Shown piece by piece: positions 1 through 64,000 of a stretch of DNA of 64,000 bases. The notes beneath the pieces were generated by a model. The model made no database searches. It was not told the DNA's origin and saw nothing but the letters and a program-made list of their open reading frames with translations. The position numbers and the translations under genes are program-made. Position 1 is the stretch's first letter. Every line of letters begins with the position of its first letter. Origin of the DNA: an uncultured virus (IMG/VR IMGVR_UViG_3300044641_005543). Lineage: Duplodnaviria > Heunggongvirae > Uroviricota > Caudoviricetes. Where the stretch lies: the IMG/VR virus record IMGVR_UViG_3300044641_005543. One strand, given 5' to 3'.

Positions 1-34
1 ATAGAACTATTACCGTCCAAATCAATCACATTCA

Positions 35-1045
35 TTATATACCCATAGTCTTTTTGACTTCCTGATAAAGATTTTCATAAATATCTTTATTTTCAATTAG
101 AAAGTTTCTGACCTTTTCTGTTCCTTGAAATTTGTTCTTATCGTCATTCATAAACGATAGTGTGTACCAAGCTCCACCCTTATTAATTAGTCCTATATCC
201 ACAGCAAGATTGATAAGCTCCATTTCTTTATCAATACCTTTACCATATCTAATAAAAGATGTGATATTACCACCGGGAGGACCTAATGCTGAACACATAG
301 TTTGCCATTCAACTTCTTGACCTATTTGAGTATTGTCTGTACCTAATAACCAAGGTTTAAAACTTTTGGCCCTAAGCTTAATATCTGTTTGATAAGCTAT
401 TGCCTGCCCACTCTTTTCTTTAAATTCTGCACCATATCCAGTTGGATTACCCATAAGATGGGTTATGCCAATAACAATATTTTTATTAACAGGAATCACA
501 TTGGCAACTTTTCTACAAAATTTTGCTAATAGTTTTGCCCCATCTGCTCTTTGCATCTTATCCATATCACTGGTAATTTCTGCCTCAGTACACAAAGCTG
601 AATAAGAGTCTATTATTAGTACAGATCCAGGATCTTCATTAATAATTCTTTCGCCAATTTGTAGATATTCTTCTGCGTGTAAAATTTTACCTGTTTGAGA
701 CCCTATAACATCAAATTTATCTAAATTTAGATTCGGTATGCCCTCAATATCTCTTTTTTTCAATCTTCCTTCAATATTCAAGTAATATACATTTCTAGGC
801 TCTGAACCAATTGCATATTCTTCTCTTTGTGAGGTAGCGGCGAAGTCTAAACTCGTTGTTGTTTTTCCGCACTTCGGTTGACCTGTTAATACAACAAAAC
901 TACCTTCTGGAATACCTCCATTTAATATTAAGTCTAGTGCTGGACTTACTGGTATAACTATATTTTTTTTATCAATAATGCTATTAGCTGATAAAATTAT
1001 ATCATTACCAAAATCTTTTTTTATACTATCTTGAATTGCTACCAT
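35..1045 (-). CDS. recA: RecA/UvsX-like recombinase
   Basis: LDLILNGGIPEG, Walker A GQPKCGKTT, Walker B IIDSYSAL, C-terminal KGGAWY and KFQG motifs. Confidence 0.9.
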   Translation of the reverse strand: MVAIQDSIKKDFGNDIILSANSIIDKKNIVIPVSPALDLILNGGIPEGSFVVLTGQPKCGKTTTSLDFAATSQREEYAIGSEPRNVYYLNIEGRLKKRDIEGIPNLNLDKFDVIGSQTGKILHAEEYLQIGERIINEDPGSVLIIDSYSALCTEAEITSDMDKMQRADGAKLLAKFCRKVANVIPVNKNIVIGITHLMGNPTGYGAEFKEKSGQAIAYQTDIKLRAKSFKPWLLGTDNTQIGQEVEWQTMCSALGPPGGNITSFIRYGKGIDKEMELINLAVDIGLINKGGAWYTLSFMNDDKNKFQGTEKVRNFLIENKDIYENLYQEVKKTMGI

Positions 1046-1460
1046 TGTCTATGTCCTTTAATTTGTCTAGAATATTTTTTTTATGGCCGGAGTTTTGCTT
1101 ACCTTCTTGAAGAAAGTTTCTATCAACAGGTGGTTTGTGCGTATGATCTTTTTGCGAAAGCTCTTTCTTCGCTTGCCTATCTACTATATCGATCAGGTGA
1201 GGCGCTCGCAATGAATAAATTTTTACGCCATCACTAGTGGATAATGCGCTAATTATAGTTTTTGGATTATATTTTTTTAATAACTTATGCGCAGTAGCAA
1301 TTTGTCCTTTATATTCTTTTTCCCATTCTGATGAAACCCAAAATCTATAATGTAAATCCTTTTTATTTTTTTTTGCTATTCTTTCACATATAATCTCAGT
1401 AATGAATTGGGCAGCAGTGACAGTTTTACCATTAGAATACTTAGATGGATACTTGTTCAT
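1026..1460 (-). CDS. hypothetical protein
   Basis: 144-aa ORF tightly coupled to its neighbours. Confidence 0.6.
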   Translation of the reverse strand: MNKYPSKYSNGKTVTAAQFITEIICERIAKKNKKDLHYRFWVSSEWEKEYKGQIATAHKLLKKYNPKTIISALSTSDGVKIYSLRAPHLIDIVDRQAKKELSQKDHTHKPPVDRNFLQEGKQNSGHKKNILDKLKDIDNGSNSR

Positions 1461-1786
1461 TTATTTGGCTTAAAAATATGATCCTGTGATCTTCCTTGAT
1501 GATTAAATTTCTTTTTTGCATTATCATTGAATGCTGACGCTTCTCTAGTCATAATAGAGACATTATTGGTTTGTTTGTCTCTGGTGTGTCTTATCATTAA
1601 TTCTTTAGATGATTTTACAGGTTCACTTTTGGTTGCAAGTGTATTTGTATTTTGCACATGATGTTTTTCTATATGCTCTTTTACGGTATCAATTTGTAAA
1701 TTTAATTCTTCTGCTATTTCGTCGATTGATTTATTATTACTATATAGCCAATTAATAGCATATGTCGTTGATTTAGATAATTTCAT
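1457..1786 (-). CDS. hypothetical protein with N-terminal HTH
   Basis: KSIDEIAEELNLQIDTVKEHI resembles a helix-turn-helix. Confidence 0.55.
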   Translation of the reverse strand: MKLSKSTTYAINWLYSNNKSIDEIAEELNLQIDTVKEHIEKHHVQNTNTLATKSEPVKSSKELMIRHTRDKQTNNVSIMTREASAFNDNAKKKFNHQGRSQDHIFKPNK

Positions 1787-2161
1787 TTAATTTAACTCCC
1801 TTTCGGCATTGGTTAGCCAAGCCCTATTTTTTGTTCTTAAAAACGTCAAATACATCTCAAATACTTTGGCATTGACTTGTTTAAAGTCCCAAGCCTTTTT
1901 GCCAGTTTTTGCTAAAAATTTAGCACCTGTTCCTTCTGAGTATAGTCCGATTGGATCATAGATCTTACCGTATAATCCGGTTTTGATAAAAAATTTGGTA
2001 GATTGATCACCTATAATTTTTTTTGCACACACGTTTGGTTTTTCACTATTGAGTCTAGGATTTTTATCTTCGTCTATATATTCGTGTTGTCCAATCATAG
2101 TAAAATATTCTATGGTATTATTTGTATTATCTTTTGGCCTTACAAAAAAATCTTGATTCAT
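1787..2161 (-). CDS. hypothetical protein
   Basis: 124-aa operonic ORF. Confidence 0.6.
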   Translation of the reverse strand: MNQDFFVRPKDNTNNTIEYFTMIGQHEYIDEDKNPRLNSEKPNVCAKKIIGDQSTKFFIKTGLYGKIYDPIGLYSEGTGAKFLAKTGKKAWDFKQVNAKVFEMYLTFLRTKNRAWLTNAERELN

Positions 2162-2541
2162 TTTTTAATATTCCTTCTTTTTTTATTTCCAGATGTTCCT
2201 GGCCATTTTATTTTTGGTTGTTTTTTTACCCTAGACATTCCAGAAGGTAAAGGTTTTTTATATTGATCATCTTTATAGGCATTGTGTTTACTGTATAAGG
2301 CTTGTTTTTCATCATCGCTCATTCTTTCTGAGTTTCTCAATGCTAGGTCACCAATTGTTTTTAGTTCTGTATCAGATTTTTTTACAGAAGTATTTAATGT
2401 GATAGCATCTTTGGTTATGTTTCGCTCTGTTGAACCAGATTGACATACTACACATGATGGATTTGAAATATAATCTTTAATATAGAAAAATAGCTCAAAT
2501 TCAGAATGGCATTTATTACAAAAATAAGAATATGTTGGCAT
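2158..2541 (-). CDS. FmdB-family zinc-ribbon protein
   Basis: MPTYSYFCNKC...FE...CVVCQS N-terminus. Confidence 0.75.
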   Translation of the reverse strand: MPTYSYFCNKCHSEFELFFYIKDYISNPSCVVCQSGSTERNITKDAITLNTSVKKSDTELKTIGDLALRNSERMSDDEKQALYSKHNAYKDDQYKKPLPSGMSRVKKQPKIKWPGTSGNKKRRNIKK

Positions 2542-3128
2542 TAATAGTTAGATAATTGAGGCAAGTAGTTGACCCATTCTTCTGGCATATCGTCTTTTAT
2601 TTTATTCAAAAGCTCACACACAGGCAAGTATTTCAAATGTTTATTGGGTTTTATTGGGATATTGCACAATGGCATATTGGCCTCTTTGGGTGTTCTATTT
2701 CTTTTTTTTCTATTACATTCTATACAGGCTGTTACTATATTTGTCCAACATGTTGCTGATCTATTATCATCATTCCATTTAGATTTCGGTATTACATGAT
2801 CATATGTTAAAGTATTTATATCATATTTTTTATTACAATACTGACATGTATAATTATCTCTTATATAAATATTTTTTCTAGAAAATGTCACCAGTTGGTG
2901 ATTGATCTTAAAAAATCTTTGAGTCTTGGCTATTGCCGGTATAGGGTATTTTTTATCGACCCCATTAATATAATCATTTTTGTAAAAGTCTAATATTTCT
3001 ATGCCATACTTTGGATTATGTTCAAATCTCATAGACCATATCATAGCTCTTTGCCATGATATAATATTTAGAGGACTATAATCAGCATTTAATAATAAAC
3101 ATTCTTTATGCTTGTGTTCCATTTTCAA
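2541..3128 (-). CDS. HNH endonuclease (McrA-like)
   Basis: RDNYTCQYC, TYDHVIP, NIVTACIECN. Confidence 0.85.
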   Translation of the reverse strand: MKMEHKHKECLLLNADYSPLNIISWQRAMIWSMRFEHNPKYGIEILDFYKNDYINGVDKKYPIPAIAKTQRFFKINHQLVTFSRKNIYIRDNYTCQYCNKKYDINTLTYDHVIPKSKWNDDNRSATCWTNIVTACIECNRKKRNRTPKEANMPLCNIPIKPNKHLKYLPVCELLNKIKDDMPEEWVNYLPQLSNY

Positions 3129-3834
3129 AAGTGTCTAATCTTGATAAGATCTTGGCTATAATAGGATTTCTGACAATATCTGAAGATTCTAGTTTACAAT
3201 TTCCAATACCTTCAATTCCGTCCAAAGCGTTGATCATATTAATAAAACCTCCTTGTAGATGTCGGCTCAAGTCGGACTGACCTATATCTCCAGTAAGAAT
3301 AAGTTTACTGTCATGACCTACTCTTGTCAATAACATTTTTAATTGCTCATATGATGCATTTTGGCATTCGTCAGCAACTATAAAACAATTATGAAAATTA
3401 CGACCTCTCATAAGCCCTAATGGGACAACTTCGATTTTATTATTTAGTTTTAGAGACGCATATTGTGCCATACTGATAAAATGATTAATTTCATCAATAA
3501 TCGGCAATAAATAAGGATGTAATTTTTCTTCTGCTGTTCCTGGTAAATATCCAATTTTTTCCCCAGCTTCTATAACTGGTCTTGTAATAACAATTCTATT
3601 AACTTTCTGGTCCAATAAATATTCTAACGCCATACCAATTGCTATATGAGTTTTACCTGATCCGGCCAAACCTTGACAAAAAGTTATGGTATTTTCAGCA
3701 ACAGTTCTTATATACTCTTTTTGATTATCGCTTCTTGGTTTTAATTTATTTCTAAATATATTACCAATTTGGGTATGATTATCAATATTATTAGTTAAAT
3801 CAACAGCTTTTTTCTTTTTGTTATTTTTTCTCAA
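3106..3834 (-). CDS. phoH: PhoH-family ATPase
   Basis: GLAGSGKT, ITRPVIEAGEKIGYLPG, RGRNF, DECQN, GDIGQSD. Confidence 0.95.
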   Translation of the reverse strand: MRKNNKKKKAVDLTNNIDNHTQIGNIFRNKLKPRSDNQKEYIRTVAENTITFCQGLAGSGKTHIAIGMALEYLLDQKVNRIVITRPVIEAGEKIGYLPGTAEEKLHPYLLPIIDEINHFISMAQYASLKLNNKIEVVPLGLMRGRNFHNCFIVADECQNASYEQLKMLLTRVGHDSKLILTGDIGQSDLSRHLQGGFINMINALDGIEGIGNCKLESSDIVRNPIIAKILSRLDTFENGTQA

Positions 3835-3856
3835 TGGTTACCCTTTATGAATAAAG

Positions 3857-6049
3857 TTAAATTAGACATGCACCACCAGCGCAACTAATTTCCTCTATTC
3901 CGACCGTGTTATCCTCCGTTTCAGATAGTTGCGTATAATCAACCTTCTTAAAACTATTAAACAGATCGCAGTATATTTTCCAATTATATACATCTTTCAT
4001 ACAGTAAGTTAATCTTCTAGTATCCCCATCAAAATATTTACCGGCAAAGTTTTTCATTTTTGTCACAAATATTAATTTGGATTCGTGATGATCTTTGCTT
4101 GCTTGATTCAAAGTTACATAATCACAAGCTGCCCATAGATTATTATTGAATGCATTAAGAGCTAATTCAATTAAACCAGAGCACCATAATGCAGCATCCC
4201 CATACTCTTTAACAATTTCACGACTTGTATAAACTGTTGTAAATGGTGCTTGTGGATAGTCTTTGTCTCCACTTTGTGGGATTAAACTAATACCAGCAAA
4301 ATATTTACGATTATCATAAATAAATTTGGTTACATCAGTCCACTCTTCTGGTTTAACTGTGACAGTGTTGCTCACATTATGGCTAAGATATTCTTGGGTA
4401 CATAATGATTTATTTTTACCAGAATAGACCCAATTTTTTTGAGTATCTTTTACAATAGATAACATTTCTACTGCTGGTAATTGATTCTTTAATTTAGCAC
4501 CGTCTGGTACTTCTATTGGGAATTTAATTACCTCATCAGTATTATTGGCTGACCAACTAGACTTCTCACAGGCTTGCGGGTTTAGTTTTTTAAAGTGCTG
4601 ATATGGTGCTTCTAAAATATTGGCCTGTACATGTCTTATATATCGTTTGGCGTGATGAGGATGAATACCAGAACTTGTTCCCAGCATACTTGAACTGGTG
4701 CCTTCTGGCTTTAAACAGGTCACTCTAGCGGCCTGATTGATATTGATCTTTTTTGATAAAACCTTATTAGTTTCAACGGCCACTTTAGCTCCTGTTCTTA
4801 GGATCTTTTCTGATAGTACAAGGTCATGCTTTTCCATAGTGCCAGTTAGAGAAACTCCTAATAAGGCCTCTCTTGCAAAGATTTTGCAACTGGTCTCTCC
4901 GAGATAGTCTAATTTAGTAAAGCCAGCTTGTAAAGTACCAATAATTGCTGCCGCTTTGCATCTTTCATAAAAGTCATTTTCGTCTTCTATTGATGAACAA
5001 TTAATAGTAGAAAGATTGCATCCTTGCCATCCGCTTTTTCCGCTTTCCTCATCTACTGGCCACATACCTACCTCAACACATGGATTAAATGTCATTTCAG
5101 TAGAATCACTCCAAATAAATCCTGGTTCTCCAAATTCTTTAACAGACTCCATAAGTGTGTTGAATTCTTCAAACGTAACACTGTCTCTGAGTAAAAGGGC
5201 TGAATTGTTGCTTCGTGCTCTTTGGGGATTATCTATATACCAATTGCCAGTTTTAGCTTTTGCCATTTCTTCGTCATCATGACTAAACAATGCAAGACTA
5301 GCAGATCGTCTAACTCCGCCACTCAATACAGCGTCGCTACTATGCATAATAATATCATAAGCATCAATTGGACGTAATTTTTTTTGTCCATTAGCAATAC
5401 AACGGTCTAGTAGGGTTCGTATTTTTTCTAAGCCGTTCGCTAATGGTTCATAACCAGGAGCCTTACCTACTCCAGAAGCCAAAGAAGATCCTTTTGGTCT
5501 AATATTAGAATAGTCAAATAATATGTGACAATTTTTATATTGTTGGAATTCTTCGATAGGTTTACTAAAGTAACTACTCAATAAAACACCTAAAGCGTCA
5601 GACCAACCCTCAATACTATCATCAATTACATATTTAGTGCCTATGTCCTCTGGAGGATTGTGTTCTAATGTTGGTAATTTAGAAACATGGTGTTTTTGTA
5701 CACTAAACCCCGTACCACTACCACACAATAATAGCCAGAAACACTCTTGAAAAAATCTTAATCTGTCACAATAAGAACTTGTACAATTATATATTTTGGC
5801 ATGTCTTTTTAAAATTGGTTCGCCACCAAATTGTAATGCTCTTTGGCTTCCAAGAACTTTCTTTTTATACATCATATCATAAGCCCAATCTATATCGTCT
5901 TTTATATCAAACCCACCATAAACAGTGTGCATCATATTGCGAACCCTGTCTACTGCTTCCTTCCAAGTTTCACGACGATTTTTTTCTTCGATCCAACGAG
6001 CATATTTACTGACAAATGTATAATTCTGTAGTTCTTGAAGCGAGGACAT
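3857..6049 (-). CDS. nrdJ: class II (B12-dependent) ribonucleotide reductase
   Basis: YNC, GGVRRSA, RARSNNS, NPCVE thiyl Cys, KPEGTSS, C-terminal CAGGAC. Confidence 0.9.
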   Translation of the reverse strand: MSSLQELQNYTFVSKYARWIEEKNRRETWKEAVDRVRNMMHTVYGGFDIKDDIDWAYDMMYKKKVLGSQRALQFGGEPILKRHAKIYNCTSSYCDRLRFFQECFWLLLCGSGTGFSVQKHHVSKLPTLEHNPPEDIGTKYVIDDSIEGWSDALGVLLSSYFSKPIEEFQQYKNCHILFDYSNIRPKGSSLASGVGKAPGYEPLANGLEKIRTLLDRCIANGQKKLRPIDAYDIIMHSSDAVLSGGVRRSASLALFSHDDEEMAKAKTGNWYIDNPQRARSNNSALLLRDSVTFEEFNTLMESVKEFGEPGFIWSDSTEMTFNPCVEVGMWPVDEESGKSGWQGCNLSTINCSSIEDENDFYERCKAAAIIGTLQAGFTKLDYLGETSCKIFAREALLGVSLTGTMEKHDLVLSEKILRTGAKVAVETNKVLSKKININQAARVTCLKPEGTSSSMLGTSSGIHPHHAKRYIRHVQANILEAPYQHFKKLNPQACEKSSWSANNTDEVIKFPIEVPDGAKLKNQLPAVEMLSIVKDTQKNWVYSGKNKSLCTQEYLSHNVSNTVTVKPEEWTDVTKFIYDNRKYFAGISLIPQSGDKDYPQAPFTTVYTSREIVKEYGDAALWCSGLIELALNAFNNNLWAACDYVTLNQASKDHHESKLIFVTKMKNFAGKYFDGDTRRLTYCMKDVYNWKIYCDLFNSFKKVDYTQLSETEDNTVGIEEISCAGGACLI

Positions 6050-6138
6050 TATTTCTCCTAATAGAAAAGAATATGGCTATATCGCCAATTGATTGTGTAG
6101 ATTATTTTTCATTTTAGCGATACCGTTATTAGTTATTA

Positions 6139-6606
6139 TCATAATACACCACCCAAGTCTTTAAGCCAAGAAAGATTAGGTTGTATATAAATAATTTCTA
6201 TTCCGCTCATTGAAACGAAATTTTTAAAAATATTTTTTGCTTCTTCATCGAATAAATGTGTGCCATGATTATTTGACATAACTACTTTCTTGATACCTTC
6301 TTGCCATAGTGCCATAATACAATCATTACAACTTTGACCAGTAACATATGCTATTCCATTATCTGGTCTTACAACACAGTTTGATAGAGCATTTCTTTCG
6401 GCATGAATCATCCACGGATATTTTTCTGGCCGTGTTTTAGGTAATAAATCATCATCAAGTCCGCGAGGAAAGCCATTATATCCTACGCCTAGAATTCTAT
6501 CCCTAGAATCTGTGATAACACAGCCGTGCTGTGTTTGCATATCGTGACTACGTTGAGAAACAACTTTAGCCAAACCTAAAAAATAATCTGTCCACGATGG
6601 TCTCAT
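6139..6606 (-). CDS. dCMP deaminase
   Basis: GYNGFPRG, HAERNA, SCNDC Zn motif. Confidence 0.9.
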   Translation of the reverse strand: MRPSWTDYFLGLAKVVSQRSHDMQTQHGCVITDSRDRILGVGYNGFPRGLDDDLLPKTRPEKYPWMIHAERNALSNCVVRPDNGIAYVTGQSCNDCIMALWQEGIKKVVMSNNHGTHLFDEEAKNIFKNFVSMSGIEIIYIQPNLSWLKDLGGVL

Positions 6607-6612
6607 GGAACT

Positions 6613-6640
6613 ATTATAACAAAATGGATGGTCTGGTCAA
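6613..6640 (-). promoter_or_regulatory. sigma70-type promoter, probably giving a leaderless dCMP deaminase mRNA
   Basis: TTGACC-16nt-TATAAT ending 6 nt before the ATG; no SD present. Confidence 0.6.
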
Positions 6641-6643
6641 GTT

Positions 6644-6892
6644 TTATTTTGTTGTGAGCTTGTTATATAAAACTAGAGATAAAACGCCACCAGCAACACC
6701 CATAATTACTCCTGCTGGAGAAACAGCTTCGTAACTTCCTAGTAGATAAAGTATGGCACCTCCCATATATGAGCCAGCAACACCTAATGCTACTGTTTTT
6801 ACAAAACCAAAATTTTCTTCACCGGGTACTATACTTTTGGCGATAGAACCCACAAATAAACCATATACGCACCACACTAGAATATTAAACAT
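6644..6892 (-). CDS. GlsB/YeaQ/YmgE (transglycosylase-associated) membrane protein
   Basis: GLFVGSIAKSIVPG...TVALGVAGSYMGG; three hydrophobic segments. Confidence 0.8.
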   Translation of the reverse strand: MFNILVWCVYGLFVGSIAKSIVPGEENFGFVKTVALGVAGSYMGGAILYLLGSYEAVSPAGVIMGVAGGVLSLVLYNKLTTK

Positions 6893-7277
6893 TTGCTGCC
6901 TCCACTAAGGTTATGACTTCATCATCCTTGAGATCTGCTCCTGTATCTAACATAGCATTTAATAATTGCATACCATATTTAGCATATTGTTCTTTTGATA
7001 ATTCTCGTCTTAATATTCTTTTTATTCTCATTTTTGTAAACATACCACGACGAGAACTATATTCTTTGATTTCTGATCCATAAAGATTGTATTTATCTTG
7101 AGCAGTATACTCGCCAGATAGTTTATTTTTATTGCACTCTTGTAGTACTCTGATAACTGTTAGAATAATACTAATCATCATAAGTATAGCAATAACACTA
7201 CCAAATTTTTCGTCTTCGGGTACTCCAGCTTTATTTAAAACTTTGGCAGAAATAGCTTTTAACTTTTCATTATTCAT
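6885..7277 (-). CDS. hypothetical membrane protein
   Basis: single TM segment VIAILMMISIILTVI; start moved to the ATG overlapping the upstream stop. Confidence 0.6.
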   Translation of the reverse strand: MNNEKLKAISAKVLNKAGVPEDEKFGSVIAILMMISIILTVIRVLQECNKNKLSGEYTAQDKYNLYGSEIKEYSSRRGMFTKMRIKRILRRELSKEQYAKYGMQLLNAMLDTGADLKDDEVITLVEAANV

Positions 7278-7600
7278 TTTCGTATTACTCTGCATCCATT
7301 TGGAGTACAAATAGTACCACTTTTAATTACACCGGCTTGAGGAAGACTCTGCATATGTGTTCCTGTTTCTGGTTCACAATATCCACAATCAACCATCTTG
7401 ATACCGTCGCCACTAAGATACTTACCAGTACCCTTGCATACTGGACAATTTTTTCTCTTATATTTTGTATCTGGCATTTCGATATGTGTTGATTTGATTA
7501 TTCCACCAGCCAGAACAACAGATGCTGTAGTAGATCCTTTGTATTGAGATGATCCAAATAATACGGTTGCTATTAGTACCAACCCTAATAATTTATTCAT
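7274..7600 (-). CDS. signal-peptide protein with DnaJ-like CxxCxGxG zinc finger
   Basis: hydrophobic N-terminus; CPVCKGTG...CGYC. Confidence 0.55.
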   Translation of the reverse strand: MNKLLGLVLIATVLFGSSQYKGSTTASVVLAGGIIKSTHIEMPDTKYKRKNCPVCKGTGKYLSGDGIKMVDCGYCEPETGTHMQSLPQAGVIKSGTICTPNGCRVIRK

Positions 7601-7760
7601 TTTTTACTCTTGGAAAGATTCTTTTTCTTTTTGGTTTTGGATGATCCACGCTATCATCAGCTTCTGTCTTTTCTGGTACTATTAATTTAAGTACCGCCAA
7701 GATAAAAGTTAATAGCATACTAATTAGTCGTTGCAAAGCGATTCTATCTATTAGTCTCAT
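7593..7760 (-). CDS. 55-aa membrane peptide (not in ORF track)
   Basis: translated by hand: MRLIDRIALQRLISMLLTFILAVLKLIVPEK...KRKRIFPRVKNE; fills the gap between two genes. Confidence 0.55.
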   Translation of the reverse strand: MRLIDRIALQRLISMLLTFILAVLKLIVPEKTEADDSVDHPKPKRKRIFPRVKNE

Positions 7761-7771
7761 TATTATACACC

Positions 7772-9814
7772 TTATAAGTAATCAAACCCATAATCTGGTA
7801 ATTTTTGTACAGGAAATCCATTAAAATTACTAAAGGCATAAGTTCCATTTTGTTTAATCATGCCTTCTGCTACGTCACTATGAATTAAGAATGAACCATC
7901 TGGAATTGGACCCCATTCTGGATGACCACCATCATTCCACTTGCCCCAACTGTTTTGTACTAAAAATGCTGTTTCACCATTGGTATCATCGCAGGCTATC
8001 CAAGCCATACAATGAGCCCAACTACCACTAGTTCTAGCAAAACCCTTACTATCTCTTTTATTACTAAAACCATAATTAGAACAGACTGCTAATCCGTAGC
8101 CATTCGCTAATGCGTCTCGTGCTTCTTCGACACTTTTAATAAGTGATGTGGTTCTAATTTGATGGTCATTAGCTAAATCTAATACTTTATCTGGAACACC
8201 ACGACCACCCCATCCGGCACCTAGCATTCCGTCATATTTACTCAGATCAACAACACCCTTATAATTTTTACGAACAAGTACTCCGCCAATCTTATTAACA
8301 AATTCAGCAGCTTTACTGCCTGTCATACCTTGACCACTCCAACCACGAGCACCATAAATGGCTTCGGTTGCTCCTCTTGCTACCCAACTTTCCTTTTCAC
8401 CTAATATATCAATCTCTACTGCTCTACTAATATCACATGCGTTTCTTGTGCCGTGTGAGACACAGTTGTGTGAAATTATTCCATTTGCTATAAAAGAATG
8501 ATCATCTTTAACGTTTATACAATAAACATTATTGGTATAAGTTTCTTTTATTATTTTACTTATGGGAGCTAATAGACCTAAACTACAAGTTAACCGATTT
8601 TGTTTAGAACGCACTTTTGTCATCGTTGATAGTTCGGGATAAATCTTATATACCTGATCCCCATATAAATCTACCTGATACGCTTCTTTGCTTTTGTTTC
8701 TTGGAGGTCTAATTGTAATGGTATGTTGAATTTGTAAAGAAATTAATATATCTGAAATATTATGTATCAGTGTTTTAGATACCGATACTCCTACTAATTT
8801 TCGTCTTTTTTCTGTGGTAACACTACCATCTCCATCAGACCAGCCTCTTAAAAATGATAGCTTGTGCCATTTAGAAGAATTAAGAATTTCATTATCGAGA
8901 TTTTTGGTCCATTGATTACCTTTAACAAAGTGAGCAAATAGTCTGGCTACAATAATATTGGAACATCTCACACAACAGACATTTTGATCAACACGATTAA
9001 AAATACTAGATTTAGCACCAAATATATCAGATAACAAATATACTATACGGTCTCTGAGTTGAGTTTCTTTGATATTTAGATTAAATGTTATTCTTTCTTT
9101 ATTTGCTCCATCAACACCTCCTTCTGCGGCATAAAGTCCTATAAGCCACATAAGATCATTAGAAAGTTTGATAAATCTTTTAAGTTTATTCTTACTAAAT
9201 TTAACTCTAATAGTATCATTAATAATTTCATATTTTAAATCTGAAATATAGTTACTTAGATCTAAGATTTTATCATCGACCGAATTATTATTTTGTTTTG
9301 GCAAAACTAATAGATCGCCTTCCTTTAAAGATTTAGCTTCTATCCATTCATAACCACTATCATTAAATACCATGACTTTGTGATCATTTGTCATAGATAA
9401 AATTTTATCATACTTTTTAATATGTACATGGTTAATTTGTTTTTCTGTTGGCAATTTATTAATTAGTTCATAAACCGGTTTAGGTCTGTTATTGTGTGTA
9501 ATAACGCTTTCTCCAATTTGTATATCTTCGATATTTTTAAAAGAACCATCAGACATTAATACTTTGGTACCTTGGATTAAACAATCACCAGTAACTTGTC
9601 GTTCTTCATAAGGTTTTTTATCAAACTTCAATACGCTTTTGTATGGTGTTGATAATTTACCTTTACCACTATTTGTTATTCTAGAACTAGCATCACCAAA
9701 GTATGGATATTTTAAAATTTCCATTAAGTGATCAAATTCTAGTTGATTCCAAATAGCTCCTTGAAAGCCTTGTCTATAGTTATTATAAAGATCAATTGGT
9801 GATAGTCGAGCCAT
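7772..9814 (-). CDS. papain-like (C1) cysteine peptidase interrupted by an intein
   Basis: spliced product reads QVTGD-CVSHG (oxyanion Q, catalytic C), WAHCM (His), VQNSWG (Asn). Confidence 0.85.
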   Translation of the reverse strand: MARLSPIDLYNNYRQGFQGAIWNQLEFDHLMEILKYPYFGDASSRITNSGKGKLSTPYKSVLKFDKKPYEERQVTGDCLIQGTKVLMSDGSFKNIEDIQIGESVITHNNRPKPVYELINKLPTEKQINHVHIKKYDKILSMTNDHKVMVFNDSGYEWIEAKSLKEGDLLVLPKQNNNSVDDKILDLSNYISDLKYEIINDTIRVKFSKNKLKRFIKLSNDLMWLIGLYAAEGGVDGANKERITFNLNIKETQLRDRIVYLLSDIFGAKSSIFNRVDQNVCCVRCSNIIVARLFAHFVKGNQWTKNLDNEILNSSKWHKLSFLRGWSDGDGSVTTEKRRKLVGVSVSKTLIHNISDILISLQIQHTITIRPPRNKSKEAYQVDLYGDQVYKIYPELSTMTKVRSKQNRLTCSLGLLAPISKIIKETYTNNVYCINVKDDHSFIANGIISHNCVSHGTRNACDISRAVEIDILGEKESWVARGATEAIYGARGWSGQGMTGSKAAEFVNKIGGVLVRKNYKGVVDLSKYDGMLGAGWGGRGVPDKVLDLANDHQIRTTSLIKSVEEARDALANGYGLAVCSNYGFSNKRDSKGFARTSGSWAHCMAWIACDDTNGETAFLVQNSWGKWNDGGHPEWGPIPDGSFLIHSDVAEGMIKQNGTYAFSNFNGFPVQKLPDYGFDYL
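8465..9583 (-). mobile_element. 373-aa intein with LAGLIDADG homing endonuclease
   Basis: starts CLIQGTKV; block B TNDH; LAGLIDADG motifs IGLYAAEG and LRGWSDGDG; ends FIANGIISHN followed by Cys+1. Confidence 0.92.
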
Positions 9815-10312
9815 TTATTTTGCTCCTTGTGAACAAGCCCACGCCAATGCTTTAAAACCCTCAGCAGCCTGAATGCGGGATTCTCTATTTAATGCTACAC
9901 TATCATCGCCAATAGCCTCAACTATTACAGCCTTACAAGCTTCTGCTAATTTAGGATATTTATTTTTAATATCCAGTTTGAGCATAGTTCCCGCTAATTT
10001 GTTGGCTTGTCTAATTTCTTCTGTATTTTTAATAACCTCATCATCACCATCTAAGGTTACAAGAGTTGCTAAATCTACATATAAACTAGATAATCTTTTA
10101 CCATCAGTTTTACGATCAGGATCACCGTCTTTTAAAACCCTAACAACCTCATCAGCTTTAGCTTTTAAGCCTTCTCTAACCGGTGCAGATAATTCTGCAA
10201 TATCAACAACAACAGGTTGTGGACGATCTACCAATGATCCAAGATCAGGTTTGAATAATCCAATTCCTATTAGTATAAAAGCTAATGCTAATAATAATGT
10301 TTTAGTATTCAT
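9815..10312 (-). CDS. hypothetical secreted or membrane-anchored protein
   Basis: N-terminal hydrophobic helix LLLALAFILIGIGLF. Confidence 0.6.
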   Translation of the reverse strand: MNTKTLLLALAFILIGIGLFKPDLGSLVDRPQPVVVDIAELSAPVREGLKAKADEVVRVLKDGDPDRKTDGKRLSSLYVDLATLVTLDGDDEVIKNTEEIRQANKLAGTMLKLDIKNKYPKLAEACKAVIVEAIGDDSVALNRESRIQAAEGFKALAWACSQGAK

Positions 10313-10686
10313 GTTGACTCCTTATCTCCACAAACAACAGGACTTAAAAATGGAAACATTTGATCAGCAACTTCAACCGCTTTGTCGCAGCCACATTCAG
10401 ACGCTAAATCTCGTGTTTGTTTCCAACTTACAATGAGCTTAAAAAATATATCCTCTTTAGTTGTAACTACAGGTTTGACTGATGGAACAACTACAGCAAC
10501 AGGAGTTACAGGTTTTAATGGAGATACATTCTTAAATTTTTCTACTAATCCGCCTAGAAATGTTTGAACAGGGCTTAGTTTATCCTTAAATAATACCCAT
10601 AGTATTAAACCAACACCGGCATACAGGGCCAAATCCATTGGTCCAACCTTGCTAGCAAACTCTTCAAAAGTTTCTGTGTAATTCAT
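10309..10686 (-). CDS. hypothetical membrane protein
   Basis: TM segment LALYAGVGLILWVLF, then a Pro/Val-rich linker. Confidence 0.6.
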   Translation of the reverse strand: MNYTETFEEFASKVGPMDLALYAGVGLILWVLFKDKLSPVQTFLGGLVEKFKNVSPLKPVTPVAVVVPSVKPVVTTKEDIFFKLIVSWKQTRDLASECGCDKAVEVADQMFPFLSPVVCGDKEST

Positions 10687-11069
10687 AGTCCAGCCTCTCT
10701 TTTAATAAAAACCCCAGTATTTCTAAAAATTGTAACAGTAGCATCAATAGTAGCGCCCACCATAATCATGAGGATATTTTTGATGTACTTATGTATAATA
10801 GGCTCAACAAGATTAGGAACAAATGGAACATCTACCACTAAAAATACCTTATCGTAAAAACTATTTAATAGTTCTAATGCTATGGCCTTTTTATCTGGAC
10901 CACTCAAATCATTAGCTACTTTTTCTATAATTTGAACTAAACTTGCCGTGGCCAATTGTAATAGTTTCCACGCTTCACCAATCGCTATATTTTTAATGCC
11001 TGATATTGAATTTTTTGTTTCTTCTGTAATCTTATTAAATTCTACTAAAATTAATTCTTTCGGTGTCAT
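10683..11069 (-). CDS. hypothetical protein
   Basis: 128-aa helical operonic ORF. Confidence 0.6.
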   Translation of the reverse strand: MTPKELILVEFNKITEETKNSISGIKNIAIGEAWKLLQLATASLVQIIEKVANDLSGPDKKAIALELLNSFYDKVFLVVDVPFVPNLVEPIIHKYIKNILMIMVGATIDATVTIFRNTGVFIKREAGL

Positions 11070-13831
11070 ACAATAGTTTCTCCAGTATTGATATTTATAG
11101 TACCAAGATTTTTAGGTATTGGTAAATTTGTTTCTTTGCACATACAGTTCATACGCATTCTAGATTGAGTATGATCAACATCATAAATTCTCGTACTATT
11201 GACCTCTGGATCGCCTTCACTAGCACCAGGATTAATTTCTGTGTATCCTAAATCTACTAAATGTTTTAATGTTAATCTGCTTAAAACTCGTTTCTCATTT
11301 GGCTCTGGAGCGTATCCAATCATCAATTCGTCCCAAACTCCATAATAAAATGGTTCTGTAGATTGTTGTAATCTCAATCCATCTTCCCAATGACTATCAA
11401 CAGTAGTTATATTGCCCTGAGCGGCTCCTCTATTTTCGAGAGGTGTTTTTGTTCTTGATAATCCAGTTATACTATTATAAGCGGTTTGTGTTTGTGAATA
11501 TGCTGTACCATTTAATAAGTGATTAATTGGTCGAACACCACCAGATAGAGTGCTATATTCATAATTCCAATAAACTCCCAGCCCTAATGCATGACACAAC
11601 TCGTGCGCAAAAATATCTACCCAATTTGAATGATTATATCTATTTTGATAAAAGGTATTTACTCCCATAACATAAGAAATTGTATTGGCTTTTACCCCTG
11701 GCAATCCATAAACCTGAGCAAATGAGTCGATGCCAGCATATGCAACGAATGGACCATCTTCTTCATAATGAAAATCAATATAAATTGGAAAAGCTCCACT
11801 CCATTCAGCACCATAAAAATTACGTATAGCCTGTACAACAGTATCATCATATTTAATGTATTTAGATAATCTATTAGTAGCTTCTAATATATATTCTTTC
11901 CATGGAGATATGGCTGTTATATTATTATAGTCTGCATGAAATTGTAATATTTCATCTAATTGACTATTATCAAATAATATTGGAGGAGTTTTAGGCGTGA
12001 CAACATTACTATTATCAGAATATGGGCCAGTTCCAACAGAATTAATAGCAGCAACCTTAAATATATAAGATGTGTTATTAGTTAAATTATCTACTATATA
12101 ACTAATTTTATCACTATTTATAGTAGCAACATCTGTCCAAATTGATCCACTATTTGTCGATTTTTGAATTTTATATGAAATAATTGTTGAGCCACCATTG
12201 TCTGATGGTTGTTTCCAATTTAATACAGCCTTGGAATCTAATGGTTCAGCTTTAAGATTAGTTGGTTTTTGCGGCACTGTTGGCTGAGGAGTAACGCTAG
12301 AACTTGCAGAACTATATGGGCTGCTACCAATAAGATTTGTGGCTGATACTCTAAATTTATATGAGGTTCCATTTGTAAGTCCTGTTATTAATACGCTATT
12401 TGATGCCACTGCTGATCCATTATTTGATAATGACCATGAAGCGCCATTATTTGATGATTGCTGTATTGTATAATTTAATATGGGTAATCCACCAGTATTA
12501 ACTGGAGCATCCCATGATAATAATACTGATTTATTTTTCGATACACCCTGCACATTAGATGGAGCATCTGGTGGTGGTGAACCAGGAACAACAGGGATAG
12601 AATTATCGCTATATGAACTAGTGCCAATATTATTCACTGCTGCTACTCTAAAAACATATGATTGTCCAACTGTGAGATTTTCTACTGTCATTGAAGTATT
12701 TGATGTAATTGAAGCATAAGTAATCCAATTACTTCCATCATTATATTGAATTAAATAATATAATATTGGAATATTTAATCCTCCGGTATTTGTTGGTGCT
12801 GTCCATGATATGGAAACTGAACTATTACCCAAACCAGTTATTTGCATATTTGTTGGACTGCCGGGAACACTTGTTGGTCTAATAATAATTTTATTACTCC
12901 AAACACTACTACCATCTGGTATATTATATTTTTCACTACCAAATACATTGAATGCTCTTATTGTTAATGCATAATATAATCCGTTAGTTAAATTAGAAAC
13001 TGTAAAACTATTAATATTATTAGTATTATTAAATCTTCTTCTAGATAGTTCAAAAGGAGTAATGTTTTGAGGTGTTGGTATATATTTTTGTGCTTCTGCT
13101 AGTGTTTTAAATCCAGCACATCTAATAGCATACTCAACTATATTTTTTCCACCATTATTGGTTGGAGGTGTCCAATTAACTAAAGCGGCACCACCGCCAC
13201 TAGCAGGACTACCAACAAAAGATGTTGGTGGTGATGGTGGAGCAAATACTAACACAGAAATAGGAGAGGTTGTTGGACTCCAGCCGTTTTGGTTTTTTGC
13301 TGAGATTCTGCATAAATACGTTGTACCATTTGATAATCCTGATATAGTATAACTAAATATATTAGAAGATATACCTGTTATTGGTGTCCATGAACTGCCA
13401 CTATTGCTAGAATATTCAATTTTATATTCACTAATTGGTGTGGCTCCAATATTGGTAGGAGATTTCCAATTAACTAAAATACTATTGATATTATTTAAAG
13501 CGGTTACATTTACTGGTACTGATGGAGTTACAGTTAATGGTTTTACCGGAGATGTTTGTGGGCTGTATGGACCAATACCAAAAGTATTCGTTACAGCTAT
13601 TCTAAATATATAAAATAGATTGGGATTTAATGATGATATTGTGGTTGTTGTTACTGTGCCATTTATTCTTCCTGGTGGTGTGGGGAACGTTGTCCATGAT
13701 GAGCCACTATTTGTACTATATTGTATTGTGAAAAAACTTCTACTAGGAACACCAGGAAGCTTATTCCATCTTAAAACTATAGATAAGATTTTGGGAGTAA
13801 CAGAGGTAATAACTGTTGACTGTGTGCTCAT
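11066..13831 (-). CDS. six FN3 domains plus C-terminal zinc metalloprotease (leishmanolysin/M8-like)
   Basis: repeats of W..P...GG.PI..Y.I and L.NG..Y.FR..A.N..G; HELCHALG, distal SHWE, ELMIG Met-turn. Confidence 0.85.
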   Translation of the reverse strand: MSTQSTVITSVTPKILSIVLRWNKLPGVPSRSFFTIQYSTNSGSSWTTFPTPPGRINGTVTTTTISSLNPNLFYIFRIAVTNTFGIGPYSPQTSPVKPLTVTPSVPVNVTALNNINSILVNWKSPTNIGATPISEYKIEYSSNSGSSWTPITGISSNIFSYTISGLSNGTTYLCRISAKNQNGWSPTTSPISVLVFAPPSPPTSFVGSPASGGGAALVNWTPPTNNGGKNIVEYAIRCAGFKTLAEAQKYIPTPQNITPFELSRRRFNNTNNINSFTVSNLTNGLYYALTIRAFNVFGSEKYNIPDGSSVWSNKIIIRPTSVPGSPTNMQITGLGNSSVSISWTAPTNTGGLNIPILYYLIQYNDGSNWITYASITSNTSMTVENLTVGQSYVFRVAAVNNIGTSSYSDNSIPVVPGSPPPDAPSNVQGVSKNKSVLLSWDAPVNTGGLPILNYTIQQSSNNGASWSLSNNGSAVASNSVLITGLTNGTSYKFRVSATNLIGSSPYSSASSSVTPQPTVPQKPTNLKAEPLDSKAVLNWKQPSDNGGSTIISYKIQKSTNSGSIWTDVATINSDKISYIVDNLTNNTSYIFKVAAINSVGTGPYSDNSNVVTPKTPPILFDNSQLDEILQFHADYNNITAISPWKEYILEATNRLSKYIKYDDTVVQAIRNFYGAEWSGAFPIYIDFHYEEDGPFVAYAGIDSFAQVYGLPGVKANTISYVMGVNTFYQNRYNHSNWVDIFAHELCHALGLGVYWNYEYSTLSGGVRPINHLLNGTAYSQTQTAYNSITGLSRTKTPLENRGAAQGNITTVDSHWEDGLRLQQSTEPFYYGVWDELMIGYAPEPNEKRVLSRLTLKHLVDLGYTEINPGASEGDPEVNSTRIYDVDHTQSRMRMNCMCKETNLPIPKNLGTININTGETIV

Positions 13832-14136
13832 TTTTTAATATTCTTTCTTTTGGTGGTTGTAGTTTTCTTTTTTGTTGTTACTGGTTTAATATTATTTTCT
13901 TTATTATCTGTATTGATATATATTTTTTTAATTTCTGTTCTGCCTTTTATATATCTAAATAATACACTTAATTGTCCAATAATTAGTATCAAAGCCTCAA
14001 GACCTCTACTAGTTTCTTGAATAAGATCTTCTTTTTGAGAATGATCATTTAATATGCCTAATAAATATAATCCACTAAATAAGAAACTTACTAATGTAAA
14101 CCAGAATTCACTAGTCTTGTATCCTGGTTTTATCAT
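13828..14136 (-). CDS. holin-like small membrane protein
   Basis: KPGYKTSEFW start, two TM helices, highly basic C-terminal tail. Confidence 0.55.
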   Translation of the reverse strand: MIKPGYKTSEFWFTLVSFLFSGLYLLGILNDHSQKEDLIQETSRGLEALILIIGQLSVLFRYIKGRTEIKKIYINTDNKENNIKPVTTKKKTTTTKRKNIKK

Positions 14137-14348
14137 CAGACATCACCACCATCTACGCCTGAGCTACCGTAGTAATAACTAGGATCATCAAATCTATTAT
14201 CGTATTTAGATTCTATATCAGCAATGACAGGAGTATTTTTTACATAAGTATTTAGAACAGAATATTTACCGGTATTAGAGCATGTAACAATGGCTGTGCC
14301 ATTTTTTAATAGATTTTCTGAAATTGCTTTAGTAATATCATTAGCCAT
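14136..14348 (-). CDS. hypothetical protein
   Basis: 70-aa ORF with upstream AAGG SD. Confidence 0.5.
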   Translation of the reverse strand: MANDITKAISENLLKNGTAIVTCSNTGKYSVLNTYVKNTPVIADIESKYDNRFDDPSYYYGSSGVDGGDV

Positions 14349-14381
14349 AATATTTTCCTTATTTTAGAAGATATTTAATAT

Positions 14382-14708
14382 TTAGTTTATTGTGACAGTA
14401 CCGTCTTGATTCATAGTAAAATTACCGATTACTGAATTGCCTTCGGCTATTGCTTCTGGTTTTACTGTTGCCAAGAGTTGACCTAGTTTGTAATGTAACT
14501 CAAAAACCTCTTTAGCATCAGTTCCTAATTCAGCAGCAATTTGTTCTGGAGTTGCACCAGTACCGTTTTGCCAAAATGTGTTTGATCCACGATTAAATGC
14601 GTTGACCATTTGTTGATATGTTTGTCTTGTGGTTTGAATTAGTCTATTAGCGGCCAACTTTGCTGGCGACATTGGGGCTGGAACATTATTTTGATCTAAT
14701 ATACTCAT
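14382..14708 (-). CDS. hypothetical protein (tail-fibre-associated by position)
   Basis: 108-aa ORF downstream of the fibre genes. Confidence 0.55.
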   Translation of the reverse strand: MSILDQNNVPAPMSPAKLAANRLIQTTRQTYQQMVNAFNRGSNTFWQNGTGATPEQIAAELGTDAKEVFELHYKLGQLLATVKPEAIAEGNSVIGNFTMNQDGTVTIN

Positions 14709-14709
14709 T

Positions 14710-15510
14710 TTAATTTCTCCATATTTCTAGATTTTTGTACTTATCACTCAAAAATTTACCAAGAGTTTTTTCACTATCATGAGGTACAGGATTTACTATT
14801 GGGCGAATAGAGTGTAGATTGGGAATTCTATGAACACCTTCATCGTCCTCTTTAGTATACTGTTCAACATTATTAAAATTGTGATTAAAGTAAGGCAATT
14901 CTAAATAATCATACACCAACTTCATAGTTTGTGCTGGCGTTGATGTTAATGCGTCAAATTCCAAAAAAAATAACTTATTCTTATAACCACGACTTATAGC
15001 ATCTTTGACTCTGTTGTAGGCTAATCCTACTGGCTGACTTTGATTTGACCATATTTCACACCGACCTTCCACAGTTTGAGCTTTAAAATAATCACTTTGT
15101 TCAAAATTCCATTGAGAAAATCCTGTGCTTTTTCTCCATAATTTTTCAAAACTACTTAATATTTCATTTAAATTACGTACCGGAACAATAATTTTAGGAG
15201 TATATCCCAAAATAAATTCCATCATTTCTATTAAGCTTAACCAGCCCCTGCCCTTATCTATTAACAAGTTTTTATCTGTAGTATGATAATTATTAAGAAC
15301 AGATGTTAGTACTCTTTTTAATTGATCGTAATCCACACCTTCTGCTTGATGTTCAATTAAACGATCCCACTGATTGCGTATATTAAATAAAATGTCGTGG
15401 CATCCGCTTGTAGCTTTGCTAACAAACAAATTATCATTTTGAGCCAATATGTTGCAAAGTAGTGTGCTTCCTGATCGTGGAAGTCCGCTAATAAAAAAGA
15501 AATTTTTCAT
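14710..15510 (-). CDS. sulfotransferase
   Basis: PAPS-binding SGLPRSGSTLL; 3'-PB motif VPVRNLNEILSS. Confidence 0.85.
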   Translation of the reverse strand: MKNFFFISGLPRSGSTLLCNILAQNDNLFVSKATSGCHDILFNIRNQWDRLIEHQAEGVDYDQLKRVLTSVLNNYHTTDKNLLIDKGRGWLSLIEMMEFILGYTPKIIVPVRNLNEILSSFEKLWRKSTGFSQWNFEQSDYFKAQTVEGRCEIWSNQSQPVGLAYNRVKDAISRGYKNKLFFLEFDALTSTPAQTMKLVYDYLELPYFNHNFNNVEQYTKEDDEGVHRIPNLHSIRPIVNPVPHDSEKTLGKFLSDKYKNLEIWRN

Positions 15511-15549
15511 AATATTCTCCTATGACTATACTATATTATAGCCAAGCGA

Positions 15550-16776
15550 TCAACCATACGCAATTTCTACACCATCAACATGAGCAACCCAGCGAATAGT
15601 TTCACCAGTTTGCCCGATCACATTAATTTGAAGAGCATCATTTGTATCATCGGCTGTTATTGATACATCATAAGAAGCGTCATCTTCAACATCTGTGCCT
15701 AATATACTAACTGTTCCTATAAGGCTTGTGGTTCCGCTTATGTTTTTAATTGCTACTTTACGAATATAATGAATGGCTTTGCTACCACCATTAATAATAC
15801 CAGCAATAGAAACTGTAGCAAATAAAGCCTTGCCAGACGGAATAGTTAATCTTATACTGTTACTATCAAGAAAGAGTTCTGTTGGTGTGTCATCTGACGT
15901 AATTTGACGTAGAATAAAATTTACTCTTTGTGCATCACCGTCAGATGCAAAACTTCCGGCGGAATATGCTTGCATTCCGTACCTGTCGGCTTTAGCCTGT
16001 AACCCGCCGCTTATGGTGCTGCCGATGGCGCTAGCATTGTTGTTATTGCCGCCACTCACAGTGCTGTAGTACGCGCTGGCGGTATTACTGCCGCCGCCAC
16101 CAATCGCAGAAAGGGGGCCACTGGCCGTGTTGCTGTTACCGCCGCAAATGCTGGCATAAAAATTTGTGGCGCTGTTGTAATTTCCGCCACCAATAGTGGC
16201 ATACAAAGCACTGGCGGTGTTATGCGAACCGCCGCCAACAAAACCTTCGTTTTCCGCCGTGTTGTAACGACCGCCGCATACAACGGAATAAGGAGCGATA
16301 GCGGTGTTGTTTTGACCGCCGCCGATAAACGCGTAGTCGCTCCCGATAGGAATTGAATTGTAAGATCCGGCGCTAATTCCGGCGTATGTGCTTTCAACAG
16401 TGTTCTGATAGCCGCCGCCGATAAACGAGTAGTCGCTGAACTGAGCGTTGTTATTTTTACCACCTCCAACCACAGCATACGAACCGCTAACCGTATTGTT
16501 GTCTCCACCACCAACAACGCTACTGCCAGCGTTAACACCTACACTATTGCCGCCATTAGTTGGTAAAATATTAAAATTTTCGTCAAGTATATATGGAAAT
16601 GCTGGAAATAGTCCGCTAACACTACTATTAAAATCTGTTATATTTGAACTGGTATGAGTATGTCCACTAACGCTAACAAATACATTATTTAATGTTAAGC
16701 CTGTTGTAAAATTACCACTAGAGGCAATAAGATTGCCGCTTGTTGTAACATCATTATTACTATAATTAATTGCCAT
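15550..16776 (-). CDS. tail-fibre/adhesin-like protein with GGG-N repeats
   Basis: repeated (I/V)GGG..N.A units; C-terminal GDAQ...IRWVA domain shared with the adjacent fibre. Confidence 0.7.
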   Translation of the reverse strand: MAINYSNNDVTTSGNLIASSGNFTTGLTLNNVFVSVSGHTHTSSNITDFNSSVSGLFPAFPYILDENFNILPTNGGNSVGVNAGSSVVGGGDNNTVSGSYAVVGGGKNNNAQFSDYSFIGGGYQNTVESTYAGISAGSYNSIPIGSDYAFIGGGQNNTAIAPYSVVCGGRYNTAENEGFVGGGSHNTASALYATIGGGNYNSATNFYASICGGNSNTASGPLSAIGGGGSNTASAYYSTVSGGNNNNASAIGSTISGGLQAKADRYGMQAYSAGSFASDGDAQRVNFILRQITSDDTPTELFLDSNSIRLTIPSGKALFATVSIAGIINGGSKAIHYIRKVAIKNISGTTSLIGTVSILGTDVEDDASYDVSITADDTNDALQINVIGQTGETIRWVAHVDGVEIAYG

Positions 16777-16811
16777 TTAACTTCCCCCCATGTTTATAAT
16801 AATTAATAAGA

Positions 16812-19800
16812 TTATGGACTACCAGTACTAACCTGACTAATATCAATTACTGCCACCCAACGTATAGTTTTGCCACTTATTCCAGTAACATTTATGTCGA
16901 GTGTTTCAGTGGTATCATTAGCAACAACTGTTATATTTGCTGAACTAAGAGAGCTTTCCGCAAAACTTTCAGTAATTAACCCACCAATTAATGATGTTTG
17001 AGCCGATGCATTTCTTCTTATTCCTCCTCTGAATATCCACCACCCTCCCTCGTTATCAGTATCATTATATGCGCTGACTTTAATTTCGAATGTCCATGTT
17101 GTTTTGGGTGGAACCGTTATTGGTCTTAATGAGCCATCAAGATATAGTAACGCCGGTGTATTTGTATTAGTGCTTCTACGAGCCACTAAAATCATATGTT
17201 GTGCATCTCCGTTAGCAGCAAATTTGCCAGCGGCGTGACATAATGCTCCATAATGACTAGTTTTGCCATTAAAACCTCCGGGTATAGTAGCATAATTACT
17301 ATTATAGGATTCATTTTGATATCCTCCGCCTATAGTATTGTGTGATGCATACCAGTGTATGTAATTGCTTTGTCCACCACCAATCGAACTGTATGGAGAA
17401 TAATCTTCTACTATATTCGAACTACCTCCAGCTATAGTATTGGCGCTGGAATTAGCGCTATTTTGTTCACCACCACCAATAACAGTGTATGTTCCCCCAG
17501 CATAATTATTAATGCCACCAACTACCACATTATAATTACTTGTAGTCTCATTATCATCACCACCACCAATAAATGAATAGGATCCATCTGATATGTTATT
17601 TGCTCCGCCACAAATTACACTATAGTCTCCTTTAGCAACCATGGTTCCTGTTGATCGTACAGTTTGCCAATCATTAGCATATTCACCCCTAACATTTCCA
17701 CCGCTATCTCTCTGTATGGATCCTATACCAGAAGGTTGAATAATTATATTTCCATTAGAATTTTGACTACTAATAGTATTACCGTCTAACCTCAAATTAT
17801 CGATATCAATAATTCCACTAACCGCTAGTATAGTTCCGTCAAATGTTAAATTGGTTTCGGCATTAATTTCATTAGATGTTCCAGTACTAGTCAACACCCG
17901 ATTATCTGTATAATTTGTTATTATTATTCCGCCACTAGATGCTATGGTATAGATTCCACTATTTGTAGATACTAATATCCCACTACCAGAAACAATATCT
18001 TTAACTGGTAATAAACCACTAACAGAATTACTAAAATCTGTAATATCGGCAGAAATGTGGTTATGGATAGAGTTAGCATAACTTCCGCTGGGTTGTAGAC
18101 CAGTAACACTTATCGTATAGATATTATTAACGAATGATGTTGTGACATATCCACTACCACTAATACTAGGTAACAGACCACTAACACTACTATTGAAGTC
18201 AGTAATATTACTACTAGTATGAGTATGTCCATTTAGACTAACACCAGTACCATTAACATTTAATGATGTAAAACTACCACTAGCAGCACTTAATAATCCA
18301 CTGCTAATTGTTAAACCATTAGTAAAAGTATGAACAGCATCAATAGAACGAGCCTCATTGATATGAATATATTGATAGTGGTCATCATCACCTAATCCGA
18401 ATAAGTTGCCGTGATCATTTTGACTAACACCATAAGTTGCCGTAATAATACTTTTGCGTAAATCTAAGATACTTTGTAAACTACTCTTGGGAGTATTGGT
18501 AAATGTATCATTAGTAACAAAGATTAATCTGTATAATGGTCTTAATTCATTTGTTGGAATATTTGTGAGATTAATATCACTCCAATTATTATTATTCTCA
18601 GCGGACTGTAAGCTACTATCTTCTCGTTGACCCATAATAGCTAATATAGGATCATTAATATCATTAGTACCAACAATCCACATGGCAAAGTATCTATTAT
18701 TAGTAACATTTGGTGTTGTCCATGTTCCACCAGAATATAAATTATACAATGCTCTAGTACCATTATATTTTAATGGATATGTTGTCGCGACATCTCTCAC
18801 CCACTGTCCAGTAGATCCAAGATGATAATAAACTGGAATATAAGCTATTGGATTTAGCTGTTGAATAAATGCTCCAGCGCCTGTTCCATTGGTGATATTA
18901 ATAATAATATCTTCTTGATAAAGAGTACCATCACTAATATCAATTTGAGCATGGCTGTTAGAGCTTCCATTGCCAAGAAGAGTATATCCACCAATACTTA
19001 ATCCGTCAATATATTGCATACCGAAAGTGTTATGTATCCACTTATGGGTGCTACTATCCATTCGTATGCCGTGACGCTCTTCACCAAAGAATGTGCTTTG
19101 ATTAATGTCGCTATTCCAATGAATATAGGCGATTGGAACGTCGGTATCAAAATTAAAGCCTGTGGTTTTATTGCTTAACAATCCAGTACTAGTATCAAAA
19201 TGAAGATAATTTAGTGCTGTGCCGCTTCCTATAACAATGCTTTCACCCAATGTTTTGGTAACTTTAACGCCTTCAATATAAATATCATAACTAGAACCCG
19301 TAGGAGCAATTGTAAATGTTCTTGAAGAATCATCAAAAGTTATAACACTATCAACTCTATTAACAAATCCTTGAGGTTCTAAACTAAGCTCATTAATTTG
19401 AGTATGAAGATTATCTAATGTTAAGGTGTTAGCGGCGTCATTATAGGTTAATTGAACACCTGTTCCGGCCACTAAAAAACCACTACCCAAATTATCTTGA
19501 ATAGTTTCTAGAATTACACCACTAACATCAGCATTAATGGTATAAACACCACTAGTTGATGATACGGCTATTCCGCTACCAGCAATTATATCCTTAACTG
19601 GCAGTAGTCCACTAACACTACTATTAAAATCTGTAATATCTGTACTAACATGAACGTGTTCACTAGGATAACGACTAAGTTCAACGTATGGACCAATTAA
19701 ATTATACACTCTAACATGGCCACTATCATAATCAGTATTACCATCATTGAAAATAGCTCCTATAGCTAAAATATTACCATCGCTATTTAAGCTGACGCTG

Positions 19801-21350
19801 ATCCCACTATTATCATTAGCTGCTTCGCCATCAATATCGCTTGCCAATTGAATCCATGAGCTTCCATCCCAATAGTATACTCTAACATGGCCACTGTCGG
19901 CGCCATTATCATCATTACCATTTGCGCCAACTGCTAGAATATTACCATCACTATTTAAACTAACACTATATCCGCTAGTATCATTAGCAGCTTCACCATC
20001 AATATCATTTCCTCGCTGAATCCATGAGCTTCCATTCCAAGCATAAACTCTAACGTGACCACTATTGCTACCATTACCATCATTATAGATAGCTCCTATA
20101 GCTAAAATATTGCCATTGCTATTTAAACTAACGCTATACCCACTAAAATCATTAGTTGCTTCACCGTCTATATCGCTTCCTCGTTGAACCCACAAAATAC
20201 CGTTCCAAACATATACTCTAACATGGCCACTATTACTACCGTTATCATCATTGCGAGTTGCCCCTATCGCCAAAATATTGCCATCACTACTCAAACTAAC
20301 ACTATATCCACTCAAATCATCCGCTGCTTCGCCATCAATATCTACTCCTAGTTGAATCCATGAACTTCCGTTCCAGCTATATACTCTAACATGACCACTA
20401 TTACTTCCATTACCATCATTAAAATATGCTCCTATAGCTAGAATATCACCATCACTATTTAAATTAACACTAATACCACTATAATCACCAATAGCTTCAC
20501 CATCAATGTCTGTGCCTAATTGAGTCCATATAGTTCCATTCCAAGAATAAACCCTAACATGACCTGTGTTAGTATTATTGCCATATGCTCCTATGGCTAA
20601 AATATTGCCATCATTATTTAAAGCAACACTATATCCACTATAATTGTAAGAGGCTTCTCCATCGATATCGCTTCCTCGTTGAATCCATGAATTACCATTC
20701 CAAACATATACTCTAACATTACCACTATCATTACCATTATCATCATTATCAGGCGCACCAACAGCTAATATGGTACCATTACTATTTAAACTAACTGACG
20801 CACCACTAAAATCGCCAGCCGATTGACCATCTATATCATTTCCCAACTGAACAGAATATGGCGATGAAACATATCGATAAATTTTATTGGTATCTAATGT
20901 AACATATATTGTACCACTAGTTCCAACCGTTGCTAACAATGCTCCATAATCAGCAACTTCTACTACATCATTAACACCGTCCAAAGCATTTTGTAATCCA
21001 GAAACATCAGAAATAATATGACTATGACCATCAAAACTAACACCACTAGTACTAATAGTTAAACTATTTGCTAAATCGTTATAATTAATATTAATACCAG
21101 TTCCAGCAACTAAAAAACCATCTCCTAAAATATCTTCAATATCTTCAGGATCAATAGTAGCACCCGCATTAAAGTAAGCTAAACTATTCCATGGAGTACT
21201 TCCATCTCCAATTTTTAATTTACCAGTATCTTTTTCATATCCTGGTTCACCCAATCGTAAAACTTCACCACCGGGTTGAGGTTCACTTGCTGTCCATTCT
21301 GCTGCTGTTCCACGACGTAATCTAATAATACCATGTTTGTTGTTTGACAT
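16812..21350 (-). CDS. large mosaic tail-fibre protein (Mtd-like N-terminus, 7-repeat FG-GAP-like propeller, GGG-N repeats)
   Basis: N-terminal LRRGTAAEW...GEPGYEKDTGKLKIGDG; seven DIDGEA..D.SG.SVSL..DG.ILA.GA repeats. Confidence 0.8.
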   Translation of the reverse strand: MSNNKHGIIRLRRGTAAEWTASEPQPGGEVLRLGEPGYEKDTGKLKIGDGSTPWNSLAYFNAGATIDPEDIEDILGDGFLVAGTGININYNDLANSLTISTSGVSFDGHSHIISDVSGLQNALDGVNDVVEVADYGALLATVGTSGTIYVTLDTNKIYRYVSSPYSVQLGNDIDGQSAGDFSGASVSLNSNGTILAVGAPDNDDNGNDSGNVRVYVWNGNSWIQRGSDIDGEASYNYSGYSVALNNDGNILAIGAYGNNTNTGHVRVYSWNGTIWTQLGTDIDGEAIGDYSGISVNLNSDGDILAIGAYFNDGNGSNSGHVRVYSWNGSSWIQLGVDIDGEAADDLSGYSVSLSSDGNILAIGATRNDDNGSNSGHVRVYVWNGILWVQRGSDIDGEATNDFSGYSVSLNSNGNILAIGAIYNDGNGSNSGHVRVYAWNGSSWIQRGNDIDGEAANDTSGYSVSLNSDGNILAVGANGNDDNGADSGHVRVYYWDGSSWIQLASDIDGEAANDNSGISVSLNSDGNILAIGAIFNDGNTDYDSGHVRVYNLIGPYVELSRYPSEHVHVSTDITDFNSSVSGLLPVKDIIAGSGIAVSSTSGVYTINADVSGVILETIQDNLGSGFLVAGTGVQLTYNDAANTLTLDNLHTQINELSLEPQGFVNRVDSVITFDDSSRTFTIAPTGSSYDIYIEGVKVTKTLGESIVIGSGTALNYLHFDTSTGLLSNKTTGFNFDTDVPIAYIHWNSDINQSTFFGEERHGIRMDSSTHKWIHNTFGMQYIDGLSIGGYTLLGNGSSNSHAQIDISDGTLYQEDIIINITNGTGAGAFIQQLNPIAYIPVYYHLGSTGQWVRDVATTYPLKYNGTRALYNLYSGGTWTTPNVTNNRYFAMWIVGTNDINDPILAIMGQREDSSLQSAENNNNWSDINLTNIPTNELRPLYRLIFVTNDTFTNTPKSSLQSILDLRKSIITATYGVSQNDHGNLFGLGDDDHYQYIHINEARSIDAVHTFTNGLTISSGLLSAASGSFTSLNVNGTGVSLNGHTHTSSNITDFNSSVSGLLPSISGSGYVTTSFVNNIYTISVTGLQPSGSYANSIHNHISADITDFSNSVSGLLPVKDIVSGSGILVSTNSGIYTIASSGGIIITNYTDNRVLTSTGTSNEINAETNLTFDGTILAVSGIIDIDNLRLDGNTISSQNSNGNIIIQPSGIGSIQRDSGGNVRGEYANDWQTVRSTGTMVAKGDYSVICGGANNISDGSYSFIGGGDDNETTSNYNVVVGGINNYAGGTYTVIGGGEQNSANSSANTIAGGSSNIVEDYSPYSSIGGGQSNYIHWYASHNTIGGGYQNESYNSNYATIPGGFNGKTSHYGALCHAAGKFAANGDAQHMILVARRSTNTNTPALLYLDGSLRPITVPPKTTWTFEIKVSAYNDTDNEGGWWIFRGGIRRNASAQTSLIGGLITESFAESSLSSANITVVANDTTETLDINVTGISGKTIRWVAVIDISQVSTGSP
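19690..20860 (-). repeat. seven tandem ~55-58-aa FG-GAP-like coding repeats
   Basis: recurring ACTCTAACATGGCCACT- and GCTTCACCATCAATATC-like blocks; boundaries approximate. Confidence 0.85.
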
Positions 21351-21351
21351 A

Positions 21352-21672
21352 TTATGTTCTTTCTATTCTATCTTCTAAGGCTTCTAATGTTTTACCTAAG
21401 GTTGCTATTTGAACTTTTAATTCATTCATCACATCAGTATTTCTTTGTAGTGCTGATGCAAAAGCTGCCTGTGTTTCTTTATTACTAGCTAATCTTTCCA
21501 TAATAAATTGACGATCAATAAGATATGGACTATCATTTTTAACAATTTCTAATACTTCACTTTTGGTTACCATTTTTCGGCCTATTGTTACCCAAAATCC
21601 TAACATCGTAACAATTATACCAATACTGGTTGTTGCAATATTTTCCCAAAAATGAATAATAGTATCACTCAT
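21352..21672 (-). CDS. membrane protein with coiled-coil tail
   Basis: one N-terminal TM followed by a heptad-rich C-terminus. Confidence 0.55.
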   Translation of the reverse strand: MSDTIIHFWENIATTSIGIIVTMLGFWVTIGRKMVTKSEVLEIVKNDSPYLIDRQFIMERLASNKETQAAFASALQRNTDVMNELKVQIATLGKTLEALEDRIERT

Positions 21673-21689
21673 AGATAGTGTCTTTCTGT

Positions 21690-21731
21690 AAAAAAATATA
21701 AGCTAGCGATATATTTACCACTAACTTATAT
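21690..21731 (-). terminator. intrinsic terminator
   Basis: 15-bp stem ATATAAGTTAGTGGT/ATCGCTAGCTTATAT (three G-U), loop AAATAT, then a U-tract. Confidence 0.7.
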
Positions 21732-21765
21732 TACACTAAACTTTTAATTGAGTATCAGAAATTGA

Positions 21766-22353
21766 TCAGCCGGTTTTCTTTTTATAAGCATCCGTAACAA
21801 TCTCAGGACTAGATGTTTTATATGTTAATTCACCAGGAACATCTCGTGTTGGACGAGCAGCATCATCTTGACTAAATGTATCAATAGCAACAACAGGATA
21901 ACCAACATCAAATTCCCCACTATATTCATTCCAGTGACCTTCTCTAATAGCTGTTGTTAAGCGACGAGTTCTAACTCCGTCGTTACAGCCCATTCCACAA
22001 GCTTTAATATAATGAATACTTTGGATTAGGTCTGGTTGTGATGCTCCACTTAATAGAACACTATTTGCTGATCCATTAAGTTCTGTTGTTACTTTTTTAG
22101 CAATTGGACCGGGATTATTATAGGCTAATATGCCACCACCGTAAACTTTTTCGATATCGTTTGTATCAACAACTGATGAACCAAACACACCAGCATCGTA
22201 TCGTGATACACTAACGCCATCTAAAAGATTGGTATTTGAAGCTTTGGCAACTGAACCACCATTACCACCAGCACCACTACCACTAACATTTGGAGGTACT
22301 GTATTATAAGGACTACCATCGGTTTTGACTGCGACTACTTGTGAAATGGCCAT
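21766..22353 (-). CDS. hypothetical protein (possible virion protein)
   Basis: 195 aa, Gly/Ser-rich, GGAG SD, followed by a terminator. Confidence 0.6.
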   Translation of the reverse strand: MAISQVVAVKTDGSPYNTVPPNVSGSGAGGNGGSVAKASNTNLLDGVSVSRYDAGVFGSSVVDTNDIEKVYGGGILAYNNPGPIAKKVTTELNGSANSVLLSGASQPDLIQSIHYIKACGMGCNDGVRTRRLTTAIREGHWNEYSGEFDVGYPVVAIDTFSQDDAARPTRDVPGELTYKTSSPEIVTDAYKKKTG

Positions 22354-22433
22354 TTTATTTCTCCATATTATATTAGTAAAAAGATCAATATTCTTTTACA
22401 CCAAATTTAAATGATATTTTATTTATTATTATA

Positions 22434-23117
22434 TCAAGGTTCAGGTGTTGGGGTTGGCGTAGGAGTTGTATATGTTGGCGTAGGAGTTGTATATGTTGGC
22501 GTAGGAGTTGTATATGTTGGCGTAGTGTTGTAACAGGGATCAACACCTGTTTCTTCCAAACATTGTGAATATCCTTCACATAGCTGTTGTGTAAAAGGTA
22601 CGCACGATACCGTCGTTGTTCCTGTCTCGCATTCGCCGGGGCCTATTATAGGATCAGTGGTTACACATTCAGAACAATCATCAACAACACGATAACGATA
22701 ATACCATTGAGAGCGAGCGGCCGCTGCTCCTGTCTCACGAAATGGTTCGGACGAATTATAACACGCTGTTCCAGGATAATTAATATGATCTTGAAAAATA
22801 CCAGAAGTACCAACACATCCACCAAAAGTGTCACCAACAACATAAAGAGTTCCGTATGGCTGTTCAGACGGAACAAGCTCTGAAGTCATAGGACTAGCAT
22901 TTCCTCCTTCTGTCCATGTTACGTTATAATAACCATCTACTTTCTCAGTGCATAGGAAGCGATTATAAGAATCGCATATGCACGGATTGATTGTTGGTGT
23001 TGGTGTAGTTGGCGTAGGTGTTGGCGTGGTCGGTTCAAAAATAACACATTCTTCACAAACATTATCTATTATTCTACGATTAAATCGATTATAATTTATT
23101 ATTAATCTTTTAGACAT
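22434..23117 (-). CDS. Cys-rich protein with Pro/Thr repeats
   Basis: PTTPTPTPTTPTPT near the N-terminus, (YTTPTPT)n at the C-terminus, many Cys. Confidence 0.65.
   Translation of the reverse strand: MSKRLIINYNRFNRRIIDNVCEECVIFEPTTPTPTPTTPTPTINPCICDSYNRFLCTEKVDGYYNVTWTEGGNASPMTSELVPSEQPYGTLYVVGDTFGGCVGTSGIFQDHINYPGTACYNSSEPFRETGAAAARSQWYYRYRVVDDCSECVTTDPIIGPGECETGTTTVSCVPFTQQLCEGYSQCLEETGVDPCYNTTPTYTTPTPTYTTPTPTYTTPTPTPTPEP
22453..22525. repeat. perfect 21-bp tandem repeat x3.5
   Basis: GTTGGCGTAGGAGTTGTATAT at 22453, 22474, 22495, partial copy at 22516. Confidence 0.95.
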
Positions 23118-23139
23118 AATATTTATTCATCATATTTTT

Positions 23140-24981
23140 TTAAAATGGATTATCTAATGCTTGTAATATAAATTTTTTATTTATACTCTCTTCTAAACCA
23201 TCAGCTTCTGCTTGTTCATCAAATAAAATAACTGGATATAAATATTTTGATGGTGCTATTCCGCCAACATTTGTTGCGCTATTAATTTGACCAAGATCAA
23301 TAACCTGATTTATATTGTATACATTCCCACTTGCCGGTATCAAATCACCATTACCAGAAACAACAAATCCTGGAGCATGATTATAATTTTCACCGCCATT
23401 ATACCAACATGCCCACCCTTTTTCAGATCTTGGAGGTTTATCATTACTTTGTATAATGACTTCTTTCATTAATGCCATATCATCAAGAATTAGATCCGGT
23501 GCTGATTCATTGTTTGGCATTACACTAGTTATTGCGCCAGGAGCATTTGGAACATAAAATGCAGGACTTATTGAACGTCCAGACCTGATTGGTCTGGCAT
23601 AAGTATTAGCACTATTCGCATCTCTGCCTTTTAAAGTATAAGGCAACATCATTAATCTATTATATGAATCTGTAAAGCCAGGATCGGTTGCATTCTCATT
23701 AGGTTCAAAATATATTCTTAATGTTCTGTTAATTGGCTTGCCACCCACTATAACTGCATATGTTAAATTTATATAATCTATATAACAATCATATTTATAG
23801 TCTATATTATCAACTTCATATCTGTATCCTTGTGGACACGGACATCCGTCTTTACATTTAAAATTAGCTGTACCATGAATTTTATTAATAAGATTTTGTA
23901 ACGTATTAGCTGTTTCTACAATTTTATTATCAATACTTGTGGTTGAATCCTTAATATAGTCATTAATAGTAAAATTATATGAAAATTTATCTGCTAGTGA
24001 TCTAGCACTAAGACTATTATTAGGAATATCCAATATTTCTGACATATGATCGTACATATAATTTATAGTGAATTCTCGTGCTACTTCATTTCGTCTTGCC
24101 TGCCACTCTGGCGTGTCAGCACGAATACGTCCTAGTTTGGCATCTTTCTGTATAGCCTGCTGTAGATCAAGAACGTAACCTGGAGGCATTGTAAGAGTTC
24201 CAAGATCATCGGACACATATTCGACTTCTGGAGGTTTATCTTTAAAATCAAATACTGATGCACTATAATGATATTTCAGTTTTGTTGTTTCATTTGTTTG
24301 ATTATTTATTCTATTAATATGAAAAACTATATCAAGACGATCTTTTACTTTTATACCAATTCTTACATTTCTTGTGGGTGCGTCCGGATCAGTAAGATTA
24401 TTAAAACTAAATTTCATAGTGGTATAATGCTCGTCTCCTGGATGACCATTAGGATCACCAGAATCAGTTCCAATCATAAAAGGTCCAAAAGTATCAAAAA
24501 ATAATTGTAATTTACATAAGTCAAAAAAATCAATATTGATACTAGCGTTAGTTTTTTTATTAATAGCAACCAGCTTTAAATCTGTTAAGTATGTCAATGC
24601 ACTAAAATCAAAAGTATCTATTTTCCCAGATGATGTTGTAAAGACTATTTTAGTAATAGATTTTTCTGTAAACAATTTATATAATACATTATTTAATGGT
24701 CCATTGTATTGTAATAATGAAGTGCCAAACACAATAGGATTATAATTTTTGGCGAATCTTGGAAGCGGTTTCCATAGATCTAAATTACAATCATCATCAT
24801 TGATTTGTAGTCTTTGAGTTTCTGATGTTCCTTTTGGTGCTTCGTGCCAAAATTTTACAGTATCATACCTATACTTATCATGTCTTGGTTCATCATCTCC
24901 ATTCCAGTCTGATCCGTCATTAAGAATGATATTTTTAAGTCTTTTAAAATCATCCAACTCATTAGTTGTAAAATTTGGCAT
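23140..24981 (-). CDS. hypothetical protein
   Basis: 613-aa ORF, no motif recognised. Confidence 0.7.
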   Translation of the reverse strand: MPNFTTNELDDFKRLKNIILNDGSDWNGDDEPRHDKYRYDTVKFWHEAPKGTSETQRLQINDDDCNLDLWKPLPRFAKNYNPIVFGTSLLQYNGPLNNVLYKLFTEKSITKIVFTTSSGKIDTFDFSALTYLTDLKLVAINKKTNASINIDFFDLCKLQLFFDTFGPFMIGTDSGDPNGHPGDEHYTTMKFSFNNLTDPDAPTRNVRIGIKVKDRLDIVFHINRINNQTNETTKLKYHYSASVFDFKDKPPEVEYVSDDLGTLTMPPGYVLDLQQAIQKDAKLGRIRADTPEWQARRNEVAREFTINYMYDHMSEILDIPNNSLSARSLADKFSYNFTINDYIKDSTTSIDNKIVETANTLQNLINKIHGTANFKCKDGCPCPQGYRYEVDNIDYKYDCYIDYINLTYAVIVGGKPINRTLRIYFEPNENATDPGFTDSYNRLMMLPYTLKGRDANSANTYARPIRSGRSISPAFYVPNAPGAITSVMPNNESAPDLILDDMALMKEVIIQSNDKPPRSEKGWACWYNGGENYNHAPGFVVSGNGDLIPASGNVYNINQVIDLGQINSATNVGGIAPSKYLYPVILFDEQAEADGLEESINKKFILQALDNPF

Positions 24982-25256
24982 TAATAGTATCTCCTAATAG
25001 GATAGTTAGGAGCAAAAGTAATTGGTTCATTATTTGCTATTCCAAAAGATGGATCACTATGAATAATATATGATCTCAGATCATTCATATCCAATACGGT
25101 ATAATCGTTTTGAATACTGGTATTAATACTTTTATGTAATTTTATTTGAATATTATTTTCTAGAATTGGTAAAGGATGATCCATAGGATCATTATATATA
25201 TTATATCTAATAATATTAGAATCTATTGTAAATGAATAGATAGTATGTATGCTCAT
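24981..25256 (-). CDS. hypothetical protein
   Basis: 91 aa; stop overlaps the next start (TAATG). Confidence 0.5.
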   Translation of the reverse strand: MSIHTIYSFTIDSNIIRYNIYNDPMDHPLPILENNIQIKLHKSINTSIQNDYTVLDMNDLRSYIIHSDPSFGIANNEPITFAPNYPIRRYY

Positions 25257-25295
25257 AATTAAATAGTCTTTTTTACTTAATTTAATATTTATATA

Positions 25296-26021
25296 CTACA
25301 CCGTTTTAAATAGATTATTCCAATTGTCATACGCTACACACTGAATATTATTCTTACAGCTATCAGATCGTTGTGTTTTAGAACCAAAACTAGAGCTAGC
25401 TGATACTAATTTAGTATTGGAGCAATAAACTTTGAATTTATTAAGATTGGCCGATATACTACTATCAATCTGTTTGTTTAATGGAAAAACTGATAATAAT
25501 TTTTGAGCACCAGACGGTGTGACTATGTATCCGTATGTTCCTGTAATCAATCCTGACGGTTTAGCAATAACATCATCTATTGTGACTTTTCTAAATCCTG
25601 GAATTTCATTATATCCAATATAGAAAATATCATAAGATAAATTTGGTAATATGGTATATAGCTTATTAAAAATATTATTAAAATTTTTATGAGGTATAAT
25701 ATCATCTTCAAAAATTAAATATGGATTTTTAGCTTGTGAACATTCTTCCCAAATTTTTTTATGAGAAAGTGCGCATCCTAAAGATCCGTATGTTAATGAT
25801 ACGCCATAGATTTTTTGTTTTTGAGATGTTATAGATTTACGACCATCATTAGTAATAATGCTATCATCAATAGTATTTATATCGATAGTTTTTCCATCCA
25901 CCCCAACAAATCTTTCACACTTATCCTTAAAAATAGTTTTATTTATTTGCTGTATAAAAAAAACATTTTTTTTAGTATCACAATCCAAATTTACATAATA
26001 GATTTTATCAAAATATAACAT
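25296..26021 (-). CDS. glycosyltransferase family 25
   Basis: IYYVNL, GCALSHKKIW, IFEDD, GYIVTPSGAQKLL. Confidence 0.85.
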   Translation of the reverse strand: MLYFDKIYYVNLDCDTKKNVFFIQQINKTIFKDKCERFVGVDGKTIDINTIDDSIITNDGRKSITSQKQKIYGVSLTYGSLGCALSHKKIWEECSQAKNPYLIFEDDIIPHKNFNNIFNKLYTILPNLSYDIFYIGYNEIPGFRKVTIDDVIAKPSGLITGTYGYIVTPSGAQKLLSVFPLNKQIDSSISANLNKFKVYCSNTKLVSASSSFGSKTQRSDSCKNNIQCVAYDNWNNLFKTV

Positions 26022-26022
26022 A

Positions 26023-26934
26023 CTATTTAACCAAATTATATACGTAGATTTTATCTGTTAATTGTTCTTTTACGAATTCTTCTTTGCCCCAATTGTCCCA
26101 ATCTATTATAATTTTATTACCAGTTATTTTAAAACTACCATGATCATCATTATTAATATTATATAATCGATTATTTCTTTTATTTAAATATATATATGAT
26201 TGCCATTTGTGACTGCGAAATTGAGCAATGCAGCAGTGTTCATTTTGAATTGTAGTAACATCTTGATCTAATAAAAAAGCAGAAGATGTATTTTTATTAT
26301 GTATATTATATGTAAAAGGCTCGAAATCTTCTATAATTTTACTTTTTAAGTTATGCTGTCTCCAATATGTTCTCCATGAACCGTCTTCAAAATGATGAAT
26401 TTTTTTAGCTTGTGCCAGTGTTATATTTAAAATAATATCGCAGGCTTTTCTATTAAAAATATATGTTGGTGGCATTCCAAATTTGATAGAACTTTCGGTG
26501 TCAGGCCCCCACACCCCAATAGACCGAATAGAGTCTTTAATTTTATTATTATTAATATGATGTTTTGGTATATAAGATAATATATCGCAATCTGATGAGC
26601 TATAGTATTCTATAGATTTTTTAATATAGTCTTTATGATATATATCATCATCATCAATTTTAATGAATAAATCATAATCTAAACTATTATATGATTTTAT
26701 AGCATTCAAATAATTAGTATGTTGATCTTTATTACTATTATAGATAATTTTTAATCGTTGATCAGATAAGAAATCTTGTAATAGATTATTATATAATAAT
26801 TTTTCTTGATTAGAATTAATATTAATATTTAATCCATAATGAATATCAATATATGATTGATGCAATATAGTATTTATGGCATTATATATATAATAAGGTC
26901 TATTATAGGATGTAGTAAAGCATAGGATTTTCAT
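26023..26934 (-). CDS. GT-A fold (GT2-like) glycosyltransferase
   Basis: TTSYNRP; IKIDDDDIY DxD motif. Confidence 0.75.
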   Translation of the reverse strand: MKILCFTTSYNRPYYIYNAINTILHQSYIDIHYGLNININSNQEKLLYNNLLQDFLSDQRLKIIYNSNKDQHTNYLNAIKSYNSLDYDLFIKIDDDDIYHKDYIKKSIEYYSSSDCDILSYIPKHHINNNKIKDSIRSIGVWGPDTESSIKFGMPPTYIFNRKACDIILNITLAQAKKIHHFEDGSWRTYWRQHNLKSKIIEDFEPFTYNIHNKNTSSAFLLDQDVTTIQNEHCCIAQFRSHKWQSYIYLNKRNNRLYNINNDDHGSFKITGNKIIIDWDNWGKEEFVKEQLTDKIYVYNLVK

Positions 26935-28187
26935 AGATTAATAATAATTTTATTAGACCACCCACTATTAGATAATGGAATTATCACACAGCGAAATGGA
27001 CGTTCTTCTGTATAAACAGTGGATTTAATTTTATTAGTAAATTTTTTCAAGTATTTTTCTTCTTTAAGATCTTTACGATATAGTAATTTTCCATCTTTTG
27101 TTTCAAAACCAAAAAAGAACATACTATAATTTTTATTATCTGGTATCTGATTTAATGGCCACTCAATATCAAACTCATATTTGTCTAACATACCAGATGT
27201 CCATTCTTGGTGTGTCATAATGTGTGGCTCTAAATATTCTTCTCTAGGATCGTAGGCGGATTTATGAACTCTTTGGTTTTTAAAATCCAAACCCACATAC
27301 AATTCATAATCATGTAAGGATCTCACATTTCCAAAACCATATTGTTTAAAATCAATATCATTATGATCAATACCAAATAATTTACGCTGTCTTTTTTTAG
27401 ATGATGCGTTTCTATGCTCTCCCTCCTCTACAAATCCATTTTTTTTAACATGATCAATCCAATGTTTGGGGCTTTTTTCTCTTAAATATTCATGCCAAAT
27501 AACAGTATAAGACGGATGAAAAAAATCGTATCCATGAGTATACGCTCTGGCACTTAAAGATAATTCTTCGCCCCTAAAATAAAAATTAGGATCGTACATA
27601 CACTCATTAACAAAATTACCGTGCGTAAATATAAAATGGCCAGATAGTAATCTAGCTTTAATTAGTTTTCTTTCTTTATTAACTGCTATATGATTTTTTA
27701 TATATATAGGGCGAGAAATAATATCTCCATCAGTTCCAAACGATTCAAATGTGCTTATCCTATAAGGTTCATTTTTTAATGGAATATTTTTTTCTGGCCA
27801 GAATGTTGTACCATATGTTCCAATAATAGGCTTACTGGAACTATTTAATGCTTCATTATACAGGGCGAAAAGGTGTTCGTCCCAATCGTTGATGAATCTA
27901 TGATGACTATCTAGTTGAAGATAAAAATCTTGATTATCGTATAAATGTTTCTGTATAGAATGTCTTGCCCAACAAGCACCCTTACTTTCTCTCCAATCAT
28001 ATTCTTCTATCTTAATATTAGATAATTTATTAATATCTGATATATCTTCTGATTCGTCTCTTTGCCAATTAATACCAAAAAATAAATTATTTGGATATTT
28101 AGCTTTACTAATACAGTCTAAAACTGTGGGAACTAATTGTTTATCTCTATATGATGCTATGCTAATAAAAATATTTTTAAAAGTCAT
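26931..28187 (-). CDS. GT60-like polypeptide GlcNAc transferase
   Basis: IFISIASYRD, LQLDSHHRF, YDP..YF.GEE, SARAYTHGYD. Confidence 0.8.
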   Translation of the reverse strand: MTFKNIFISIASYRDKQLVPTVLDCISKAKYPNNLFFGINWQRDESEDISDINKLSNIKIEEYDWRESKGACWARHSIQKHLYDNQDFYLQLDSHHRFINDWDEHLFALYNEALNSSSKPIIGTYGTTFWPEKNIPLKNEPYRISTFESFGTDGDIISRPIYIKNHIAVNKERKLIKARLLSGHFIFTHGNFVNECMYDPNFYFRGEELSLSARAYTHGYDFFHPSYTVIWHEYLREKSPKHWIDHVKKNGFVEEGEHRNASSKKRQRKLFGIDHNDIDFKQYGFGNVRSLHDYELYVGLDFKNQRVHKSAYDPREEYLEPHIMTHQEWTSGMLDKYEFDIEWPLNQIPDNKNYSMFFFGFETKDGKLLYRKDLKEEKYLKKFTNKIKSTVYTEERPFRCVIIPLSNSGWSNKIIINL

Positions 28188-28813
28188 GGTATTAATTTAA
28201 GAGCTAGAATATTATTACAACTAAATCCATACATATTAGATTTAAGAATCTGTTTAATATGTTGTTGGGTCCAGACATTTCCATTAATAATAGTATTTAT
28301 TGATGTTTTATTATGCAAGTATCCGCATGCTACTATATTATCATCTAAGGAATCTAGAAAAAAACCAGAGGATGGATATACTATGTTAATGCCTGACGAT
28401 AATAATATTTCACAAGCCTTAGCTAAAATTTGATGATCAAATTTCCTGTATTCTAATATATATCTAATTTCTCTATTTTCACATATGTCTAAGTTTTTTT
28501 TTATATCTTCTCTGATTTTATCGTATTTTCTATTTACTAAATAATAAAAAGGTAATGTTATAGCAATATAGTCTATATTATATTTTATAGCGTCTTGAAT
28601 CATAGAATGCCTATGATAACTTTCACAATTAGCTACAGGATAATCTATAAATGCTCCGACCGTTAGATTTGGAAAATTTTTTTTTATTAATTTAGCACAG
28701 TGATGGGTGGCTATAATTTTTCTAATAGAAGTATTATTAATTAAATCTTCTAGATTTTTTTTTATATCTATATCTTTCTCATCAATAGTATTGATATAAT
28801 ATTCTATATTCAT
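28184..28813 (-). CDS. DeoC (deoxyribose-phosphate aldolase)-like protein, catalytically degenerate
   Basis: IDYP, RYILE and GINIVYPSSGF align with DeoC IGFP, KVIIE and GADFVKTSTGF, but the Schiff-base Lys is missing. Confidence 0.55.
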   Translation of the reverse strand: MNIEYYINTIDEKDIDIKKNLEDLINNTSIRKIIATHHCAKLIKKNFPNLTVGAFIDYPVANCESYHRHSMIQDAIKYNIDYIAITLPFYYLVNRKYDKIREDIKKNLDICENREIRYILEYRKFDHQILAKACEILLSSGINIVYPSSGFFLDSLDDNIVACGYLHNKTSINTIINGNVWTQQHIKQILKSNMYGFSCNNILALKLIP

Positions 28814-29478
28814 TTATTTAATTTTCTTTTGATAGCTTCTATCGATCCGTATTGGTTTTGACCATATATACCATCAGCGAATCCGTTGTGTACAGCCTCT
28901 GAAGCGTTTAGAATCCAATCTGATTTTTGAGATAATTGTGATGATATATACTTTTTTACACTAGATTTTTTCCATTCTCTCTCTTTTGCTAATGGAGACT
29001 CCAAACATTTATCAGTAAAAATATCTAACATTTTTTTGGCTTCTTTTTCATTCCATTGAATATTACTAATGGCCGCTTTGTGTTCTCCGTCTAGTGAGAA
29101 AAAACCATAATGAATTAATAGATAACTATTTGGCATTAAAATTCTTAATTTAGCAGCTTGGAATATTACGCCGCTAGATGACTCTGCTTTAGCATATGCT
29201 AAAATACCAATAGGGGCTTTGGATTGGATGATGGTGTCATATATACCCAAACAATCTGTCCAATCTCCACCCGGTAAATGCATGTGTACAATAATAGGAT
29301 CAGAAGATATAATATTAAGATATCTTATATTTTTTTCAAAATTAATGGCTACCCTATAATCAACACCGCCCTCCTCTTCTCCACTATCTATAAAAGAATG
29401 AAGATAAACTTCTCTATTATCAACATCTAATCCATATTCATGGATATAATTTAATCTATTTTCTTGTCCGTTAATCAT
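28810..29478 (-). CDS. clpP: ClpP-like protease
   Basis: PGGD, AESS (Ser), LIH (His), SDWILNASEA...GFAD (Asp). Confidence 0.85.
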   Translation of the reverse strand: MINGQENRLNYIHEYGLDVDNREVYLHSFIDSGEEEGGVDYRVAINFEKNIRYLNIISSDPIIVHMHLPGGDWTDCLGIYDTIIQSKAPIGILAYAKAESSSGVIFQAAKLRILMPNSYLLIHYGFFSLDGEHKAAISNIQWNEKEAKKMLDIFTDKCLESPLAKEREWKKSSVKKYISSQLSQKSDWILNASEAVHNGFADGIYGQNQYGSIEAIKRKLNK

Positions 29479-29863
29479 TGGTTATATTAAAAATTGATGT
29501 TATTATTGTATTAATATTATTCATAACTTCTCTATCTATAAATGCTTTACCAAAACCAACCCTAAAGCGATATCTAGTAAAAATATCCAATGTTTCTACA
29601 CCATCAACTTCCTGAATTATAGTAGCTATTCTATTAGACAGATTAAAGTTAGTATGGCCTATCCAAAAATTAAAAATTTTCGAACAATCAGTATATTCAT
29701 TATATGGAATCATTCCCATATTTGTTAATAATACTTTGTGATATTTTACTGAATCGTCTACAGTCTCCTTTTCTATGTCTTCAAAATAGTTTGTATCATC
29801 GGTATCATCTTTACCAAATGGATCAGACCATTTTTCCCATATAATTTTAGGACTATCTAACAT
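29471..29863 (-). CDS. hypothetical protein
   Basis: 130-aa operonic ORF. Confidence 0.6.
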   Translation of the reverse strand: MLDSPKIIWEKWSDPFGKDDTDDTNYFEDIEKETVDDSVKYHKVLLTNMGMIPYNEYTDCSKIFNFWIGHTNFNLSNRIATIIQEVDGVETLDIFTRYRFRVGFGKAFIDREVMNNINTIITSIFNITND

Positions 29864-30161
29864 TTTGTTTGAATGTTAATAAAGGATCTATCATTGGTTT
29901 ATGTTTATCATTTAAATAGTTTGTTGCCCAAGAACTTAATATATAATCAACAATATGTTTATTATTGCTATTTTTGATTGACTTTAATTTATCTATTATA
30001 TCAGCACTAATCGGACTATTATACATCAACAAATGAAGAAATGAACCTATATGATTCGCGTCTATTTCAGACACATTCTGTTTTGGTAGACATATATTAT
30101 AGTCCCCATTACTATAGTATTCAATTGAAAATATTGACTTATTACGCTTTTTAAAGAACAT
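29853..30161 (-). CDS. hypothetical protein
   Basis: start moved to the ATG just after the sigma-factor stop. Confidence 0.5.
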   Translation of the reverse strand: MFFKKRNKSIFSIEYYSNGDYNICLPKQNVSEIDANHIGSFLHLLMYNSPISADIIDKLKSIKNSNNKHIVDYILSSWATNYLNDKHKPMIDPLLTFKQNVR

Positions 30162-30165
30162 ATTA

Positions 30166-30810
30166 TTATATGAGTCTTTGAATTTTTTCAATAGATTTTT
30201 TAATATTTTGTCTGACTGCTTCTCTAGTAATATTAAATTTTTTACCAATTTGTGCAAAAGTCTGATTTTCAAGATAATATAATCTTAAACATTCTCTTTG
30301 ACGATCAGATAAAATATTGTTATTATCTGATAATATTTGATCAATCATATGTTTATTTTCAGAACCACTTTCCTTGTCTAACAAAATATCTAATGGGGAT
30401 TTGCTAGAGTCTGGTATAATGTCTAATAATGATAAATTTTCATCATTAAATTTAGTATCAATATCGACAGAATGACCTTTATTTTTTTTATACTTCTTTC
30501 TTGTCATATAGCTTTTTATGGCCCAAATGGCACATTGATTTCTATAAGAGTATTTATTCTTTTGTTGTCCACTTTCTCCTTTACGTTCTTTATCCCATCT
30601 CCAATCGGCCATCATGATACAATTAGCTACATTAGCTATAGCGTCTTCACTTTTTAGCATTTCCTTGCCTAAACTTGGAGAAAAGTTTTTAGCAAATTTA
30701 GATATAGTTTTTTTAGCTAAATCTAGATATACAGATAATGACTCAAATTCAATTGTAGAATGGTCTTGATATTTAATTTTTTGATTACCAACAGATACAA
30801 TATCTATCAT
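30166..30810 (-). CDS. sigma70-family RNA polymerase sigma factor
   Basis: region-2-like EDAIANVANCIMMA..RWD; region 4 LSDRQRECLRLYY...TFAQIGKKFNITREAVRQ. Confidence 0.8.
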   Translation of the reverse strand: MIDIVSVGNQKIKYQDHSTIEFESLSVYLDLAKKTISKFAKNFSPSLGKEMLKSEDAIANVANCIMMADWRWDKERKGESGQQKNKYSYRNQCAIWAIKSYMTRKKYKKNKGHSVDIDTKFNDENLSLLDIIPDSSKSPLDILLDKESGSENKHMIDQILSDNNNILSDRQRECLRLYYLENQTFAQIGKKFNITREAVRQNIKKSIEKIQRLI

Positions 30811-30859
30811 GTTTTTCCTTTTTAAAAGTCCTAGTAAATATATTCTTAACTAATTTTAG

Positions 30860-31441
30860 TTATTTAGTTAATTTTTTCCATTGCTTTGGATCTGGTCGAT
30901 CCGGGTCTCCGGGCTTTGCTGGTCTATATTTTTTTCCTTCTCTTTCTTTCTTTTTTCGTATATTTTCCCATAGTCCAGGCTTATCCTCTGACATTGTTTC
31001 TTCAACAGGTGCCGTAACTATACTATCGTCCTTTGAGGGCTGAAAAGTATAGTGCGGAAGATTTTTTATTTTAACTTTTTTTTTATGTTCTGCTGCTTCT
31101 GTGTCAGTTTCTGTGCGTCCAAACATAACAAAATTATGAATTGTTAACATATAATCTTCAGTAATAGCAATTTTACCCTGTAGCCAGCTTTCTGTCAAGG
31201 CTTCTCTTACGGACGGATTATCTAATGCTTGTAATATAACATTAGCGTGTGTCATTATTGACTTTATGGATCCAATGCTCATTTGATAAAAATCATTTTT
31301 ATATTCCATCATTTCCATTTCTGGACTTTCAACTTCCATTTCTTCAATTTTGGTAAAATCTCCATCTTCTGATTTGGTTTTGAGATTTTCATTTACTGAA
31401 TTTAATATATCTTTAAAACGTTCGCTCATTTTAATATCCAT
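30860..31441 (-). CDS. hypothetical protein
   Basis: ESWLQGKI...EDY and KPGLWENIRKK segments of a kind seen in large phages. Confidence 0.6.
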   Translation of the reverse strand: MDIKMSERFKDILNSVNENLKTKSEDGDFTKIEEMEVESPEMEMMEYKNDFYQMSIGSIKSIMTHANVILQALDNPSVREALTESWLQGKIAITEDYMLTIHNFVMFGRTETDTEAAEHKKKVKIKNLPHYTFQPSKDDSIVTAPVEETMSEDKPGLWENIRKKKEREGKKYRPAKPGDPDRPDPKQWKKLTK

Positions 31442-31926
31442 TCTTTATAATTAAGATAAAATTGCTTTAAGTGTTCTTCATCTCTTATCATTCCTTCAAT
31501 TATATTACACTGTACGCATAAAATTCCTCTAATCTTACCTGTATCATGATTATGGTCAATTACTGCGGCATTGCCCCTATTTTTTGAATGATGACGAACC
31601 TCAATACCACAGATGCTACAATGTGATATAAGTCTTAATTCTTTTAGTTCTTTATGATCAATGTTATATTTCGTTGTAAATTTATAACAAGTAGTACATA
31701 ATCCTGAATTAAAATAAATGTGTCTAGTTTGATAACATGACTCACATTGACCAATATTTCCCTTGCTCATTCTGCATAATTTACAAAACTTATGTTTTTT
31801 GGATTTAAAACCAACGCCACATTCACACGTTTGAGATTTTATTTTACATTGATCGCAAAATTTTCTAAAATTTTCTGATACTTGATTTAATTTACATTTT
31901 CGGCATTTTCTCATTATTATCACCAA
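31426..31926 (-). CDS. endonuclease VII-type homing endonuclease
   Basis: CSICG...IDHNHDTGKIRGILCVQCN; Cys-rich N-terminus. Confidence 0.8.
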   Translation of the reverse strand: MVIIMRKCRKCKLNQVSENFRKFCDQCKIKSQTCECGVGFKSKKHKFCKLCRMSKGNIGQCESCYQTRHIYFNSGLCTTCYKFTTKYNIDHKELKELRLISHCSICGIEVRHHSKNRGNAAVIDHNHDTGKIRGILCVQCNIIEGMIRDEEHLKQFYLNYKEWILK

Positions 31927-32429
31927 CTCTTACATGCCCAATACCGACTTTTCCAACGAGGACCAGGATTATCACAATTATGTCTTGCTCTGAAACTTCT
32001 ACGGCGCTCAGGAATATTTTTCTTAATTGTCATGTTAGGATCACCAAATCTAACTATAACAACATTACCACTTTCATTTTTTACATATACCGCAAATTTC
32101 TTAGGACCATCTGGTGTTCTAAATGGCTTATTAAGAGTTACTTTGCGTCCTTGATATTCTGAAGCAATAACTTTACCGTCTTCATCATAAATTTCGTTAA
32201 CTTCAACTTCATATACAAATTCATTCCATTCATCATCCCAAGTATAATTTTGTGCAAATAATTCGTCATGTACCTCTTCTAATAAATTTCCTTTTGTACG
32301 GGTTTGTCCGAGACAAATAGCTACTCTTTGTTTATTATCTGGATATTCTTTTTTCATAGTCTCATTACCCATGCAACGAGACACATAAGCATTTTTATCT
32401 TCGTTTTGTTTTCTTTTTGGAATAGGCAT
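31920..32429 (-). CDS. conserved phage protein
   Basis: YQGRKVTLNKPFR...FGDPNM...SFRARHNC...RYWAC; AAGGAG SD. Confidence 0.65.
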   Translation of the reverse strand: MPIPKRKQNEDKNAYVSRCMGNETMKKEYPDNKQRVAICLGQTRTKGNLLEEVHDELFAQNYTWDDEWNEFVYEVEVNEIYDEDGKVIASEYQGRKVTLNKPFRTPDGPKKFAVYVKNESGNVVIVRFGDPNMTIKKNIPERRRSFRARHNCDNPGPRWKSRYWACKSW

Positions 32430-32459
32430 ATATTATCTCCTTGTAATTAGATACACCAA

Positions 32460-33527
32460 TCAATTGATCATATTAGAATATATGATATTGGCTGTATTAT
32501 GCCAGGATAAATTATTGGCTGTTTTTAATCCATAAGAATTATCTCTTATATTATTTTTATAAACATATCTCATATGTTCGATAAATTGATCGATTTGTTT
32601 TTCTTCTATGGATGCCCAATTTCCACTACCATTAAACCATATACCGTCGTTTGCTGGTACGGTAGTATCTATATCAACTAAATAAGCATTGTCTTTATTG
32701 CAAAACTGTGTGTGTGCAGAATAGTTTGTGATGATAATTGGTTTATCCATAGCCATCATTTCTATTGCTTCATTATTCCATCCTTCTGCCCTTGATGGAA
32801 AAATACCACAATCAGCATAGCTCATAATTTGTGCCAATGATATTTGATCAGGAATGCGTGGAAAAAATCTTATTTTAGATGATAGTTTAGAGTTATTATA
32901 TAAATTTATCCATTGTTTAATTTGGTCTTGATTTAAAAATGGATTATGATTGATCATCCATAGTTCCACATCGTCATTTTCATTAAATGCATTATTAAAT
33001 AAATCCACTAAAATATCATGACCTTTTCTAATTTCAAACTTACCAATATTGATAAATATGTATGTATTTTTATTTTTTTTATCTTCCGGTTTTTGAGCAT
33101 TAAAAATGCTAGTATCAACTCCCATAGGACACACGATAATGTCTTTTTTTATTCCGTTATTTTGTAAAACATTTTTTGCCCATTCAGAAGGCATAAATAT
33201 AATATCAGCAATATTATAGCTTTGCTGTTCGATCTCTGTTAATTTATCTATTTCAAAGAAAGATAATACTCCGTATTTACCATCTCCATGAGTTTTAGTA
33301 AAGAAATCATTAGCATGCCATAATTTAAAAGAGGGTGCTGATTTATCAAAATGGCTTCTAGATCCTATGCCATTTTTTATGCATTCTATATCCCATCCCT
33401 TTTCAGCATTAATATTACCTATTGGAAAAAGCAAACTATTATTATTTAAATAATAAATTTGACGCCATATATTATATCCGGTAATCCCATAGCCTGTATA
33501 ACTATCTACTGGTGAAATTATATTCAT
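32460..33527 (-). CDS. GT-B (GT4) glycosyltransferase
   Basis: RKGHDIL; FPSRAEGWNNEAIE (E-x7-E). Confidence 0.85.
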   Translation of the reverse strand: MNIISPVDSYTGYGITGYNIWRQIYYLNNNSLLFPIGNINAEKGWDIECIKNGIGSRSHFDKSAPSFKLWHANDFFTKTHGDGKYGVLSFFEIDKLTEIEQQSYNIADIIFMPSEWAKNVLQNNGIKKDIIVCPMGVDTSIFNAQKPEDKKNKNTYIFINIGKFEIRKGHDILVDLFNNAFNENDDVELWMINHNPFLNQDQIKQWINLYNNSKLSSKIRFFPRIPDQISLAQIMSYADCGIFPSRAEGWNNEAIEMMAMDKPIIITNYSAHTQFCNKDNAYLVDIDTTVPANDGIWFNGSGNWASIEEKQIDQFIEHMRYVYKNNIRDNSYGLKTANNLSWHNTANIIYSNMIN

Positions 33528-34648
33528 TTTTCATAAACCTTATTATGTGTATTATTGACTTGTATAAATGTTGTTTTCTTGCCGAAATCTTTAATTTTAT
33601 CAGCACCTATATATGTACAAGCGCTTCTAAGGCCACCATAGATATCATATAGTATTTCTTCTGCTGGTCCTTTATATGGAACAGTAACGCACTTACCTTC
33701 TGCTGTTCGATAATTAGCTACTCCATTATGATGTTTATCCATAGCGTTTTTACTACTCATGCCATAATACTTTAAAGATATTTTTTTGTTAGGAGTAGAA
33801 TATCCTGGATTTAGTGTTTGCCAAAATCCCGGAGCAGAGGATCCTGCCTCAACATAATACTCATACTCCCACTCTCCTTCGCATTCTTCAGTTCCTGCAA
33901 ATACGCTTCCTAGCATTACAAAATCACTATTACCACCAAAAGCCTTACAAATATCTCCAACTACTTTGCAGCCACCATCAGAACATATGTGTCCACCAAG
34001 ACCATGAGCAGCGTCAGCACACTCCATCACAGCACTCAACTGTGGATATCCAACGCCAGTTTTTAAACGGGTAGTACAAACACTGCCTGACCCTATACCA
34101 ACTTTGACTATATCAACTTTGCCATGAAGTATAAGTTCTTCGACCATTTCAGGAGTAACCACATTACCAGCCATAATTATAACTTCTGGAAAAGTTTTGC
34201 GTAGGTGTGCTGCTGTTTTAACAAATTGTTCTGTATATCCATTAGCAACATCAAGACATATATTAGGCAGTAACATATGATGTTTGTGCAACTTATCGAA
34301 AACATTATTAATTTTTTCTAAATCTTTTTGTGATGTTCCTGTTGAATAAAAAACATAATCTTTTAGATCAGGGTATTGTCTATAAAAATCTACTAATGAT
34401 TCTATAGAATAGTGTTTATGTAAACATACTATACTTTTATGTTTACTAACAACTTTTGCCATATCAAAAGTACCAACAGTATCCATGTTTGCAACCATTA
34501 TCGGTATGCAATTTAGGTGTCTAGGAGAATGAACGAAATGAAAATCTCTTAATAAAGAGACTTGTTTTCTACTTGTTAGAAAAGATCTCTTGGGCCTAAT
34601 AAGAACATCATCAAAATCTAGTTTAGTTTCATTAATTATTTTTTGCAT
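33524..34648 (-). CDS. guaC: GMP reductase
   Basis: KLDFDDVLIRPKRS, ANMDTVGTF, DVANGY, KVGIGSGSVCTTR, GGLRSACTY. Confidence 0.92.
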   Translation of the reverse strand: MQKIINETKLDFDDVLIRPKRSFLTSRKQVSLLRDFHFVHSPRHLNCIPIMVANMDTVGTFDMAKVVSKHKSIVCLHKHYSIESLVDFYRQYPDLKDYVFYSTGTSQKDLEKINNVFDKLHKHHMLLPNICLDVANGYTEQFVKTAAHLRKTFPEVIIMAGNVVTPEMVEELILHGKVDIVKVGIGSGSVCTTRLKTGVGYPQLSAVMECADAAHGLGGHICSDGGCKVVGDICKAFGGNSDFVMLGSVFAGTEECEGEWEYEYYVEAGSSAPGFWQTLNPGYSTPNKKISLKYYGMSSKNAMDKHHNGVANYRTAEGKCVTVPYKGPAEEILYDIYGGLRSACTYIGADKIKDFGKKTTFIQVNNTHNKVYEK

Positions 34649-35171
34649 TGAAGAAGTACCATCTTTTGTGCGTGTCTATATTTTCTGAAGTGTGTATATG
34701 TTCTAAATAGTTTTTAATCTCATCCCAGTTGGAAAAAATCATTTGGTGAGGAATTGTTCCAAACAGCCAATCTGGAGTTTTATTTTTACCTTGAACCATA
34801 TGTACTATAATAGGCTTTTTCTGGCGGTTTGCCCAAAAAATTTCTTCATAGGTTCCACAAGGATGAATATCTAGATCCAAATTGACTATAAGAAAATCAC
34901 TAATATCTACGAGACGTAAATCTACAGCACGAATAGTTTTCATCATTGCACTTAGCTCATCATATCTATTCATCTGTTTGAGCTTTGTTTTTATTTGGTG
35001 AGTATCATGATCTTCTAATCCAATATCTGTTGGTTTACTAATTGGATTAAATACTACTATACCTAAATCTTGTAGGAACGGAGTGATATTATCCCTCCAT
35101 CCTGTTCCACGATCTGCTACTCTGTCCATGGCTCCAGCAAGATAAACTCTTTGATTATTTAGTCTCTTCAT
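34632..35171 (-). CDS. nucleoside 2-deoxyribosyltransferase-like protein
   Basis: VYLAGAM, VFNP, DL..V..SD, GTYEE. Confidence 0.7.
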   Translation of the reverse strand: MKRLNNQRVYLAGAMDRVADRGTGWRDNITPFLQDLGIVVFNPISKPTDIGLEDHDTHQIKTKLKQMNRYDELSAMMKTIRAVDLRLVDISDFLIVNLDLDIHPCGTYEEIFWANRQKKPIIVHMVQGKNKTPDWLFGTIPHQMIFSNWDEIKNYLEHIHTSENIDTHKRWYFFNAKNN

Positions 35172-35946
35172 TAAAACTCCGCAGTGTCATTCTATACTCG
35201 TTCAAATATTTAATATACAAATTTGGATAGTTTGGTAATGGAATATCTCCCTTTTTCCATCTCGTACTATCCTGTTTTGTAGCAACAGCAAATTGACATC
35301 TTTTAAATCTCGAAATGGATGATAAGATATTATAATATTTAAATGATAATAATAATACTGTTTCTGGATTAGGGTTATGTTTTTTTGATATCTCTTGAAA
35401 TCCAATATCAGAATCCATATATTCTACCACACCAAGCATTTGGTGAAAAATTTTAGATGGGAAAATATGATGTCTGTCTGTGATCCCCCCATAATCCTCT
35501 CCTTCTGGTATCCATATTTTATCATTAGGTAGAACTGGATGTTTATATTGATAAAAATGATCCGATCTTGTTAGGATAATTCTATCATATTCATTTATAA
35601 TATTATAGCAATTCTGTTTAAGAAAATGTCTAAATGCAAATATAATAGCTCCAGATCCGTTATATTTGTTTAATCCTCCAGCTAAACCATGACGCTGTCC
35701 ACAAAGAAATGATTTTTTCCAAAAATTATGAAAAAACTGCTCATAGTAATCTGTCCAATCATCATATTCATCTATTTCAAATATATATTTTGCTATCTTG
35801 TATAGACTAGATGATGCGTTAATAGTTTTACCAAAGCATAACAATAAATCTGCATTATAAGGATCTATAAGATTATTATACAGTGTATTCCATGCGGTTT
35901 CACCACCACGAGCATTACCTATTAAAATTATTAATGTTTTTTCCAT
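35155..35946 (-). CDS. putative glycosyltransferase-like protein
   Basis: YDRIILTRSD and GGITDRH; lies within the glycan cluster. Confidence 0.5.
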   Translation of the reverse strand: MEKTLIILIGNARGGETAWNTLYNNLIDPYNADLLLCFGKTINASSSLYKIAKYIFEIDEYDDWTDYYEQFFHNFWKKSFLCGQRHGLAGGLNKYNGSGAIIFAFRHFLKQNCYNIINEYDRIILTRSDHFYQYKHPVLPNDKIWIPEGEDYGGITDRHHIFPSKIFHQMLGVVEYMDSDIGFQEISKKHNPNPETVLLLSFKYYNILSSISRFKRCQFAVATKQDSTRWKKGDIPLPNYPNLYIKYLNEYRMTLRSFNEETK

Positions 35947-35947
35947 A

Positions 35948-38041
35948 TCAATTATGATTTATTATATGCGGTTCTAGCAGATATTTTTTTTGTTCAAATA
36001 ATACTGGCGACACCCACCAATAATCCCATGAACGAACCTTATCTTTTGGTACCCAGTTAACATAAGACGGATCATTACTTTTATCAAATGGATTTTTAAT
36101 CTTAATATATCCATTAGAAATTAAAATTTTATTATTGTGTAAATTTTCTGCACTAATTAATAGAATTTGTCTTTTATTAAAATCAATACCTTCAATCACT
36201 GATTCTTCAACTCCTTCAACATCAAGTGATAAATAATCTATTATATATGGCGCATCAATTTCATCTAATAATGAATTTAATGTTTTTTGAGATAATTTTT
36301 TAATTATTTTATTTTTCACCGCATTATCATAAAGTACAATAATATCTTTTCTACCCATAGAATCTTCTGTTGATAATTTATTGAAGGATTCTTGAGTACA
36401 AGATAATTCATGATAATCTTGATTAGTAAATTCAATAAAATCAACACTATCACAATTAGAATTGCCCAAAACACAATTAATATTTTTTGAGTTAGGTCTA
36501 TTTTTATTTAAAAAATTAAACTTACTTGTTGGTTCAACAAGCACCCCTGTCCAACCTAATATATTTTCTAAAAAATAAGTATTAGAACTATTTTTTCCGT
36601 CACAAGCACCAGCTTCTATATAATATCCTTTATGGGTATTACCAAATATATAATGTACAAACTGATCGTTATGTGTTATATTGGAGGTATAATTCAATAC
36701 TTTTTGTGATTTTGTTATAAATAAATCTTTAGATACAATAAAAGAAGTAATATCATTAGATTCATTAGGATTTTGTTTAATTAATTTTTTATTATTAATA
36801 ACATATAACTTTTTATCAGAATTAAACCAAACAAACGCTATTGGTGTTTTATAATCAAACTGAATAGCTCTTTGTGTATTAGTATGACAATTTATCCAAT
36901 AGTCATTAATAGCTAAATATATATCTTCTATACAATCATATGATCCAATAAAATAGCAATCATTATTATTAAATGGCCTAAAAGTATTTATACTCGGTAT
37001 ATCTTTAGATAAGATATTAGTATTAGTTTTAATCAAGCAGTCTTTTACATCTAATGTATCAAAAGTATTTTTATAATATAAATTATATTTTTTAATCCAT
37101 TTTTCTACATAATTTGTTACTAGAACATTGGAATTTTTAACTGCTGGATATAATCCACCCCAAGAAAGAGAATTTTTACTATCATAATGTCCACTAAAGG
37201 TGGCATGTTCATAACACCAATCGTTAAAGTGATATACTTTGTTTCTATCCATAAATATCTGTATAGTAACAGCTTGACTAATTAGATCATTCCATCTACG
37301 AGTATATTGATATCCGCTATTATCATAATTTTGAAGAAATTTTTGTACATCATCTCTCATCCAAAAACTTAATTTACTAATCAAGAAATTATTATAATAA
37401 CCTAAAATATTATGTTTTTTAGTTGTAGAAATTTCATTATATAATCCATATCTATTTAAAAATGTTGGCGTAATATTATTATTATCACAATAATTTTTAC
37501 AAAATTCTATTAATCCACGAGATACAGATATGTGATCGTTACAATACGAGCGAAATCCATATTCATATCCATTGTCATACATGAATTTAAATAAATCATA
37601 TTCTATTCTAGAATGTAATAATGAATCATCGTCCATCCTCATGTACCATTCATATCCCAAATTAATTAAATATTTATAAATTAGTATACCATACCATCTC
37701 ATCATATTACGATACCCAACAGAAAATTTCGGGTCTGCCCACAATTTAGGATCCGGATTATTTTTGAGCTCATCACATTGTGGAGGACACCATAGTTCAT
37801 CTGGAATTAATTGAAATTTAATTTCTTTTCTGTCTTTAGTTATCTCCCTAATATCTGATTCTGTAAATGGATATTTTTTATCATAAAAAATAATAATATC
37901 ATGTTTAAATTCATTGTTATAATTTAGATATAAAGTATCTAAACTTTTTTCTAACATACTTCTTGAGTCTCTACCATAAGATTCATCTCTTTTGGTATTC
38001 ATGGCTAAATATACAATTACCGTTTTATCTTTATTATACAT
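35948..38041 (-). CDS. GT15 (KRE2/MNT1-like mannosyltransferase) fused to FkbM-family methyltransferase
   Basis: YRNMMRW, YMRMDDD, YNNF.I, RWND; C-terminal IEAGACDG..SNT, YLSLDVEG. Confidence 0.75.
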   Translation of the reverse strand: MYNKDKTVIVYLAMNTKRDESYGRDSRSMLEKSLDTLYLNYNNEFKHDIIIFYDKKYPFTESDIREITKDRKEIKFQLIPDELWCPPQCDELKNNPDPKLWADPKFSVGYRNMMRWYGILIYKYLINLGYEWYMRMDDDSLLHSRIEYDLFKFMYDNGYEYGFRSYCNDHISVSRGLIEFCKNYCDNNNITPTFLNRYGLYNEISTTKKHNILGYYNNFLISKLSFWMRDDVQKFLQNYDNSGYQYTRRWNDLISQAVTIQIFMDRNKVYHFNDWCYEHATFSGHYDSKNSLSWGGLYPAVKNSNVLVTNYVEKWIKKYNLYYKNTFDTLDVKDCLIKTNTNILSKDIPSINTFRPFNNNDCYFIGSYDCIEDIYLAINDYWINCHTNTQRAIQFDYKTPIAFVWFNSDKKLYVINNKKLIKQNPNESNDITSFIVSKDLFITKSQKVLNYTSNITHNDQFVHYIFGNTHKGYYIEAGACDGKNSSNTYFLENILGWTGVLVEPTSKFNFLNKNRPNSKNINCVLGNSNCDSVDFIEFTNQDYHELSCTQESFNKLSTEDSMGRKDIIVLYDNAVKNKIIKKLSQKTLNSLLDEIDAPYIIDYLSLDVEGVEESVIEGIDFNKRQILLISAENLHNNKILISNGYIKIKNPFDKSNDPSYVNWVPKDKVRSWDYWWVSPVLFEQKKYLLEPHIINHN

Positions 38042-39044
38042 GATTACCTTTGATATTATTTAGTTGATTATTTATCCATTCATATGTTTGTTTAAGTCCA
38101 TTAATCAATGGTAATGATGGTTGCCATGATAATTTTTCTGCAATTAATTTATTATCAGAATTTCTACCATTAACACCAACAGGGCCACTAATATTAGATA
38201 TACCAATATTTTTACCAGAAATATCTATTATCATTTTAGCAAATCCATTGATACTCACCATTTCTTCTGATCCAATATTTACTGGTCCTATAAAATCTGA
38301 TCTCATTAATCTAATAGATGCTTCAACGCACTCGTCTATAAACAAAAATGATCTAGTTTGTTGTCCATTTCCCCAAACTTCTATAGATGTATTATTAGGT
38401 GCCAATATAACTTTTCTACATAATGCAGCAGGGGCCTTTTCTCTTCCTCCGTCATATGTCCCTTCTGGACCAAAAATATTATGATATCTAGCAATCCTTA
38501 CATTCAAATTATAGTTTCTCATAAAGGATAAATATAATCTTTCACTAAATAATTTTTCCCATCCGTATTCACTGTCTGGTGCTGCTGGATACGCTGAATC
38601 TTCTGAGCATTTTGGATTATTAGGATCTTCTTGATTATATGCTGGATAAATACACGCACTACTACTATAGAAAAGTCTTTTTACAGATTTAAGCACAGCT
38701 TCCTTGGCAACATTAATATTAATTAAAGCGGAGTTATGCATAACATCGGCATCATGTGTGCCAGTAAAAATATATCCAGCACCACCCATATCTGCTGCTA
38801 ATTGATAAACTTCATCGAAACTATTTGAATAGTCATCTTGACTAGTTTGTTTTGGAGCAAACATAGCTCTTGAAACTAGTGATTGGTCTCTTAGATCTCC
38901 AATTATAAAATCATCAGCTTTTGTTTCGGAAAAATCTGGATATTTTAAATCAACTGATCTTACCCAAAATCCTTCTGATTTAAGCCTTTTGACTAAATGA
39001 GAACCTATAAATCCCCCGCCTCCACAAACTAATGCTGTTTTCAT
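38034..39044 (-). CDS. GDP-mannose 3,5-epimerase-like SDR
   Basis: GGGGFIG, LAADMGGAGYI, YGWEKLFSE, GREKAPAA. Confidence 0.88.
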   Translation of the reverse strand: MKTALVCGGGGFIGSHLVKRLKSEGFWVRSVDLKYPDFSETKADDFIIGDLRDQSLVSRAMFAPKQTSQDDYSNSFDEVYQLAADMGGAGYIFTGTHDADVMHNSALININVAKEAVLKSVKRLFYSSSACIYPAYNQEDPNNPKCSEDSAYPAAPDSEYGWEKLFSERLYLSFMRNYNLNVRIARYHNIFGPEGTYDGGREKAPAALCRKVILAPNNTSIEVWGNGQQTRSFLFIDECVEASIRLMRSDFIGPVNIGSEEMVSINGFAKMIIDISGKNIGISNISGPVGVNGRNSDNKLIAEKLSWQPSLPLINGLKQTYEWINNQLNNIKGNHV

Positions 39045-39679
39045 ATAACCTCAACTATATGTTTATATCGTGTATGATATTTAAAATCATGAAATCCAAA
39101 AGAATTATTAATATTTATATCGCCAACTTCAGTAGAAAATGTATAGCCTATTTTAGAATTAGCATATTTACATCCCAATGATTCAAACTTTTGTCTCAAT
39201 ACTATACACAATTCAACATCTTCATTATGTTGTATATTATGCTTTTCGCATATTGTTTTTTGACAGCTTAAAAATTGCTTACTTTTTAAGCAAAATCCAC
39301 CATTGCCAACCATATGATTGAACCAGGGCCAAGGAGCACCAATATAATCATATTCCAAAAATTCATCTCTCCAAGCATCAGGATTTACTATAAAACCATC
39401 CCAATTAATACACAAGAAATGACCGCTAAACTTTGGATCAACATTGGATAATATTATTTCTGGACTTTCATAAACAATAAATTTTTGATATTCTTTTATA
39501 GATGGTATATTTTTTATTAAAATATGTCTAATATTTGATTCGGTAATTATACTATCTGTTAGATATATAGTGTCATAAAATTTTACTAACTTCTGACAAT
39601 AATTGATTGCCTTGATGGTTTCTGGTACTTTTGTTGATCCAAAAGCCACTAGTATAACTTGGTTAGATAAATCTAACAT
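39041..39679 (-). CDS. putative glycosyltransferase-associated protein (DUF5672-like)
   Basis: WDGF, FLEYDYIGAPW, VGNGGF, EDV, FGFH. Confidence 0.7.
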   Translation of the reverse strand: MLDLSNQVILVAFGSTKVPETIKAINYCQKLVKFYDTIYLTDSIITESNIRHILIKNIPSIKEYQKFIVYESPEIILSNVDPKFSGHFLCINWDGFIVNPDAWRDEFLEYDYIGAPWPWFNHMVGNGGFCLKSKQFLSCQKTICEKHNIQHNEDVELCIVLRQKFESLGCKYANSKIGYTFSTEVGDININNSFGFHDFKYHTRYKHIVEVI

Positions 39680-39817
39680 ATTATTTACCTAACCAATAAT
39701 TTATCATACTTTTATTTGGTATTCGATGAGTACAATTCTTTAATTCTATTATAGATTTAGTATATCCTACAGTTAAGCCAATAAATAAAAAACAAATTAA
39801 TAGAAAATACATAAGTA

Positions 39818-40348
39818 TTATTTTTTGATATAAACATATACTGGAATATTATTCCATATATCTTTAATCAATTCTGAGATAAATTGCCAATCTCCACCAG
39901 CTAATCCGCTACCAAATTTTGGGCAATGTATTTCGGTTTCTGTAGTAATATCACGAGATTTCAGATCTATAGTTTTACTTTTAATATCGTTCATACAATT
40001 AGCTAGTGCAAAATAGTTAAGTGGTCTCGAATTAGATTTACTAATGAGTCCATTTTGTGCTATCATATTTGCAATAAAAATTTTATTACCGGTATTTTTA
40101 TTAATATACGCTTCAACAAATTGAGTATACCCTAATTTGGCTTTGTTGCCAAGCATATGAAAATTTTCTTTAACTGATGGAAACATATTGCTGATATAGC
40201 CAGCAAATCCAGCACCAAAACCATTTACATTATTGCATACATGCGGTATAATAATATTATGTGTAGAGGTTCTATCTTTAGCAAGATCAATTATGTCTTT
40301 ATTTTTAATTAAAACGTAACATTTGTCTTTGTGTTGTGTACTATACAT
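39818..40348 (-). CDS. macrodomain protein (ADP-ribose processing)
   Basis: HVCNN...GAGFA, IANMIAQ, PKFGSGLAGGDW. Confidence 0.8.
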   Translation of the reverse strand: MYSTQHKDKCYVLIKNKDIIDLAKDRTSTHNIIIPHVCNNVNGFGAGFAGYISNMFPSVKENFHMLGNKAKLGYTQFVEAYINKNTGNKIFIANMIAQNGLISKSNSRPLNYFALANCMNDIKSKTIDLKSRDITTETEIHCPKFGSGLAGGDWQFISELIKDIWNNIPVYVYIKK

Positions 40349-40589
40349 TTTCTTTAGTCCATTTATTTAGTGGGCATTCCTGATCAGCCCATGCTAGTTT
40401 ATTCATGAAAATTTTTTTATTATTAACATTACATCCACACTGTAAACATTCTTGATGTTTAGTATCATAACTATCACAGGATAAGCATATATTGTATCTG
40501 TAATCAATTTGTTGCTGATTACACTTTGGAAGTCCAGATGCAATATGAAAAATCAATGATTTAATAAATACTATTATTTTAGTTAACAT
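40341..40589 (-). CDS. small Cys-rich zinc-binding protein
   Basis: R..ICLSC...CLQCGC...CPLNKW. Confidence 0.6.
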   Translation of the reverse strand: MLTKIIVFIKSLIFHIASGLPKCNQQQIDYRYNICLSCDSYDTKHQECLQCGCNVNNKKIFMNKLAWADQECPLNKWTKENV

Positions 40590-40590
40590 A

Positions 40591-40788
40591 TTATTTATCT
40601 GTCTCCCACTCTTTCCATGAGTCATCATCTTCAATAATTTGTTTTTTGCGTTGTTTAAATTGTTTGTTTGCTGCTTTATTATTAGATGTTTCATCATCTA
40701 AAAAATGTTTTTGAGTTTTTTTGTGAGAAAATTTTTGTTTTCTATTGAATTTTTCTTGAAATTGATCGTCATTCATGTACATATTCAT
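40591..40788 (-). CDS. hypothetical protein
   Basis: ATG with GAGG upstream; the ORF-track TTG start is the -35 box of a promoter. Confidence 0.5.
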   Translation of the reverse strand: MNMYMNDDQFQEKFNRKQKFSHKKTQKHFLDDETSNNKAANKQFKQRKKQIIEDDDSWKEWETDK

Positions 40789-40801
40789 AGCCTCATTAGT
40801 C

Positions 40802-40830
40802 ATTATATATGGCCGTATTTGGTGTGTCAA
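40802..40830 (-). promoter_or_regulatory. sigma70-type promoter
   Basis: TTGACA-17nt-TATAAT, perfect consensus. Confidence 0.75.
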
Positions 40831-40902
40831 GCACTGAAATAAAAAAATATTTTCTTGACTACGACGAATACTACAACTATAGTATTATTCAGACGGTTGA
40901 TA

Positions 40903-41817
40903 TTATATATTAGGTAATCTCAATATTCCGTATCCTTGATACTCTTTTGTTCTAAATTTCTTGTTTTTTAATTGACTTGCACACTGTGAAAATATACTGA
41001 TATAATCAGCTGTATTATTTAGTTTCAAAGATTTAGTTTGTCTACTATAAGATAAAAGCAGACTTGCACAACCAACAGCAAATGGATTAGCCATACTAGT
41101 ACCACTCATTGCTGCGTAGGAATTATTCGGAACACAACTGACTATATCTTGTCCTGGAGATAAGAAATCCAGTTCATTACCCTTACATGTAAAGCTAGAT
41201 CTGTTTAAATTTCTATCAATAGATCCAATAGCTATTGTTTCATCGTATTTTGCCGGATACATAATTGGACTAGTTTCTCCGCTGTTTCCAGCAGCACAAA
41301 AAATTACGCATCCTTTTTTTATAGCGTATTTAATTGCATTATATATATCTTTAGAGTTACTTGGTGATCCTAATGACATTGTAATAAAATCACACTTATT
41401 ATCAGCAGCAAAAACTATTCCTTTTGCTATATTAATATTGTTGCCATTACCAGAACCGTCTAGAGCCTTAATTGGTAATACTTTGGATTTTGGAGCGATA
41501 CCAACCATTCCATAACCATTATTTTCTCCACAGATTGATCCCGTAACATGAGTACCATGACCATGATCATCATAGGGATCTTGTTTTTTATTTAGTAGAT
41601 TAATTCCTTGTAGAATATTATTTTTCAGATCAGGGTGATTATAGTCACACCCGGTATCAATAACTGCTATCTTTGTATTTTCTCCTTGACTTTTCTTCCA
41701 AAATGATTGTATATTAAATAATATAATTTCCCAGCCTAATATCTGACTACTTTGTGGAGATAATCCATAAATATTTTCTCTATAATGCGGTAATAGAGAG
41801 CAATCATTCTTTAACAT
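40903..41817 (-). CDS. subtilase (S8) serine protease
   Basis: VIDTG, HGTHV, AAGNSG, SGTSMA. Confidence 0.93.
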   Translation of the reverse strand: MLKNDCSLLPHYRENIYGLSPQSSQILGWEIILFNIQSFWKKSQGENTKIAVIDTGCDYNHPDLKNNILQGINLLNKKQDPYDDHGHGTHVTGSICGENNGYGMVGIAPKSKVLPIKALDGSGNGNNINIAKGIVFAADNKCDFITMSLGSPSNSKDIYNAIKYAIKKGCVIFCAAGNSGETSPIMYPAKYDETIAIGSIDRNLNRSSFTCKGNELDFLSPGQDIVSCVPNNSYAAMSGTSMANPFAVGCASLLLSYSRQTKSLKLNNTADYISIFSQCASQLKNKKFRTKEYQGYGILRLPNI

Positions 41818-42553
41818 ATCTATTTTCTCTTATCCATGATACAAATTTTGATACTCTAGTATGACAACCCTCATCCATATATGACGAGTCTGGTTTTTTG
41901 TCCACTGCCATGACACAGGAGTTGATTCCTGCCAGTTTGCCGTCAATAAATAAACCTCCACCGCTGTCACCACTAGAAATTAAAAATTCAAGTGCTGTGT
42001 GATTTTTGGAGCCTCTGCGTGTTGGTGAACATACTAACAAATCCTTTTCAAATGCGTCTACTTTATTTGATCCAGCTCTTCTATTATTATCTGATTTTTT
42101 AGCTCCTGTAAGAAATGTTCCATGTATTCCAAAACCAGATATACAACATACTTTATTTAACTCATCTGTATTTTCATATAATTCAGGATAAAAATCTATA
42201 TTAAATGAGGTATCAGAGTGTCCTATAGCAATATCAGAATTTCCAATTTCGCTATTGAAATCTTTATGTATAATAATTTTTTTCACAATAATAGTTTTAT
42301 CTTTATCTAATTTAATAAGAGCTAATTTATGATCTTTAACTACATGGGCTGCGGTTAAAAAATTATGATTATCTATTAATACCGCAGACGCACAGAACTG
42401 AGTATCGTCATTATATACTCCACATAGTCGTGTAACGTATTTAAATTTTGATCCATATTCTATATATTTAGAATCTTCCACACTTGGATCTGTCGTTCCA
42501 CCAAAACAAGATAATGATGTAAAAAATAAAATCAAAAAGAGGAATTTTTTCAT
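41804..42553 (-). CDS. trypsin-like (S1) serine protease with signal peptide
   Basis: LTAAHV, DIAI, GDSGGG; hydrophobic N-terminus. Confidence 0.9.
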   Translation of the reverse strand: MKKFLFLILFFTSLSCFGGTTDPSVEDSKYIEYGSKFKYVTRLCGVYNDDTQFCASAVLIDNHNFLTAAHVVKDHKLALIKLDKDKTIIVKKIIIHKDFNSEIGNSDIAIGHSDTSFNIDFYPELYENTDELNKVCCISGFGIHGTFLTGAKKSDNNRRAGSNKVDAFEKDLLVCSPTRRGSKNHTALEFLISSGDSGGGLFIDGKLAGINSCVMAVDKKPDSSYMDEGCHTRVSKFVSWIRENRYVKE

Positions 42554-42595
42554 AGTATCCTCCAGTGTTATATGATCTTATTTTAATACACCAAA

Positions 42596-43597
42596 TTATA
42601 ATATTTGTGATGCTATTAAGCATCCTTTAGAAACCGCATGTAATGGATCTGATGCGTGTTTAATTTGTTTAATTTCTAGAGGAAAATTATTTTCTACTAG
42701 TTTTTCTGAAAATTTTTCTATATAACCGCTGGCCTGCGATGTTCCTCCAGCAATTACTATTGTTAGTGGATTTTTAAATTTAGGTAAAGATTTATGGCCA
42801 ATTAATGCTACACTCAATTGTTTAGTTGTATAGTCAATTAATCTTTCATAATAGGCTGACACCGCCCCCAAAATAGGATTATCATTTGATTCTCCTATTC
42901 TAAAACCTCCATTCTCCTTCTCTGCCTGCACAACGCTATCAGTCTCTCCTGTTGCTACAGCACTCATACGATCTACCCAATCTCCAGACTTTGTTGTGCT
43001 AAATACTACTGTTGGTTCACCATTAAGCATGACACAAACATTTGTCATACCAGCACCACAACTAATACCTATCCCAGTATATTCCTCATTCTCTAATTCA
43101 GCATAACATAGAGCCTCCGCTTCATTAACCGATCTTGCTTCATACCCACAACTTGCTAATACTGTTTTGACAACATCTTCATGATAACCAACATCGAAAT
43201 CATCATCTTCTTGATCAACAGGTTGTGCTGGTACACAAAATACTAATTTTTCATTTGGTTCTGATGCTTCTCCGACTACTTCTTTTAGAATAAATGCTAA
43301 TATTCTTTTAGCGTCTTTTTCTTTAGATGATACAACTCCCCTATACATAGGTCGTTTGGCAGTATCATTTCTTTCGATAGCTTTTTCTATAGCGTCTTTT
43401 CCTAAAAGGATAAATGAATTATCGGTATCTTTAATGAATACTTTTCCAGATAATCCTTTCTCTATCATCTTTATAGCGACCGGCGTTGTTGGCTTGATGA
43501 TATAAAATGCGTCTCTAAAATCTTTATATTCAATACCTTTATCTGTTTGTTGAGATAATACTATGAAACTTGTTCCAACGTCTAAACCTTTTGCCAT
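42596..43597 (-). CDS. actin-superfamily ATPase, volactin-like
   Basis: phosphate-1 GLDVGTS, connect-1 NEAEA, phosphate-2 GISCGAGMTN, adenosine IAGGTS, C-terminal DPLHAVSKG. Confidence 0.85.
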   Translation of the reverse strand: MAKGLDVGTSFIVLSQQTDKGIEYKDFRDAFYIIKPTTPVAIKMIEKGLSGKVFIKDTDNSFILLGKDAIEKAIERNDTAKRPMYRGVVSSKEKDAKRILAFILKEVVGEASEPNEKLVFCVPAQPVDQEDDDFDVGYHEDVVKTVLASCGYEARSVNEAEALCYAELENEEYTGIGISCGAGMTNVCVMLNGEPTVVFSTTKSGDWVDRMSAVATGETDSVVQAEKENGGFRIGESNDNPILGAVSAYYERLIDYTTKQLSVALIGHKSLPKFKNPLTIVIAGGTSQASGYIEKFSEKLVENNFPLEIKQIKHASDPLHAVSKGCLIASQIL

Positions 43598-43600
43598 AAC

Positions 43601-43891
43601 TTAACCTTTCATATTTTTTAGTTTATTTATTGATGATGATATATTTTCATCTGATACTGTTTTGGTTCCTAGAGTATTAAATTTTTTTTCTAGATTATCT
43701 ATCTTAATTTCTGTAACAACTTTCTTATCATCTATGGTTATTTTTTCGTGTTCTTTTTGATTAAAATAAGATTTCGGCTTACTAATAGATACACCGGCAC
43801 CAACACTATTTAGCCTACCCAATATATAACCAATTAATAAACATATTATATTAATACTTAATGATAATACTATATAATTAATGTCTTGCAT
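43601..43891 (-). CDS. single-pass membrane protein
   Basis: N-terminal TM; C-terminal amphipathic SINKLKNMKG; stop lies 3 nt before the actin-like start. Confidence 0.6.
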   Translation of the reverse strand: MQDINYIVLSLSINIICLLIGYILGRLNSVGAGVSISKPKSYFNQKEHEKITIDDKKVVTEIKIDNLEKKFNTLGTKTVSDENISSSINKLKNMKG

Positions 43892-44264
43892 TATTTAACC
43901 ATTTTTTATATTTGTATTTATTAATGAAGCCTATAATGTTTGATATTTCTACATTTCTTCTTATTATACGAGAATCTGGTATTTTGTGAACTTTATATTC
44001 TTTTATTAAGTCTGGTCGACTATCATAGTCTACAATACAAACTATCGTATCATCAATTGACGGATCATTAGAATCCAAAAATTCGCTCTTTAATAATTTA
44101 CAGTTTTTACACCAATCAGCACTAAATACAACCAATATATCTTTATTAGAGGACTCTGCAAGGGCCACAGCATCTTCAAGACTATTAACAAAAACGGGGC
44201 TTTCAGCAGCCCCGTTTATTGCAAAGATCATAATAAATATACATAATATTATTTTTTTTAACAT
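43878..44264 (-). CDS. thioredoxin-like protein with signal peptide
   Basis: FSADWCKNC CxxC, KIP cis-Pro, N-terminal signal. Confidence 0.8.
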   Translation of the reverse strand: MLKKIILCIFIMIFAINGAAESPVFVNSLEDAVALAESSNKDILVVFSADWCKNCKLLKSEFLDSNDPSIDDTIVCIVDYDSRPDLIKEYKVHKIPDSRIIRRNVEISNIIGFINKYKYKKWLNNARH

Positions 44265-45151
44265 ATTTTACCTATTATTCTACCTTTAGATGTTCTGTGT
44301 ATGAAGCCTTTACGAACAAGGTATGGCTCTATACTATTTTCAATAGTTTCTATTGATATGCCTGTTAATGATGATATTGTTTTTAATCCTAGTGGTGTTC
44401 CTTTGTGTTTTTTCAGAATTTCAATATATGATTTATCATACATATCAAAACCATTACTATCAATACCCTGAATATTAAATATATCATCTATATTTTTAGT
44501 ATTCGATTCGTCGCACAGTTTATAATTTTTATACCATTGCAATCTAGAATTTAATATTCTTGGTGTTCCTTTGCTTCTTTTGGCTATTTCCAGTAGGTCT
44601 TTTTCATCAATCATTAGTCCGAGTTTTTCGGCGTTCAATCCTGCTAGTTTGGCTAACTCATCGTCAGTATAAAACGACAAATGTTCCTTAATAATAAACC
44701 TATCATAGAATGGCTGACTAAGACTTCCTCCACTAGTAGTTGCTCCGACTAATGTGAATTGTGGAACATCAATAGTTTCTGCATTTCCATCAATAACAGT
44801 ACTTAATTTAAAGTCTTCCATCACTGGATATAAAAATTCTTCTACTAATTTTGGAAGTCTATGTATTTCGTCTATAAACAAAATAGATTTTGGTGCCATT
44901 CCAGTTAAATAAGGTAGTATGCTTTTGACACTCCTTAAATTGGCAGCATTACATGTATATAGATTAACGCCCATCTCATTAGAGATAGCACTTGCTATAG
45001 TTGTTTTTCCAAGACCAGGAGGCCCATCAATTAAAATATGAGGCAGTACCGATTGTGAGTGCTTGCAACCCATAACAGATACTTTTAATCTTAAAATTAC
45101 ATCAGACTGACCAATGATTTTATCAAAACTATTAGGGCGTAAACTATTCAT
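44258..45151 (-). CDS. ruvB: Holliday junction helicase RuvB-like
   Basis: LRP..F..IIGQ, GPPGLGKTT, FIDEIHRL, MEDF, GATT, SKGTPR, EPYL. Confidence 0.93.
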   Translation of the reverse strand: MNSLRPNSFDKIIGQSDVILRLKVSVMGCKHSQSVLPHILIDGPPGLGKTTIASAISNEMGVNLYTCNAANLRSVKSILPYLTGMAPKSILFIDEIHRLPKLVEEFLYPVMEDFKLSTVIDGNAETIDVPQFTLVGATTSGGSLSQPFYDRFIIKEHLSFYTDDELAKLAGLNAEKLGLMIDEKDLLEIAKRSKGTPRILNSRLQWYKNYKLCDESNTKNIDDIFNIQGIDSNGFDMYDKSYIEILKKHKGTPLGLKTISSLTGISIETIENSIEPYLVRKGFIHRTSKGRIIGKIC

Positions 45152-45545
45152 TATTTTTTGAATCCTTTATCCAAAATACAAAGTCATTAGATTTATTATC
45201 AAATGCGGTTTCAATCATACCTTTATTTACCAAAGAATTTAGTATATTGCTGATCATTCTATCATTCAAAGATTGAATAATCTCATAGTATAGACTATCT
45301 GATATTAAATATCGTATTTTCTGATTTTTTTTATTAGTCTGTTTTTTAGCTAAACTTTTAACTATCACTAATGATTCATCATGTGATAAAACAGTATCAA
45401 ATTCTTCTTGATCTTCTGGTTTAATTTCATCTAGTAATATATCAATATCTGTTGATTTATCGCTACCAAAATTATTAAATATTAATGTGCGAGTTTTATC
45501 AACAAATTCTATTATATCTTTAATTATATACCATTCTTCGTTCAT
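45144..45545 (-). CDS. hypothetical protein
   Basis: 133 aa; C-terminus (LVNKGMIETAFD...FVFW) resembles that of 58976..59368. Confidence 0.6.
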   Translation of the reverse strand: MNEEWYIIKDIIEFVDKTRTLIFNNFGSDKSTDIDILLDEIKPEDQEEFDTVLSHDESLVIVKSLAKKQTNKKNQKIRYLISDSLYYEIIQSLNDRMISNILNSLVNKGMIETAFDNKSNDFVFWIKDSKNNE

Positions 45546-45552
45546 ATTTTAT

Positions 45553-45972
45553 TTAGTTCAGTATATCGAACAGTCCTTTATAGTAAATGGGCTGACTAAC
45601 AAAATATTTGGCATGTGCTTGTAAGTGTAATTTATATTCGTTATTTATAGGATCAGAAATAAAGTATTTCTTTTTCCATATTGGATTACCACCATAATTG
45701 GATCCCAAATACTGGAAGGAGTTACCCTTACCAGTATCGGGATTCCAACTATTCACAGGTAACGAAACAAACGGAAAGCCAGGAATATTATTTAATGGTA
45801 TAGAAGGTATTTGATTCCAATCTATATCATTAAACATATCAGTTAACCATTTTGATAGCGGGCTATCTGCCGACACATCAAATTTAAAGTAATAATGATA
45901 AGGATCTAATGATGGATGATCATAGTCATAATCATCTTCATCGTATTCATTATCGTCATAATCTTCGTGCAT
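45553..45972 (-). CDS. hypothetical protein
   Basis: 139 aa, acidic N-terminus. Confidence 0.55.
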   Translation of the reverse strand: MHEDYDDNEYDEDDYDYDHPSLDPYHYYFKFDVSADSPLSKWLTDMFNDIDWNQIPSIPLNNIPGFPFVSLPVNSWNPDTGKGNSFQYLGSNYGGNPIWKKKYFISDPINNEYKLHLQAHAKYFVSQPIYYKGLFDILN

Positions 45973-45986
45973 TGAATTATCTCTTA

Positions 45987-46074
45987 AAAAATGGGAAGGA
46001 ATCGAACCTTCTCACATAGCGTTTGTCGAATTTCCCAACCAGAGGCTATGATCTTAGTCACCAGACTCCATTTT
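45987..46074 (-). ncRNA. tRNA-like RNA with enlarged anticodon loop
   Basis: AAAATGG/CCATTTT acceptor, D-like hairpin, CATAGC/GCTATG stem, canonical T arm GAAGG-TTCGATT-CCTTC. Confidence 0.6.
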
Positions 46075-46084
46075 CTTTTAACGA

Positions 46085-46963
46085 TCAATACTGATCGTCG
46101 TAATCATCCTCATCTTCATCGTCAGCATCAGCGTAGTAATCTTCATCCATATCTTCTTCATCGTCATTCCATGCCCAACTATACTCATGATCATAATCAT
46201 CTTCGTCATCATTATAGTCATCTTCAGCAAAGTTAGATGAATAAAGAGGCTTGAGAAGTTCGCCTTGATACTCTCCAACAACTTCATATTGGCAAGTACG
46301 AAGTTTCTCACAATTACAATCACTAGGAACGCTAACAACGTCACAAGGATTAATCTTCACAATAACAATACGGTCACCAGCATCGACGCTGCCGTAACCA
46401 GCAACATAGTTCAATGCTCCAGCATGAAGTCCCTGAGAACAACCGCGACCACGATTATCATCAACTTTTGATCGGGTCATCTTGCAAATATCGCCAACCT
46501 TGTTACGAAACTTTCCAGCATACTTGTCCATATAATCACCACGAACAGCCTTATATGCTAGAAAGCATCCATCCTCAGTAATTGGCAGATGCTCATGCTC
46601 AAGGAAATCATAAAGTTCCTGCTGACTCTGCATACTAGGATTATCCATAAGATTATTCAGAAAGTTAACGAGGGGCTGAAATGGCAGACCCTTGCTCATA
46701 AACTCCAGAATTCTCTTACTAATACTACCATGAACTTCGTCACCATCATAGAACACCTTACCTTCCTTAATATCCACAAGACCATCGCTAAATACTGCGA
46801 CTGCCTTTTGAATATCAACAATCTCAAGTAATTCATCAGCGGTCGCTGTGGGCAAACGCTCAAGAATCATCTTGTAATTAATATGATCCGGCAAAACCTG
46901 ATAACTCTGGTTATTAAGAACCAGTGTCAAATTACCATCAACAAACATAAACGGAACAGCCAT
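46085..46963 (-). CDS. rIIB: rIIB-like protein
   Basis: ELYDFL, LPITEDGCFLAYK, CSQGLH, VKINP.DVVSVP.D, KLRTC.YEV; acidic tail; follows rIIA. Confidence 0.85.
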   Translation of the reverse strand: MAVPFMFVDGNLTLVLNNQSYQVLPDHINYKMILERLPTATADELLEIVDIQKAVAVFSDGLVDIKEGKVFYDGDEVHGSISKRILEFMSKGLPFQPLVNFLNNLMDNPSMQSQQELYDFLEHEHLPITEDGCFLAYKAVRGDYMDKYAGKFRNKVGDICKMTRSKVDDNRGRGCSQGLHAGALNYVAGYGSVDAGDRIVIVKINPCDVVSVPSDCNCEKLRTCQYEVVGEYQGELLKPLYSSNFAEDDYNDDEDDYDHEYSWAWNDDEEDMDEDYYADADDEDEDDYDDQY

Positions 46964-46989
46964 TGTAAAACTCCTATTGTTACCTGTGA

Positions 46990-49659
46990 TTACTTAACTA
47001 AACTACCAATTTGCTTTCTAAATGCTTCCACATCATTTAGACTTGTTAACCATGTTTTAGTATTACCGCTGTAGTAATGCCTGTCATCAAGTTGTTTAAT
47101 CGGTTCATTTGAACCAGATAGTTCTCTTAGTTCGCCAGACACGGCACGACTACCAACAATATACTTCAAAACGGGATTGTTGTCAAGTTCGGCTTTAATA
47201 TCTTTTCTAACATCTTCCATTTTGGCAAGATTATATTTCTTTGAAACATCTGGCTTAATAATAGCAAGACACTCCTTCATCATATCTTCGTTATGAATAT
47301 ACATTCTACTCTGAATATATGATACCAAAGAATTATATGCAATATTACTATTACGAACCTTCTGACTATCAAGACCATTGATCCCAATATCACTTAATAG
47401 TTTTGTTATGTGACCAAAATAATCGGCCGCCTTGAATCGCTTGATATCAAAAGAAGGACGATGAACAGTATCAACAAAGAACTCAATAATTAGACAATAA
47501 TTGATAGCATCAACTAGTTTCTTATTACTGATATGTTTCTCATAGTCCAAACCAAAAATATTAAGCATATGAAAAGTAAATTGCTTTTCCAGAGTACCAT
47601 ATCCATAGTAAGTGTCGCTATTCTTAGCAGAATAATTATTCTGAGTTCTGCTAAATTCAACAATACCATTGTATTCTGACAACTTGTTCAGACTATCTTT
47701 GGCAACTCTTTTGAGTTGCTTCTTGAAGAAAGTATTAAAGTCAATCAGCGTATATCCCTGCTTCTTGAGTTTATCGACAAAAGCACTCTTGATAGCATAA
47801 ATCTTATTAGATCCAAACAAATCCTTGACTAATGATGTTGCAGTAACATCGTTTATCATTAGGTTCAAATCAGAAATTGATGGATATTCATTAGAAGCAC
47901 TAGCATAGCGAATGATTGGAACATAAATAATCTCATCACTATCTTCAAAAGCCTCTAATTCATCTTCTGTCAAAACCCTGAGACAAGGAGCATCGTTATA
48001 AGGATTGCTAATTTTGCCGCTATCCTTAGATTCTCCATAGATAAAAAATACATCTTGGTCACTAACAGCACCATTAGAAGATCGACTACTTTGCTTACGA
48101 GGATTATTACTCTTAATCAAGTCCTTGTAGTCAGAAACCTTCTTGATTTTGTCAGCACCAACATCAGAGATAAGATCGTCAAAACCTTCATCTGCCTTAG
48201 TATGATCCTTGGTATCAATCATTAGATACGCAAAACAATTATTGTCGTTGCAATATCTAGTAACGATCTTCTTTGCTGTTTCTTCTGTTTTAATATCGCA
48301 AACAAAGAATGACAGTTCGCCCGTCTTTTTCTGACTATTCCAATAGTATTCCCCCTTACCAGTAAGAGTATTGTGATGAATACTGTTTGTCTGATAAACC
48401 ATGCGACGAGAACGATAGCCAGCAGTACGATAATTAAAAACGTACATACTCTTTCCGGCAGGAATTTTATATTCTAGATCCTGTCCAGAATTAATATTGT
48501 GCTTCTTACCCTTACTGTCAGTCCATTCAGCACCAACTCCCCAACCACCAGCAAGATCGTTAAGGGTATAATAAAGCGTGATTGCTTCTACCTTGGTTTT
48601 GGCAGCAGCGATTTTCTTGCTAAATTGTTCCTTCATCTCAAGATAAATCTCTTGAGTCTTTTCACGCAAGGTTCTAATTACATCTTTGGTATACTGCAAA
48701 CCTTCTCTGGAAACGTCCATTTCAAGTTCGCCAATACCAAAGTCAAGTTCAAGATAAAGATTCTGGTTAATAATCTCATTAACAAAACTTTTCCAACTGT
48801 CAATATCGGCCTTTTGAAAAGCACGATTCCAACGCTGAATAGCATCATTAGTGGTTTGCTTATCCTCACCAACAATCTGACTAGCCTTAACGGGGTACGC
48901 AATATTGCCCATTAGTGCAACAATGCCACTATCAATATGGTGATGAACATTAGGATAATAATTAGTATCATTATTCAGGCGGCAAACTCTCCAACCATCA
49001 CCGCTCAAGATGATGTTTTTATTGCTATATTTATGATCTTTTAGATTAGTTAGAACACCACCCTCAATAATAGGCTTCATCTTAAAGTAATGGAAAATAC
49101 GCATAGACTTGCTACTAAATTCAGCAAAGTCATACTGCTTTACAGCAAAACTAATCTCAAGACCATTAGGTTCGTCGGTTTCGCTGACACTAAAAAGATT
49201 CAGAGTAGGAACGCCACTATCATCAATAGCAGCAACATAAGTATACTTTTGTCCATTGTAATAAGAACTAGTAGTAAAACTCTTGGTATACGCAAAAGGA
49301 CTCTTAGAACCTAGACCAAGACAACCAACAAAATCGTTACTAGTATTCTTATTACTAGCACCATAGGTTGTATAAAGATTCTCCATATCGGCCTGACTAA
49401 GACCAGTGCCATAATCACGCACCACAAAATTAGGATTACCAGCACTAGGCAATACTACCTTAAAAGGATTCTTATTACCAGCAGCAATATGACTGTCATA
49501 AGCGTTAGTGGACAACTCACGAACAACTGCCATCACCTTGTCAGAATAAAGAGAGTCTGACAAAATCTTAAACATTTTACTGGTTTGGGCGATAGTGAAT
49601 CCTGCTTCACTCTTAACACCAGCACTGTGAGTCTCAACCGTCCTGTCTGCCAACTTCAT
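46990..49659 (-). CDS. rIIA: rIIA-like protein (N-terminal GHKL ATPase)
   Basis: LYSDK, RELSTNAYDSH, RDYGTGL, GCLGLGSKSPF, SREGLQY. Confidence 0.85.
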   Translation of the reverse strand: MKLADRTVETHSAGVKSEAGFTIAQTSKMFKILSDSLYSDKVMAVVRELSTNAYDSHIAAGNKNPFKVVLPSAGNPNFVVRDYGTGLSQADMENLYTTYGASNKNTSNDFVGCLGLGSKSPFAYTKSFTTSSYYNGQKYTYVAAIDDSGVPTLNLFSVSETDEPNGLEISFAVKQYDFAEFSSKSMRIFHYFKMKPIIEGGVLTNLKDHKYSNKNIILSGDGWRVCRLNNDTNYYPNVHHHIDSGIVALMGNIAYPVKASQIVGEDKQTTNDAIQRWNRAFQKADIDSWKSFVNEIINQNLYLELDFGIGELEMDVSREGLQYTKDVIRTLREKTQEIYLEMKEQFSKKIAAAKTKVEAITLYYTLNDLAGGWGVGAEWTDSKGKKHNINSGQDLEYKIPAGKSMYVFNYRTAGYRSRRMVYQTNSIHHNTLTGKGEYYWNSQKKTGELSFFVCDIKTEETAKKIVTRYCNDNNCFAYLMIDTKDHTKADEGFDDLISDVGADKIKKVSDYKDLIKSNNPRKQSSRSSNGAVSDQDVFFIYGESKDSGKISNPYNDAPCLRVLTEDELEAFEDSDEIIYVPIIRYASASNEYPSISDLNLMINDVTATSLVKDLFGSNKIYAIKSAFVDKLKKQGYTLIDFNTFFKKQLKRVAKDSLNKLSEYNGIVEFSRTQNNYSAKNSDTYYGYGTLEKQFTFHMLNIFGLDYEKHISNKKLVDAINYCLIIEFFVDTVHRPSFDIKRFKAADYFGHITKLLSDIGINGLDSQKVRNSNIAYNSLVSYIQSRMYIHNEDMMKECLAIIKPDVSKKYNLAKMEDVRKDIKAELDNNPVLKYIVGSRAVSGELRELSGSNEPIKQLDDRHYYSGNTKTWLTSLNDVEAFRKQIGSLVK

Positions 49660-49701
49660 TTTCTTCTCCAATATGTTTCGTTATCGACCTGTGATTAGCG
49701 T

Positions 49702-49729
49702 ATCATACCATACTGTTATCGGTTGTCAA
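49702..49729 (-). promoter_or_regulatory. sigma70-type promoter for rIIA
   Basis: TTGACA-16nt-TATGAT, CGAT in the spacer. Confidence 0.7.
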
Positions 49730-49967
49730 GCCTCGCGTCTTTAGATTTTGTTGCAAGGTACGCACAATATATCGGCAATAATCCTAGCCAGCGAATAGGC
49801 GTAACAAGAGTTAATATCCACCATAATCCATATATCGCACAAAATATAGATAAGAATTGAATTATAATCTTTGGAAAAATATTGAGTTTATTTATTAGTA
49901 GTAATAATGGGCCAAACAATATCATACCCAAGAATATTATTGTAACTAATAATGCTAAACTAGCCAT
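49716..49967 (-). CDS. small membrane protein
   Basis: three hydrophobic segments. Confidence 0.55.
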   Translation of the reverse strand: MASLALLVTIIFLGMILFGPLLLLINKLNIFPKIIIQFLSIFCAIYGLWWILTLVTPIRWLGLLPIYCAYLATKSKDARLDNR

Positions 49968-50278
49968 TAACTTTCATCTTCTCTACTATTCCAATCATCA
50001 TCTTCATCTGGAACCCATGTTTGATCAGTATCATAATCTTCTTCAATATCTTCTGATTCGTCCAGCATTATGGTGAAACTATTAAGTATTTCTAACATCA
50101 AATCAACTTTATAACCAATATCTCTAACTTCTTTTTTAATTTCACTAATATCTTTAAGTAATTTATCTTGATCTTTTTTTAGTACACATATGTCTTTTGC
50201 ATTTTCTACATCTTTTTTATATAGATCCTTATGAGATTGATCAATTTTCTTACGGATATCATCAAAATCTCGTGACAT
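49967..50278 (-). CDS. coiled-coil hypothetical protein
   Basis: 103 aa, AGGAG SD. Confidence 0.55.
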   Translation of the reverse strand: MSRDFDDIRKKIDQSHKDLYKKDVENAKDICVLKKDQDKLLKDISEIKKEVRDIGYKVDLMLEILNSFTIMLDESEDIEEDYDTDQTWVPDEDDDWNSREDES

Positions 50279-50288
50279 AATAGGCTCC

Positions 50289-50600
50289 TTATTTTAGTTT
50301 TTTATACTCTTTTATGTCGCCATTCTGGATAATTTTAATATCTTCATATGGAGCAGCAATTCTTCTATAGAATTCTTGTTTCACATTTTCTAATACACCA
50401 GTAATCATAGCGATCTTATTATATGATGGTTGTTCCATTAAGCCCGATAATATACGAGAAAAACAATAATTTATTCGACCTAAATAAATACTAAAGTCGT
50501 GCGGATTATTCAATGAATGTTTAATATCACGAATACAAAGGGTTAATTGGTCAATACAATGATCTAACTCTAGCCTATCATCTTCACTTATATATGGCAT
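50289..50600 (-). CDS. conserved phage hypothetical protein
   Basis: MPYI...G.INY...GVLENVKQEFYRR..APYED.KI..NGD. Confidence 0.65.
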   Translation of the reverse strand: MPYISEDDRLELDHCIDQLTLCIRDIKHSLNNPHDFSIYLGRINYCFSRILSGLMEQPSYNKIAMITGVLENVKQEFYRRIAAPYEDIKIIQNGDIKEYKKLK

Positions 50601-50609
50601 AATATTCTC

Positions 50610-51137
50610 CTAGCATTTACAATTATATTTTGAACAATATCCGCATCTAGGCCCAGGATCAACATTCCCCCAAGCATTAGCATTACCATCAAAACTTTCT
50701 TTGCCAGTGTCAATACAAACTAATTTTTTAGAGCGGCCTCTTTTTACTAGGCCCACATTATACCAATGACAATCCCAAAATTTTAAACCAGTTTTTTCAA
50801 GAATATCATCAACTAAATTCTGAATTTCTTTCATACTAATAGTAGTATTGGCTTTACAAGTTTTAGCATATTCTGTTATAAATCCCCAATCACTACTTTC
50901 ATAAAATATGACGCCCTCTTCTTCTGCAAAATTTAATTTGCAAACTTTACTAAATATTTTTGGGGCAAGGTCGAATTTGGCTAATTTTTTTTGAATAGAA
51001 TATGCTTCACTGGCTTTCTTTTTGTTTCTAAACTCTTTAAATACCGAACCTTTGTGATTTTTAATAGGATATACTTGGCAGCATCCTCCCTCATCAAACC
51101 AATCACTATAATCAATTTCAAATTCAGTATTTATCAT
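50610..51137 (-). CDS. minimal protein-kinase-like protein
   Basis: EGGCCQVY glycine loop, VFK lysine, DCHWYN catalytic loop, IDTG. Confidence 0.6.
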   Translation of the reverse strand: MINTEFEIDYSDWFDEGGCCQVYPIKNHKGSVFKEFRNKKKASEAYSIQKKLAKFDLAPKIFSKVCKLNFAEEEGVIFYESSDWGFITEYAKTCKANTTISMKEIQNLVDDILEKTGLKFWDCHWYNVGLVKRGRSKKLVCIDTGKESFDGNANAWGNVDPGPRCGYCSKYNCKC

Positions 51138-51138
51138 T

Positions 51139-51465
51139 TTACTCTGTCGTTTCTATAATAGAATTACCCATAATAGATTCAGCAATTAATATTGCTTCTT
51201 TAAGACTAAATGTTTCGCTAATCTTCAGAGTATTTCGTGGAATATCTATCCAATAGGAGCCATATACTCCATAAAAAGAATCGCCTTTGTCTGGATTATG
51301 AAAAAGAAAATCTTCGTAAGTATTAAATGAATCGGTATAATATTCGCCGTTTTCATCCTGTTTCTCGTATACCGTATCCACAATTAAAAATCTAAAATTA
51401 GGATGTTTAGGATTCTTAGGACTATGAACTATGCCACGATAAAATTTATTTGGCAGAGCGACCAT
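51139..51465 (-). CDS. hypothetical protein
   Basis: ATG preceded by GGAGAGG. Confidence 0.5.
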   Translation of the reverse strand: MVALPNKFYRGIVHSPKNPKHPNFRFLIVDTVYEKQDENGEYYTDSFNTYEDFLFHNPDKGDSFYGVYGSYWIDIPRNTLKISETFSLKEAILIAESIMGNSIIETTE

Positions 51466-51742
51466 ATTGGTATCCTCTCCAATCATCTTTTAGAAATTCT
51501 TCTCTATTAGAATATAGAGGAACAACAGTATCTTGGTTTAAATATGGATTATGATTAATGCTCAATCCATACAGATCATGTTTGTCATTAATCCTGCCAT
51601 ACGCAACAATTTTAAAAGAGCCTAATTTTTGTCTTAGTTTTTCTAGTTCGTCTTTAGCATTTTGAACTGTGAATAGTTTTGGTACAAGACCTTGTTCAGT
51701 ACAATTCAAAACATAGTCTAATGGATCAGAATATTCGTTCAT
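51446..51742 (-). CDS. hypothetical protein
   Basis: 98-aa operonic ORF. Confidence 0.5.
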   Translation of the reverse strand: MNEYSDPLDYVLNCTEQGLVPKLFTVQNAKDELEKLRQKLGSFKIVAYGRINDKHDLYGLSINHNPYLNQDTVVPLYSNREEFLKDDWRGYQYGRSAK

Positions 51743-51957
51743 GAAACAAATCCGATTTTGGTTTTCTCAACTACTGTAACTTCTAGTTCGTTTGGTGCAA
51801 AATGTTCAGTGGAATAACTACGACCATTCCACCAACCACACTTATACGAGATACTATTGTCAGCACTAATAGTAGCACTAACTATAGTTCCATAAACATC
51901 ATCAGTCAACTTAACTTTACTGCCGATCTTATATAGTTCCAGAGAATTTTTACTCAT
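51739..51957 (-). CDS. small SH3/KOW-like hypothetical protein
   Basis: YKIGSKVKL...G.I...Y.C.WW...EL. Confidence 0.5.
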   Translation of the reverse strand: MSKNSLELYKIGSKVKLTDDVYGTIVSATISADNSISYKCGWWNGRSYSTEHFAPNELEVTVVEKTKIGFVS

Positions 51958-51992
51958 GATTGTATCCTTATAGAATTAAGTTAATCAATAAA

Positions 51993-52065
51993 TAGGAGTG
52001 GTGGGAGTCGAACCCACACTTGAGGCATTTTAAGTGCCTTGACTCTGCCTTTGGTCTACACTCCC
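51993..52065 (-). tRNA. tRNA-Leu(UAA), short variable loop, CCA not encoded
   Basis: GGGAGTG/CACTCCT acceptor, A73; AGGCA-CTTAAAA-TGCCT; T arm GTGGG-TTCGACT-CCCAC. Confidence 0.9.
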
Positions 52066-52072
52066 ATAAAAA

Positions 52073-52150
52073 CAACCGACTACAAAAACCATTGACTTGA
52101 GGTTGATTATCTTGTTGTGCCTCTGTCATTTAAATTCTTGTAGCCGATTG
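52073..52150 (-). ncRNA. 78-nt structured RNA hairpin in a 3' UTR
   Basis: 16-bp basal stem with three G-U pairs (minus strand only), inner TGAC/GTCA and GAGG/CCTC stems, followed by a U-tract. Confidence 0.7.
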
Positions 52151-52172
52151 CCTATTGGTTTTAAAAACCCTC

Positions 52173-52454
52173 TCAGCCGTTAGCGTGAGCCTTTAGGCGA
52201 CGAACAAAGTCGGCCATAGCCTCAACATTATCCACTGTCTTAGATGGCTTCGCACGTTCCATAGTTGGTAGTTCTTCACCCTTCTTAGCAAGAGCCGCTT
52301 TAGTACGAGCAAAACGAGCCATTGTGGTAGCAACCTTCTGACCCGTCTTGCTGGCAATTTCAGCATAAGTCTTAGACGAAAAAACAGCCTCAAGAAACTG
52401 CTCATCAGAGCAACGAACACGCTTCTGCTTCTCAACAATATTTACATCAGCCAT
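52173..52454 (-). CDS. 93-aa basic HTH-like protein
   Basis: SKTYAEIASKTG..VATTMARF; GGAGG SD; visibly higher-GC codon usage (GCT/CGT/AAG). Confidence 0.7.
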   Translation of the reverse strand: MADVNIVEKQKRVRCSDEQFLEAVFSSKTYAEIASKTGQKVATTMARFARTKAALAKKGEELPTMERAKPSKTVDNVEAMADFVRRLKAHANG

Positions 52455-52531
52455 AATCAACCTCCAATTCAATCCAAAATCCACAAAACAGTACCGATCA
52501 CGCGATCAGTTCAACCCTGCTTTGTATTACC

Positions 52532-52559
52532 ATTGTATCCTGTAGTATCGTCTTGTCAA
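52532..52559 (-). promoter_or_regulatory. sigma70-type promoter
   Basis: TTGACA-16nt-TACAAT, CGAT in the spacer. Confidence 0.7.
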
Positions 52560-52582
52560 GACCGCAACTTGAATTTTTAAGT

Positions 52583-52786
52583 TCAAACAGTCTGAATTTC
52601 ATGTTCTTCTAAATCATCTATAATCTTTTTCAGATTTTTATTTTCATTTTCTAATATTGATATGATTTCTCTAGCCTTTTCCAGAGCCTTATGAAGATGA
52701 TACACCTTATTGCTTAATTCATCAGCAACATAATTTTTCATTATCATATCTATCTCCTTTTGAGTTAGCGATATAATAATATACAC
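52583..52786 (-). CDS. coiled-coil hypothetical protein
   Basis: short ORF; internal AAGGAG SD suggests a later start. Confidence 0.45.
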   Translation of the reverse strand: MYIIISLTQKEIDMIMKNYVADELSNKVYHLHKALEKAREIISILENENKNLKKIIDDLEEHEIQTV

Positions 52787-53067
52787 TATATATTGTTAAG
52801 AAATACTTTTAATTCATCTATTTGATTTTTGTGCAATATGATTTGATCGGTATATGGTTTTCCGTTCTTTAGTATTTGATAAATGTATCGTATTTTTTGC
52901 CAAAGAGACATTTTAGAAGAAATCAAAGAACTAAATACTGATAGTTCTATCATCTTAAATGTTGCATCATAGTCTATAACTAAAACTTCACTATGACAGT
53001 CACATCGTATGAAAAGAGTTCGATAGTTATTTATTTTTTGGTCTTTTTTTACCAAAGATTCGTTCAT
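52786..53067 (-). CDS. hypothetical protein
   Basis: FIRCDCHSEVL motif. Confidence 0.5.
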   Translation of the reverse strand: MNESLVKKDQKINNYRTLFIRCDCHSEVLVIDYDATFKMIELSVFSSLISSKMSLWQKIRYIYQILKNGKPYTDQIILHKNQIDELKVFLNNI

Positions 53068-53137
53068 AGTTTTTTTCCCATGTTTTTTGATCTACGCTTT
53101 TTGGTCTTTGTTTAGAACCCTTACCATTTTGGCTCAT
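53027..53137 (-). CDS. 36-aa basic phage peptide (not in ORF track)
   Basis: translated by hand: MSQNGKGSKQRPKSVDQKTWEKNYERIFGKKRPKNK; GAGG SD. Confidence 0.55.
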   Translation of the reverse strand: MSQNGKGSKQRPKSVDQKTWEKNYERIFGKKRPKNK

Positions 53138-53139
53138 AA

Positions 53140-53844
53140 TTAGTCCTCAAGAACAAAACTCCAATAACGACTATCTTCTTTCTTTTGCAAATTATCCCAA
53201 TACAAGCAGCGGGCAATATATGATGGAATTTTTTGCTTGCCGCAATTTACCACCCAGTGACGTTCAGCCTTTTTATAAATGGTTGAGCCACTCTTACTCT
53301 TATTATATTTCAAATCTTCCATATCGTAAAGGCGAAGCATATGAACATCCAAACACAATGCTCTGGCCTCATTAGGATGGATCATTTCTAAGGCAAAACT
53401 AACCTTAGCCAAACCAATGCCACTAATTTTATTTACAATAGAATCACGCTTCTTAACATGACCCTTCTTGGAGGTAAAATAAAAGTCTTTAGGATTAGCC
53501 CAAAACTTACTAGCAAAGTCCCAAATATATTTTGTACGATTATTGTGTAGGCCAACACCACTCTTATGCAATTTATCTCTCAGAATATTTTCATTATCAA
53601 TCCACTCATTAAAATTCTTAATAGCATTATATCCCTTAACATTACCTTGCCAAGTGGTATGAACGCTGGTATATGCAAAGAGATAACGACGAAAAATATC
53701 TTCAACATTCTGAGGACGAACACTCTCCCAATATTCTCTATATGCTACAACCTTATCTTTGGGGAATGTAGAGAAGAAAATATCGGCCTTACTCTTGCTC
53801 ATTTCAACAGTATTATTTTCGGCAACAGTGTTCAAAACAATCAT
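53140..53844 (-). CDS. HhH-GPD DNA glycosylase/AP lyase (OGG-like)
   Basis: HhH ISGIGLAKVSFAL, catalytic LDVHMLR, Y..AE. Confidence 0.75.
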   Translation of the reverse strand: MIVLNTVAENNTVEMSKSKADIFFSTFPKDKVVAYREYWESVRPQNVEDIFRRYLFAYTSVHTTWQGNVKGYNAIKNFNEWIDNENILRDKLHKSGVGLHNNRTKYIWDFASKFWANPKDFYFTSKKGHVKKRDSIVNKISGIGLAKVSFALEMIHPNEARALCLDVHMLRLYDMEDLKYNKSKSGSTIYKKAERHWVVNCGKQKIPSYIARCLYWDNLQKKEDSRYWSFVLED

Positions 53845-53874
53845 AAAAACTCCAATGTTAGCGATGATGCTACG

Positions 53875-53903
53875 ATTCTACACTACGAGTATCGTCTAGT
53901 CAA
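53875..53903 (-). promoter_or_regulatory. sigma70-type promoter
   Basis: TTGACT-17nt-TAGAAT, CGAT in the spacer. Confidence 0.65.
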
Positions 53904-53914
53904 TACGGTAGACT

Positions 53915-54619
53915 TTAGTCAAATCTATATGGTTGAGACTTGTCCCATATCTGTTGATATCCAACCATATTTTCTGTTTTCCATTGAGTAGAATTATTAA
54001 TTTCATTAATATAGTGATTAGATAATTTATATAAATGTATTTTACTTCTATCGCTATTATATCTATTTGATATTTTTCTAATTTTATACATATCAGAAAT
54101 TATATCTAAAATAGCCTCTGTATATTCAATTAAATCTTCATATCGAATAAAAATATAATTATCTACTAAATATGGCATATACAGGTATAAAAATTGTAAT
54201 TTATTAGATCTCATATCAAAAATATCTTGATATTTCTCTTTTGTATACCAATGAGAATCACAAAATTTGTGATAATCAGATAAACCTCTGGCAGATTGCC
54301 AAGGTTTAATATCTAAAATATTGGATGTATCTAAATGATATGGAGTTTTTTTCATACCTCCTATCCAATTGTAAATATTTCTAACAATGCCTATAAATAA
54401 AGTATTGTGTGCTGTATTTAAATTACTCCATTGAGAACAACCAAAAAAATGCTTATGACCATAATCCCAAGTGATTGGAATATGAAATACATCTTTGATT
54501 AATTTTTCTACCCAATTAGTACCAGAATGTCTTTCCCCATAAATAGTAAAATTTTGGATGGAATAATTATCTATTGTAGAATAGAATTGGTTATATTTAA
54601 ATAGTTCTATTGCAACCAT
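53915..54619 (-). CDS. sulfotransferase-like protein
   Basis: GERHSGTNW, GHKH, IVRNIYNW, IRYEDL. Confidence 0.7.
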   Translation of the reverse strand: MVAIELFKYNQFYSTIDNYSIQNFTIYGERHSGTNWVEKLIKDVFHIPITWDYGHKHFFGCSQWSNLNTAHNTLFIGIVRNIYNWIGGMKKTPYHLDTSNILDIKPWQSARGLSDYHKFCDSHWYTKEKYQDIFDMRSNKLQFLYLYMPYLVDNYIFIRYEDLIEYTEAILDIISDMYKIRKISNRYNSDRSKIHLYKLSNHYINEINNSTQWKTENMVGYQQIWDKSQPYRFD

Positions 54620-55910
54620 GAAGTATTTTAAATGTTGGAAATCTTAGACTAATACCACCATCTTGGTTTTTGGTTTCCTCAAAATACTGGACTGTGATAA
54701 TCTTTCCAAGAATCTTTTTAGGATGCTGATAAAATTCTTGTCTTTGGTCAATAGCGAAACCGCTACCAACCCTAACAATATGTTCCTTATGCTTAATCAT
54801 CACACAAGATAGCATAGTTTCTTCATGCTCTCGACCATTCAAGACATATCTAAATGGCCCCATTTCAACATCAACAACCTCATACTCGTCATCAAAAAAC
54901 TTCTTAACTTTCAGAAGGTCTTTGCTACGCTTGCCCTTATATGGCTCGTCTGCTCGCAGCATTATTCCTTCCCAACCATAATCAGCGGCTTCTTTAACCC
55001 ACTCTTGAAAATGTTCGTCATTATGAATCAGTTCTTGTTCCAGCAGAGTAAGGCATGGACATTCGTTCTTGCTCATAGTCTCTGTCAGATTCGCCAAGCG
55101 AATAGAATACGGACGATTCTTCTCGCCCTTCTTGCTATAAAATTCATCGTGCGTAATCATATCAAAAATCTTAAAAGATGGATTAGGAATAGTATGATCC
55201 TTCTTCTTTAGTTGTTTCATCACTCCCTGAAAGTCCTCATTACCATCATCATCAACAAGACAAAGTTCTCCATCAAATACTACATTAGTAATGTTAAGAG
55301 CCTTAATACCATCCCTAACGATGCCAAGAGTATCAAACTCTTTTCCCGTGCGGGAATAGAAGGTAGTATCACCATTACTATCAACAATCCCAATACATCT
55401 AGCACCATCAATTTTTCTGCTAACATACCAGCCATCCTTCCAATCTACCAGTTTAGGCTCGTACTTATCTGCCAGAGCAACACTAAACTCTGGAATATGG
55501 TCAGGAATAGCCTTGTTGATAATCTTGTCACCAGCACGGGTTTTCAAATCCTTGTCGATAATACAATGAATCAGTTCCTCGTATTCAGAGTAGTGTTCGA
55601 TAAAACTATTCACAGCAGAGATAGCATCATGTCCAGTAATCTTTCGACTCTTTAGAGCATCCAACAAATCAAAGAAATTTTTATATTCGTTCTTTCTGGC
55701 TACAAGATGATTCTTCTTCTTCAAATTATCGCTGGTCACATTATATTGCCACAACGGATGATAAGTATAAAGTAAAATATTTTTAGTGAAAGATGCTGCG
55801 GCACTGTTATGTCCGCAATAATCCAAAATAATTCCTTCCTTATCTTTAGTGCTGCTCGTAGCACGAAGATCACGAACCATTCCCATAACATAATTAAAAT
55901 CGTGAATCAT
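54597..55910 (-). CDS. ATP-dependent DNA ligase
   Basis: KIDGAR, FDGEL, FDMI, WEGIMLR, LLKVK, LRFPTF. Confidence 0.93.
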   Translation of the reverse strand: MIHDFNYVMGMVRDLRATSSTKDKEGIILDYCGHNSAAASFTKNILLYTYHPLWQYNVTSDNLKKKNHLVARKNEYKNFFDLLDALKSRKITGHDAISAVNSFIEHYSEYEELIHCIIDKDLKTRAGDKIINKAIPDHIPEFSVALADKYEPKLVDWKDGWYVSRKIDGARCIGIVDSNGDTTFYSRTGKEFDTLGIVRDGIKALNITNVVFDGELCLVDDDGNEDFQGVMKQLKKKDHTIPNPSFKIFDMITHDEFYSKKGEKNRPYSIRLANLTETMSKNECPCLTLLEQELIHNDEHFQEWVKEAADYGWEGIMLRADEPYKGKRSKDLLKVKKFFDDEYEVVDVEMGPFRYVLNGREHEETMLSCVMIKHKEHIVRVGSGFAIDQRQEFYQHPKKILGKIITVQYFEETKNQDGGISLRFPTFKILHGCNRTI

Positions 55911-55935
55911 CCAAAGTTTCTCCTGTATTTAGCGT

Positions 55936-55964
55936 AGTATACCATACGCTATCTGTATTGTCAA
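55936..55964 (-). promoter_or_regulatory. sigma70-type promoter for the ligase
   Basis: TTGACA-17nt-TATACT. Confidence 0.7.
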
Positions 55965-56338
55965 GTATCGTCAATACGGGTCTTGCTTCTTAAATTATTT
56001 ATTTTAGCAGCAAGTAAATAGTTCATGGCTTTCGTGATACTCTCAAGAGTATCTCCTAATTGTCCTAGTCCCCAATTGCAGTTTTCACAAATCCATCCTC
56101 TGAAACTATTATCATCATGATCATGATCTAAACACCATTTATTCTTAAAAGGAATTCTTCCACAGCATTGACAAACATCTGGTTTTGGTGGTGCTTCTTT
56201 ATGAAGTTGATTTCTCAATCTAGAATGTTTTTTGAGACATTGTTTGCATCGTGTATCTAATCCATCAACACGATTTTTATGTTTAGAAAAAGATTTTTTA
56301 TTTTTTCTTTTTCCACAATAAATGCAAACTTTTCTCAT
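55961..56338 (-). CDS. endonuclease VII-type homing endonuclease
   Basis: CQCCG...LDHDH...FRGWICENCN..LG..GD. Confidence 0.8.
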   Translation of the reverse strand: MRKVCIYCGKRKNKKSFSKHKNRVDGLDTRCKQCLKKHSRLRNQLHKEAPPKPDVCQCCGRIPFKNKWCLDHDHDDNSFRGWICENCNWGLGQLGDTLESITKAMNYLLAAKINNLRSKTRIDDT

Positions 56339-56455
56339 TTATGTTTCTTGAGTTGTTTCTTTAATTTTTTTAGATATCTATCTTCTGCTAATTCTTCAGG
56401 ATTTTTCTTTTCCTGCTTACGCAGTTTTTTATATATCTTTTTCCAGAAACTCATA

Positions 56456-56998
56456 TTATACCTTTATTGATTGACTAACGTTTTTACAAAAATCTATAAC
56501 TTGTTCATCAGAAAATCTGTTTCTGGCATAGTTAAACATAAGAGCAACAAAACGAATATTCCCTTTAATATAACCTTTACTATTATCTATTCTATCAACA
56601 GATGCAGAATATGGTGCTGAAATATTATCGTCACTATATTTTTTTAATACCAGTTTTTGTTTTGTGAATGGACAAATACCGCCTTGTTGTTTCCAAAGCA
56701 TTTCCAAGTATTCTATATCTACATCATAGAACTGGTTTCTCTTTTTGGAACTTTTTTTGATTACTTTCATATACCATCTAAAACCAGCATATTTATCTCT
56801 TTGTCTTGTATATTGTGTATTTAAAAAATTATTTTTAAATTTTGTTAGATGTTGTAAATTATTTTTATTTTTCCCAGCACATTTAAGACTACAATAAAAT
56901 TCAGTTTTACCCCTTTTTTTCTGTCTTTTTATTTCTGCTGCTGGTTTTTCTGTTTCCTTAGCACATACAGCACATATTATCTTAGTTTTAGTAATCAT
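56456..56998 (-). CDS. HNH-like homing endonuclease
   Basis: CAVC...FYCSLKC, Q.G.CPFT, SVDRIDNSKGYIKGN; start moved to the ATG with AAGGAG SD (the track start lies inside tmRNA). Confidence 0.7.
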   Translation of the reverse strand: MITKTKIICAVCAKETEKPAAEIKRQKKRGKTEFYCSLKCAGKNKNNLQHLTKFKNNFLNTQYTRQRDKYAGFRWYMKVIKKSSKKRNQFYDVDIEYLEMLWKQQGGICPFTKQKLVLKKYSDDNISAPYSASVDRIDNSKGYIKGNIRFVALMFNYARNRFSDEQVIDFCKNVSQSIKV

Positions 56999-57058
56999 TT
57001 GTATCTCCTTAGTTGGTAATTTATAATACACCAAAAATGGAGATGAGCAAGTATTTAA

Positions 57059-57413
57059 TGGAGGCGGGCAGAGTCGAACTGCCGTGCTATCATATTTCAA
57101 ATTACATTTTCTACAAGTTTATTTTATTCATAGATTAAATAGGAGTACAGAATAAACAAGACTAATCCTATCTTACCAACTGCTCTTAACCTACAACCCG
57201 TTGGATATTGTAAGTGCAGAGGGATTTAACGACAGACTTTTGATACCTACCCTCAATCGGTATCGCAGTCTGTTACTGCCGTTTTTTATTAGGCAGCAAG
57301 GGCTAACTGATTTGTGCCAGTTAAAGCATTTGGTAGATTTTTAAAGTGGCCCTTCCACCAACCACTACTTGCCAATATAATAATCTTTATGTAGTCGAAA
57401 CCTTTACGCCCCC
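57059..57413 (-). ncRNA. ssrA: tmRNA (tag (A)GTNQLALAA)
   Basis: 5' GGGGGCGTAAAGGTTTCGAC; 3' GGCAGTTCGACTCTGCC-CGCCTCC-A; G3-U70; TTAACT then GGC ACA AAT CAG TTA GCC CTT GCT GCC TAA TAA. Confidence 0.95.
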
Positions 57414-57638
57414 TTATTTCTTAAGTACACTTTTTGTATTATCTTCCCAATTTTCTAGTCTCTCAATCTCATTTTTAATCTGCTGAAATTCCATTTGACT
57501 AGTTCCACAACGCCAGAAAACAGAATCAAATTCTAGTTTCTGTAATCTACTATAGAAATGTATATTAAATAGAAAAGACAGTAGTAGTAACCCAATTAAG
57601 AACGTATAACTTGCTAAATGATTTGAACGATTAGTCAT
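57414..57638 (-). CDS. small membrane protein
   Basis: TM segment FLIGLLLLSFLF; stop abuts the tmRNA 5' end. Confidence 0.5.
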   Translation of the reverse strand: MTNRSNHLASYTFLIGLLLLSFLFNIHFYSRLQKLEFDSVFWRCGTSQMEFQQIKNEIERLENWEDNTKSVLKK

Positions 57639-57705
57639 AAATTTTGTTCCTTTTAGACGAAATGGTGTATGATACTTTATCAAGTTTTAATCAAGGAGTT
57701 CGACT

Positions 57706-58215
57706 ATGAATCATTGTGCTAATTGCTTTAAAAAAACTAGTAATGCTAAATTTTGTTGTTTGTCTTGTAGTGCTACTTATACTAATAAAACTCATCCAAA
57801 ACGAAAACCTCAATCAAATAATAATGCTAAATGTCCTAATTGTAAAAAGAATTTTCATACTGATTATGCTACACAAATTTGTTGTTCCAAACAATGCTCA
57901 ACCGAATATCGCAGACTCCAGAGTGATAAAATTATTGAACAAGAAGGTTTTGGCGATGGGCATTATCATAATCTTAGAATTAGAAAATATCTTATTAGAA
58001 AACATGGAAATAATTGCATGATTTGCGGGCAATCTGGAGATAATTGGAATGGAAAACCCATTACTCTTATAGTAGATCATATTGATGGCAAATCCAATAA
58101 TAATAAACTTAATAATCTCCGTATAGTTTGTCCAAATTGCGATTGTCAACTTCCAACATACAAAGCAAAAAATAAAGGTAATAGTTCTAGGAAATATTTT
58201 ATAGTTCAAAAATAA
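57706..58215 (+). CDS. HNH homing endonuclease
   Basis: FCCLSC and CCSKQC repeats; CMICG...LIVDHIDG...NN.L.NLRIVCPNC; AAGGAG SD. Confidence 0.85.
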   Translation: MNHCANCFKKTSNAKFCCLSCSATYTNKTHPKRKPQSNNNAKCPNCKKNFHTDYATQICCSKQCSTEYRRLQSDKIIEQEGFGDGHYHNLRIRKYLIRKHGNNCMICGQSGDNWNGKPITLIVDHIDGKSNNNKLNNLRIVCPNCDCQLPTYKAKNKGNSSRKYFIVQK

Positions 58216-58216
58216 A

Positions 58217-58292
58217 TAGGGGATAAAGGAGTTGAACCTTTCTCTTGAACTGCTTATAAGACAGGTGACCACTACCGGCGGTCGCATCCCCC
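58217..58292 (-). tRNA. tRNA-Ile(UAU), CCA not encoded
   Basis: GGGGGAT/ATCCCCT acceptor, A73; GACC/GGTC D stem; loop CT-TAT-AA; T arm AAAGG-TTCAACT-CCTTT. Confidence 0.8.
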
Positions 58293-58300
58293 GTGTTTGT

Positions 58301-58329
58301 ATTGTATACTATCGACCGATCCCTGTCAA
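58301..58329 (-). promoter_or_regulatory. sigma70-type promoter for tRNA-Ile
   Basis: TTGACA-17nt-TACAAT ending 8 nt before the tRNA 5' end. Confidence 0.7.
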
Positions 58330-58871
58330 CTCTTGAGATATTTTTCGTAGTAGTTGCGATAAATACTCATAATAATACCACTAGTTGTTCCAACATTTAA
58401 AGACCGTACACTTCCATAAGTAGGAATAGTTAGAACACAACTACAAGCCATAAGAATTGTTTCTGATAAACCAGCATTTTCTTCTCCAAAAATAAAAATT
58501 GGTTCATCAATATTAGAAAAATCAAAACTAAAAGGATCGAATGTGATTTCTTTGTATTCTGGAATATTATTCTCAATAGCAATTAATGGTCGGCCAGTAG
58601 ATTTAATTACTTTAATAAACTCTTCTTCGGTTTTATAATGAAACATTGGAGTGTAGTGATGGGTTCCTACGCTACCTCTTTTATCCCATTTCTTTTTACC
58701 AACATAATGTACGCTACTAAATCCAAAAAAATTAGCATTACGAACCATTGTGCTGAGATTAAAATCTCCACCAATATTAATCATAGCAACACTTGCTGGA
58801 ATACTATTTTTATGACAATAGTTTCCGATTTCTGGCACACTCAACTCTTTAAGACTGTCTATCACGTTCAT
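58326..58871 (-). CDS. SpoU/TrmH-family (SPOUT) RNA 2'-O-methyltransferase
   Basis: FNLSTMVRNANFFG, FIFGEENAGL, VRSLNVG. Confidence 0.88.
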   Translation of the reverse strand: MNVIDSLKELSVPEIGNYCHKNSIPASVAMINIGGDFNLSTMVRNANFFGFSSVHYVGKKKWDKRGSVGTHHYTPMFHYKTEEEFIKVIKSTGRPLIAIENNIPEYKEITFDPFSFDFSNIDEPIFIFGEENAGLSETILMACSCVLTIPTYGSVRSLNVGTTSGIIMSIYRNYYEKYLKS

Positions 58872-58975
58872 TTTCAAGTTCTTTAAGTTTTTGTTCCCAA
58901 ATTTCTCTTTGTTTATACATTTCTATACAATTATTACAAAAATCCGAACTGATATATTCTCTAATATCTGCTAGT

Positions 58976-59368
58976 TTATTTTTTATCTCCCATATTTTTG
59001 TTTCTAGTTCGTGATTTAGCATTTGGCTTCTTCTCTTTCTTAGTTTCTTTTTGCCAGAAAACCATTTCGTTGACTTTATCATCCCAAGCACATTCAATCA
59101 AGTCTTGTGCTGCAAGTTTTGCTAGGGCAATATTGTGAATCCAAATCGCTGTTTCTTCAAAAATTTGTTCATTAGTATCTTCATCCAAAAGAGGACGATC
59201 TTCGTCATCATGACCAAGACAAAATTCCTCCACCAAATTGGTCATTTGCTTCAATGAAATATACTCATCTAAATTATCTCTATTATCTGACGATATACTT
59301 TTCGCTGCTGCTTCACGCATCTGTGCAGCATATCCATCTAAATCAACAATAGCATAAACTTCAGACAT
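58976..59368 (-). CDS. hypothetical protein
   Basis: 130 aa, GGAG SD; probable paralog of 45144..45545. Confidence 0.6.
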   Translation of the reverse strand: MSEVYAIVDLDGYAAQMREAAAKSISSDNRDNLDEYISLKQMTNLVEEFCLGHDDEDRPLLDEDTNEQIFEETAIWIHNIALAKLAAQDLIECAWDDKVNEMVFWQKETKKEKKPNAKSRTRNKNMGDKK

Positions 59369-59380
59369 TTTATCTCCAAT

Positions 59381-59653
59381 TTATTTGATATATTTCTTTA
59401 CACCAGAACCAATTTCCATATCATTAATATGGTCTATTGTATCTTGCATACTATACTGTCCTCTTGGAAGCCATTTAGTATCATTATAAAGAGCGGTCAA
59501 AATTTGTGGAATCCAATGTTGATGAGCCACTCCGTATTCGGTCGAAAAATATTCTTTAATTATGGTATCCATATCAGTAACCATATTTTGAATATCCTCA
59601 CGATATTGTACTAATTTTTCTAGTTGTTTTTTTTGTTCAGTATTAGTGGTCAT
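59381..59653 (-). CDS. hypothetical protein
   Basis: 90-aa operonic ORF. Confidence 0.55.
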   Translation of the reverse strand: MTTNTEQKKQLEKLVQYREDIQNMVTDMDTIIKEYFSTEYGVAHQHWIPQILTALYNDTKWLPRGQYSMQDTIDHINDMEIGSGVKKYIK

Positions 59654-60063
59654 ACTAGTACAGATTTAAGTTTCAACTTCAAAATCTTATGTGGAGTTTT
59701 CCAAACCCCTGTTTCTTTGTTCTGAATATCTCCATTCATCCAGATATGACAAAATCCAGCATTTTTATCAAGTCCCCATGCAAGAATACCATTTTCATCA
59801 ACTCTTTCTACAAGAAACTTTCCACGATAGCCCATAGGAATAAAATCGCCATGATGAACAAAGTATGGGCCACCAGCAACCTTGATTTTGTCTCCCTTTT
59901 GGAGTTCTCTCCAGTTAATATTACGAATAATTTTTGTATTCCTATCCTCTCTGCTCTTATTCTTGAACATAAAAGGAGTATTACAATTCTTGCACATATA
60001 AGCACGGGGGCCAGTTACCGTTCCGCACTTATCGCAAGCCTTTTTGCCTCTACCAAGTCCCAT
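59650..60063 (-). CDS. zinc-ribbon hypothetical protein
   Basis: GKKACDKCG...GPRAYMCKNC; own promoter and AGGAG SD. Confidence 0.65.
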   Translation of the reverse strand: MGLGRGKKACDKCGTVTGPRAYMCKNCNTPFMFKNKSREDRNTKIIRNINWRELQKGDKIKVAGGPYFVHHGDFIPMGYRGKFLVERVDENGILAWGLDKNAGFCHIWMNGDIQNKETGVWKTPHKILKLKLKSVLV

Positions 60064-60096
60064 AGTTTAGTCTCCTGTGTTGGGTGCTATACCCTA

Positions 60097-60124
60097 AGTA
60101 TATCCAAATAATCGGCATTGTCAA
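60097..60124 (-). promoter_or_regulatory. sigma70-type promoter
   Basis: TTGACA-16nt-TATACT, CGAT in the spacer. Confidence 0.7.
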
Positions 60125-60366
60125 GAGCGTTTCTTTAGCGGTTCTTCGGTTTTTTTATCTTTGTCAGGAAAAATAGTCAATTTGCCAGGATTATAATGAC
60201 AAAAATAACTACTGTGGATTCGCTTTTTAATCAGATTATCTTCTTCAATCTCAATATATACATTAATCCTATAACGATTTTCCCACACATTAATAATACG
60301 AGTCATAAGATAATGCTTGGGTTTTTCAACTTGCTTAAAAAGCAAACTTTCAATTTCAAGATCCAT
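60121..60366 (-). CDS. hypothetical protein
   Basis: INVWENRYRINVY...IHSSYF. Confidence 0.55.
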   Translation of the reverse strand: MDLEIESLLFKQVEKPKHYLMTRIINVWENRYRINVYIEIEEDNLIKKRIHSSYFCHYNPGKLTIFPDKDKKTEEPLKKRS

Positions 60367-60569
60367 TACTTTGTAATCTCCGGTTGTTGATATGTATCCA
60401 CTGAAAGAGAAATCTTGTTATCTGATGGGTTTTGTACAACATCTGTTGGATAATAATCTAGCGTTTCCCAATCCCATACTTCTACATTGTCTTGCCAAGG
60501 AAAACTACCAGGATTTTTAATATCGTTTGCTCTTTCATACAAATAATTATACAGATCAAGCCAAGTCAT
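60366..60569 (-). CDS. hypothetical protein
   Basis: 67-aa operonic ORF. Confidence 0.5.
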   Translation of the reverse strand: MTWLDLYNYLYERANDIKNPGSFPWQDNVEVWDWETLDYYPTDVVQNPSDNKISLSVDTYQQPEITK

Positions 60570-60788
60570 TTATCTGGCCCTCCGGTTTGCTCTATCAAGT
60601 TTACGAATAGTTTCAGTAGCATTAGATGGAACAAGCACCAAACTAGGTGCGGTTTTGTGTCCCCAATCCATAAAGCCCACAGCACGATTTTCTACGCTAC
60701 AATCCTTGCAGATAATTTTACGACCAGTTTCAACAAGAAACTCATAACGATCAATGCCAACACAATTTTTGCAGTAAATACAGTTCAT
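60570..60788 (-). CDS. TraR/DksA-like C4 zinc-finger protein
   Basis: CIYC...R.E.L......CKDC; GGAGG SD. Confidence 0.55.
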   Translation of the reverse strand: MNCIYCKNCVGIDRYEFLVETGRKIICKDCSVENRAVGFMDWGHKTAPSLVLVPSNATETIRKLDRANRRAR

Positions 60789-60807
60789 GGTTGCCTCCGT
60801 TGGGCGA

Positions 60808-60835
60808 ATTATACCATAAGCATCGGCATTGTCAA
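60808..60835 (-). promoter_or_regulatory. sigma70-type promoter
   Basis: TTGACA-16nt-TATAAT, CGAT in the spacer. Confidence 0.75.
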
Positions 60836-61288
60836 CTCGTCTACTGTAGTCAAATTCCCAATACTGTCGCTAAATTTTCCATCATCAGTGCTATAATAAA
60901 TATCGTTTAATCCAACAGCACTCAATAGTTTACTACAATTTTCACAAGGTTTGCTTCCAAGAATTTTACCACATCTATTAATTCTCATGACCACAATTTT
61001 CCAAGAAGGATTAATAAAATTATATTTATTCAGTAACTTATTGATTAAACGACTTTCACTGTGGAAAAAAGGAAACTCCTTATATTTTGGAAGATTAAAA
61101 TCTTCTCCTATACGATAGGCACCAGTATGGGTTTTAATAGGATTATTCTGAGTAAAAGCAATAAGTTTAGTGCCATCAAAAGCCGCACAATAATGATAAC
61201 ATCTAATCTGTTTCGTAGGATTCCAATTCTGATATGCTTTCCGAACTGTTTTCTGAATTATTTTCATTCTTATGCCCAACAAAGTCAT
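60809..61288 (-). CDS. cytidine/deoxycytidylate deaminase-like protein
   Basis: HSE...SKPCENC Zn motif, IYYS. Confidence 0.7.
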   Translation of the reverse strand: MTLLGIRMKIIQKTVRKAYQNWNPTKQIRCYHYCAAFDGTKLIAFTQNNPIKTHTGAYRIGEDFNLPKYKEFPFFHSESRLINKLLNKYNFINPSWKIVVMRINRCGKILGSKPCENCSKLLSAVGLNDIYYSTDDGKFSDSIGNLTTVDELTMPMLMV

Positions 61289-61391
61289 CTTTCCAACTCA
61301 TTGTATCATACATCACTGATCGGTCAACCAGTGGTGGCATCTTGATTTTTTTTGGTTCTGGTTTATTTTTAAAATTATCCATGATATATTC

Positions 61392-61538
61392 TCATTTACT
61401 GGCTAACATATATAAACCAACATTCGCAAAAGCATAACCAACATATGCTATTAACATACCGATATTTCCTCTATATCCTTGTTCTAGTGCTACATACAGA
61501 TATATTAATCCGGTGAGTGCTATAAGCCAACTACTCAT
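61392..61538 (-). CDS. 48-aa two-TM peptide (not in ORF track)
   Basis: translated by hand: MSSWLIALTGLIYLYVALEQGYRGNIGMLIAYVGYAFANVGLYMLASK. Confidence 0.55.
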   Translation of the reverse strand: MSSWLIALTGLIYLYVALEQGYRGNIGMLIAYVGYAFANVGLYMLASK

Positions 61539-62112
61539 TCTTAGTGTCCTTTATTTTATAATTGAACATTTCAAAATCTTGAGCATAAACATTATTGATC
61601 AGTTCTATTGTTTCGGTATCAAAATCATTAATTGTATATTTTTTATTTCCAGTATTTGATTTTATATTAAGACTAATATTTAGATTATATTTTTGCATTA
61701 AAGCATTAAATTCATCTAATAAATTTTCAAATTTTAAAATATGTATAATAACATTATCATCTATATATAGATACTGCTCCGTATAATGAAAGTCTAAAGC
61801 ATATCTATTTTTATATCTATTTAATATATGCGATCTTGTCTGTTTATTAAATTCAATTATTGAGACATTTTTATTTGTTGGTGGAGTCCATCTACAATAA
61901 AATTCTGATAGAATCCTATCATATGGATTTCTAACTACTGTAAACCAATCGTATTTTTCTTTTATATTTTGATTTATTGTACTAAAAGGTCTATGCCATC
62001 TTTGAGCATATTCTTTATGAAATCTACCCCAGTTTAATCCCGCCTTTTTACCAATATCTTCTATTGATGTTCCCGCTGTTTTAGTTATATGAATAAATTT
62101 GAGATTTTTCAT
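61531..62112 (-). CDS. sulfotransferase (family 2-like)
   Basis: FIHITKTAGTSIE, FTVVRNPYDRILSEF, KFENL, Y.QDFEMFNY. Confidence 0.85.
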   Translation of the reverse strand: MKNLKFIHITKTAGTSIEDIGKKAGLNWGRFHKEYAQRWHRPFSTINQNIKEKYDWFTVVRNPYDRILSEFYCRWTPPTNKNVSIIEFNKQTRSHILNRYKNRYALDFHYTEQYLYIDDNVIIHILKFENLLDEFNALMQKYNLNISLNIKSNTGNKKYTINDFDTETIELINNVYAQDFEMFNYKIKDTKNE

Positions 62113-62995
62113 ATTGTTCAATCGCTAGATCTTTACCCTTCAATTCCATATCTAAATCAAATTCTAGACCATAAGTTTCAAACTTATTATAAGCGTACTC
62201 AGCATGAGCACGAGGATTATTACCCTCTCTGCTTTCGCTGTAATGAAATAGTGGTCTAGTTTGCCATGTATCATAACACATATTAATAGCCTCACATTCT
62301 GTAAGATTATTAGGATGGCACTTATGATGAAGATAATCGAAGCAAATGGGTATCCTAGTAATAGGATGAAAAATATCCACCAACTCTTTTACGCTCCAGC
62401 AATTAAGTTTATCGTCATTCTCAATAGTCATACGCTTCTGACAATTTTCGTCTAAACGCTTGAAGTTTGAATAAAATCTGTGAGAAATTTCTTCTCTACT
62501 TCCATTATTGTTATGAACATGAAGATTCATTGGGGAATTTGTATCCGCCGGTAATCCAATTCTGTCGAAGAAACTGCTGTAGAAGTTGAGTTCAACGATT
62601 GTTTTCTCGACCACTTTATCGGAGAGACTTGATAGCGAATTAAACTCGCTAGGGTGACAACTAACACGAACGCCAGTAGTGGAAATAGTTTGTGCGATAT
62701 TATCAAACTCGTCTTGAATATCTTCATGGTTTGGTAAATCCTCTAAAGAGACATTAGCCTCATCATAAGTAATGAGAGGAAAAATATCACTGCTAACTCT
62801 ATAAGTATAATTATTATTGCCACAAAATTTGATTGTTTCATTTGTTGTTACAAGATTATTAAGAATTCTTTCTCCAAGAATAGTTAATGCCTCTTCTCTT
62901 GGTAAACTATTGAAACGCTTAAAAGTCATGGTCTGATGACCAATACCTTGTTCTTTTAGTTTAAGACTAATGCAACAAAGTCCGTATCTGTTCAT
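62081..62995 (-). CDS. uvsE: UV damage endonuclease UvsE/UVDE
   Basis: GLCCISL, YRVSSD.FP, SCHP, IENDD, FDYLHH, FHYSES, AHA, MELKGKD. Confidence 0.9.
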   Translation of the reverse strand: MNRYGLCCISLKLKEQGIGHQTMTFKRFNSLPREEALTILGERILNNLVTTNETIKFCGNNNYTYRVSSDIFPLITYDEANVSLEDLPNHEDIQDEFDNIAQTISTTGVRVSCHPSEFNSLSSLSDKVVEKTIVELNFYSSFFDRIGLPADTNSPMNLHVHNNNGSREEISHRFYSNFKRLDENCQKRMTIENDDKLNCWSVKELVDIFHPITRIPICFDYLHHKCHPNNLTECEAINMCYDTWQTRPLFHYSESREGNNPRAHAEYAYNKFETYGLEFDLDMELKGKDLAIEQYEKSQIYSYN

Positions 62996-63012
62996 AGAAT
63001 CTCCTTGGTCAC

Positions 63013-63040
63013 AGTATACAGCATTATCGGCAGAAGTCAA
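63013..63040 (-). promoter_or_regulatory. sigma70-type promoter for uvsE
   Basis: TTGACT-16nt-TATACT, CGAT in the spacer. Confidence 0.7.
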
Positions 63041-63231
63041 GCCGCTTCTTGAGGAATTTCTTCAACAGATAGAATTTTTACTAAAGAATATTCTATAGAA
63101 GGAAAATGTAATTTAAAATTAGAAAGAGCATTTTCAGAAGTAGAACCATCAAATACCTGATTAATTAATAGATTTTGTTTTGACAAATCGCTGTTTTTAA
63201 ATACCTGTGCCGTGATATTAAATGTTTTCAT
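63037..63231 (-). CDS. hypothetical protein
   Basis: 64-aa ORF from the ATG at 63231. Confidence 0.45.
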   Translation of the reverse strand: MKTFNITAQVFKNSDLSKQNLLINQVFDGSTSENALSNFKLHFPSIEYSLVKILSVEEIPQEAA

Positions 63232-63280
63232 TTTGAGTAAATTCTTGAATTTTGGTGTATTTGATATTAAAAGGAAATAT

Positions 63281-63919
63281 ATGAAAACTAAAAAATGTAC
63301 CGTTTGCCTCAAAAATAAAAAGTTAACTTCTTTTTACAAGAAAAAGGGCGGAAAATTTGGATTGGACGCAAAATGTAAGTCTTGCGTTTCTCTTTATCAT
63401 AAACAGCATTTTCAAAAAAACAAGACCTCAATCTTACAAAGTAGATCAAAATATATGAATGGGTATAGAAAAAATAATAAAAACTATACTTCAAAATATA
63501 ATAAAAATTACTATGAAAAAAATAAAAAAGAAATTCTTAGACATAAAGCCAGTTTAGAATATAGAAAATTACAGAGAGAATATGAAAGAAATAAATATCA
63601 AAATAATTTATCATATAGAATATTAAGTAGTTTAAGAAGCAGATTAAGATTGGCAGTTAAGAATAATATAAAACAAGAAAAAACTAAAGAACTAATTGGC
63701 TGTGATATTGAATATTTAAAAACATATTTAGCAAATAAGTTTCAAGAAGGCATGACTTGGGAAAATTATGGAAAATATGGTTGGCATATAGACCATATAA
63801 TTCCATGTTCCAGTTTTGACATGAGCGATCCTGAACAACAGAGAAAGTGTTTTCACTATACAAATTTACAGCCATTATGGGCTAAAGATAATATTAGTAA
63901 ATCAGATAAAATCTTATAA
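63281..63919 (+). CDS. HNH homing endonuclease
   Basis: KKCTVC...CKSC, LIGCD...GMTWENYG...WHIDHIIP...FHYTNLQPLW..N. Confidence 0.85.
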   Translation: MKTKKCTVCLKNKKLTSFYKKKGGKFGLDAKCKSCVSLYHKQHFQKNKTSILQSRSKYMNGYRKNNKNYTSKYNKNYYEKNKKEILRHKASLEYRKLQREYERNKYQNNLSYRILSSLRSRLRLAVKNNIKQEKTKELIGCDIEYLKTYLANKFQEGMTWENYGKYGWHIDHIIPCSSFDMSDPEQQRKCFHYTNLQPLWAKDNISKSDKIL

Positions 63920-64000
63920 TCCAAATGCCTCTATTGTATATTTAAATGGATTATTATCAATATTTTTTACTAAATCTAACATAGTTTGTGCAATTTCTCT

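Follow-up and report, generated by a model that had tools for sequence, protein, structure and literature searches.

Functional pairing of the 5′ UTR with the 3′ UTR in a prokaryotic mRNA has been described in very few cases, such as icaR, hbs and the type I toxins. In fold-back inhibition of the hok/Sok type, a 3′-terminal element pairs with the 5′ part of its own mRNA, and the mRNA is translationally inert in this state. The OppZ and CarZ small RNAs are released by RNase E, are Hfq-dependent and use single-stranded seeds, and RBS-sequestering hairpins of the mobE type are local structures at the RBS itself. Of the known systems, icaR of Staphylococcus aureus is closest to the locus described here; in that report, a 3′-UTR anti-SD motif is described as pairing with the SD region of its own mRNA (Ruiz de los Mozos et al. 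2013, PMC3868564). For B. subtilis hbs, a 14-bp interaction of the 5′ UTR with the 3′ UTR is reported to modulate cleavage by RNase Y (Braun et al. 2017, PMC5737220), and for OppZ/CarZ of Vibrio cholerae, an RNA derived from the 3′ end of a transcript is reported to pair with that same transcript in negative feedback (Hoyos et al. 2020, PMC7398697). In T4, according to a review (PMC3014915), the endonuclease RegB cuts GGAG in the SDs of early genes and RNA secondary structure protects from this cleavage; a reference in the same review concerns RBSs of T4-like phage genes, e.g., mobE, that are sequestered by hairpins. Our literature search found no phage case of self-pairing between a 3′ UTR and the RBS, although one may exist in print.

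The locus analyzed here lies in the window, i.e., the whole 64,000-nt stretch of DNA from an uncultured virus, and resembles icaR, as presented in the report cited above, in that the gene likewise appears to encode a small DNA-binding regulator and in that a block of initiation would be the expected outcome. The feature that marks an icaR-type element, a 3′-UTR motif complementary to the SD, was found (12/12 nt in the window and 93.8% of cells in relatives). By contrast to icaR as described there, the gene is a phage early gene, a long terminal hairpin holds its anti-RBS in the apical loop, masked by an internal GAGG, the potential pairing extends over the spacer and start codon, and the short 3′ UTR (about 105 nt) abuts a tRNA. 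With hbs, as outlined in the cited report, the locus would share a long-range UTR pairing in the mRNA of a small DNA-binding protein (abundant in the case of hbs) with a strong SD; the hbs pairing, however, is protective and concerns RNase Y cleavage upstream of the SD, whereas the SD and start codon would be covered here. An analogy to hok/aapA-type toxins, drawn in an earlier sequence-only reading of this DNA, fails because the encoded protein is soluble, basic and HTH-like, with 93 aa, and is neither a membrane toxin nor a small hydrophobic one. In further distinction from hok/Sok, the RBS rather than a 5′-end element would be targeted directly, and no activating 3′ trimming is implied; no clear antisense partner was seen in a promoter scan of the region. 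Relative to OppZ/CarZ, a hairpin loop would serve as the seed, and a terminator or RNase P at the tRNA would fix the 3′ boundary. Occlusion of the RBS would be common to this locus and the mobE type, but here the pairing partner lies 342 nt downstream, past the stop codon.

Organization of the early-gene cassette and its encoded protein

The minus strand carries, in order, a promoter close to consensus, a structured 5′ UTR, an RBS of unusual strength, the gene for the 93-aa HTH-like protein, a long 3′ hairpin, a U-run and a tRNA-Leu (Table 1). All of these parts had been recognized in the sequence-only reading, and its anatomy of the unit proved right.

Table 1. Features of the cassette, with positions numbered from the first nucleotide of the window.
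Feature	Positions	Strand	Remarks
Sigma-70-type promoter TTGACA-N16-TACAAT	52532..52559	-	11/12 matches; preceded by an A-rich tract
5′ UTR, ~70 nt	52455..52525	-	Start at ~52525 inferred from the position of the -10 element
5′-UTR hairpin ACTGATC GCGT GATCGGT	52493..52510	-	Nested in a longer stem, 52525-52483
RBS element GGAGGTTGATTAT	52453..52465	-	SD GGAGG (52465-52461), 6-nt spacer TTGATT, AU of AUG
93-aa ORF	52173..52454	-	Basic (pI 9.7), four-helix, HTH-like, function unknown
3′ hairpin, 84 nt	52070..52153	-	-34.2 kcal/mol, z -5.4
Internal GAGG masking the anti-SD CCUC	52120..52123	-	Helix 3; 96% of cells paired
Anti-RBS ATAATCAACCTC	52099..52110	-	CCUC and the 8 adjacent loop bases; would pair with the RBS as the 3′ partner
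U-run UUUUUAU	52067..52073	-	At the hairpin base, directly before the tRNA; similar short U-runs in relatives
tRNA-Leu(UAA)	51992..52066	-	Begins 3 nt past the hairpin base

The gene content of the window is T4-like, with rIIA, rIIB, UvsX, PhoH, DNA ligase, RNR, clamp loader and many HNH/EndoVII genes, and a tmRNA and a second tRNA are also present. Related contigs of 223-244 kb are rated complete. As a whole, the region forms a single conserved early-gene cassette that belongs to a clade of uncultured T4-like phages with genomes of roughly 200-240 kb.

Promoter elements TTGACAA and TAgAAT were kept in 50 aligned upstream regions, that of the distant relative L081 (47% identical) included. The leader is conserved as a unit among relatives. 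Its hairpin is a real structure: all six of its pairs showed compensatory changes (6/6 by RNAalifold, 39 sequences), and both tiers of the leader stem were present in the MFE and centroid folds. The start codon is the ATG at 52454-52452 on the minus strand, and a full GGAGG SD such as the one before it was found in only 3 of 78 window ORFs, for which starts were assigned crudely. Promoter-like matches in the region were in general at chance level (49 versus 46 in shuffles), and those on the plus strand in 52400-52460, scanned for a possible antisense partner to the gene, were weak. An internal promoter in the hairpin (TTTAAA-N17-GATAAT, 52134-52106, 9/12 matches) was considered and rejected, as such matches are at chance level, clades L026, L059 and L062 do not keep its -10-like part, and the invariant UCAACCUC of the apical loop would go unexplained. 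An ORF at 51968-52129 that overlaps the hairpin and tRNA was likewise rejected as coding.

The gene lies in a local G+C island (~45% versus 25-33% around it). An AF2 model of its product, computed with an alignment, had a pLDDT of 82 and four helices. No fold match was found in the PDB at E ≤ 0.001, and the weak PDB matches were to HTH DNA-binding domains only; an Atlas search also returned only weak HTH leads, the Pfam family Sigma70_r4_2 matched at an E of 0.0033, under the cut-off, and matches to PHROGs were sub-threshold only. Every one of these weak or sub-threshold similarities is to HTH DNA-binding domains. The 647 relatives detected at E ≤ 0.001 are every one unnamed or hypothetical; relatives of the protein fall into 27 clusters at 50% identity. 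No homologue was found in 50,697 deposited phage records.

A covarying, strand-specific 3′ hairpin next to a tRNA

Relatives of the locus were collected by seven scans, which gave loci L001-L233, of which L082-L085 were ligase false positives and were dropped. Among L001-L220 and the window taken together, 217 loci had the gene, and these were reduced to 103 unique loci, each distinct in the combination of its 66-nt leader, its CDS and its 115-nt 3′ region. In single-protein scans, P0010 yielded one true locus (L081) and P0003 four ligase genes, i.e., false positives. A metagenome scan with L217 as query added 13 loci, which are outside the 103-locus counts and 8 of which were inspected by script. 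Whole-genome comparisons were made with the complete relatives G002-G004 and the nearest record, G001.

The hairpin of the window has an outer stem of 21 bp, a UUUAAAU internal loop and, further in, the helices UGAC/GUCA and GAGG/CCUC, the latter of which closes an apical loop of 17 nt. None of 200 shuffles equalled its fold energy. The sequence-only reading had reported a hairpin of 78 nt with three G-U pairs that form on this strand only; the hairpin is indeed present, but its length is 84 nt by fold indexing, and the predicted fold has seven G.U or U.G pairs in the outer stem. All seven are mismatches on the opposite strand, and a covariance model of the hairpin scored 93.7 bits on the minus strand versus 21.5 on the plus strand. 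Among 71 distinct type-A hairpins (the class to which the window belongs, see below), RNAalifold found 16 outer-stem pairs, 13 of which had compensatory changes. When the 27-pair structure was scored over the same 71 sequences, 91.4% of the cells were paired, versus 27-53% after the two sides were slid against each other, and 17 of the 27 pairs had changed on both sides (185 cells versus 49 ± 7 in shuffles, with 0/500 shuffles as high). The covariance model found a single copy in each of two complete 223-kb relatives and had no match in a type-B genome. A search of 50000-60000 with Rfam 15 (E ≤ 1) returned nothing at 52070-52153; its matches were tmRNA, tRNA and a weak tRNA-Sec-like hit. Thus, the 3′ hairpin is a real, strand-specific and covarying RNA structure that is tied to this gene and occurs once per genome. 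The 21-bp stem contains many A-U and G.U pairs and runs out into UUUUU, part of which lies within the stem. A terminator scan of the region did not call the hairpin, whose loop exceeds the size limit of that scan.

Hairpins of the unique loci fall into distinct classes. Type A, with an AACCUC apical motif, accounts for 81 of the 103. Type B (19/103) has the same CUACA/UGUAG outer stem and a different interior that is devoid of CCUC, and is stable at -28 to -39 kcal/mol. Type C is represented by one locus (L128), and two loci have other arrangements. At the place of the hairpin, the distant relative L081 has a classical terminator and L212 a plain hairpin, while L231 and L232 have no hairpin before the tRNA; all four, which lie outside the subfamily and are without a hairpin of the kind described here, have other RBS spacers.

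A tRNA adjoins the hairpin in 98 of the 103 unique loci. In 54 of the 103, a tRNA on the same strand was detected directly 3′ of the hairpin by ARAGORN, and in a further 44 the 5′ half of a tRNA is followed by a group I intron motif, with Intron_gpI confirmed by Rfam in 10 of 14 loci submitted. Five loci were scored as lacking a tRNA, although one of these (L214) looks intron-bearing by eye. The hairpin is kept in L004, L167 and L217, where no tRNA adjoins. Since a tRNA abuts the hairpin in 98/103 unique loci, release by RNase P is plausible; such a cut would leave a 3-nt tail on the mRNA or on a fragment made up of the hairpin.

Complementarity between the apical loop and the RBS

The apical sequence ATAATCAACCTC (52110-52099) matches the reverse complement of GAGGTTGATTAT (52464-52453) at every position. 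The latter takes in the SD, the spacer and the first two bases of the AUG; the two 12-mers are 100% complementary and 342 nt apart. Both the 12-mer and its coordinates, first pointed out in the sequence-only reading, were borne out by reading the minus strand and by a repeat finder. The idea, proposed there, of two mutually exclusive pairings for CCUC holds as well: in the fold, GAGG (52123-52120) pairs with CCTC (52102-52099) around the 17-nt loop, and the eight adjacent loop bases are within the 12-mer. In the fold ensemble, the probability of being unpaired is at least 0.97 for the 13 loop bases 5′ of CCUC and at most 0.01 for CCUC itself.

As a match in a single sequence, the 12-mer is not significant alone. 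Perfect inverted repeats of at least 12 nt within 500 nt numbered 5 in the window versus 5.2 ± 2.3 in 100 dinucleotide shuffles, and the weight of the 12-mer therefore comes from its position and its conservation in relatives. No further copy of the exact 12-mer was found in the window. Among 803 window start regions, the best target of the loop 12-mer was its own RBS, at -15.9 kcal/mol; the next unrelated start region was at -10.1 kcal/mol, and the mean was -3.3 ± 1.8. In two complete relatives (223 and 244 kb, both rated complete), the exact 12-mer matched once each, and matches with at most one mismatch were no commoner than those of a control pattern.

Pairing of the loop with the RBS is predicted to be energetically feasible but modest. 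The 12-bp duplex was calculated at -15.2 kcal/mol, against a cost of 3.95 for opening the RBS and 5.63 for opening the loop and CCUC (+9.6 in total), which leaves a net energy of about -5.6 kcal/mol before any loop-closure penalty. Addition of 5 bp upstream of the SD, on the far side of a small interior loop, gave an extended duplex of -21.8 kcal/mol; the duplex would measure 12 bp, or up to about 19 bp if one bulge and one mismatch are allowed. Duplexes between leader and hairpin averaged -22.8 kcal/mol in type A versus -16.3 when shuffled (z -2.4), and -17.1 versus -16.0 kcal/mol in type B (z -0.4). Folding of the full transcript with RNAfold, a check that the sequence-only reading had named, gave an MFE structure in which the RBS is paired locally, with low confidence; this type of fold cannot display the contact between loop and RBS because the contact is a pseudoknot. 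Two further pairings were considered and set aside. Pairing upstream of the SD (AAUGAUUU with AAAUCAUU) was good in the L026-type clade and partial in the window, with no consistent covariation across clades, and the leader that has a 9-nt match to the type-B hairpin (GAUUGGUUA) also occurs with type-A hairpins (L052, L210).

In most relatives, the apical region is complementary to the SD, spacer and start of its own gene. Across 80 distinct type-A rows, the 12 pairs between RBS and loop were standard in 93.8% of 960 cells, versus 24-50% when slid by 1-3 columns, and the 8-nt core GAGGUUGA/UCAACCUC was nearly invariant. An earlier set of 76 loci gave at least 8 contiguous Watson-Crick pairs from GAGG in 72 and at least 11 in 41. 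On the loop side, UCAACCUC is 95-100% conserved within the 17-nt loop, whereas the neighboring loop bases are variable. On the RBS side, positions -13 to +3 are 90-100% conserved in the 81 type-A loci, versus 33-81% for the leader further upstream, and the spacer between SD and AUG is 91-100% conserved in type A.

Complementarity is thus conserved, but direct covariation between RBS and loop is thin, and this is the main weakness of the case. Five of the 12 pairs never vary, and a change on both sides was found in 1 of 960 cells, a level that 12 of 500 shuffles reached. Co-variation of loop and RBS in relatives, proposed in the sequence-only reading as a check, was found in one compensatory lineage, the L067 group of four loci, but loop positions 9-12 drift uncompensated. 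In the L067 group, an RBS G-to-U change is matched by a loop C-to-A change, such that the RBS GGAGGTTTATTATG accompanies the loop ATAATAAACCTC and 12/12 pairs are kept; this is the sole both-side change. Its sister, L128 (type C), has the same RBS change and a different hairpin, and the register is shifted in the pairing of its loop, ACAACCUCCAAGU, with AUUUGGAGGUU. At positions 9-12, variation is confined to the loop, and 20, 12, 12 and 13 of the 80 rows, respectively, are unpaired; at position 9 the disruptive A-to-U change (19) outnumbers the wobble-compatible A-to-G change (8). A C-to-U change opposite G was found in L036 and L076, and U.U and A.A mismatches in L052; pairing in L052 and L036 is weakened with no compensation.

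Although kept in most relatives, the complementarity is lost in the type-B clade, which is derived. On a CDS tree with L081 as the root, the widespread type A is the ancestral state, with types B and C nested in it; the tree is based on 282 nt only, has probably been affected by recombination, and includes two reconstructed reversals to type A that are doubtful. Variation of the RBS core is much greater in the type-B clade than in type A, and 9 of 10 changes of the 8-nt RBS core were placed on non-A branches, which make up 18% of the tree length (Fitch parsimony, binomial p 1.9e-6). However, 8 of the 19 type-B loci keep the standard RBS GGAGGTTGATTATG in the absence of an anti-RBS loop, and conservation of the RBS is therefore not strictly loop-dependent.

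Candidate mechanism and alternative explanations

A functional link between the loop and the RBS is plausible on these comparisons, which support it indirectly. The reading that we favor, at a probability of roughly 0.45, is that the 3′ UTR provides an icaR-like anti-RBS that would repress translation of its own mRNA, either in cis or after processing at the abutting tRNA. A self-directed anti-RBS fits, since the complementarity is kept in most relatives and its own RBS is the best target of 803. Once the 3′ end has been made, the exposed loop bases AUAAUCAA would nucleate on the spacer and start, and the RBS would then displace the internal GAGG from CCUC to complete 12 bp; in some clades, 5-8 more bp could form upstream of the SD across a bulged G. 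The RBS would be occluded and translation lowered, such that the output of a very strong early promoter would be self-limiting. By the cis route, pairing would occur within the full-length mRNA, and by the trans route it would involve a hairpin fragment, the 3′ end of which would be set by termination or by an RNase P cut at the tRNA. A second, pairing-independent role of the hairpin, in 3′-end formation or protection or in termination, is also suggested because the hairpin persists in type B, where the anti-RBS is lost.

A more elaborate version, which we consider speculative and improbable, is that of a self-timed strand-displacement switch in a phage early mRNA, with tRNA maturation coupled to the silencing of a potent host-takeover DNA-binding protein. 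During transcription of the body, roughly 340 nt in length, ribosome loading would be unhindered; once the hairpin is complete and has been released or defined by an RNase P cut at the tRNA, the loop toehold would be able to invade the RBS and turn the message off. The derived clade would, by this account, have dismantled the switch and retained the hairpin.

Explanations other than an anti-RBS have to be weighed against the same data. The main rival, which we rate as less likely than the anti-RBS reading, is that the hairpin is only a terminator, a 3′-end protector or a processing spacer of the tRNA precursor, and that its complementarity to the RBS is incidental. The RBS would then be conserved for strong translation and the loop for another reason, e.g., contact with a protein or nuclease, and the complementarity would be helped by the anti-SD-like CCUC, which is needed for the inner stem. 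A long stem and a U-run located 3 nt ahead of a tRNA are as expected from such a role, as are the adjoining tRNA in 98/103 unique loci and the type-B hairpins that persist with no anti-RBS (8/19 with the standard RBS). The single compensatory event, the drift of loop positions 9-12, the unremarkable frequency of 12-mer inverted repeats and the small predicted net pairing energy also agree with it. It offers no account, however, of why UCAACCUC is 95-100% conserved amid variable loop bases, of why the spacer between SD and AUG is near-invariant only in lineages with that loop, or of why the L067 and L128 lineages, which share an RBS change, have each kept pairing in their own way. The hairpin was, moreover, not called by the terminator scan, and it stays with the gene where no tRNA follows (L004, L167 and L217). 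If the pairing does form, it might instead be protective and stabilize a heavily used mRNA, either by joining the 5′ and 3′ ends or by hiding the SD's GGAG from endonucleolytic attack. This idea, which is by analogy and which we judge quite improbable, draws on the same conservation data as the anti-RBS reading and on a window that is T4-like (rIIA, rIIB, UvsX, ligase), and there are precedents in the interaction of the hbs 5′ and 3′ UTRs (as reported in PMC5737220) and in the shielding of GGAG from T4 RegB by RNA secondary structure (as summarized in the T4 review, PMC3014915). A duplex over the SD and start codon would nevertheless block initiation for as long as it lasts, no RegB homologue was noticed in the window, and the hbs interaction, in the account cited, sits upstream of the SD, unlike the pairing proposed here.

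The two remaining explanations were given very little weight. The two 12-bp copies could be inverted DNA operators for the encoded protein, serving autoregulation and possibly looping; the protein is HTH-like, the 12 bp are identical and inverted at the two ends of the gene, and the double change of the L067 group would be equally expected if one protein had to fit both sites. Against operators, the 3′ copy lies in the apical loop of an RNA hairpin with 17/27 covarying pairs and a score of 93.7 versus 21.5 bits, the seven wobble pairs of its stem are mismatched on the other strand, and neither copy overlaps the promoter. Where the similarity continues upstream of the SD, the 3′ copy is consistently one G short (GGAGG versus GAGG), which an RNA duplex could accommodate as a bulge but which suits a DNA site poorly, and positions 9 and 12 have 8 and 16 substitutions, respectively, that are G.U-compatible and DNA-discordant. 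Similarly remote is the prospect that the processed hairpin acts in trans as an sRNA, directed mainly at other phage or host mRNAs that have GAGG-type RBSs, with its own gene as just one target among several. A hairpin with a U-tail does look like an sRNA 3′ end, which RNase P at the tRNA would set in this case, and 3′-UTR-derived sRNAs that regulate their own operon are known from the report on OppZ/CarZ (PMC7398697). However, the next best start region in the window is 5.8 kcal/mol weaker as a target than its own RBS, and in the 223- and 244-kb relatives the 12-mer has a single match each, with near matches at control frequency.

As a candidate for translational self-repression through a 3′-UTR anti-RBS, the element spans hundreds of environmental phage sequences, with 647 relatives of the protein and an anti-RBS hairpin in 81 of 103 unique loci, and clades in which the anti-RBS has been lost or re-registered are at hand as natural controls. 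Should the complementarity prove not to be functional, the locus would be a caution that two independently constrained elements can yield conserved complementarity with no covariation. If functional, the element would constitute a compact, portable part for self-limiting expression, and large lytic phages would cap the output of their strongest early promoters by self-contained RNA switches.

Composition and internal loop of the hairpin region

The cassette (promoter, leader, 93-aa gene, 3' hairpin and abutting tRNA) forms an island of 42-46% G+C (52100-52500) in surroundings of 25-33%. The internal loop of the hairpin carries a UUUAAAU motif (52133-52127) that is kept in most type-A sequences, i.e., those with the AACCUC apical motif, and that together with GATAAT of the loop forms a weak promoter-like match (9/12; 52134-52106).

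The tRNA side of the cassette and the neighboring region

In many related phages the hairpin-adjacent tRNA contains a group I intron, positioned after ...GGACTT; the tRNA-Leu(UAA) of the window itself is intron-free. Intron_gpI was matched by Rfam at 56-73 bits in 10 of the 14 submitted loci, and the intron motif was counted in 44 of 103 unique loci (distinct combinations of leader, CDS and 3' region). The same kind of intron was found behind several different acceptor stems. At two related loci, L004 and L167, no tRNA adjoins the hairpin and about 500 nt of unrelated DNA is present instead, with a tRNA-Leu located 535 nt further downstream in L004; this arrangement suggests that DNA was inserted between the hairpin and the tRNA.

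The window also encodes a tmRNA, with the tag peptide GTNQLALAA, and a tRNA-Ile(TAT), at the site of which Rfam gave only a sub-threshold tRNA-Sec-like match (25.6 bits). HNH/endonuclease VII-like ORFs were unusually dense near the tRNA/tmRNA region, and two of these ORFs are on the opposite strand.

Features of the window and of related loci (L-numbers)
Feature	Position	Strand	Remark
tmRNA, phage-encoded	57059-57413	-	ARAGORN; Rfam, 112.9 bits
tRNA-Ile(TAT)	58217-58292	-	ARAGORN
Second near-consensus promoter, TTGACA-N17-TACAAT	58301-58329		directly upstream of tRNA-Ile(TAT)
HNH/endonuclease VII-like ORFs	55961-56338, 56456-57100, 2541-3128		
HNH/endonuclease VII-like ORFs	57706-58215, 63212-63919	+	
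Group I intron	L041:1912-2100; L046:1911-2107; L006:1916-2104; L128:810-1003		plus others
Type-B hairpin	L186-L205, L214, L216, L228, L058, L090, L133, L137		3' UTR of homologous gene

The type-B hairpin

Type-B hairpins, the homologous form without CCUC, are identical to type A in position and in the CUACA/UGUAG outer stem, and differ in the interior, where AGAG/UCU-type pairs take the place of the inner GAGG/CCUC. The type-B loop reads ACA(A)CAUAGACAAA, and some members (L191, L214 and L228) retain UAGUCAACC, the complement of GGUUGAUUA. The type-B hairpin looks like a decayed or repurposed form of the switch, the proposed pairing of the apical loop with the RBS of its own gene.
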